Below, piece after piece: positions 1 to 48,271 of a stretch of DNA of 48,271 nucleotides; the first letter of the stretch is position 1; each line of letters opens with the position of its first letter. A program made the translations under genes and the position numbers. A model generated the notes under the pieces. The model saw nothing but the letters and a program-made list of their open reading frames with translations. It searched no databases and was not told the origin of the DNA. This DNA comes from Atractiella rhizophila (lineage: Eukaryota), in NCBI GenBank assembly GCA_021432655.1, contig MU271538.1, positions 1 to 48,271 of the forward strand, read 5' to 3'.

Positions 1-26
1 ACACGAACTACTATAGCCAAACCACA

Positions 27-1343
27 GTGCCTGATGGACCCATCTCAGTCCAGACTGCTGTCGCTGATCCATGGTTACAATCCGATCAGACGAAGAATGC
101 TCTCTCAGGATTCCTCAGCAAACCCGTTGGCGCTGGTTATGTGGCAGGGACCTCACGGCCTCAGTTAGTACTAGAAAATGTGAACGACTCTATGTCCAGC
201 ACGCCTCATCCTCTCTTGCAAGCGTCTAGCGTTACGAACTTGCTCCCCATGGAACACATCTCGTCCTTCAAATACAGGAGGCAAGACTCAACCGTCGATC
301 GACCTACCTCAGCCCATACCGCAGTCGAGGACGCGTCACCAACATTCCGTCTCGCTCTGATCGAAAATGAAGTATCGGCATTCCTCGACCAACAAATAGG
401 TCCTGGCTTCGCGGCAGGGACCTCGTTGCCTCAGTTAAGGCTAGAAGACGCAAATGATACGATTAGCAGCAAACCTTATGCTCTCCCCCAATTGTCGAGC
501 ACCTCGAACTTGCTTGCTGCAGTACCACACACTTCGTCCTCTAAGTGCCTTAGCCAAGCGGCGGGTCAACTCAGCTTCGCTGATCCCACATTGCAACTCG
601 ATCAGAGCGAGATCGATAGCTTTTTCTCAGCATTGGGCAACCCACCAGTGGAAGTTGACTTTGCTGCAGTGACACAGTTAGGACTAGGACCAGAAGATGC
701 GAATGCTACTGTGTGCACTAATCCCAGTTCGCTCCCACAATCGTCTGGCACTGCGACCTTCCCTCTTGTTCCTATCACATCACAGGTAGCTCCCAAGTAC
801 CCTGGTCAAACCTTCGCGGATTATCATCCCCTCTTGGCTGCTCCAATCCCCGCTCTCTCGTTGCAAGATCTCGACGGTATCCTCTCGTTTTCCCAGGACC
901 CATCTGTCGATGCTAGCTTTCTGCCAGCAACGTCACCATCTCTGCAGGCAGAAGTCAGAAACATCTCTGATCCCCAAGATCTTTCTGCTTTCTTGAAGCT
1001 TTGGTCGATGCCGACTTCGCAGCCATTCCCCTGTTCGAAATTCAGTTCTCTAGACGGATGCACAACCTGGTTTCGGGAGTTCGAAAAAGGGAGATGGGAA
1101 GCTTATAACTGGCAGTCACGAGCTCTCATTGAAGGTGAATGCGCATACGGCCCCTTTCGTCTCCTAAATTGGCTCAAGACCAAGGATCATGTGCATTCAA
1201 ACGATGCAGGGATGTTCAGCCCTAGTTATTTGCCTGCCATGGAAGTTTGGATTCGTCCCACTGACAACGAGCATCAATACGAGTTATTATCTTTCAAACC
1301 TTTGGGGAAATCCCAGCCGTTCATTTTGGAGGCTTGTTTGTAG
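27..1343 (+). CDS. Orphan protein with ~3.5 internal repeats of ~85-90 aa and a distinct C-terminal domain; probably 5'-truncated by the window edge
   Basis: 438-aa open frame starting at GTG and open to the window start. Repeated units resemble 'GFLSKPVGAGYVAGTSRPQLVLENVND' / 'AFLDQQIGPGFAAGTSLPQLRLEDAND'. No family recognised. Confidence 0.6.
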   Translation: MPDGPISVQTAVADPWLQSDQTKNALSGFLSKPVGAGYVAGTSRPQLVLENVNDSMSSTPHPLLQASSVTNLLPMEHISSFKYRRQDSTVDRPTSAHTAVEDASPTFRLALIENEVSAFLDQQIGPGFAAGTSLPQLRLEDANDTISSKPYALPQLSSTSNLLAAVPHTSSSKCLSQAAGQLSFADPTLQLDQSEIDSFFSALGNPPVEVDFAAVTQLGLGPEDANATVCTNPSSLPQSSGTATFPLVPITSQVAPKYPGQTFADYHPLLAAPIPALSLQDLDGILSFSQDPSVDASFLPATSPSLQAEVRNISDPQDLSAFLKLWSMPTSQPFPCSKFSSLDGCTTWFREFEKGRWEAYNWQSRALIEGECAYGPFRLLNWLKTKDHVHSNDAGMFSPSYLPAMEVWIRPTDNEHQYELLSFKPLGKSQPFILEACL

Positions 1344-1482
1344 GAGTGAGTTGAAGAGATGATTGAGAGGATGAGTATTAAAGTATGTACGGATGAGGAC
1401 TGTCGTTGTTTTGAACCCAAATGCAATGCAATTATGTACGATCCAAAGATTACAAGAAAATCTAGATTGTCCCTACAAGAGA

Positions 1483-3651
1483 TCAAACCAGGCACTTAAC
1501 GTCTCCTTCCAACATAGCGAGTGTAGCTCCCAAGCTCCATCCCAACTCGACTCCATCGACCTGCTTCCCGACCAAAAGCTCCCGAGTGTCATCCAGCTCC
1601 CATCCGACCTCAAGCAGTCCAATCATCCACCCCAGATCCAAACACCACTCCGGTCTTCCTCTCATCTCCTCCTCCAACTCCGCACCGTCGAGCCAAGTTC
1701 CCCAACTCTTCGGACCCTCACAGACATCCCTAGCCATCGACTTCAACTCTCCCAGCGATATAGTTCCCCAAGAAGCGGAGGTGTGAAGAAGGGGTAGGAT
1801 CCTATCTGTGAAGTACGACAAGGCCCAGAGGGGTCCCGAAAAGTGGGCATTCATAAGCGGCTGCCACACACCGCCAAAGCTACACGGTGGGAGAGTGCAA
1901 AGCTGATCCTTGCCGACCGCAAGGTTGACCAGTCGACGACAGGCTTCGTAAGGCTTGTTCCCCTCCGGTCCGTAAAAGGTCACTTCCTTCTTCTCCCGAT
2001 CCTTTGGATCCAGCATGACCTTCTTCTCACTTCCGGGGTAGAAGCAAGGATGTGGTATCCGCGTATCCGACTTCAAGTCGTCCCAAGCCATAGGAGTTTT
2101 TGTGCGCAGGGAGGACCAGAGGGTGGTATGGACCAGGAGGTTATGAATCGTTCGACGGGCCTCCATAAGGCCATAGCCTAGGTGGGAGTGCTGGTAGAGG
2201 AGGTAGGACTCGGGAGAAAAGGTGAGGTTGTAGATGTGAGTGGGCGGAAGTTCGAGAGAAGGATCGAGGGAATGGGGAGAGAAAACGGTTTGAAGAGATG
2301 CGCCGCCTAAATCGATGATACCAGCTGTGTGACTCTTTGATGTACTGGATGCCGGTCCGATGAGGGAAGAGAGGTAGTTTAGTGTTATCCAACTGTATAC
2401 GCCTTTTCCAATCAAGTCAACATTTTATTTGAAACCTCCATAGACTCAACGTTGACGGAAGAGAAAGGGGAACGGAACTGTAAACGTGTTCCACGAGACA
2501 GCCTTTCAATATGGGTGTGCTCTAGATCACCAATGCCACGGCTAATACATCGCCACCTCGAACCTGGCGCACCGTTCTCATTGACTACATGCTTTCCTCC
2601 ACCAGGGTGAGCAGAAAAAATAGCACACAAAGAAAAAAAGCATTCAACCTGTTGTGGCATCTAAATTCATTGACAACAATGCTGCGCGTAACTTTGACGC
2701 TGATAAGTGAAATTGAGAAATATGCACGACACTCCTTCGCTCTCGCCAGAAGAAGGTAGCCAGTCATGAAGATCAAAGGTGCTGCAACGAATAAGTTCAG
2801 AAACAGCAATAAAGTCAAGCAATAATCCAGAATTTCGATCTAACTGCAAACTCCCGTCCCTTTATCAAATAAAAAGACGCACCTTCATCGCTGCCATCCA
2901 TAATCTCCACCGTCGGCGCACCCTCCTTAGTACCGGTCAACGGGAACCCATAACTTCTCTCAATCAATCCCTCGACCTCTCTCAAAATGGCGTCCGCCTC
3001 TCTCTCGCCCAGCAATCTCAGACCAGCTGTCGCTTTAACAGACATAGGACTGCACTTCCACTCGTCCTGAGGCACGCTCTCCTTCGCCTTCTCCAGCAGG
3101 GGAACGAGGGACAATGCTGCGTCTCGAGCGGTAGCGAAAGTAGAAGAGGAGAGACCGGGGTTTAGGGAGAGGAAGACTTCGTTGTCCAGCTTCAAAGACG
3201 GTGCGGAGGTTGACGATGGAGATTGGCAGTAGAGGAACTTGTAGACGTGTATCCGACTGCCTGTGGACCCCGCATCGATCATCATCGCATACTGATGGCT
3301 CCTATGCGGCTTAGGAGGAGGAACGCATAAGGCCTCCCCCTTACTCCCTCCCGCGCTCTTCCCACTCCCGCTTCCTGTGCCTGGAAAGTAGCCGTTTGGG
3401 TCAGAGACGGGGGAGGAGCCGTAGGAGAGGTAGAGTATGAGTATGAAGATGCCGAGGAAGGCGAGGAGCGTGCGGCGGGAGGAGAGCATGCCTTTCTTGT
3501 TGGCGTTGGGCGAGTTGGAGCTGGACGGCGGGAATGTCTGCGGGAGGGGGCTGAAGCGCTTGGAACTGGAGTTGGACGACGAAAACATGCTCGTGCGAGT
3601 TGGTGACGGCGCTGTGGTGGTCCGGGTCGAAGAGGATGAGCGACGGCGCAT
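1483..3651 (-). CDS. GDA1: Golgi guanosine diphosphatase / apyrase (GDA1/CD39 family), type II membrane protein; exons 3651-2883 and 2402-1483
   Basis: Apyrase conserved regions DAGSTGSRIHVY, ATAGLRLL, DGSDEG|VYSWITLNY, DLGGAS and WSLGA, plus an N-terminal TM helix. GT-AG intron 2882-2403 keeps the frame. Confidence 0.93.
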
Positions 3652-3835
3652 CGACTTGTCCACGAAAGTCTCTCCAGTCGCCACAAAAAAATGATCTGAT
3701 CTACGAAAAATGCTTTGAAGTTTCCTTGTCTCCAATTTGAAATGCTCAACTTTTTAACATTATATTTATATGTGCGACATATTTCGTAGCAAAACACGAA
3801 ATCATCAATCGTTTCTCAAATAATCCAACATCTCA

Positions 3836-5290
3836 TCATGGTGGTACATACCAATCGTCCGTAAATTCATGAAATAGACAACTAGTGTTTCTTTCTCTCT
3901 CGAATTCGAAATTATGGCAGATTATCGCCCATTCCTTTGATACAAAGTCTGTAGCGACAATATCAATAATGAGAGCATGCTTGAGGCGTCGAGTGAAGAC
4001 ACGTACTGAAAATTCAAAATCCAATATGCCGGATTCAAACGCAACACATTTATCATTCACAATTTTCTCCTGTGTGCCATCAGCAGCCTGAATACTCCTC
4101 ATCAGTTCTTCCCATTCGCTGTCCTCGATGCATCCGACATCTTCTCCCACGCAAGAATTATAGTTGTGCTCCTCATTGTCGAGAACTGATGAGTGAGCCA
4201 TCCGGCTTCCAAGAGTCTCAGCAGCCCTTTGTTTATCCAACCGTAAGCAACCCTTATGACTAAATATGTACCCTAAACAATCACCCAAAAGCATCAGATA
4301 ATCCAGCAGTAAGCTCCCAGACCGTGCTCACAAGGATAAAGCTCTTTATGTCGCCTCACTTCCATATCCGACTGAATAGCATACCACTCCTTCTCTTCTT
4401 CCGGAAGCCGTTCCCACAACCTCCCCATATACTTCGCCAGGTCCTTCGCCGCCGGGAACAGGGGACGATACTTGGCGTCATTCGCAGAACGAAACAACAT
4501 GAACTTGTTCCGAGGTCTATTGATCCTCTCACCCGTCATTGGGTGCAGCGACGAGTCGTAATACAGTTCTAAGGGAATCCCACATTCTTCAGACCTGTCC
4601 TTAGTGCGTAGACACTTTTTGACGTGAATCGCGAGGGGTAGACCTAGGTAGGTCTCTTTGGAGACTTTGACAACCTTGTGGCCGATCTTCTCGTCCGTGG
4701 GCTCCATCCGGTAGGTTCGTGGTGTTGATGAACTTTCTACTGCTTGCTGAGACTGCACATCTAAACTGAAAGGCGAATTTAAAATCGATTGTCCCCCCAC
4801 TGGTGCGGTAGAAACTGAAACAAAAAGGTCAGACAGGAACGTGATGACAAGAATCCGTACTTTGCGACTCAAAATTTCTTACCACATTTGGCAACCCTAC
4901 AGATTTGTTTTCAGTCGACTGAAAGCTTTGAATCCCGTCTTGATCGTACAATGCTCTGGTGTTGCCTGAAGGAAATGAAAGCGCAGGCCAGTGGTATGTG
5001 CTCGAATATGGGAGTGCATGTTGAAGTGGAGTGTAAAATTGGCCCAGCTCAGTAAAATTGACTGTCGACTGTTCCGAGCTTGGAGTAATATATTTAGGAT
5101 ATGGAGAAGTTCCACAAGTTGGCATGGACGCATTGGGAAATTGAAACGCCATCATTGATGGGAAGTACTGGTCATTGAGAGGATCAATGAAGGAAACTTC
5201 AGCTGGTATTGCTGGTTGAGACTCTGTAGGAAGTTGGTCCGTCGTCCTAGCATGATTAGACATATTGGAGGAAGAAGAAAAATCATCCAT
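3836..5290 (-). CDS. HMG-box transcription factor (SOX/MATA_HMG-like)
   Basis: HMG box RINRPRNKFMLFRS...LAKYMGRLWERLPEEEKEWYAIQSDMEVRRHKELYP. Intron 4882-4815 (GTAAGA..CTGAC..CAG) and a second intron right after YP. Start codon uncertain (5290 or 5446). Confidence 0.85.
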
Positions 5291-6642
5291 ATTTGAGGAT
5301 TCAAAGGTGAAAGTGGTTGTTCCAGGTGATGCAAGAGGAACAAGGGAATTCTTGTTTACATTCTCGGGCGGAAACGCTCTCGAAACAAACAACGAGGAAC
5401 CAGGTTGTCGTCCTTTAAACAGCGACGGGTAGACAGCCTTCATCATTGCCCTTTTGCTGCAGATTAGTTTTCAGAGAGAAGGAACAAGAAATTGTCGTTA
5501 GAATAGAAAATTGGATGGGATATGATGAATCGACGATTGGAAGTTGTATGCCGCATTTAGTGGCGAGTGTTTCCAGTTTTGGTTTTTGAGAACTGTCAAG
5601 GATGCCAGAGATCATGTTGGTGTAGCGATCCTGTAGTGGCTCTTAAGGATGTTATGTTATACTCCGTTTGGTATGCCTCAGAGGCAGTTTAGGCCAGTTT
5701 TCCAGCCCTTTGCATCGAATTTGGCATTTAGTTCGCTTCAAGAATAGCCCATCGTTATGCCTTGTGTTTCTTTCGAGGAACAATAGATTCAATTGGCGAT
5801 CTCCGCAAAAGACTAGAATCAAACACTTCTTTGGCTCTTTGAAGAATGCAAAGGCGAGAAGCCTGCATAGACGGTGGAGAACGGGTCCTTGGAGGTTGCA
5901 AAGATGTAACGTAATGTTGAAATAGTTGACTGCAACATTCCTCAAAAGGAGGACCTTAGTTTCAAATTCAGACGAAAATGGTTGAATTTTGGTACTTCAA
6001 TGCTTTCTGGTCGATCATCCTATCAGCATGCCAATGCTATCTTGAAACAGACCTTAGCTACAACACACAAGTTAACGAGAGGATAATGCTGATGACAGAT
6101 TGTGGTCAGGGATATCATTCCCTTTTCGCTGTAGAAGCTAGGCAGGTACAGAATCACTACTAGTACACCACCTGCGCTAGCTTTTCGAGCATCATTCTCC
6201 CCGTTCTGACAGTGGAGGATAAGGAATGATCCTTGTTGGTCGATTGAAAAGTTGAACTCAGTTCCAGCGGTTCCGAAAACATGGAAACAATGGGCGAGTG
6301 AAACGACGAAGCTGCTTGGGTACAAAACGTTTCTGATCACTCCTCGCGTGGGGTGGGAATCGCTTTGGCGAAAATTAGGTGTCAAATACCCAGTGAAGGG
6401 ACTTGAATGAGGGAAGTTGATGGCTAATGGTTCCTTCCCAAGGTGTGAGCTCAGTGTTCAGTGATTGGGTTTGTGTGCGAGTCTGGTCTAGAGCATGTGG
6501 AGCATAAATATGCGTGTAGATACCTCAGTTTGTGAATTCAAGACAGAAGTTTTTAATAGGATTGTTCAGAAACGAAACAGTGACCACAATCAACCAACCT
6601 GAGAACCGGTCCCACGGTCCCACATCTCTCTAAGAATCTCCT

Positions 6643-7860
6643 TCAATGTTCCCACCGTCGAAAGTGTTGTGGTTGTGGTGTTGTCTCCTTTCGAAGTTGT
6701 CCAGATTGCTGTGCTTCGTGCTGCTCCTCTTGAGAGAACAGCTGCGCATTAGGTGGAGCCTGTGATTGAAATGAGGCGTGAAGCGGAGGCTGTTGGACTT
6801 GGAGATGTTGAGGTTGCGAAAAGTCTTGTGGCTGGAGGTGTAGGAGCCGCTGCGGTTGTGCCAGCGAATACACCGATTCATCGTCACCACCGTAAGAAGA
6901 CTCATCCCTAATAGCGAGCCGTGAGTAGCCACTAAACACACTGGACCGGTCTCCGCTGTACGATGAGTGGGGCCTTGCACTAGAGCCTGGCCTGCTCGGA
7001 TGGGACGTTTGACTGGGGTCGAAGATGTTGGGCATTCTACTGTTTGAATCCAAATATGCATCTTGGGAGGGGTCCGTCTGATGCGAAAAAGGGCTGTAAT
7101 ATCCTCTTTGATCTTCTCTCGAGTAGAAAGCTGGTAGGTCTGTGGCCCTGGAGGGAGGACGTGGAGTACTTGAGAAGCGGGAATGTCCTTCGTGGGTATC
7201 CTGAGACCCATCGTGGTGGAGAGTGGAACCCGATATCAAACTGTCGTTATCACCTCCGTAAAATGATGTGCCGCCATATTGGCTGTACGAAGCTCGGGAG
7301 TCGGAATACCTGGAAGACATGTTCTCGTGGGAGTAAGATGTACGATAGGGGACATGAGAAGTAGACGCCATGGACAAGCTGTCGTCCGCAGAATAAGACC
7401 CACGGTAAGACATTTCGCTGCGTGAATCTTGCGTGGATGAATCATAAGATGACAGGCTATTTTGGCTCCCCCAGTCGCGGATAGAGAGAGAATCGTGCGT
7501 CTGTGGTCGAAATCTTTGTACTCGCTCCACACTCTCGTTGTCAACCAGCGAGACTTCTGACACACTGGGGCTCGGACTCCATGATGATGCCCGCATCCTC
7601 GTCAGGTCCATCTGTTCAAACTCAGGAGAAGGTGAAGGGGTAGTCCACTCAGCGAGAGGATCCAGATTGTCCATCGGGATGGGATCAGGGAGATGCCTTC
7701 CTACTTCCAATCCTTCACCGAACCCTTGACGTTCCGGCTTGATCAAGTCCTCCGTCCGCTGAAGCGAACGCTTTTTAAGTGGTCTTACGTGGGCGCTACA
7801 ACAAAGGATATCAAACTCTTGAGAAAATTGATGGAGGGAGCACTTACTTGCATTTCTCAA
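6643..7860 (-). CDS. Ser/Gln-rich low-complexity orphan protein; true start probably near 7674 (MDNLDPL)
   Basis: 405-aa uninterrupted ORF with disordered S/D/Y- and Q-rich composition. No domain recognised. Confidence 0.6.
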   Translation of the reverse strand: MRNASKCSLHQFSQEFDILCCSAHVRPLKKRSLQRTEDLIKPERQGFGEGLEVGRHLPDPIPMDNLDPLAEWTTPSPSPEFEQMDLTRMRASSWSPSPSVSEVSLVDNESVERVQRFRPQTHDSLSIRDWGSQNSLSSYDSSTQDSRSEMSYRGSYSADDSLSMASTSHVPYRTSYSHENMSSRYSDSRASYSQYGGTSFYGGDNDSLISGSTLHHDGSQDTHEGHSRFSSTPRPPSRATDLPAFYSREDQRGYYSPFSHQTDPSQDAYLDSNSRMPNIFDPSQTSHPSRPGSSARPHSSYSGDRSSVFSGYSRLAIRDESSYGGDDESVYSLAQPQRLLHLQPQDFSQPQHLQVQQPPLHASFQSQAPPNAQLFSQEEQHEAQQSGQLRKETTPQPQHFRRWEH

Positions 7861-8784
7861 CTAACCCTGATTCTAAGCAGCCGTCGCAGGCGGCAGCGTT
7901 CGGTTTACGGACGCATGGAATCTAGCACACAGTCACCTGATGACTGGACTGCATGAGAGCCATTCATACTTTTACTACTTTACAAGGCACTGTTTTCAAA
8001 GTTAATCTCTTGTAGGTGTATCGAGAACAGATAGCCACTGACCGCAGGGACGCTGGCTACTTTCGGTCTTCTTCTTCTTGCTCTTCCGACCCTCTGTAGG
8101 TCTATCCGAGTTATCTCAGTTCAAGGGGGACCGACTAACCCAGGCCAAAGATTCGTTGCAACTTACACGCAAGGTTGATTGGCGCGGCGACATTCTGTAC
8201 AGCCTAAGTCGGGGTGGACGACGAATTCGCAACGTATCTTCCAAACATGTCAATGAGCATTCTTTGCCCCATTGATAAACTGACCTTTCTGGTCCGACAG
8301 CGAGCTGCCCTCATCAAACATGTCAATCCCGGAAGATGATCAGGTCATCATACCACAAGCATTAGGCATGCGCCTTTGCCAGCGTTAGGGCAGACTTTGT
8401 GCTCAGAAGTCCAAGACGTACCTTGCTCCTCCCACCGCAACCAACCTATGGTACAGCGGTCAATAATGAGGTCTTAATCAGGGGTGAGGAGAATGGACAC
8501 CTGTTTCGCTGCTCCACCCTCTGCCGCCTCTTTGCCACACAACAGCTACACAACCCGTTTTGCCCAGCCTAAAGTATGACCAGTGTTGATGAGTTCCACT
8601 GCACCTGTAGCAGTATGAGAACACATGAAAGGCCCACCTTGTGCATTTTACATCCAACTACTTTTCATATTAATGCGATACTCACTATGATGAAGAAGGA
8701 ACCAAACGAACTGCACTGGCGCCTTTCTCCTTCTTGCAATAGGAAAGCGTTTTCTCTATCAGACGGCAGCGTGTCAGCTTGCGA

Positions 8785-9873
8785 TCAGCCTCTTTGCAAG
8801 AGGGATGCGCACCTCGCACAGTGTTGATCTCTACCCTCGTGAGAATATCTTCTAACCTCCGGTTGTTCCACTTCCATCGACATCTCCTGAGTTCCGTTGT
8901 TGTCGACGGGAAGTCGGTTGAGATGGTGCATTTCTACTTCCCCAGTTTCTTCAACCTCCTGCACGCTGCCCTGTTCAGCTCGTGGGGTGAGCTTTCCCGG
9001 CACTGGATGCTCATCGGGGCGCTCCTGAACTTGGACCACATCCCTTTGATCCTCTTCAGATGTTCGCATCGTTTCTGATATTGCACCCTGCATCTGAATC
9101 GTCGAAGGCTGTAGGACAGGGCGAGTAGCTGGCATCCTGCCACGTTGACTGACACTGTGGAAGCGACCATAAAAAGCATCTCAGGCAACCTATAGATTCG
9201 CACAAAGATAAGGAAGGCAGGCACGTACTGACACTCCTCTCGCTTGCCCATTTGAACACATGTCTGACAAGGAAAAGGAGAGTCTGGGCTGAAGGGCTTG
9301 CACTTTCGCTTCCGCTGACGGCAGAGGTCTGCAGTGAAGTTATACGGGATATCCCAGTCGCTGTTGCGCGATGAAAACAGGAACGTACCACACGCTTTCG
9401 AAGTTTTATGTCGCCTGCTCCAACAATGAAGGTGAGCACAGTATTTATTGTTAGACAGAACTAACTTTGACTCCTCTGTGTATATACGGCGCTCGAAAGG
9501 GCTGTGAATAGAATCACCATGTTAAACTCTGGAGATGTAAACGACTTACACACACTGGACCATGGTCCGGCTACGTACGCAAGCAGCGCACGGATGTCCT
9601 GAGACCCAGGTGCAGTGTTTCTACCGATATCGAGTAAAGAGATATATAAGAAGGGTGAATATCGTTGCGCACATGTTTTTGGTGGCATGGAACTTTGATA
9701 CCAAACAAATCATTAATAGGCAAACCTGAGTTGATACATTCGCAGAAAGCAAGGGAACAACATACGACATGGAGGAGGTTTCTTTCTATAAATTTACAGT
9801 AAGCGCACCCTCAGACGGCTGGAGCAACTTACTCCTTTTTGCTATTGCGGTTTTGTTCCCTGTTGACAAGCAT
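8785..9873 (-). CDS. Zn(II)2Cys6 protein with two tandem clusters; 3' end uncertain (may splice further toward ~8450)
   Basis: Exons 9873-9833, 9785-9766, 9692-9673, 9620-9550, 9501-9466, 9414-9389, 9328-9229 and 9154 onward are all GT-AG and phase-consistent. They give CLPCHQKHKHCTWVSGHPCAACVRSRTMVQC and CDLCRQRKRKCKPFSPDSPFPCQTCVQMGKREEC. Confidence 0.85.
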
Positions 9874-10262
9874 GTCAGAAACCGAACGTAATTTCTAGCA
9901 GCATTACAGGTTCATTTCCTTATTCACCCCTCGCCTGTAAAGTTTATATGGACAGGAGGAACGATCCTTTGTTGTTAAGGCGTAAATTATCCGACGCTTA
10001 TCTCCTCCCCCTTGTTGCAATTACACTGTACGTTATTTACCAAGAGTTCGAGACTTTCTTTTGGCCATGCTCGAAATAGTGTTCAATCTTACTTTAGTTA
10101 AGATCATAAATATCGTATTCACAATTCCATACAGACGATCCATGTGGTCACTATTCGCAATATGCTCCGGCTTACCTCCAAGGATTTTTCACCGATCAGA
10201 CCGACGCTACCCCTTCATTTCTCTCGCATGCCACATATGCTATCTGGACTCCTGGGCTACAT

Positions 10263-11669
10263 TTAGCCTTCTCCAGGTCGGAAAGCCGTCGGGGTCATTG
10301 AGTGCCGCCTTCTGTACTCTTCCTCCTCATCTATTCTTCTCCTTTTCTTGACTGTTCCCATCCGTCCACCCGCCAACTCGCGGTCCTGACCCAACTGCGT
10401 TTGGATCGCGGTATTCTCAGGGACTGGAGTGGGAGGAGGAGCAGGGATGAGGAGAAATGATCTCGGTTCCTGTGTTGCAGCAGACGAACTAGCCACTGGA
10501 GGAGAGCCTAGCACTTCCCAGCGACCGGGAGCAAATTCATGTAGCCAGACCCGCTTCCCTACGTGGACAGACTGGTGGAGAGGGATGGTGAAAGAATGAA
10601 CCGAACTAAACGTCCAGGTTGATTGATTTTTTGTTTCATTAGCAGCGATGATTTACGAACCTGCATTCCTCTCCCTTTATCTCGCACAGCATACACTGAG
10701 CCTTGCCAGAATATTTGTAACAGCTGACCTTCATCATCCCATCAGCAAATTTGATGTGGCACACAAAAATTGAGATCTTACCCCTTGCTCGGAACACTGT
10801 GCTGTGGCAAGGCAAGGAATTCAGCCCAAGGAGTCAAAAGTGAAACCGAAATACGCACAACACGGTTCCTTACTTTTGATCGATTTTACTGGCTCCTTTT
10901 GAGCAGCTGTCTTTTGTGATGCAGAAGGCGCCTTCGGCACAGCCTTTCTTTTAGGACGTGCAGACTGGGCAGGAGCTGATGAAACCGATATGTCAATTTG
11001 GTAATTAGCTAGCTAGGAATGCGAAGAAGCAATATGCTTGCCTTTCTCGGATGTGGAGATGCTGGTACTTGATGCACCTTCTTTTTGCTTCTTGGCTCCC
11101 TTCCCTTTCTCTCCTTTCTCCTCTGTTTTCCTTGTAGTTTTCTGAGAAGACTCCTGCTCACTTTTCTTAGAAACAACCATTATCTCAGAAGAAGTGGCTG
11201 CATCAGAATGTTCTGCTACCAGAGTTTTGGCAGACGTGGACGGTTCACTCCGGCTCACGCTGTTGGGATCCGGGTTCGTGGTTCCGGTAAGAGATATTGT
11301 CTTCTTGCTTGAAGTTGCGGCAGCTAAAGACGATGCAGAGATGGAAGGTAGATGAAGCTCCCACGTGGGTGCTGTCACGGATGATGCCAAAGATTGTCTG
11401 ACACTCGGATGCGACGCGTTACATCCCAAGGTTGTATTACCATACTCTTTCGAGCTCGAAGCAATCCTGGAGCCTTGTTCCTTCTCCGTACCTCCCACTA
11501 TATTCGAAGTCGATGTCTTGGACGGTACGCTTGTAGCCTCCGACACGGTTTTGTTCTGGGAAGCAGAGGCAGGTAAGGGAGGGGGAGGATGTACCTTCCA
11601 TGGCCTTGCACTTGAGACGGTTTCCGCCAGAGAGGCTTTGAATGCGTCTGAGGCATTAGTATCCTTCAT
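10263..11669 (-). CDS. ~391-aa Ser/Thr-rich protein with an atypical Zn(II)2Cys6-like motif
   Basis: Exons 11669-11042, 10975-10859, 10801-10782, 10728-10661 and 10605-10263 sum to 1176 nt in frame (first intron GC-AG). Motif CSQCSEQGVSCYKYSGKAQCMLCEIKGEEC. Confidence 0.75.
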
Positions 11670-12279
11670 CGTGCTGGCTGATTAGGAGGATTGGGAGATG
11701 AAAGGGAAACAATTGTTTTTCGTTGTTTTGACAGGTTTGGACGTGAACTGAAGGCGCTCTCAAGTGCACGAGGACAACATATTTGGCGGGTCCAACTCGG
11801 CCGGCTATTTTTGAAGTTTCATTTTCAGTCCTTTCTCACGTTATTGTTAACTCTGGTTAACTGAAGACGAGAAGTTCGGTGAGTGAGACTCAAGCACTCG
11901 GACAACTCTTATTGTTGACGTGCAAACCAGTCGGGATCAAAGGAAGGAGTACTGTGTGCTCCAAGAACATTTCGTCAACGCCACGTTTGCTCAAATCGCC
12001 AGAACACAAGAAGGAGATTATCCATCATTGGATATTTGGGAAGTAGCAGCCTGATTTCAATGGAGAGTAAAAATTGCTTCAACGACAAGTAGTTACGAGC
12101 TTTGAACCCACATTCCCTTCTTCGATTTATAAGTCAGGGTGTTTCAGGGAAAGACACAAACACTTCGCCTAAGGAAGATATTGACAGGCAAAAATCTCGA
12201 GCTAGGAACGCGAAAGGATGACAAGAGGAGTAATGATACAGCGCACCGATCTATTGATACACATCAACACCACAACGTC

Positions 12280-12849
12280 TCATAATCCCCCGTATTCTTC
12301 CCCGATCCCACCTCCATATCCATTTGCCAAATCTTGCTGCCCCTGAATATGCAAGACCTTCGCAGTATTGAACTTGTTCTGACACTCTTTCCTCAGATTG
12401 TCGAGGGTCACGACTAACTTGGTGATCGCATCTTTAACCGCCTTTTACCCAAATCACATCCAAACGCATTCCTGTCAATATCGCAAGAATAGAGAGATAG
12501 AAGTGAAGGTAGAGATAAACTAACCTGGATAGGAGTAAGACTGCCGTCCGTTTGAACCTTCAACACGAACCGTGGTTCAAGGGGATGAGGTACTTGGACA
12601 CCAGCGAACAGGACAGAGTCCATGAGGAGGAGTTGAGAGCGGAGAAGGTTCGCAATCGTCCAGTCTTCTTTGTTAACTGTTATGGTAGCTGCGTTCGGGA
12701 TTTTGGTATCTTCCTGAATTTGCAACCTGCGGATCAGGATTAAAATGGTTAGAAAGGAGTCAAAGGGTAGAGGAAAAGGGAAGAAGGAGCACATACCGGT
12801 TTTCCCCTTCGGCAAGGTTGAAGAGCTCGTAACGTGTTGGAGCGTTCAT
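12280..12849 (-). CDS. RPB11: RNA polymerase II subunit Rpb11
   Basis: MNAPTRYELF...EDTKIPNAATITVNKEDWTIANLLRSQLL...VPHPLEPRFVLKVQTDG; two short introns. Confidence 0.93.
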
Positions 12850-13267
12850 TATCGCTGCTAACTTCAAGCTCTTAGCTCCCCGTAATGACACGAATGTAGC
12901 CCAAGAGCATAGACGCATTTTTAAAGCAGATATATTGAAAGCATTGGCAAGGCTCTCCTTCAGCCTTCAGCCTTAGTTATCAAACGCCACCGCCAACATC
13001 GAAGGGAGAGGAGCGTGTCACGAAGGCATGTTGGCCAACGTGTCGTTCTTGACGCTTACAGCAATAATAAAAAACCGCGAATCCGCACCTTTTAATTCTC
13101 CCTTTCACACCTTCACTTCTCCCAAGCCCTACGAAATATTAGACTATTGTCGGTCGTGAAAAGCAAGTGCTCAAAGCGGGCGGAAAGTCTGTTCAGTAGG
13201 GTCAGGGTTTGAACACGACAACAGCGTGAATCTCGAAACAGTTTCGTGGAAGTGGAAGGAAGAAAAG

Positions 13268-16200
13268 ATGAGCTCTCTGCCTCCTTTGCCTGCTGGTTGG
13301 ACAGCCCAATGGTACGCATGTCTGCTGTTGCTTCTGTAGATTTTACTGGTGGTGAGGCTTAACTTTGATATGACGACAGGGACCCGGAAGCTGGTCGACA
13401 GGTGTTTGTCGGTGTGTCTTTTTCTTCCTTATAGCGCTATGGGTTGAGGTTCTGAGCTTGGAGACTGATAAAGTGCTTATTGATAGACCCCCAAGGAACG
13501 ACTCACATGCACCATCCTTCGATAGTCCCTCCACCGCTTCCCATTAACCCCTCCCACTCCTCATCCTCCTACAATCCTCCCGCTCCGAATCCCTATGGCG
13601 CCGCACACGGACACAGCCGAAACCCTTCTTTACCTCCACAAGCTTCGGAGCCGTTCGTTCGCGGTCACTCCCACAGCGCATCCGTGAGCGGCGGTCGTAA
13701 ACGAGTGTATGCGAAGGACCAGACGCTTGCTTATTCGGGAGGACCTCCTCCGTCAATGATGGGCGGACAGCCCCTCGCACCTTTTCCCCAAAATGGCTAT
13801 CCCGCCGCGCCGGCACAACAACAACCCGGACTCTTCAGCCCTGCATTCCCCTCGCAGCCCCAGCAGGATGGTGCATATGGTCAGCAAGCGCCGATGGTCC
13901 CTCAAACCGCTGGGCCGTATGCTCAGGGATTCGGAGCTCAACAACAGGCTGCCATGGGCGGTTTGACCAATCAGTTTCAGAACATGAACCTCGCTGGTCA
14001 GGGTGGGAGAGTGCGTGTCCATTTCGCTTTCGGCATGATGAAGGGTTTGGATTGACGGAATGCGTTGGACAGTTTCTTGGCACGCAGACAATTAACCTCA
14101 TCGGAGCTCCTCCACTTCCGGTCGAAGAATTGGAGCATGACCCTCCAGAGGTGAAGCTGCCAGCTGGCGTGCGTTTTCTTTGCTCTCAGAAGTTGGAGTG
14201 AGAGTGGGAGGCTAATTAGAGGTGGTAGGCCTCCGTCTCTCAAGACCCAAAAGCTATCCCTCCCACGTCTTACCAACGGTGCACCCTCGGCGCTATACCC
14301 ACGAACCAACAGCTTTTGAACAAGTCGAAGGTGCCACTTGCGCTCGTTTGCTCTCCATTCCGGTCGAACGACTCTGATGTGCGCTCCTCTCCTTACTCAA
14401 ACAGAATTGATAATTGATTCTGGATGATAGTACGAGCCAGCGATCGTAACAGACACCGTGATTGCGCGTTGTCGTCGATGCAGGATGTACATGAACCCTT
14501 ACGTCACCTTTGTGGAAGGAGGAAACAGGTGGAAGTGTTGCATGTGCAATCTTACCAATGAGGTGCCGCAGATGTTCGACTGGGATCAGGAGAACAACCA
14601 ACCAGCCGACAGGTGGAAGAGGAAGGAGCTCAACAATTCCGTTGTCGAATTTGTGGCGGGAACTGAATATATGGTTCGTTGGGATCTTTGGAAAGGGAAG
14701 ACCTCTTATTAGATATCAGTTTCGACCTCCACAGCCACCTACTTACCTTTTCCTCATCGACGTTTCCTACAATGGAGTCCAATCTGGTGCGTGCTTCGTC
14801 ACCCTCCACTCCAAATGACTGACGGTGCGATGATGTAGGTATGGTTGCAACTGCCGCTCGTACCATCCTAGAGACGCTGGATCGAATCCCGAACGTGGAC
14901 AATCGGACGAAGATTTGTTTTATTGGGGTTGATAGCATGCTTCACTTCTTCTCGCTCACTCCCGGAACGAGCGAACCGAACATGCTCGTCGTCGGAGATC
15001 TAGACGATATCTTCCTCCCACGCTACGATGACCTCCTCGTCAACTTGACCGATGCGAGGACGGTCGTGGAGACACTCCTTGGGAAGTTGGGAGATATGTT
15101 TAAGGATAATCACGTCGTGGGATCTGCTATGAGTAGCGCCATTGCGGCGGCTCATAAGCTCTCTGTATGCTGTTCCATTCTGGAAGACTTGCATAGCGCC
15201 TGATGGAGGTCTTATAGGGTGGATTGGGAGCCAAAATTATGGTGTTCACCGCTACTCTACCAAACCTCGGACCGGGAGCATTGAGACCCAGAGAAGACTC
15301 GAAGATCCTCGGTACCGCGAAGGTCCGTTTACTCTTTCTCTATTGTTCATCTGGACTAAAGAATGTATCCAGGAGTCAACACTTCTCCAAGCTCAGAACC
15401 CTTGGTATAAGACAACGGCGACGGATTGCTCGCGGCAACAAGTTTCCATTGATATGTGGGTGTTCGGATCAAGCTATATGGACATCGCTACTCTCAGTCA
15501 GTTTTCGCCGCCCAATCAAAGGCGAGACTACCACTGACTTTATGGCAGGTTGTCTCCCTCGCTATACTGGTGGACAAGTCTACTTCTACCCTGCCTTCAA
15601 CGCTGGGCGGTCCGAAGATGCGCTCAAGTTTGCACATGAACTGGGAGAGGTGCTAGCGTCCCCCATTGGACTGGAAGCGATCATTAGGATCCGAGCATCT
15701 CGCGGATTGAGGATGACCGCCTTCCACGGAAACTTCTTCATTCGGTCCACTGATCTGTTGGGTCTCCCAGCTGTGCCTTGCGATCAGTCGTACACTGTCG
15801 AGATCCAGGTGGAAGACCCGCTGACGCAGCCTTTCGTCGTCTTTCAGACCGCGGTGCTGCATACCAGTAGCTTTGGTATGTAGTTTTCTTGTCTGAAATG
15901 GGAGAGAGTACTAACTAATGTGCCTGTTGTTATAGGCGAGCGACGCATACGAGTGGTTACTCAAGCGTTCCCAACCACCAGTAACTTGTCGGAAATCTAT
16001 TCGAGCGTAGATCAAGTCGCGCTCGCAACTTACCTCTCTTGCAAAGCTGTGGAGAAGAGTTTGTATTCGAGATTGGACGATGCGAGGGACGCGGTGTTGA
16101 ACAAGCTCGTGGAGATCTTTGGAACGTATAAGGCCACGATGACTGCTTCCGGTAACACGGCCAGTCCTGCTCTCGCGATCGCTGAGAACATGAAGTTCTT

Positions 16201-16967
16201 GCCCCTTCTCTGTCTCGGATTATTGAAGCATGTCGGACTGCGACAAAGCTCGCATATCCCCTCAGACCTCAGAGCTTATGCTCAGGACCTCCTTGTTACA
16301 CTTCCAACCCAGCTGCTTATCCCATTCATCCATCCCACTTTTTACTCTTTGCACAATATGCCTCCTGAGGTGCGCTTTCTACATCTTTATTTGAAACTTG
16401 ATTGGTTGACATAGAGCTTTGATTTGACAGTGTGGAACGACGGACGATAACGGAACTGTCATCTTGCCTCCTCCCCTCAATCTTACAAGCGAGAAATTTG
16501 AACGGCATGGGCTCTTCTTGATTGAGGATGGACAGCAGATGTTCCTGTATCTTGGACGTGACGCCGTCCCACGGTTATGTCAAGACGTCTTCGGAGTGGA
16601 AGATTACCACCGCGTGCAAGGCGGGAAGGTACGTCCTTGCCTTCATATCCATTCATTCTCTCTAAATTCAAGGAATAGGCTACTCTGCCGCGCTTGGAGA
16701 ACCCATTCTCGGACCGTGTTAATGCTATCATTGGACGCGTTAGGAGCAGGCGGAGAGGACCATATTACCCCCATTTATACATCGTCAAAGACGATGGAGA
16801 AGCGTCGTTGAGAATGTGGGCTCTGAGTTGTTTGATTGAGGATAGGCAGGAGCAGCTGCCGAGCTATCACCAATTTTTGGGTATGCCGCTTTCTCTTCAT
16901 TCCACACCCCACGCTGATGTCGATCTCAGGTCAAGTCAAGGATCGTGTGAACTCTGGGAGTTTTTAG
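13268..16967 (+). CDS. SEC24: COPII cargo-selection subunit Sec24, with an N-terminal WW-like module
   Basis: Zn finger [12 protein letters not shown]...WKCCMC, trunk domain FLIDVS, GERRIRV and gelsolin-like C-terminus; many short GT-AG introns. Confidence 0.95.
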
Positions 16968-17317
16968 TCGGATACTGGAGAAGAGATTGGGAGAGTAAAA
17001 TTCTGCTAGCTTGTTGTTGCAACAGGTGACTTAGATGTCTTATTGGAGATATACCTCACTGAAATTTTCATATTGTTCTGTTTCTTATTCACTCCACGAC
17101 ATTGACAGTGGTCAACAACGGGAACCAATATCTATGTCTCATCCACATCATTCCCTGTGGCAGGCGGGCGGAATTGACCATTCAACAAGGTTTTTGCGAG
17201 CCTTCGACACACTTTTGGCTTTGTTATTTTCTTGTCAACTAACGTGGGTTGCAGTGTTTCCTTTGAAAGGTTAGCTTCTGCGCCATCCTGCTGCCGACTG
17301 ATTCCAATCCCTCCTAG

Positions 17318-18003
17318 ATGCCTACTCGAACCTCCAAAACCCGAAAGCTGCGAGGGCACGTTTCCGCTGGTCATGGACGTATAGGCAAGCACCGAAAACA
17401 TCCTGGTGGTCGTGGTCTGGCTGTGGGTCTTTCTTATACCTTATCAAGTATTGGGTGGGGATTGGAGATTGATCTTCGTTTCTGGGCTTGGATGATTAGG
17501 GTGGTATGCACCACCACCGCACCAACTTCGATAAGTACCATTACGGTTACTTCGGAAAGGTGGGAATGAGGTATTTCCACAAGACAAAGAATCAGTTCTG
17601 GAGGCCCGTTATCAACATTGACAAACTTGCTGTACGTTGCTCTCCGTGCTTAGGTCGAGTCTGTGTATTAAAAAGTAACCTGCTGCAGACCCTTGTACCA
17701 GCGGAACAGAAGAAGGCTGCAAGTGGTGACAAAGTCCCAGTTATCGATACACTCGCTGCCGTGCGCTTTCCTTGCTTCCTCCCGTGCAGACAATGGAAGC
17801 CTGACGGCACGGACAGGGATACGGAAAAGTCCTAGCAAAAGGACGACTGCCATCAACACCTTTCATCGTCAAGGCTCGGTATGTTTCAAGGAGGGCAGAG
17901 GACAAGATCAAGGTTGGTGTTTCTTCTTCGTTCCGAAGCATGATCTGATCTTATTGATTTTTCCTTACAGGCTGCAGGAGGAGTCGTCAAGATTGTCGCA
18001 TAA
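17318..18003 (+). CDS. RPL28: 60S ribosomal protein uL15 (yeast L28 / L27a)
   Basis: [49 protein letters not shown]...; four coding introns, ends GGVVKIVA*. Confidence 0.97.
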
Positions 18004-18560
18004 CTTCAACCTTCCCTTCCAGTAGTTCAACTTCTCTCTGTATGACGATTGCACCTATGGTCTATGATTGCATGGCATTTTTACAAACGTAAAAGAAATT
18101 GGAGAAAGGAAGTGGTGTCTGACAGTACTATGGAGAGGTGGGTGTGCAAGCCTAAGCGTGGTGAATGTTCGTGAACCTTTAATCGGAATCGTGCATGAAA
18201 GCGCTGGGTTCTGGGCGATTCGATGAGCGCAGATACTCAGTCGGCGAGATGGTGCCAGATGCTCGCTTATGATCATTGGTCACCAAAACGCAAATACCTC
18301 TTTGTTGTCCCTCCACGACCGTACATATTCCTTTCTACCTGCCGTGTGACTGTTATAAACCGTAATGAAGCGGTTTACATGTCCGTCAATTTGATCGATA
18401 TCGATCGGAAAGGCCCTCGCGCCGTGAATAGCTCGTCAAAGGGAACGGGTTCGTGCCATGCGCGCTTCTGCGAAGTGACGCACTTTCATTTGAAGCCCGT
18501 TTTGGTGAGCCAAAAGATTCGCCTTCTGCTATAGTCCGACTACCCCTCACAAAGGCGGGG

Positions 18561-20947
18561 AGCCCATGAGTAAGAAAAGCACGTACTCGAGCGTGATGTT
18601 GACTAGCGCTCGCTTGCAATGTGCGTAGCGCGTTCGGACCCTCGATGGATATCGATTCGAGCATTATTCCCCCACCACCAATTCGGGTCGGGAGAACAAC
18701 GGGCCGCTCACTGATCAGGCGGGGAAGCTTGGGACCTCCTCCACCCTCATCGACGCCGGGAAGAAGATTGTCCCAAACTTCATTGCGTCAAGCTCCAGGC
18801 AGCTCGTGAGGTTTCTATGGGATCGATGAGGTGAGGAGCAGCCCTTATATTTATCTTCAGATCTTCCACATGGAAGTGTGTGAGGTTGAGCTGCATAAAA
18901 GAGGAACCTCGGCTCCTCTCGTTTCTCCCATTGGGAGCTGAACGTTTGAACGCACCATGAAACTGTTCGCTTTGACGGCTCTTGCCTTTCAGGTGGCACT
19001 TGCGGCTCCAACCGTTGAGGTGAAGCAAGGGACCATCGTTGGAGTAGACTTGCCAAATTTCGATCAAGAGAGTAAGCAAAGCTCGCCGACTTGAAATTAT
19101 GATTGAATAGGACATTAGTTTTCCTTGGCATTCCCTACGCTCAACCACCTCTTGGAGACTTGAGATTACGAAAGCCTCAGGCTTACAACTCGACGTACGA
19201 CAACTTTGACGCATCGAAATACTCCCCGCTGTGTTGGAATTTACAGTCGACTATTTCGGATGGAAACGATTCTCCACAAGATGAAGATTGCGTAGGTTGT
19301 TGACACTCGCATTGGAGACAATGTCAACTGAGTGGGATTTCCTTAGTTGACTTTGAACATTGTAAAGCCAAAGAATGCCACAAATCTTCCTGTCATGTTT
19401 TGGATGCATGGGTAGGTCCCAGTTCGAATGCCACAATGGCCTGCTTATCAAGAATAGGGGAGGGCTACAGTGGGGTGGAAGCGTAAGGTCACACATACTT
19501 TCCATGAAAGACTAATGAGGAAGTCAGTCTCTCGATTGGTACAATGGCACATATCTGGTGCAAGCAGGCCGGGTAGGCTCTTCTTTATTCATTTCCGCCT
19601 CCTCACCTCGTATATCAGAACTTCTCCAACGACATAGTTTTTGTATCAATCAACTATCGCCTATTGTCGTTGGGGTTTCTTGGTGGTAAAGCCTTGCTAG
19701 ATGAAGGCAATGTGAACCTTGGACATCAAGATCAGCGACTCGCCCTTAGTACAAGCCCATGAGTAAGAAAAGCACGTACTCGAGCGTGATGTTGACTAGC
19801 GCTCGCTTGCAATGTGCGTAGCGCGTTCGGACCCTCGATGGATATCGATTCGAGTATTATTCCCCCACCGCCAATTCGGGTCGGGAGAACAACGGGCCGC
19901 TCACTGATCAGGCGGGGAAGCTTGGGACCTCCTCCACCCTCATCGACGCCGGGAAGAAGATTGTCCCAAACTTCATTGCGTCAAGCTCCAGGCAGCTCGT
20001 GAGGTTTCTATGGGATCGATGAGGTGAGGAGCAGCCCTTATATTTATCTTCAGATCTTCCACATGGAAGTGTGTGAGGTTGAGCTGCATAAAAGAGGAAC
20101 CTCGGCTCCTCTCGTTTTCTCTCATTGGGAGCTGAACGTTTGAACGCACCATGAAACTGTTCGCTTTGACGGCTCTTGCCTTTCAGGTGGCACTTGCGGC
20201 TCCAACCGTTGAGGTGAAGCAAGGGACCATCGTTGGAGTAGACTTGCCAAATTTCGATCAAGAGAGTAAGCAAAGCTCGCCGACTTGAAATTATGATTGA
20301 ATAGGACATTAGTTTTCCTTGGCATTCCCTACGCTCAACCACCTCTTGGAGACTTGAGATTACGAAAGCCTCAGGCTTACAACTCGACGTACGACAACTT
20401 TGACGCATCGAAATACTCCCCGCTGTGTTGGAATTTACAGTCGACTATTTCGGATGGAAACGATTCTCCTCAAGATGAAGATTGCGTAGGTTGTTGACAC
20501 TCGCATTGGAGACAATGTCAACTGAGTGGGATTTCCTTAGTTGACTTTGAACATTGTAAAGCCAAAGAATGCCACAAATCTTCCTGTCATGTTTTGGATG
20601 CATGGGTAGGTCCCAGTTCGAATGCCACAATGGCCTGCTTATCAAGAATAGGGGAGGGCTACAGTGGGGTGGAAGCGTAAGGTCACACATACTTTCCAGG
20701 AAAGACTAATGAGGAAGTCAGTCTCTCGATTGGTATAATGGCACATATCTGGTGCAAGCAGGCCGGGTACGCTCTTCTTTATTCATTTCCGCCCCCTCAC
20801 CTCGTATATCAGAACTTCTCCAACGACATAGTTTTTGTATCAATCAACTATCGCCTATTGTCGTTGGGGTTTCTTGGTGGTAAAGCCTTGCTAGATGAAG
20901 GCAATGTGAACCTTGGACATCAAGATCAGCGACTCGCCCTTAGTACA
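18561..20947. repeat. Head-to-tail tandem duplication: unit 1 18561-19753, unit 2 19754-20947 (~99% identical)
   Basis: Near-identical sequence offset by 1193-1194 nt, with a handful of substitutions and one 1-nt indel. Junction ...tagtaca|agcccatgag has 1-nt microhomology. Confidence 0.97.
18957..19753 (+). pseudogene. 3'-truncated copy of the carboxylesterase gene (ends at HQDQRLAL, before the catalytic Ser)
   Basis: Same exons as the 20151 gene, then runs into the duplicated upstream region. Confidence 0.8.
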
Positions 20948-22481
20948 ATTTCACTTTCTTCTGGCCAACGCCATCTAACTGTAGCGGTTAGGCTGGGTGC
21001 ACGATAATATCGCTGCATTTGGAGGGGACCCATCGAGAGTGACAATATTTGGGGAATCGTCAGTGATTTTCTGATTAAATACTCCTGACTGACCAAACAA
21101 TTAGCTCTGGTGGAGCTTCCGTCTGGGCTCAAGTTCACGGTATGTCCCGCTTTTCAGTCAGAAATGTCTCGCTCTTACATTTAAACGTTAGCCTACGGAG
21201 GAAACAATAATGGCCTCTTCCGAGCTGGAATTGTTGAATCCATCGGGTTCCTTACCCTTCGTTCAGCAGATTACGCACCTTATCAAGCCTCCTTCGACGC
21301 ATTGCTTTTAAATTCAACTTGCGCTAATACGATCAATTCTACCGCTTCTGAGCAGCTACAATGCTTGCGTCACAATGTCACGGCGCACGATTTGATTACC
21401 GCTGTTCAAACGTGGGCGACGGGAACAATGATCGATGGCGATTTCCTGCCATATGGGAGCTCAACCGTAAAAGCCGTTCCTGCAGGAAAAGTGGCCAAAG
21501 TCCCCATCCTTGTCGGATGTAACACTGACGAGGTTGATTCGTGCTTCTAAGTCGCCAGCGTGCTAATCATTTCTTTTCAATAGGGTGCCAGCTTCGGCAG
21601 AAAAGGAACGAACACAACTGACGACGTACGAGTCGCCCTTCGTCAGTGCCATAACTTCCTCGTGTATCATTGCCCTTACTTTAGGCAGAGACGAGCTACC
21701 CTACAATGAGCAACGATTCAATCAGCACATTATTAGAGCTGTATCCAGATGATCCATACAGCACATACCTTGGCACGCCTGCCAACACAGGTGAGTATCT
21801 GTCCATTCTACAACCTTTGCGTTGAGCGCTAGGCAGGATTATGGCGACCTGCCTCTGGCGTACAGGATAAAAGGACTGCTGTCATCACGGGGGACCTTGC
21901 TATGGATGCCATGGCAAGGTATATTGGTAGACAGTGGGCAAAAGCTGGTCGACCGATCTACCGTTATAGATTCAATCAACAAGCATACAAGTGAGCTTTC
22001 CCTTCTCAACTAGCAGTTCTCATTAAGAAACTTGTCTAGCACCACAGCGGAAGGAGGCATCGCCCACTTCTCAGAGGTAGGTCCCCTGGTAAATCGGCCC
22101 TATTTTTTCACATGGAAGCTACGCGTATAGGTGCGATACGTATTTGGGAATCCTGCCAACTACACCTATTTGGGACGAGAACTAGGGCCATGGCCGAGTG
22201 ATCATGCTCTATCGGGCTTAATGATGGCCAATTGGCTCGCTTTTGCAGTGCACCTGGACCCGAACAAAAACAACTGTGAGTTTTCTCGTGTCTGCATCTT
22301 GGGTTCACCGTGTTCTCATTGCAAAATAGACCCGGGTGCTCCCAATTGGCCAGATTACAGTCAGGGAGGGAAGAATATGGTCTTTCAAAGTTTAGGATCA
22401 GCGACAGAAACGGACGACTACAGAGAAAAGCAAATAGATTTTATCATTGATGAAGTAATGCCAAATCTAGGCGCACAATGA
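20151..22481 (+). CDS. Secreted type-B carboxylesterase / lipase (alpha/beta hydrolase)
   Basis: Signal peptide MKLFALTALAFQVALAAP; FLGIPYAQPP, EDCL, WMHG|GG, NYRL, GES|SGG nucleophile motif, NTDE and AHFSE triad residues. Confidence 0.93.
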
Positions 22482-23642
22482 GATGTGAATGAATGTATGA
22501 ATGTTGCATGGAATGTAGCGAGAATTCAAAATCAAGAGAAATCATGGCACCTAACATGCTGGTGGCTGGATTGCCTTACAGCAGGGAGTCAATCATTCAA
22601 CAATGCCCATGGTGGTGGGAGGAAAAAGCATTGGCCTTGATAAATTGACTTACTAATTCGGCAACTAGGGTTACTATGGTAGGGAGGTGCACATTAGCCA
22701 GCAGAGAGAGATAGGGCGAGGTCTAACGCTTGATATTGTTAAGATTGTATTTCACATCGATGGAAAAACGAATGGACTCGAAATCAGCTAACAGACACCA
22801 AAATGTCCTGTCAACCACTCTTCAAAGCTTCATTCATCGATTAATTGGGGCAAAGATTACAACAAACAGAGGAGGAAAGGAAAAAAAACGGATCGAAACT
22901 GACACAAGAGGGAACCCAAATAATAGTACTACGGTTTATCGAACGCCGATGCGCTCGTCATCGAATCAAAGAAAACCAAGAGCCAATGTGGATGAAGTAA
23001 ATCAACAGGATTCTGCAAAGTCGAAGTCAATTCGGGTATCCAAAGTCCATCGCGTCACTTCAGGGAGAGTAGGCAGCGGACTTCAAGAAGAAGAGGAAGA
23101 GGGGATGAAGGAGTATCTAAAGGAGTCAAGTGTGGATGCAAAACGCGAACCCTGAAGTGACTTCGAGGGAAGAGGGAGCCGAAGTAAATGTGTCCACGGT
23201 ACTGATGTAAAATTGGGAAATGAAATGAAGGTAGACTTAGCACATCGACCCACAAGCCAAGAATGTGAGTGCGAAATTGATTGATTGATTGAATACCAAA
23301 CCAAAGAAATATTTTGTGTCCATCCTTTGCGGAGGAGAGGTTTGCGCATGTCGAACTGTTTAGGTTATTGTACCGGTCGTGTTCCTTTCAGCGAGGGCAC
23401 TGGGAACTTGAGAGAGTCGAGGTTGGAGAAAGAGATTGGAGGAGGTGATTATAAGTCGGATTGGAGCGAGGAGGGAATTATCGCGGGTCATTAGTGGACG
23501 GTAGTCTTCGTAAATCGCGTTATCCATGCCGAATAAATAGATAAAGAGTCAAAAACTGAATCGAGAACCGAATCCAACAGACCGCAGAAAGACCGCAGAA
23601 CGTCTATTGAATCCACAAATGTCCTTTCTTCTCCTCTCGTTC

Positions 23643-25444
23643 CTATGAAGTGCCGTGGACCCCGACCATTTTCCTCTCTTTATGATTACTCAAGCTCCTC
23701 CCTTCTCCAGCCAATTCCCTCTCAATCAACTCTCTAGCCTCCTCACTTCCCTCCTCCTCCTCCTCCGGCGCTCTTCCCGGTCCACCATCCCCATCCTCCG
23801 CATCCCTACCAGCCTGTTTCCCAGCCGCGAGGATCGGACTCGAATCCGACTGAGGGATCGAAGGGTTTGAGTGTTCGAGTTGCATCGACGCCCTCGGTTC
23901 ATTCGAGTTCGGGTTCGAGTTTGTCGAACCTGGCGATGGGTCGTTGGAGAATAGTGGCTGCCTTAAAGCCTTCCTGAACGCGTCCGCCATCGCCGCCGCC
24001 TCGTTCCCAGTGATGGGACCATCCTCTTCGCTGGCTGGGCCCTCGATGATAGCCCGACTGCTCTTCCTCGACGCCGAGCTCATCTTCCGTCCTCTATCAC
24101 TCGCTGCTCCAATGACAGACGGTGGGATGCCAAGATGCTTCTCCTCATCATCATGTCCCGAATTCCTATTGCTTCCACCCAACCCTAACCCTCTTGACAA
24201 AAGCCCAGCACCCTCCGCCTTCTCCTTCTCTGCTTGTGGCACGATCGGCGTTCCGCTCCCAATGCTTCCTTCCGATCCCCGATACCGCTTCGATTTCCGA
24301 ATGGTCTTTATGCAGAAATAGAGAGCGAGCGCAAAGCCTAAAAGGGCAAGGAAACCTAGGATGACGACGAGAGCGATGCCCCAATCCGGGAACCCGGAGT
24401 CATGCGAGTCGTCTTGTAGTCCCCCGGTCGGTGTTGTCGAGGGGTTCAAACCTGCAACAGACGAGCGGGAGGAGGCGACGGAGGCTGAGGAGACTGATAG
24501 AACAGAGGAGAGCAAACTTGATGGCGGCGCGGTTTCTATTCGCCCACCACCCACACATTCAGTCAGTCATGTCCCCTTACGGACCAAGTTCTGTGTTCTG
24601 CGATGGAAGGAGGGACGTACGGATTGCGGTGAATGTGGCTTGGTGCTGTTCTGCTCCTGTCAAGGTAGTGTTCGCGGGGACGATAACGAAGTAATAGGGT
24701 ATGGACACGTTCTGTCCTAGCACCCAATGGTCTTCTGTGGGCCACCATGCTTCACCTGGTGCCCAACCGATGCTTCCTCGAGCGTTGGCGATTCCGGGAA
24801 ACTCGAGGGCCATCTCTTCGGTATTTGCATTGAAGAGATAAATATCGACATATCTGCACACCAAATTTAGATGGGGGCTGAACACGACGGAGGCAGGAGA
24901 GATGTACCCATTATTAAAGAATTCAGGATAATTGACGTTCCATATGAACTTGGAATACTCAGATTCGACAACCGTTGTATTCCCTTCCGGATAACAGCTC
25001 AGGATAGCATTCGACTCGTAGTTGCAATTCGGATCTTGACACGCCGACGGATCAACCAACCCGTCCGAGAAAACGCAGGACGAGAGAGGGGAAGAAAGAG
25101 AGAGACCCACAACCGGTAGCCACAGGACCGCTCCCATCTCCCTGCATCTGTCTCCGTCCGAGACCAAATTCCTCCTCCAAAGAGCTTTCAAGGTGCGGTG
25201 AAGCTAGCTCGCGGATGTCGACCCGCTTCCGCTTCTTATTCTGGAACGCGAGTAACGGGATCGGTAAACCATCTTCGGCTGAACCGCCGACGGGATTCGA
25301 AGAGGAAGTGGATGGTAGGGGTGTTGGGACTGCGGGCGGTGGGTGAGGGGAGGAATGGGAAGGTGGGACGGAGGAGCGTGATGTGGGGATTGGAACTGTG
25401 GAGGTTGAGGGAACGGGAGACGGAAAGGGATCAGAGAACCACAT
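23643..25444 (-). CDS. Single-pass membrane protein (Cys-containing ectodomain, Ser-rich stalk, TM helix, cytoplasmic tail); start uncertain
   Basis: Spliced ORFs 25052-25570, 24577-25191 and 23643-24554; TM WGIALVVILGFLALLGFALALYFCI followed by basic KTIRKSKR. Confidence 0.75.
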
Positions 25445-27251
25445 CTTTTCTATCCGCCATGAGCAATCAATATATATGGCAATGATCAAGCATTTTACTG
25501 ATGCATGACGCATCCACCAGAAGAAGAAAGAAAACCAGTCCCAATTCTTCCCAGAGACCCAGAATTCCAAGAAAACTCACCGATTGCACGCCAAAAAAGC
25601 CCCAAACGCTGGCTGGAAAATGGCAATCTACCTCTAACACCACTCTGCCACTCTACTCCTTGGAAAGGGAAAAGGAGTTGGTCGTTGGAGGGACAAAGAG
25701 TTTTGTTAGTGGACAACGTCAGTCTGCCGTTTCAGGCTGATAGATGCGCATGCTCACTCAATTAAGGTTACGCGCAACCTTAGATCGGCTGCTGCTGCTG
25801 CGCACTCTTATTGCATAAGCGATGGAACTTTCCACCGTTCCTTTGTTTGCCGAATTGCCTAACTCTTTCTCCTGCTGTTTTAGTTTGTGATTCCCTTTGC
25901 AGACGATGAACATGCATTCTGCTCCTTTCTAGAGGATCTAGATGAAGGGCTGAGCGGGTTATAATGCCAGAAGAAGGGATAGAACGATGATGTCACAAAG
26001 AAAGAATACTTTTTTTATTCCATACCAAATTGGAGCAAACGCCGCAAATCCAGACAATCGTTGCGCTTCCAACTTTTAATCAACGTTCTATTGAGGATCT
26101 TGTCTCAGCATCCTATCTGCAGCGTTCTCAACTCGGTATCGAGGGGAATGTTGTTCATTTTGAGCTATTTCCAGGAGGGCCTGGGAAAACTGTTTCTCGG
26201 GAAGGCAGGTGAAAAACTAAGGTAACGGCAATGTGCGTACCTTGAATTCAACAAAGACGAAGCAAGCATGGAAAAGAAAGTGGAGAATACAACGCTTGGA
26301 ACACCAGCGATTACTCCACTCAAGTTTCGATCATTTTCCATCCTGATGTAACAATATTAGTACCTGAAACTGGGCGTTGGCAGTTAAGTTGGAATACTGA
26401 ACGGACGAGAGATGGAGGTACGGATTCGGCGTGACCGTTACATTATTAGAGCACAATCAGTGTTGGATGGTGGGACCGTTAGAATGCTGGAGAAACCGAG
26501 ATAAATACTTATCGACACGTTGACCTGAGAAACGGTTTGGTCTCCTGATCAGACCATGGAGCAAAGGAGTAATGTTACGTTTAAGTATAGTCATTCCGTG
26601 CTTCTTAATCGCTCCACCATGATCTCTCCAATCTCCTCTTAATACCTATGAATGATTGCATGACATGGGTCTTTTGTTCCAACTGATGAATCGATATAAG
26701 TTCCCTAACTTGCTCCCTTCCTGTCGATCAATTAGAATCGAGCTTTTGGACTTAGCGCTGAGAGCTGAGGAGACTTGAATGCATCAGAACTAGATGTCCT
26801 ACTTCTTCACGACAAATGAGTTACAATAATCCAGTCTGATCAGCGTGCACCTTTTGTCACCTTCTCAATTTTGCTTCCGCTCCCCGCCTTGACATTTAGG
26901 TGTTGGCAACGATATGAATATGATTTCATTGATTTGATTCGCCCGCCTCTCTGATACGAAGGATCAATAATACGTGCCTCAGAAAGAAGAGCTCCCGCAA
27001 ATCTAGCTACGCTGCCTATTGAAGTGTTTGACAAAAGGTGATACCCGAGAGTGAGCGATCTAATCCTTCCACCTTCGCCTTAGCCTGAGTATCCCCTTAG
27101 CCTGAGTAGTGGGCTTTGTTACTTCCACTAAACATGGAACCTACACTGGAATGGACAAATTGATCCTTACCAGACCGTCAATGTGTTCTAGTCATTCGTA
27201 ACTGACAACTTGTGGACGACAGAAATCAGACAAGTCTTCCAATCGGACAAC

Positions 27252-28579
27252 ATGATTTTCATACCAATTGAATTAATCGATCAGATACTAGAAGGCGCAC
27301 TCTCACTTGTGGACCCTGTGAAGGAGAGCTATGGAGGAAAAGGAGATCGGGAGTATCTGTCCTTCGCCTTGGTGTACGTCAATATGTTCACTCATCATCT
27401 GAAACTGCACTCATTCCATTAGTACATAGTTGCAAAGCGTGGACGCCGTCTGTTCGACGTCTCTTCTTTTCCACCGTCATTCTGCACCCTCGCGATACAA
27501 CTTCGCTCGCTCGACCCTCTATTCTTGCCTTCCTGCGCGCATGCGAACAGCAAGAGTGGTTGCCTCCAATCATACAACACTTGGTTCTAAGGATCGGATA
27601 TATGTGGCATGATGCAATACCTGATCGCTTGAAGGGCTTGACAGAGCTGAGAGATTATGCGCCAAAGTTATCGAACTTGCAAAGGGTCCAGCTACACGGG
27701 AACAGCACTTCGCATCACAAGGTTTTCTTCGAACTTCTCTCTCCTAACTTTTACAACATCCCTTCTCTTCATTTTAAGGACCTAGTCGAACGTTTACCGA
27801 TAAGTGACCTTGCTCAGTATATTCAAACTTTCCAAAGCCTTCGGGAGCTCAAGTTAGAGCATATTGGTCTGATGGGTTCTGTTCCCGGTCGAAATCAGTT
27901 GGTTCATCTAAAACGGTTTATATCCAGCGACATCATCACATACCTCCCATCTCTCTTCAGTCTTATATCAACCATGCCTTGCCTGGAATATCTTCAACTT
28001 GAGCTAACGATCCATAAGGATCGATTGGGCGACATTGAGTTGTCTTTCAAGGAGTACGAATTCACGCTTTCACAATTGGACACGCTTAAGCTCCATTTCA
28101 CATCGCTTGATTATCCCGTCACATCGTTGTCTCTTTTAGACCAAGCTCCTCGCATCCACGACCTATTCTCGCGCTCTCGTTGTCCTAACCTTCGCACACT
28201 TCATTTGCATGGAATAGGATGGGACATCACCTCTTTCTCTCTCGTGTCTCCGTCTTTGACTTCACTACACCTCCGCATGACGCCAGGCAACGTCTTCATA
28301 TCTCCTCGAGATTTAAAGAATGCGATTCTCGCGAAGAAGCTTTTCCCAGCTCTTGATTCCGTGGTGTTGACGATGGAAATCGATGAGAGGCGCATCCTGG
28401 AGAAGTCAGTGATGGAAGGATTGGCTGATGAGGAATGGGATGTACAACTGAAGGCTGATAGGGAGTGGAGAATGTGCGCCTTGCAGGTTAAACAGTTGAG
28501 TCAAGGAAGGACGAGGACATCGCTACCCTTTCAACAGCACGACGCTGTTTTCCCTTTCATAGGCTCTGAAGAGGAATAG
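27252..28579 (+). CDS. F-box-like N-terminus plus leucine-rich (RNI/LRR-like) repeats, paralogue 1
   Basis: FIPIELIDQIL...SFALV|CKAWTPSVRRLFF spliced into the 339-aa ORF with LxxLxL repeats. Confidence 0.75.
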
Positions 28580-28737
28580 TCTCAGTCTCATGAATGAAAA
28601 ATGGGTGACATGACCAACATACTCATACATACACACAACATGCAAAACTAAGGAAGAAATTGTAAGAAACCAAAGACCGAAAGAACGAGCAAAAGGCAAA
28701 CTTCCTCTAAGCACACAGTACCAACCTTCAGCAACAG

Positions 28738-29884
28738 TCAGCCATCTCCCATCTCAATATCTCCATTCGAAGCTACCATTTGAGTTGGTTGTTGTGCACT
28801 CTGCTGGTTCAATATTACCGCCGACTGTCTCAAGCCTGCAATAACCCGATTGCCTGTTGATCCTCCCCAAGTTGGTATTCGTTGGACCAAGTCCTCGTTC
28901 CTACACGACATGCATCATTCAATTTCTGCTCGCACTCCAGAGAAAGAGACGGACCGCATATCCTCCTCCTCTTCCATGGGATCCTTCTTCCGCTTCCCTT
29001 CACCTTGCTGAGCTGGACGCGGCTTCCAATCATTCGAACGTGTGATAGCTAACGCCTTTTCGATATCTCCGTAGGCCTTTATACCACAAGCCCATGAACA
29101 ACAATACGATTTGGGAGACACAGAAAACGCACTTCGATTTGGTGATGGAATGCAGGATTAGGAGAGGCGCAAAAACGGCGAGATTGGACATGGTCGAAGG
29201 CTTCTTCGTACGGTATGTTCTCGGTGACCATTACGTATGCTGTCCTGCACAAGCATCAGTCTGTAGAAACGTAAGAAGATAGATGACAAACACGATAGCT
29301 GGAGAACGAGAAATGCCATCGCCACAATGGACGAGGACTTTGCCGCCTTGGGAACGGGAAGAGGTTATAAATTCGCGACACCTGTAACTCTTCAGTTTCG
29401 AGGGTATATGGAGGTGACAGGAGATTGGAAACATACTCAGGAAAGAGTGTGACTAGGTTCTGGTCTTGCGAGTCGCGGATGAGCATGATCTTGTACTCGA
29501 ACTCGCCAGGAAAATAAGGTCTGAGAAGGAATCTTCGCATACAAGAATGATAAGCACCAGATACCCACTGCAAATGAGGCAAGGAAAAGTACGTACTGTT
29601 CTCTCGGATCTGCAATACAAAGCACATGGGTGATACCATCCTTCTGTAACGCCTCCTTATTTTTTGCTGCTTGAAAAGGGCCAACAAAGAGGCCTGGAAG
29701 AATCTCTTGACTATGCCGCCTCATCTCGTATCTACGACCTGATTAGCGAGGACAGACCTCCACAGAAGAAGTCATACCGCCATTCGGGAGCTGGGGTAAG
29801 CCCACCAATGACTTTGATCTCTTGTGGTGCAGTTAAAGGAGGGCTGGGAGGGTCCCATCCGTCGCTCTGATCATCGGTTTGCAT
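28738..29884 (-). CDS. Dual-specificity phosphatase of the STYX subfamily, catalytic Cys retained
   Basis: EWR|YEMRRHSQEILPGLFVGPF, GITHVLCI, GGKVLVHCGDGISRS, VQSRRFCASPNPAF; several short introns. Confidence 0.88.
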
Positions 29885-30595
29885 AGTAGGGACGTTGGAG
29901 CTGGAGTGCTGCTTGCTCGATGATGTTCTGAGTTGCTGTCAATTGTCCATTGTTTGCCTTGTTTGATTGCGGCGGATCATCGCTGTAATTGCCTGCCCTT
30001 CCTTCTTTTTGCTAGGTGGCAACGACCAGGGCACCGAGTATAACTGGCATAGCAGTCCAACAGCGCATAGTGAATTGGTGGGCACTGCTTTGGTACACTG
30101 AAATGGCTTGGAGAAATGAAGCTTCAAGTCTTAGGATACGATAGGTGCGCGGCTGGCTGCTCAGTTTAAATGGTTTTTCTCCGTATTAAATCGGAAGGTG
30201 AATAAACGTGGGAATGACCAGGAAACAGCCCATGCTAGTAAGTAGATTCTGGTGGATAGATGTGAAACATCTTGAATCACGTGACCCAAATAGGTGGGTA
30301 CAAAGGTCGTTCAAAAGTTATCTTGAGATCGATATCAGTAAATGTGTCGCATTCATAAGCCTTCGCCACTCCATGAAAGTTAGTTGATCAGAGTGGCGGA
30401 AAGTGCTGCATTTCGGTGTTCGGCTGGTTACGACTCGTATCGGCACCTCCGCTGCGCGCGAGTTGAAAGACCAACGGGAGTGAACGGACGGGGTTGAGAG
30501 ATTGGAAGAGTCACCAACGCCCTGACGCGTCAATGTCTGGCAGCCGAAGCACTTTGCAGCCACGTCTGCATTGCTGTCGCGGCTCGAAGGGAGCG

Positions 30596-30603
30596 TATAA
30601 AAA
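30596..30603 (+). promoter_or_regulatory. TATA-like element
   Basis: TATAAAAA ~30 nt upstream of ATG 30628; unusually close, so tentative. Confidence 0.4.
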
Positions 30604-30627
30604 CGATGCCAGGTTCCCCCTGCTTCC

Positions 30628-31275
30628 ATGTCATCACAGATTCACTACAACCACTACTTCTACCGATTCCATCCAAGGTATTTCAGACGACATAGCAGAA
30701 TGGGAGGCGTCTTTTGGCTTGTTGTTGGTGCGTTATACTTTCTTTCGCAATTGATACGGAACATTGAACTGATTCTTGTACAGGAGGAGCGTTGGGCTAT
30801 CACTTTGCCAAAGAGAAGTACGAAACCGCCGAATCTCGCCAGAACGGATGGGGACATGCTCGCTGGGGCTGCCACAGGAGGAGGCAGGAAGAGTTACCTG
30901 TAGCAGCCGCTCCTAATAACACGTCGGCACCTGAGGAACCTTCGGCGTTCCCACCTTCCTTCCAAGCGCAAGCGCAATCGCACGACTGGGAGCTCTTTCA
31001 GCAATGGAAAGCTCAACAAATGCGAGAGAAGCCTTTCTTCTCTGACTCAATGAGGGCTGGAGCACTGGAGAGTGCTGATAAGGCTTTGGATTCCGTCATG
31101 GCTCAGGTCGGTTCGTTGAAGGAGGTAAAGCTTGATCATCCTGGCTATCTAGAGAGATGCTGATGCGAGGGAGCAGAAATTGCAACAACATCGAGCCACC
31201 ATCGAGAAGAGCAACACGCCACCACCTAGTAGCCCTACACTGAGCGAAAAGAACGGAGGCTTCAAACTTGTATAA
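30628..31275 (+). CDS. Small protein with a basic/aromatic N-terminus, one hydrophobic segment and a helical C-terminus; unknown function
   Basis: MSSQIHYNH...MGGVFWLVV|GGALGYHFAKEK...SLKE|KLQQHR...FKLV*; two GT-AG introns keep the frame. Confidence 0.7.
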
Positions 31276-31701
31276 CTTCTATTTCCCATTATAGTCAATT
31301 GCTGTCCGGCCTTGTATCATGCTCCCTGAAATGTAAAATCGCTCTCTACTTTTCCTCTTTGAATCAGAGCCCTCAGCTTCCTCTGGATGAGCAAACTACA
31401 AACTGCCTATGTCAATCAGAGTGCCAATGCGATAATGCCCCGCAAAGCCACAGTTCAAATTTGTACTCAAAGTGGGTTGCAACTGGCAGCCTACCGAGTT
31501 TACCGAGTCCTCAAGTCCTCGCTTTTTATACTCAGCTTCAACGACGCGTGAGAAGTTTTCGCGCTAACATATGACTATGATTCCCAAATATAACTACGTC
31601 AGCTAGCTTATTGTGACCTGACATTGTCTCGAGGATAAAGGCCTTCAAGCTGCTGCAAGTTACGGTCTCACCAGTTAATCACAAGAAACATCTGTCAGTG
31701 A

Positions 31702-32892
31702 ATGGAGCATATCCCGGCTGAGGTAGTTGATGAGATTTTGTCCTACGTTGTCGACATCTCTCAGTGGAATACGGAAAAGAGGGGTAGTGTTAACAAGAAA
31801 AGATTCCTATCCTGGTCGATAGTGTTCGTCTTTTCCCCGAAAGAGTGCTTGCTACGCTGATGAAGAAACGGTAGCTGCCAGAGGTGGAGTGGTCTAGTTC
31901 GAAGAAGAGCTTTCCATACCATTACTTTCTCACTTTCCGACAAAAAGAGTGGACGCATCCCTTCGGTTCAGACGCTTCTCTCTGCTTTGGAGCAGTACAC
32001 TTGGCTCAGGGAATGCGTGAAATGCTTCACTATCAGGCACGACAAAAACAGCAGACCCTACCTTTCACTACTTCAGGAATGTCTGCACCTTGTGCCATAT
32101 CTTCGATCAGTCCAAGCCAAAAGTAACTATTCTGGGGATGACGATATTCTGGAGACTGTTCTCCAACTGCTCTCGTCCAAACGTATGAATCTCATCAAGC
32201 TCTCTGGTCAAAAAACAATTCACTTGGACTACTTATCGCATATTTTCTCGGATCATCCCGATCTGAAGTCGTTGTCTGTGGAATCGATGGTCATGGATTT
32301 TAGAGATCAGTATGCCATTAAATGGACGTGGGTCAGCAGCCTTTTCCTTGATTGCAGGTCAATCACCCCGTTTGTGCTTTTCCGGTTCCTGGAGCAGCTT
32401 CCATCGCTTGAAGACGTCGAACTCAGGGTTGTATTCAACAACGTTGAATATGATCAGCTGCACGAGACCACAAAGAAAGACATCATCTTTCCGCTGCTTA
32501 AGAAAGCACATATTCTCGTTACTCTAGTTGATTGTGACCACAGCCTTAATTTCGTCACGAACAATTTTGTTTCATCTTCTCCTCAACTTCGAGAGCTTAC
32601 GATTTGGGGAGCTGGGTACGATTCCGACATATTCGACCTCTTTCCGCCCCAGCTCGAAGCTCTTACCATCATTCTGAACGCGAGACAACCCGGGAGAATG
32701 ACAGGGATCAGACCAGAATTTGTCGAGCAATACTTCACACAGGTGCCGACTCGGTTGCCTAACCTCCGAAAATTTATCCTCAATGTTCGTGGTGACGGTG
32801 GTTGGAATGAAGGTCGTGTTGTCATGAAATTAAAAAATTGCCTAGCCGCTTTACAAAGGGATTGGATTAGTGAAATAAACTACAGCATGTAG
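31702..32892 (+). CDS. F-box-like/LRR-like protein, paralogue 2
   Basis: MEHIPAEVVDEIL...WSIV|CQRWSGLVRRRAF spliced into the 301-aa ORF; same intron position as paralogues 1 and 3. Confidence 0.78.
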
Positions 32893-33858
32893 CAGCCTAC
32901 GCGATCAAGAACATCAAATTTTGTTTCGTCTTCATTCCGCTTGTTCCTGTTCATACTTGCTTTTATTATGAAAGGGAAAAGGTCTCAATAAGAATTCCAA
33001 TAGGGAAGACAGTTTGAGCATTTTTACAAGTCATGGTCGCGCACTTCCCTTGGCATCATACTTCGCCATGCCATTGAACCAGCAGTGTTTTCTCACATTG
33101 AATCGTGTGTTAGGTAATTTTTGATGCTTTCTGGAAATCTAAAGTTGCCACCACAGATTGGATAACAGATGACCAAGGCATGGTTTGGAATCTGAAGAAT
33201 GAAGCACGATATGTGACGGAGGTTGATACTAACTACATAGTACACATCGCCAAAATAACGTTAATTAGGGTTACAAGCACCCGATCGCTCTGTTATCATT
33301 CCATCCAACACTAAAGCAACTGTTCCAGTTGTCGAATACTTTGAATCTTCACATCCAGCCAAGCCGAATAATGTTGCGTATGTCCAGTTCATTGGGCAAC
33401 AGCTTTGAGGAAACCAAGTTCTGTCAAAATTTTTCAATTTGGCTGACTTACCTTTTGTTCATTCAAAAACGAGTTTTCGAAATCTTCTTACTTTACCGTT
33501 ATTCGAAAACACTTTATAAACTGGGGTTAGGGCTATTGCGCAAGTTGGCACACAGCGACGGTGCACCCGTTCAAACGGTTAGCGTCCAATTCCGCAGCTA
33601 TTCCCAGTAACCCGCTCAAGACTGCTCGATGCGCTCAAAGGGCTCAAGGTTTGTTAGATCGCTGAGCGACCCTCGTAGAACCTATACTAACAGCACAGAC
33701 GCCGCAATTGAGAAGGTCGTTCCCTGCAGTATCTCCGAGCTGTTTGTGAAGGGACAGGACTTGTTTGTTCCTTTGGCAAACTGCCGGGCTCAACGTTAAA
33801 CAGCCATGTAATGTACTGGAACAGGAAGCTGGCTTACACGCTTTTAGCTTGGCTTCGA

Positions 33859-33866
33859 TATAAAAG
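33859..33866 (+). promoter_or_regulatory. TATA-like element
   Basis: TATAAAAG ~35 nt upstream of ATG 33896. Confidence 0.4.
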
Positions 33867-33895
33867 ACTCGTCGGTCCAATCATGGCGCGCAAGA

Positions 33896-34902
33896 ATGTC
33901 ACATACCACAGCTGCTCTTGCCCCCATTGTCGAAGGAGAAGCAGACGAAGCTGTCCGGAATGGATTTCCAACGGAGGAAGCTGAGGCGTTGAAGCTCGAT
34001 GCTGCCGACCAGATCAAGTTCAACATGATCCGGGCTCATGTGGTGTTGAAGAATGGGTACAACTCTGTCGTCAGGCAGGTCGATGACGATCATTCTAATG
34101 ACCTGGATAATTGGATTGGGTACTTCTTCTCTCTTGATCCTCGTACTTTTGAACTAAATGGATGTCCCTCGCTTAAAGTTATGTACAGTCGTGGCTCATA
34201 AACGTAGCACACCGTAAGCCGTCCGTGGAGCGATCAGAGTTGATGCAGACGTGTACCATTTCGTTGGAACAGACCATGATTCGGAAGAGAAACACCTTTT
34301 CCCATATCTGAGCACGAAATTGGATGTGCAAGAGGAGCTTGAAGATCACAAAATAATACACCATGGCATCGACGAGATGTTGGAGTGGTTTGCAGAGGTG
34401 AAGAAAGACCAGTCAAAGTACTCTTCCGAAATCTTGAAGTTTGTATTCCCCTCTCCCCAGACTTGATTTAATCCAAATTTGAATGCAGGGAGAAGTTGTC
34501 TCGCATGGGACCAACGTTCATCAAGCATCTAACAGAAGAAGTGGAGCACCTTTCGTTCGTCCTTCCTTCTGTCCATCCGAACGTATTTTAATTCGAGAAG
34601 GCACGAGAACCTGTCCCAATTTCCCGCAGATGGGCTAGAAGCTGCCTGGCGGGAAGTAGAAAACTATGCGAAGAAGCATGCGGACCCTTTCGTAGGACTG
34701 CCTTTTGCGAAATCCCACACGCCTCCGGAATACAAATGGTGGCCATCCCTTCCTTGGTTCTTGAACAAAATACTCGTATGTATCTCCCCTCCTCCAATCG
34801 CTCTAAGAGTTGCTGACGACGCGATTGGCGGGATTTTGTTAGTTGCCTCTGTTCGCGATGAGGTATTCGGGATATTGGAAGTACTCGCCGTATTCAACGT
34901 GA
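33896..34902 (+). CDS. Hemerythrin-like (HHE cation-binding) protein
   Basis: Spliced motifs MIRAH, VAH|HHDSEEKHLFP, EDHKIIH and KHLTEEVEHL; C-terminal RYSGYWKYSPYST*. Confidence 0.85.
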
Positions 34903-37308
34903 TTGGAATCACGATGTGGACATTCGCGCTGTAGAAATGTACTTACCTTCGCTTCATAATTTGACTACAGTAGTGCCTTCTTGCATCCAACCAGGCCGCG
35001 ACGGATTTGGGAGATTAAAATGGATAGATTGGCTACCTTTCTACTCCAAAATGCTGTCTTCGCTCGGTGCAACATAGAACCTCCATTAGCCTGTCAGGCA
35101 CCTAACAGACAAGGTGCTATGATGAAATGAGGAGGAGTTGTGCAATGGTACCATGAAAACCAGCTGGAACTTCTGACTAGTGTGAGCGGAACGTGAAGCA
35201 ACTGCATCAGACTTCGCCAATAGCCATAAGTCCTGCTCAGCCTATCCCTTTCCGCAATCCATATCCTAAAATGATCACGCCAAATCGTTGTGGCCTGATC
35301 TTTTCCGACCGCTGAGGAGCCGATTGGGGGAGCCGAGGGAGGCACAAGACTACAAAATCACGCAAGAGAGCTGCAACGACAGCTAAACATCTAGGCACAG
35401 TTGTCCCTCGCTCAGGATATCGACAAATATGTACGAAGATCCCTCCGCCGCCTGGGCCTCGCCATCCGAAACATTCAGCACACCACAACCCGATCTCAGC
35501 TCCACTTTCTCATCACCCATCCCAGCTTCTCTAAACTCCAAGTCCGATGCTCTGAATTCCGACAAGGCAAGGACGACGTTTGAGGACGATGACGATGGTC
35601 CAGATTGGTCCACTTCTTCCTCTCCAGTCGCACCGCCAGCGGCACAGTTGACGCTTTCGACAAGGAGCCATGGGCAGAGGAAGGTGGAGGAGTTGGAGAG
35701 TGGCGAAAGTAGTCCAACGGACGAAGATAACGAGTTTGAGGAGGCCCTCGATTCGTTGCCTCTCGAAGAGGCGGCCACCGCTCCTTCTTCGCCTCCACCC
35801 ACCACATCAAAATTGGCGGACGATTCATCAGCATCGACGCCGCCTGCACAGTTGCCAGAATCCAAAGAATCGAAAGAAGAAGTAGATGCACCGCTAGAAA
35901 CGCCTCTTGCGTCGACAAACGTGTCGAAACCGGCAAGGAGCACCTTTCGTTCGTCCTTCCTTCTGTCCATCCGAACGTATTTTAATTCGAGAAGGCACGA
36001 GAACCTGTCCCAATTTCCCGCAGATGGGCTAGAAGCTGCCTGGCGGGAAGTAGAAAACTATGCGAAGAAGCATGCGGACCCTTTCGTAGGACTGCCTTTT
36101 GCGAAATCCCACACGCCTCCGGAATACAAATGGTGGCCATCCCTTCCTTGGTTCTTGAACAAAATACTCGTATGTATCTTGCCTCCTCTAAAAGCTATGA
36201 GAATTGCTGAGGAGGCGATTGGCGGGACTTTGTCAGTTGCCTCTGTTCGCGATGAGGTATTCGGGATATTGGAAGTACTCGCCCTATTCAACGTGATCGG
36301 AATCACGATGTGGACAGTCGCAATGTACTTACCTTCGCTTCATAATTTGACTATAGTGTGTGAACTCCTGCGTGTAACCTGACCACGACGGATGTAGGAG
36401 ATTATAATGGCTACCTTTTTACTCCAAAATTGCTGTCTTTGCTCGGTGCAACATAGAACCTCCATTAGCCTGTCAGGCACGTAACAGACAAGGTGCGATG
36501 ATGAAATGAGGATGAGTTGCGCAATGGTACCATGAAAGCCAGCTGGCACTTCTGACTAGTGTGAACGGAACTTGAAGCAACTGCATCAAAATTCGCCATT
36601 AGCTGTCAGCCTGGCCAGTGTATCCCTTTTCACATTCGATACACGCGGGCCGTCGCAGACTACAGCATTGATCTTTCCCGACCGCCTGAGGAGCCGATTG
36701 GGGGAGCCGAGGAGTGCAAGTGCACAAAATCACGCAAGAGAGCTGCAACGACAGCTAAACATCTAGGCACAGTTGTCTCTCGCTCAGGATATCGAGAAAT
36801 ATGTACGAAGATCCCTCCGCCGCCTGGGCCTCGCCATCCGAAACATTCAGCACACCCCAGCCCGATCTCAGCTCCACCTTCTCCTCACCCATCCCAACCT
36901 CTCTAAACTCCAAGTCCGAGCCTCTGAATTCCGACAAGGCAAGGACGACGTTTGAGGACGAAGACGACGGTCCGGACTGGTCCACTTCTTCCTCTCCCGT
37001 CGCACCGCCAGCAGCACCGTTGACGCTTTCGACAAGGAGCCATGGGCAGAGGAAGGTGGAGGAGTTAGAGAGTGGCGAAAGCAGTCCAACGGACGAAGAT
37101 AACGAGTTTGAGGAGGCCCTCGATTCGTTGCCTCTCGAAGAGGCGGCCACCGCTCCTTCTTCGCCTCCACCCACCGCATCAAAACTGGCGGACGATTCAT
37201 CAGCATCGACGCCGCCTGCACAGTTGCCAGAATCCAAAGAATCGAAAGAAGAAGTAGATGCACCGCTAGAAACGCCTCTTGCGTCGACAAACGTGTCGAA
37301 ACCGGCAA
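34543..37308. repeat. Head-to-tail tandem duplication: unit 1 34543-35936, unit 2 35937-37308
   Basis: Both units start ggagcacctttcgttcg and end gtcgaaaccggcaa. The ends are near-identical; the intergenic middle is visibly diverged, with indels. Confidence 0.97.
35429..36382 (+). other. Chimeric ORF created by the duplication junction (DUF5102-like N-terminus + hemerythrin C-terminus)
   Basis: First ~169 aa match the 36801 gene; the rest reads through a 46-nt intron into HENLSQFP...WFLNKIL of the hemerythrin gene. Confidence 0.6.
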
Positions 37309-38775
37309 TGTTTTCGTTACCTCCTCCTTCCTCGGATCTGTCGAGTACAAGTCGACAGGACCCGCCGATGGATGAGTTTCCGGATGACGACTTTGGGGAT
37401 GATGGTTTCGGAGAGGTAGCTGGTGGAGATGACGACTTTAGGGACTTTGGGGACTTTGGAGACTTTGGGAATGGAGATGGATTCGAGAGCATGGACATGG
37501 GACGTGGTGAGGGAGATTTAGGAACAGGATCATCGCAAGTGAGTTGTTCCGCTTCTGATCAATTTGGCGGGGTTAAAAGAAAAGAAGCTGTTGTGTTTCC
37601 CACTAAAGAGAGAAGTGGTCGAGATGATTATAACACGAATACCAATCAAACAATCTGTCAATCCGCTGAGCAAGCTTGTGTTGCAAGCGTTGAAGAAAGC
37701 GTATTCAGAGCTATTTATGATCACCACTTATCACCTTCTCCATTTGCTTTGTTGCAATCAAATTGTCTCCTAACCGACACAATCCCGTTCACAGCCGACA
37801 CCTTCAGCCTCACGTCCACCGCCGTCCTCACCACCTCTAAAGCTCCCCTCAGAACTAACACACACCTCACTGCTCCCCCTCACGTCTTCCCTAATCACCA
37901 CTCTCTACCCCACCCTCTCTTCCTCCCTCACGACCGACCGTGCACCCTCCCGCATACCCCTCTCCCCATCCACCAAAGCCCTCCTCACACACCTCACCTC
38001 TCCCCCCGACTCCACACTCAGCGTGACCACCTTCCAGCGCAGCTTGACCCGCAGAAGCTACCTCCAGGCGCTCGGCATACCCGTTAACCTGGAGGACTTT
38101 TTGGAGGATGTAGGTGGAAGAATGGGCAAGTTGGAGATCGATACCGGGCGGACGGAGGCGTCTGTCGCTGGCGCTGGTGGTGTAGGTGCGAGTGGTCAGA
38201 AGAGTGCACCGGTGAGAGGTGCTTCGTCGTCTGTGCCTGCACGGAAGAGGGAGGAGAGTGCGGCGGGTAAGAAGCCGGAGATCGATAGGAGTCGGATAGC
38301 AGAGATCCTCAAACTTAACGAGGGTGCGTTATCTACTTGTTTCGCTCCTTCTTAGCTTCCTTCATTTGGGAAGTGGAGATGATAAGAAACTGACCCTTTT
38401 GCTGCGTTTGTGTTGACAGATGAACTGTTGCTGTTGCCATTACCATCCCTCAAGAAACTTCACGCAGAGATCAGCACACTGTCGGGAAATACCAGCAGCC
38501 TTCTTACTTGGACCTTGCAATTGAGGGAGAAAGAACAGCAAGACGGAGAGGCATACAACAGCATGATCTCCGTACGTGTTCATCGTTCCCAATTCAGAGC
38601 AAATGCTTATATAATGTAGGACCTCATCTCCTCCGCTGCCAAGATGAAAACCAGCAAGGGGTCGTCGAAACCCTCACCCGTAAGACGAGATAGCGCAAAG
38701 ACACCGACAAGTAGATGGGGAGGTGGAATGAGTAGTCCATCGGGGAGACAGAGCCCAGCTCCCATGCGGAGCTGA
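36801..38775 (+). CDS. Acidic DFGDF-motif protein, DUF5102 / yeast Laa2-like (probable AP-1 accessory factor)
   Basis: DDDFGDDGF...DFGDFGDFG motifs; C-terminal FQRSLTRRSYLQALGIPVNLED and EQQDGEAYNSMIS|DLI. Intron 37539-37794 restores the frame. Family assignment from memory. Confidence 0.75.
37613..37729 (+). ncRNA. Intron-encoded box C/D snoRNA, predicted guide for 18S rRNA Um (yeast U1231 / human Um1288 equivalent)
   Basis: Terminal stem aagtggt/accactt; C box ATGATTA 37624-37630; D' CTGA 37666-37669; C' TTGAAGA 37690-37696; D ATGA 37717-37720. Guide caatctgtcaatcc 37651-37664 is the exact complement of conserved 18S GGAUUGACAGAUUG. Confidence 0.85.
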
Positions 38776-39035
38776 GCATCATGTACATATTTATTCATCT
38801 TTCATTTTTGGACGAACACTGAGTTAGTTGGAAATTGGAAGCGAAGACGCTATCATCGCGTCTGGTGGAGGAAGATGGGTATGCGATTGCAACCTATGAG
38901 TACGTGGATCTGAGGAAACAAGGAGAGAAACAAAAGATGCAACAAAGTTGGGGAGTTGGGAGAATTGGTACAGATGCAGCAAATTTATACGAGAAACACG
39001 AACGCAAAACGAGCCATCGTTGCTATATTATCATC

Positions 39036-42000
39036 TCATCCAACTCCAACTCCAGCGCCCGTCGCTCCCCCTTTCAAACAATAGGGACAAGCGATATCGA
39101 CATATTGGCTCTTCAACGTCGCCGCCAGCTTCAGACTGAGATTCGTGCTACCCGTACCTCCCCCCTTCATCCGATCAATCTGTCGTTCTGCGAGATTAGG
39201 AACCGTAGTTTCTTTCCCATCCGTTGAAGCATGATCGTGCGGGAACACACAGCGAGCGTGGAAGGCGTGGCGGCAGAGAAAGACGATTCCGAGACCTGGG
39301 AGACAGGCATCTTCAGGTGGCGCGAAGAGGGACTTGGAACAGTTTTTGCAGAGTGTCTCGGCTATGGTCCATTCATTGAGCACAGATGTAAGTGAAGATG
39401 GGAGAGAAGGCGGCATACAATGACAGTGGAAGCCATTTGTTTGGCCTGAGTGAAGCTTGAGTTGGAGTTGCCGTGAATCGTTCGCTAGAACTGATTTACA
39501 GCCTTCCAGTAATGACATCTACTCAACGTTGAGCACCCTAGAGCACTAGGGAAGATATGACGCACCTGGAGGGTGAAATCTTGTAGAATTTTGATCAATG
39601 ACGCTTTGAGGCCAGGTATTTCTAACCCATTTTGGATCCGCCGTATGAGGAGGATGGGGTCGATCTCCCCTCCTACCGTCTCCAGTAACTTCTTGATAAA
39701 AGCTGAAACGTTAGTTAGCGATGGACATGTGACGTAGAGGAAAATATACTTGGCCGAGTCTCTGAATACTTGAGAAGATCCTGCCAAAGTTCAGCGTCGT
39801 TTTGCTCCTTTGCAAATTCAATAGCCTATCACGCAGGGTCAACATACTGCTTGAAAGGACATAAGAAAGGTTGTATCCACCCGGTCAACATCCGCTAGAC
39901 GCTCGATGATAATCATGAGAGCTTTCTTGTTGTTTCCCATCCTTCCAAGCAGGAATATGACTTCTGGTATCAAATCGCACTTTTGACACACATTGTATGC
40001 TTTCTATTAGTGATTCAGCTTCTACACCAAGGAAGGTGGATTTAGGTTTCGCACCTCTAAGCTGTAGTAGCTGTTGGATCTAAGGAAGTGCATAAGCTTG
40101 TTGGAACCAAATTCAGTGTAGAGTTCAACCTGGGTGTCATCAGCATATACCTCGACAAGAACACAGAGAACGCACTTGTAGATCAGCGTAAGCAAAAGCC
40201 AGATGAGGGTCTTTCTCAAAAACTCCATCGAGGTATTTAAAAAGGTCCTTCCGTTCTGATGCCAGTTGCTGAACGACGCGGTCGATAGGTATCTCATTAG
40301 TGTGCTCTACGAAGAGGCGCATTGCCTCCTCCTCCCCACTCTCACCCTTGACGCTCCTCTCGAACAACACGAGCTCCTTAATCCCATCATTTTCCTTCAT
40401 TTGGTCCCAAAGCTGATGCTGTTTAATAAACTCAAAAACTTCGAGTTTCCGGAGTTTCAGAAAGTAAGGGATCGCTTTCGCGTATTGTTCGGAGTGAAGA
40501 AGAAGTTCGAGCGCGCAAGAGAGGAGGATATCGTATTCTGGGACGGTGCGGTCGGTGCGATCAATCCGATCCTGGACAGCCAGGAGGACGGAGGAAGTAG
40601 AGTAGATGTCGCCTGGCCATTCCTTGATCGTTTCGAGCAGTTTCTAAATCACAGTCATGGTTTCACAGATGTGACGTGATCAGAGGAAAACGCGCACGGC
40701 AGGAGAGGATTTGAGAAAGGAGGCCAGGATCATTTCATATACGGTCGCCTCCAGTTTCGGCTCAGTGGTCGGGACAAAAGGGATGATGACCTTGAGCTGA
40801 CCGCGTTCGACAAAAGCCCAAACCCAGGCCTCCCACTCATCCTTCCCATCAACGAACTCCCGTCCTTCCTGTGCTGCCTTCTCATATTCCCCCTTCTCTA
40901 ATAACGACGCCATCCATTTTTTCCCTATGGCCTTGCGATCCCCTTTCACAGTTCCCATTGATCCGTTGACTCCCAAGTCAACAAACCCTTTTGGCCCATC
41001 TAATAGTTCCAGAGCCTCCTCGTATCGCCCAACGGAAGTGAGCCATTCGACGCGGTCGGAGGGATCGCGCCGTTTGACTAATACTAGATCCTCCGGCGAC
41101 ATGACGTACCAACCATCATCATCGTGAGTTGCATTACCTGTTGTTGTTGTCGATACCGGAGGGCGATCAATGGAACAGAACCGATAATCCCACGTCTTGA
41201 ATTTGTCCGCATGTGCCAATTCAAGTTCATCAGCCGACAACTCCTCTCCTTCATTACTGACGACGAGGAGACTGGGTCGCTTTTCTCCCTCCTCTTCTTC
41301 TGTCGGATAACCAAGGATTAAAAAGCCTTCCGTACCATATGGTCTCACACCTAAGATCTCCCAATCGAACTCGAGGCTCACAGCCGGTACGTCGAATACA
41401 AGCTTCTCTTCCTTCATCAAGCTGACCCCGGGAAGATTTGCGAGGTTAAAAGCGCCGTGTGCAGCTTCCGAATGAGGTTTGACGGAAAGGAGTGAAAGGA
41501 GAGATCCCCAACCGATCAGGAGGGTGGGACGACCGTTGAGCGAAGGAGAGAAGAAGAGAGAGGGACGGATGAGAGCTGGAGAAGGCGAAGATTGGGGGTA
41601 GCGTACGAAGGCGATCCGTTGACTTGTCTGAACATCATAGACCCTTACGCCCTTCCGATCCAAACGGGGCATCAGCCTTCCATCGTCGGCGTATTCTTCC
41701 GTAAGGAGAAAGGCTCACAGCATCTGACACCCAAGCCACCAGCCTCTCCCACCACTCTACCGCCCTGATCGGGCCCTCTCCTCCAAAGATCTTCGTCTCC
41801 TTATTTCCCAACCATCCTTTTTCCATCATTACCAAGTTGCCTCCCATCCCACCGCACACAAATCGTTTCGTCCCTAAGTCCGCATACCGTGGCTCGAGGG
41901 CGAGTGCTAGAATAGGGCGCTTCAAATCGTGCCCATGCGCCTCTTCCTTTGCCGATAGAGGGAGGAGACAGACTCTGCCTGTTGACTCCATTTCAGCATG

Positions 42001-42800
42001 TAGGCTATATAAAGGAGTCTGAGAAGGCGGAGCGCATCAAATACGATATGCACAATCCACATGATAGGTATGATGATATGTTGCAGCTTTCAAAACTCAG
42101 CGGTTACTTCCCAAGAGCTACAACCAACAATATGACCTCTACGAATGTGCTCAACCATGCTTCACCGACGTTTTACAGGAAACATGCATACCAAACACGG
42201 TAACGCTCTCCGCTCCCACTCCCACGCGCCTTGAAGAATAGACTCACCATCATGACCTGCCGTGCCCACCATTTCCTCCTTCTCATCCATCGTAACCGCA
42301 TTCACCGTCGCACCATGAGCTCTCCACTTTTTCACTAAAACTTGGTCATGATCCCACACCATAACCGTGCCTTGATGCGTTCCAAGGGCTATGTAATGCT
42401 TTGAGAGGTAGACAGACGACATGGTGAGATGTTGTGATTCGAGAGAAGAAGCGAGAGTTGGGAACAGCGAATATTTCAGCGCCGGCTCCTCCTCCTCGTC
42501 ATCCTCATCCTCTTCATTTTCGTCTTCCTCTTCCTGCTCAGACTCGGAAACCTCTCCATTGGACATTGGCGGATCGACGTTGGGGTGTAAACCATTGCCA
42601 TTCAGCGGCGTCCCTTCTGACTTGGCATCAGTGCCATTTAAACCATCTGTCCCATCCTCCAACGCCACTGGTTCTCTGACCTCGTCATGTTCCACCTTCT
42701 CTAAAGTCATTGAGGCATTCCGCGGTCGTCGTTTCTGCGGAACCGACGCGTCCCGGTCGGAAACGGGAAGAGTCACCTGATCCAATGCGCTTAGGTGCAT
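39036..42800 (-). CDS. VPS41: HOPS subunit Vps41
   Basis: EEEPALKY, ALGTHQG WD40 start, CGGMGGNLVMMEKGWLGNKE, clathrin-repeat region, IDPILLIRRIQNGLEIPGLK and C-terminal RING (FLCRHAFHARC...CPYC). Confidence 0.93.
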
Positions 42801-43131
42801 TCTTCATCTGATGAATACACGTATCCAGACCCTTTCGCTTTTCGCTGTTATTGATATTGGTGAGTTGGGTTGCAGGTTATGTATGCTTGATCCTGAAGCT
42901 TCACTCGCCTTCCCAAATTTTCTCGTCGTGGGCGTCTTCGTTACTTCAAATTATAATTATTGTTGTTCTGCTGAATGAAGTAAATGCCCTATACGCCCCG
43001 CATGAACCTCTGGATGAGAAGATGATGTAGAGGTTGGCTTTGCGAAATCAACGAATAAGTTGTCCACCTGCGCTCAAGGTTCCATCTAATAAGTACCAGT
43101 GGTTGCTGTACGGTCATAATAATTGATCAGA

Positions 43132-44154
43132 ATGTCTTGCAGTCCCGAGATGAGCGACAATCGAACAGCAAAGTCGGAAACCGTGATTTCCTCCACCTTC
43201 CCCATCACGGCAGATTGTGACCTGATCATCATATCTGGCGACGGAATTGCACACGGCGTACGAAAGATCCTGCTGGAACACTATTCTAAAGTCTTTGCCT
43301 CGATGAGCGCCATGCCTCAACCGGCCAATGTTGAAGAGAAAGTTACTCCCCGCGTCTTCCTGCAGGGACCAGCGGCTGTTCTGGAGGTCGTTCTTAAATC
43401 TGTACACGGAATTGAGGATTCGAACTTCTTGAGCGACACAGTGGACTTGGACTTGCTGTTGGACACGGTCGAAGCCGCAGACAAGTATGACTTACCGTAT
43501 CTACGCCAAGTCTGCCGCTTCGTTATCCAGTAAGCTATATATTCCCTCCCAGTGGGCAGGAAATGCTGATATTGTAAGGATGAAATAGGAGCCGAGCACT
43601 CCATATCTCACAACAGGAGGAAGAACACACAAACAAGTTCTTTGACGCTGTTAAAATCTATCTCATCACCTGCCGAACTGGGGACGCGAAACTCATCAGA
43701 AGCGCCATAAAGACAGCGTGCTCCTCTCAGCATCTCAGCAGCACTGCTGATGGCAATATGTCATCGCACCAAATGATCAAAAGATTCAGTACGGAGAAAT
43801 CGTTTGACCTGAACGCCATGTACCGCTTGGTGCGCATCCCCACTTGACATAAACCTTGCCCTCATACTCAATGTGCAGGCGATGGTCCTGGAAACGAATC
43901 GGCGGTTAGTCTACGAACAGGTCTGCAAGCTCACTCAAGCATATATCAGCGACACCTGCAATGAGTATAGTACTCTAGCTAAAATAAGTGAAGACATTAT
44001 CCTATCAGACACTTTGGTTGAAATGCTATCAAGACAATTTCCGCCCATCTCCTTCGTTTCGACGATGTTTCCGAATATTGCCCTGGAATTCGCGACTGGG
44101 ATTCAGAAGAAGGCCACATCAGACGACAGTGCATTTGTCAGGCTGCTAGATTAG
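43132..44154 (+). CDS. BTB/POZ-domain protein
   Basis: DCDLIIISGDG...VRKILLEHYSKVFASM...EAADKYDL pattern; two short introns. Confidence 0.75.
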
Positions 44155-44349
44155 CTGCTGAGTGCTTTCAGGAACTCGAACTTGACGATTATATTTGAAG
44201 GTTTACAGGTTGCAACAACAGATTGGATGTTCTCCGCTAAACAATGTACTGAGTGCCAGTTTAGGAGTGAGAGGCGATGTAACATTCTCCAATACTCTAC
44301 ATGTAAGAGTGACGGAGGACTGGTGGTGGCCGTGATAACCTGGAATATC

Positions 44350-45545
44350 TTACCTCACAATCTGAAAATCCACAACACAATCTCTCTTGCACTCGTCGAA
44401 GACTTGGCTGTACTTGATGGACAAGTCTGTACCGAAACGCAAGCTGACTTCAGCGAGGACGACAAAGCTTCGAAGGTCAGGAAGAAATGTTTCGTCGTCC
44501 AAAAGCTCCTTCCAAGAGGTAGGGCCGAGAAGAGAGAAAGGAAGATTAGGATGAAGCCAAACACCCAAGTGTCTAACGCTGCGGGGAATTTTCTGAAAAA
44601 TGGATCTATCGAGACACTCTCCGCCTAAAGTAAGGTACTCAAGGCTAGGGGCACTGGCGAATATCGATTCGATTCGTAATCTGTCGGCAGTGGTAAAGCT
44701 TGATGGGGACGGGATCTTTATCGTGGCTTTCCGGAGCAAAGGCAAGGGGAAAAACCCGTCCAGGATTGACATGTCGGCATCAGTGTTGATGGATACATCA
44801 AGGGAAAGCTCGCGAAGTGACGGAAAGTACGATAAAAGTCTGAGAATGACGGATAGAGCGATTGCCTTGCAAGAAATTGATAGTTCTATAACCCTCGACT
44901 GCGGAAACGTTTGAGTTCGATTCAGTTGTCCCTCTAAATACGATTGAAGGTAAGGGAGCTGACGTGGGGGTGATCAGCTAAGAATATCGGCAGATTCTCC
45001 AAATCGACAGAGCGCTGATCTGTAATGCGGATGATAGAAATTTGAGCGGGCAGAATGTGGAGTATTTTGTTGAACTCGGCAGGTTCCATTGAAGAGTACC
45101 CTTTGAGCTGGACAGAAGCCAGATAAGGAAGCAAATGTAGACATTCGTCCAGCGTGTGAACAAGTGGGCTTGCGCGAGCATCGTACTTGATGACTATAGA
45201 CCTGATGTACTCAGAGAGCCAAGAGTATGCTCTTAGGGAGTGGGCAAAGTTTAAAATCAATGGAGCATCTCGTGGCGATCTGGAAGAAAGAGCGACGTTC
45301 ACGGTTCGAAACACTCGTTGACGAACTGACACCGTCCATGTTCGACAGCTATCCTCAGTTTGAGCTAGGGGTAACTTTGAAGGTGGAGGAAGCGAAACAT
45401 ACACGCAACTCCAGTCCAACAAGTCTTTGGTTGACATCCATTCGTCCCTCCTCGTTTTCGCCGGTCTTGAACCCCAAGTTTCGCTGTGTATGAAATGGGA
45501 TAGAATTGTATCGACTACATCGGGAGGGAGGCATTTATGTACCAT
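44350..45545 (-). pseudogene. F-box-like/LRR-like paralogue 3 with a 1-nt frameshift near 44935 (pseudogene or sequencing error)
   Basis: LPPDVVDTIL...WSCV|CRTW. Similarity to paralogue 2 continues in another frame (SCKAIALSVILRLLSYFPSLRELSLDV) after stop TAG at 44934. Confidence 0.7.
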
Positions 45546-46218
45546 TATGGATTCAAAGCAGGCGGTATTGTTGTCCGTGTTGGTTGACGCTAACAATATA
45601 TCAGCTATATATGCAGCCTCGAAAGTGCCAAGACAAGCCACAGAAGCAGTAAAAGGCCATCAAGTCAAGCTACTTATAATATTCTGAGGTATCGATGCTG
45701 AAGAGGTGTGAAAAAGATGCAGACTAGTGACGAAATGTGTGAAATAATCATAATGTTGTTGATTAGGAGAGGATAGAAAGAGGTAACTCCTTAAATTGGA
45801 GAAACGTCTGGCTGATGGCGAGAGAGTTCGCTTTTGCTCTTAGGCACTGCAATACATTATCTAGGGAGCTCGCATGAAGGGGAAGTGACAGCAACCCTCC
45901 AGATACAATTTGAGGAAAATAACAGTTCCCTATCGTGATAACTCACCTTAACCGAGGCATTCCTGATGAGAGTGAACTAATCTGACCAGCCCAGCAATCC
46001 AGTCACGAGCCTATTCCGTATCGAGTAATGACGAAGCAAAGTAGGTGATGGTTGTTGGGAAGACGGGAGGAGACGCGACCCCACGCATTTCCATCGATCA
46101 TTGCAAAAGCAGATCCACCTCAAGAGTCTTACCTCCTTGCTTCTCACCTCTTCTCCTTACCAGTAGCACCTACACTGGTCTGCAAAGGTTGCGCCGCGGT
46201 CTGCAGCCATAGATCAGC

Positions 46219-48271
46219 ATGTCTTCTCTCGATCTCGGCTCGCTCAAATGGTATTACAAGCCATCTCCTCTCCCATCACTCTCTCCGCTTGACTACAACC
46301 AACACATCAAACCTCCTCCAGCGTTGAAGGGAGAAGACGGGTTGGGAGGAGCATGGACAGAGTGGGATGAATGCACGCAGGGTGTTCCTGGGACTGTTCA
46401 TGTAGAGCTCTTGGCTAAAGGGAGAATTGTGGACCCTTTCTTGAAAAGGAATGAGCGATTGGTGCAATGTAAGTAGTCATTTACACTATGTGTTAGGCGA
46501 GAGATGCAGTCGTGCGGTAATCGGCTAGTTCAATGCAACGGAGGAGAGAAGAGATCTTAGAATGCTTGAGAAAGCACATTGTTGTGCCTCTCATCGGACG
46601 GAAGTTTGGTCAGCTTGGAAAGACTCCATCTCACTTGTCCTTTGTATCTTCCTTTCTTTGGTTGCTGTTTCTGTTACGTTTCGAGGAGCGTAATGAAGAG
46701 ATACCCTCAATGACACGGATTTCTCCAGCCTTGTCCCATTTCGAAGCACAGAGACGGTGTTTTCAGCTGGTGGAAACTCGAGTGAAGAGAGAGGATATTC
46801 AGTTGTAAAGCTGGGAACTCTTCAGCCCCAATTATGAAAGAATTTGTCGGTCTCAGCTTTCACGTGCCTTACCTTACAAATTAAATAAAAAGATGTACAT
46901 TGTCTTAAACAGGGGAAAGTCAGCGAGAAAGTAGATATCACACAGTAGTGAAGTCAAAGGTGAATAGCGGGTTCTCAGTCCCATGATCTGCTGTAATGAA
47001 TTCAAGAACCACCGAGTTTTCGGCTTTGCTCTCTTCGGAAGGAGTCGTCACCATAGCAAAGCTGATACATACTTCAATCAGGGGTCGGAGAAACAGATTG
47101 GATCTACCGCTGCAACTTCCCTTCTCCAGCGCTCCCTGCCAACTCTGCACACTCCTTCCGCTTTGATGGTCTCGACACCTTCTGCGACGTTTACCTCGTT
47201 CGCTGCCTTTCCTCCTCCGAACCATCCAACAAGTGCTTATCAGCGTGATAGAACGGAAAGATCATTTTGGGGACGGACAATCAGTTCATTTCCCATCGAG
47301 TAGACGTCACGGATGCATTGAAGAAAGAAGGAGAGATCAATGACCTGTATCTTGTCTTTCGAAGCGCGTTTGTGAAAGGGAGGGAAATCGAGGAACATTA
47401 TTTGGGTGAGGGCAAGCACTGTGCGCTGTCTCTCCTCACACAATTAAAACGAGAACATTAACGAAACGAGACGATGGAAAGTAAACTTATGGAACGGTGA
47501 CGCCGCGAGATTGTGGGTGAGAAAGAGTGGAACGAACTGGGGATGGGATTGGGGGTATGTGTTGTTTTATGTATTTGTTTGCTCGAATCCCAAACTGCAT
47601 GGACGTTAGGCCAGTTCTGATGACGATTGGACCTTGGCGGCCTATTGTATTGGAGACGTTTGCATTGAGGATTGAAGACTTGTGAGCTGTTGCCTCCGTC
47701 TGTTGTGCGACTCACGCATTCGTCCAGGTATTCGCGGCCCGTCGTCGCTCACGATTTAACATCCTCTCTTTCAGTTTCCTTTAGCGCCATCTCAGCGCCT
47801 AAGTCTTCCGCCAACAGCGTATCCGCTACCGTAGAACTCATCGATCCCAAATCGTCTCGCGTTTTGAGTTCTCAAACAGTGGAAGCGAAGGTTAATGAAG
47901 ATACAATAGTCGATCTCGGGAAGTTTGAAAAGGGAGACATTGAACTGTGGTGGGCTTTAGGACAGAAGGAAACCAGAGAGGAAGTGGGACGTCTCTACTC
48001 CGTCAGGGTCACGGTTAGCTTCGAAAACGTCGGTTCTTGTGTTGTTTTCATACATCGGCAACAGTCTGACTTTTTGGGCAAGGTTACAACTACCGAAGAG
48101 CAAAAGGTCGGTTTCCGTCGCCTTCGACTTGTTCAGGAACCGTTAGACGGTCAGCCCGGTACAAGCTTCTATTTTGAAGTCAACAATCTCCCTCTTTTCG
48201 CTGGAGGCAGCAATTGGATTCCCTGCGATAACTTCTTGAGCAATGTTAACAAGAAACGCTACGATGATTGG
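46219..48271 (+). CDS. GH2 beta-mannosidase, 5' part (continues beyond the window)
   Basis: VPGTVHVELL...DPF...VQ|WVGETDWIY, FDGLDTF, WNGD...VRK...WGWDWG|P, SFYFEVNNLPLFAGGSNWIP; first intron 46469-47081. Confidence 0.93.

Follow-up and report, generated by a model that had tools for sequence, protein, structure and literature searches.

Box C/D small nucleolar RNAs (snoRNAs) of the family considered here are not new and are known from Neurospora to humans. In Table 1 of Liu et al. (2009; BMC Genomics 10:515), Nc CD44 is entered as an intronic RNA of 85 nt, observed both on northern blots and by RT, which guides 18S-Um1227 through D' over 15 bp and has a predicted D-guide target at 26S-Cm776; the homologues given there are snR82 (S.p), snoR14 (A.t) and HBII-55 (H.s), with "-" for S.c. 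Regarding the boxes themselves, the k-turn nomenclature section of Ashraf et al. (2017) places U:U at 3b:3n and G:C at 4b:4n of the box C/D kink-turn. "The fungal snoRNAome" reports that 4.2% of fungal C/D snoRNAs have a substitution, mostly an A, at position 1 of box D, that the remaining positions are at least 99.7% conserved, and that sequences with non-canonical boxes were discarded from the survey.

The DNA analyzed here, called the window throughout, is a stretch of 48,271 nucleotides from contig MU271538.1 of Atractiella rhizophila. Human HBII-55 is also named SNORD110, and a published passage on SNORD110 gives its target as human 18S Um1288. With good confidence, the element at 37613-37729 on the plus strand of the window (117 nt with its terminal stem) would be an intron-borne box C/D snoRNA of this CD44/snR82/snoR14/HBII-55 family, expected to yield a stable RNA and to direct a methylation. 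It is a genuine and ordinary snoRNA, a fresh member of an already known family, whose host gene is unusual and whose kink-turn (K-turn) variant is a neat one.

The terminal stem, the boxes C, D, D' and C' and the internal hairpin that had been reported in the preliminary description were all found in place by direct sequence reading and scripted indexing. On its 5' side (37613-37622), the terminal stem, which is the C stem of the K-turn, consists of AAGTGGT (37613-37619), the bulged C37620, G37621 and A37622, and on its 3' side (37721-37729), read from sequence and fold, of U37721, C37722 and ACCACTT (37723-37729). This gives 7 bp (AAGTGGT/ACCACTT) plus two pairs past the bulge, G37621-C37722 and A37622-U37721, and in the MFE fold 37613-19 was paired with 37723-29. 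A 3-nt bulge, G-A-U (37623-37625), covers the first two positions of the C box, AUGAUUA (37624-37630); its geometry is deduced from the standard k-turn description. Instead of RUGAUGA, this C box carries U for G at position 6, with G-A (positions 3-4) and U5 intact, and the D box (37717-37720) reads AUGA in place of CUGA, with A for C at position 1 and the UGA part intact. These two positions correspond to 4b and 4n, respectively, in the nomenclature of Ashraf et al. (2017), so that 4b:4n is the site of the change. By sequence, the kink-turn contains G37626.A37720, A37627.G37719 and U37628.U37718, followed by the Watson-Crick pairs U37629-A37717 and A37630-U37716, the last between the final A of the C box and the nucleotide preceding box D. 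The C box could also be read in an overlapping register, GAGAUGA, as the window has GAGAUGAUUA; the AUGAUUA register was preferred because of its homology with other loci and its pairing with box D.

Between these ends lie the D' antisense guide CAATCTGTCAATCC (37651-37664), a single unpaired G37665, the D' box CUGA (37666-37669), a hairpin between D' and C' (37674-37688; GCTTG 37674-37678, a 5-nt loop and CAAGC 37684-37688), the C' box UUGAAGA (37690-37696), which the covariance model described below aligns with the family consensus UUGAUGA, and a D-proximal region, GCGTATTCAGAGCTATTT (37699-37716), which is a possible second guide. The fold of the whole molecule was not more stable than that of shuffled sequences (z -1.22); C/D RNA folds usually are no more stable than shuffles.

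The host intron (37539-37794, plus strand, 256 nt, phase 0) begins with GTGAGT, contains a CTAAC branch motif at 37770-37774 and ends with CAG. It follows exon 1 (36801-37538; 246 codons from the first ATG, supported by translation and RNA contigs) and precedes exon 2 (37795-38322), which encodes a YBL010C/LAA2-family domain (Pfam PF17104 YBL010C_LAA2, E 2.6e-11), a family formerly called DUF5102. The intron is spliced: the joint 37538->37795 (256 skipped, GT..AG) was present in one metatranscriptome contig of run X2 and in run X16, and an equivalent joint was present in contigs of X5. This joint and the Pfam match bear out the earlier placement of the element inside a 256-nt intron of a DUF5102-like gene. 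Within the intron, the snoRNA is preceded by 74 nt and followed by 65 nt. A second intron follows exon 2 at about 38322-38418, with joints 38318->38418 and 38322->38419 in X16 contigs. All four RNA runs (X1, X2, X5 and X16) consist of assembled contigs, which can show splicing and cannot show a small RNA, and the shares of the runs (0.05-0.34) were given no weight for habitat or strain. Most or all of the intron was uncovered in the X2, X5 and X16 contigs. The only RNA contig entering it came from X1 (37656-37997) and apparently represents unspliced RNA or DNA carry-over, since it begins in the middle of the guide and runs into exon 2. The 5' part of host exon 1 is contained in a tandem duplication. 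The intron signals and the LAA2 and Vps41 Pfam families suggest a fungal genome; matches of a GDA1-family ORF in the ESM Atlas were confined to generic eukaryotic apyrase clusters.

The D' guide forms 14 contiguous Watson-Crick pairs with the 18S motif GGAUUGACAGAUUG. The exact complementarity of these 14 nt, already noticed earlier, was confirmed against an S. cerevisiae 18S depletion probe, which contains the reverse complement of the 14-mer, and against the locus L190, which also contains the target and matches Rfam SSU_rRNA_eukarya at 261.8 bits; the target sequence was thereby taken from S. cerevisiae and from another eukaryote, neither of them the species of the window. The window contains a single copy of the 14-mer; 0.06 matches with at most one mismatch are expected by chance. 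A scan of viral contigs with it returned 120 loci, nearly all of them chance matches in phage-like DNA, with L190 as the only 18S. According to the D'+5 rule, A37661, the fifth nucleotide upstream of D', opposes the first U of GGAUUG in the target. This register, the homologue table of Liu et al. (2009) and the SNORD110 passage agree with the earlier assignment of the target to the human Um1288 site. Together they support that the D' guide would select the 18S U equivalent to the SNORD110/Um1288 site and to N. crassa U1227, the equivalence of the two numberings being that of the published table and not of an alignment of our own.

Members of the family were collected from metagenomes with a 19-nt scan pattern formed by the guide and the D' motif, which retrieved at least 110 loci. 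Among the matches listed there were 87 distinct sequences, counting the window; a C box was recognisable upstream in 80 of them, and the seven sequences lacking one were apparently chance matches. Boxes were assigned in at least 77 sequences (76 loci and the window), of which at least 45 (44 loci and the window) were of a fungal type. The window and three loci were counted in an "ambiguous register" class, as AGAUGAUUA includes xGAUGA. Among the matches listed, AUGA was found 25-60 nt past D' in each of the 41 complete sequences whose C box reads xGAUUA/C (CUGA was also there in 4/41), and sequences with an xGAUGA C box carried CUGA in 30 of 31 cases and AUGA in 5 of 31, the association of the C and D boxes having a Fisher p of ~1e-14 in each case. 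No unambiguous half-changed combination of C and D boxes was observed in the 77 box-assigned sequences among the matches listed. Therefore, the replacement of G-C by U-A in the K-turn is a real covariation across a clade. The earlier description of compensated, non-canonical C and D boxes in the window is supported by this covariation of the two boxes in the family.

In the 44 fungal-type loci among the matches listed, AUGAUUA or AGGAUUA could be aligned and GAUU was invariant. The change of G to U in the C box was the norm (45/45 fungal-type sequences among the matches listed), offset in box D, and a U preceded box D (UAUGA) in 42 of these 45 members, again among the matches listed, where it pairs with A7 of the C box. 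Judged from their sequences, the odd but mutually compensating boxes of the window are what is normal for fungal members of the family. The members with a non-fungal appearance among the matches listed differed in their D guide and had the canonical boxes UGAUGA/CUGA. The terminal stems varied in sequence among loci, and cognate flanks paired better than non-cognate ones, with a mean longest helix of 4.60 bp vs 3.51 bp (Mann-Whitney p = 4e-7); helices of at least 7 bp were formed by 13 of 77 cognate pairs among the matches listed, the window included, vs 3.5% of non-cognate pairs. A hairpin of at least 3 bp between D' and C', differing in sequence, was predicted in 28 of the 45 members and was replaced by a spacer of 6-10 nt in 16 of the 45, both counts among the matches listed. 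The D' CUGA was invariant among loci because it is part of the scan pattern. Of the 43 fungal-type sequences (42 loci and the window) with enough flank, 33 had a hexamer resembling a 5' splice site no more than 120 nt upstream of box C.

A covariance model, R1, was built from the 44 fungal-type loci, with the window left out. Since RNAalifold gave no consensus structure on the 44-sequence alignment, only the two K-turn pairs were supplied as structure. When both strands of the window were searched, a single, full-length match was obtained at 37614-37730 (48.7 bits, E 1.1e-7), a score inflated by the 19-nt scan pattern that is shared by construction; beyond that pattern, the match draws on boxes C, C' and D, on the U preceding D and on the spacing. 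The window had the lowest score of the complete fungal-type sequences (48.7 vs 51.4-76.6 bits), the others being the seeds of the model itself. In the model-fitted alignment A2, the 4b:4n columns contained UA in 53 rows, GC in 22, CG in 1 and other pairs in 3, with several canonical rows misregistered. These column counts were set aside, as the model trained on U-A had shifted canonical rows (L019, L046, L087, L105), and the motif counts were preferred because those rows stood in the wrong register.

Rfam, searched at gathering scores, gave no matches in the whole window, and at E<=10 over 37400-37950 (551 nt) nothing beyond chance level was found. A U8 match on the minus strand (E 1.9) and matches to a plant-virus xrRNA and to a lncRNA were rejected as chance-level. 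Rfam also left the family copies unrecognised at 20 loci from the scan (15 canonical and 5 fungal-type), and matched nothing there but the snR60/Z15 and snR61 genes that adjoin the copy in L066. The preliminary description had anticipated that scanners would miss the element. This holds for Rfam; for snoscan it is put in doubt by Nc CD44, whose entry in Table 1 of Liu et al. (2009) bears no cDNA-library flag, which suggests that it came from a snoscan screen.

The host gene sets the window apart. A tRNA-splicing endonuclease subunit (PF01974 tRNA_int_endo) was encoded by the same-strand downstream exon in 20 of the 26 loci tested, and an RNA_pol_L_2 gene lay downstream in one of the 26; a tblastn search with both host exons (E<=1e-3) found no LAA2-like host among the matches listed (at least 110 loci). 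This difference of hosts, the lowest R1 score among complete fungal-type members and the long spacers of the window copy (its C-to-guide spacer, 20 nt vs 8-18, is the longest among the matches listed) are what would be expected of a relocated and decaying paralogue, a snoRNA pseudogene left unused in the LAA2 intron while a working copy resides elsewhere, for example in a tRNA-splicing-endonuclease intron. Such decay is nevertheless rather unlikely, as the guide still matches at 14/14, all four boxes and both compensating pairs (U-A and A-U) are preserved, the terminal stem (7 contiguous bp plus 2) ranks with the best of the family, the D'-C' hairpin of the family is retained, and the intron, which is spliced, carries the element in sense orientation, with 65 nt left to the 3' splice site. 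Moreover, no tRNA_int_endo gene was detected in the window by tblastn of three endonuclease ORFs (nothing below E 0.2). The snoRNA occupies a tRNA-splicing-endonuclease intron in many fungi and a LAA2-like gene here, an example of how intronic snoRNAs move from host to host.

A pairing of the D-proximal agagctatt with the adjacent 18S segment, "GAUAGCUCU", had also been proposed. This part of the preliminary description was not upheld: L190, itself another species, reads AGAGCUCU at the segment adjoining the target and not "GAUAGCUCU", the duplex of the window (-8.7 kcal/mol, z -0.99) was no better than those of shuffled sequences, and the element is not conserved in the family, the D-proximal sequence varying between lineages of the fungal-type loci and its core CAGAGCTAT being common, among the matches listed, only to the window and L109. 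A broader form of the idea, in which a functional snoRNA has a further role because the D-proximal core CAGAGCUAU adds 18S pairing or guides a second site, was weighed on the same evidence. Extra base-pairing near methylation sites is an established mechanism according to van Nues et al. (2011), Nc CD44 has its predicted D-guide target in the table of Liu et al. (2009), CAGAGCUAT is kept in the otherwise diverged L109, AGAGCU could form 6 bp with AGCUCU just past the target in L190, and the fungal-type loci among the matches listed were slightly negative on average (mean z -0.43). Even so, a further role of this kind seems distinctly improbable: z was below -2 in only two of the 45 fungal-type members among the matches listed, the D-proximal sequence is not constant across lineages, and the core shared with L109 lies 2 nt nearer to box D there than in the window, which fits poorly with one fixed methylation site.

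That the motifs form a chance constellation in an intron with no RNA gene is extremely improbable, for although Rfam gave no match and the fold is of ordinary stability, the 14-mer would arise by chance far less than once per window, the boxes, spacing, hairpin and stem fit a family of more than 70 distinct loci, and divergent flanks and host genes contradict the view of these loci as artefactual copies of one sequence.

For the window element, read as a working member of the CD44 family, the following course of events can be proposed. After splicing of the LAA2-like pre-mRNA, the snoRNA would be trimmed from the intron, and its 7+2-bp end stem would set box C AUGAUUA against box D AUGA as a kink-turn, with the 3-nt bulge, the tandem G.A/A.G pairs, U.U and then U-A in place of the near-universal G-C. 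Snu13, Nop58/Nop56 and the methyltransferase Nop1/fibrillarin would assemble on this kink-turn. Paired with the 14-nt guide upstream of D', the 18S motif would then gain a 2'-O-methyl at the first U of GGAUUG, opposite D'+5, the counterpart of Um1227 in N. crassa and of Um1288 in humans. In this sense it is a prediction for A. rhizophila that a stable RNA is excised, that proteins bind it and that the U is methylated.

A wider reading is offered tentatively, at somewhat less than even probability. A large, apparently fungal clade may have swapped the near-universal G-C pair at 4b:4n for U-A and kept the change in at least 45 sequences, the window included, and in several hosts, with no unambiguous half-changed intermediate observed, and the window copy may have jumped from the intron of an endonuclease gene to a LAA2-like gene. 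Canonical members often read UGAUGAUUN, and L034 and L094 have AUGAUGAUUA with CUGA; the switch could have begun with the loss of 3 nt by slippage within the UGAUGA repeat and been completed by a C->A change in box D. No paper stating the U-A switch or the host jump was found in a literature search by box sequence, judged on titles and the start of abstracts, with the supplements of two fungal surveys outside its scope. If true, the switch would amount to a natural compensatory-mutation experiment, showing that in vivo the assembly of the snoRNP depends on Watson-Crick pairing at 4b:4n and not on G-C itself. The U-A members, at least 45, provide a clean natural covariation at 4b:4n that is usable to test how Snu13/Nop58 read that pair. 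For annotation, the result adds a snoRNA gene and a predicted 18S 2'-O-methylation, absent from budding yeast, where Rfam-based pipelines see nothing. The current understanding of snoRNAs is unchanged by these results.

Compared with the systems described previously, the window element and Nc CD44, the latter known from its table entry, are both intronic box C/D RNAs with a D' guide for the same 18S U, and the position of the guide upstream of D' and not of D, in an intronic gene, is as in Table 1 of Liu et al. (2009). They differ in size, since Nc CD44 has 85 nt and a 15-bp guide duplex, whereas the RNA of the window would have about 105-117 nt and a duplex of 14 bp. SNORD110 and snoR14 belong to the listed homologues of Nc CD44, yet no Rfam family matched the window at E<=10 over the 551 nt. 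Membership of the window element in the CD44/snR82/snoR14/HBII-55 family is thus supported by the same site, the D' guide and the intronic location, the named members being compared through their published descriptions. The standard box C/D kink-turn and that of the window have in common the 3-nt bulge, the tandem G.A/A.G pairs, U.U and the Watson-Crick pairs after it, and U-A at 4b:4n is found only in the latter. Closest of all are the fungal-type metagenome members (at least 44 loci; for example L001, L007, L033, L063 and L109), which share with the window xGAUUA, (U)AUGA, an identical D' guide and D' box and the C' box, and in many cases also the hairpin between D' and C'.

The observation at 37613–37729 (+) was confirmed, and direct reading of 37300–38100 recovered every element listed in the preliminary description. 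The terminal stem is formed by AAGTGGT (37613–37619) and ACCACTT (37723–37729), which are exact reverse complements, and could be extended past a bulged C37620 by the pairs G37621-C37722 and A37622-U37721. Box C, AUGAUUA, lies at 37624–37630 and box D, AUGA, at 37717–37720. The kink-turn has a 3-nt bulge (G37623, A37624 and U37625) directly 5' of G37626-A37627, tandem sheared pairs G37626·A37720 and A37627·G37719, a U37628·U37718 pair, and U37629-A37717 in place of the usual G-C, followed by A37630-U37716. Since positions 3b:3n and 4b:4n of box C/D k-turns are given as U:U and G:C, respectively (Ashraf et al., 2017), the site of the change is 4b:4n. The guide CAATCTGTCAATCC (37651–37664) is followed by G37665, D' CUGA (37666–37669), a D'-C' hairpin GCTTG/CAAGC (37674–37688) and C' UUGAAGA (37690–37696). 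The C-box stretch, GAGAUGAUUA, also contains a second register, GAGAUGA, overlapping AUGAUUA; homology with other members and the pairing with box D both favor AUGAUUA.

The host intron occupies 37539–37794 (+), in phase 0, with 5' GTGAGT, CTAAC at 37770–37774 and 3' CAG. The snoRNA starts 74 nt past the 5' splice site, and its 3' end is 65 nt short of the 3' splice site and 44 nt upstream of the branch A. Splicing was assessed with four public runs, all of them assembled contigs, aligned to 36700–38500. The joint 37538→37795 (skipping 256 nt, GT..AG) was found in a metatranscriptome contig of run X2 and in run X16, and an equivalent joint in a contig of run X5. Host exon 2 matched Pfam PF17104 (YBL010C_LAA2, E 2.6e-11), and no Pfam match was obtained for exon 1. 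The second intron of this LAA2-like gene lies near 38318–38419, where the X16 contigs displayed two alternative joints, 38318→38418 (with three inserted letters) and 38322→38419 (GT..AG). Additionally, about 1.38 kb is repeated in tandem at 34543–37310 (34543–35936 versus 35937–37310, 93–96% identity, spacing 1372–1394), including the promoter and roughly 170 N-terminal codons of the gene. Because the 5' part of the gene is copied, the ORF 35387–36382 shares the LAA2-like N-terminus (MYEDPSAAW...) before continuing with a different sequence. At many positions of 36945–37262 the X16 RNA contigs carry two alternative letters, as would follow from transcription of both copies or from their collapse in assembly. 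Two identical weak tblastn matches 1194 nt apart (19371–19496 and 20565–20690, minus strand) suggest a further tandem duplication in the window.

A chance origin was weighed first by the rarity of the 14-mer guide, which occurs once in the window against 0.06 expected (up to one mismatch); the comparative evidence makes a stronger case. Scanning metagenome contigs with the guide plus NCUGA yielded at least 110 loci (given below by L number) and, after removal of duplicates, 87 distinct sequences among the matches listed, window included. Most of the listed loci align in register, with a C box 8–18 nt upstream and a D box 30–50 nt downstream. Two of the 87 are cut by contig ends, and seven without a C box look like chance matches. 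The sequences were classed by C box alone, and NUGA motifs were then sought 25–60 nt past D'. Among the matches listed, all 41 complete xGAUUA/C sequences had AUGA and four had CUGA, whereas AUGA was present in 5 and CUGA in 30 of the 31 canonical xGAUGA sequences (Fisher p ~1e-14 for each comparison). The register-ambiguous xGAUGAUUA was found in six listed sequences, with only AUGA in the window, L029 and L083, only CUGA in L034 and L094, and both in L058. In L034 and L094 the C-box stretch is (G/A)UGAUGAUUA, in which both registers overlap, and box D is CUGA; loss of one 3-nt repeat unit from such a C box would leave AUGAUUA, which may be how the fungal variant arose.

Among fungal-type sequences (C box xGAUUA, D box AUGA) with assigned boxes, a U able to pair with C-box A7 precedes AUGA in 42 of 45. 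The flanks vary among loci, and helices between cognate 5' and 3' flanks averaged 4.60 bp versus 3.51 bp for non-cognate ones (Mann-Whitney p = 4e-7); the window, with 7 contiguous pairs, is one of 13 in 77 sequences reaching at least 7 bp. The D'-C' hairpin belongs to the family pattern, predicted at 3 bp or more in 28 of 45 members with differing sequences, while 16 have a 6–10 nt spacer instead. A subgroup (L033, L054, L064 and L077) has the C box AGGAUUA, in which G replaces box C U2, the 3'-most nucleotide of the kink-turn bulge; its UAUGA D box and D-proximal GCUAUGCUCUUU also occur in AUGAUUA members, L027 and L036 among them.

A covariance model, R1, was built from 44 aligned fungal-type loci with the window left out. 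Box C GAUU, the scan pattern and box D AUGA were invariant in this alignment. RNAalifold found no consensus fold for it, and R1 was therefore given only the two Watson-Crick pairs of the K-turn. Searched on both strands of the 48,271 bases, R1 returned a single, full-length match at 37614–37730 (48.7 bits, E 1.1e-7), a score that is partly circular because the scan itself selected for the 19-nt pattern; C' was aligned to the family UUGAUGA. Over the 87 sources the window scored below all complete fungal-type rows (51.4–76.6 bits), which are themselves model seeds. In the R1-fitted alignment 4b:4n is UA in 53 rows, GC in 22, CG in 1 and other in 3, with no one-sided change, and its covariation score of 0.448 (0.088 shuffled) was reached by none of 500 shuffles. 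Since R1 put several canonical rows in the wrong register, more weight was given to the motif counts by C-box class.

The fifth nucleotide 5' of D', A37661, lies opposite the first U of GGAUUG. The guide complement is printed within an S. cerevisiae 18S depletion probe and recurs in the literature, apparently for the most part in 18S primers. The 14-mer was also present in at least 120 viral-contig loci, one of which, L190, is a SSU rRNA fragment of another eukaryote, not A. rhizophila (RF01960, 261.8 bits, model positions 1170–1524); there the target is followed by AGAGCUCUUUC, versus the proposed GAUAGCUCU. Some snoRNAs do form extra base pairs with their target RNA (van Nues et al., 2011), and the preliminary description had proposed that the D-proximal region might also pair with adjacent 18S. 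The 18 nt before box D were tested for duplex formation with 30 nt on each side of the target in L190. On the 3' side the window duplex (-8.7 kcal/mol, 6 bp) was no better than shuffles (z -0.99), and the 45 fungal-type sequences gave a mean z of -0.43, with z < -2 in two. The region also varies between lineages; its core CAGAGCUAU is common only to the window and L109 among the matches listed, 2 nt nearer box D in the latter. This putative second pairing is not supported here, although it may still occur. Fourteen GC-rich, marine-looking members with canonical boxes (L002, L008–L010, L018, L025, L039, L040, L062, L068, L071, L078, L087 and L104) share a distinct D guide, AUGGUGCCCUUCCA; therefore, the second guide of the family differs between clades.

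Hosts elsewhere were sought as long same-strand ORFs starting 100–280 nt past the guide in 26 loci. A tRNA-splicing endonuclease subunit (PF01974, E 1e-12 to 4e-17) was found in 20 (L001, L006, L007, L014, L016, L017, L022, L024, L027–L029, L031, L035, L036, L055, L058, L063, L067, L076 and L077) and an RNA_pol_L_2 protein in L049, with no match in five. An intron of the endonuclease gene appears to be the usual host in these fungi. Of the 43 fungal-type sequences with enough flank (42 loci and the window), 33 have a hexamer resembling a 5' splice site in the 120 nt preceding box C, mostly 27–59 nt away. The window copy is in an unusual host, since no LAA2-like host was found among the listed metagenome loci and no endonuclease gene in the 48,271-nt window; it may be a relocated paralogue or the only copy. 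Downstream of the snoRNA in the L021/L049/L073 group is an Rpb11/AC19-like gene (RNA_pol_L_2, L049:1862–2173, +), and a 67%-identical homologue lies at 12531–12638 (-) of the window, 25 kb off and unconnected with the snoRNA. Moreover, L066:282–1586 is a polycistronic snoRNA cluster, with canonical-box family copies at 411–523, 556–668 and 1475–1586 interleaved with snR60/Z15 (282–390 and 1349–1459) and snR61 (1222–1312) genes from Rfam.

Taken as a whole, the sequence evidence supports the core interpretation of an intronic box C/D snoRNA with a predicted 18S methylation site. Human HBII-55 is also named SNORD110. The 18S Um1288 is described as the SNORD110 target in a 2026 preprint. Table 1 of Liu et al. 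(2009) lists Nc CD44 of Neurospora crassa, an intronic RNA of 85 nt with expression by northern and RT, whose first target is 18S-Um1227 (15 bp, D' guide) and second predicted target 26S-Cm776 (D guide), with the homologues snR82 (S. pombe), snoR14 (Arabidopsis) and HBII-55 (human) and none in S. cerevisiae. Both the site assigned beforehand and the suggested lack of this methylation in budding yeast agree with that table. A substituted first position of box D is reported in 4.2% of fungal C/D snoRNAs, usually as A, in "The fungal snoRNAome", which dropped sequences with non-canonical boxes and whose main text does not include this family. No description of the AUGAUUA/AUGA pairing was found in the literature, and it may stand in supplements listing box sequences. 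Given the Nc CD44 entry and the SNORD110 target, the window RNA adds a new member to a family already known across eukaryotes; this member is an ordinary one, of modest interest for its host switch and for the U-A kink-turn variant found throughout its clade.
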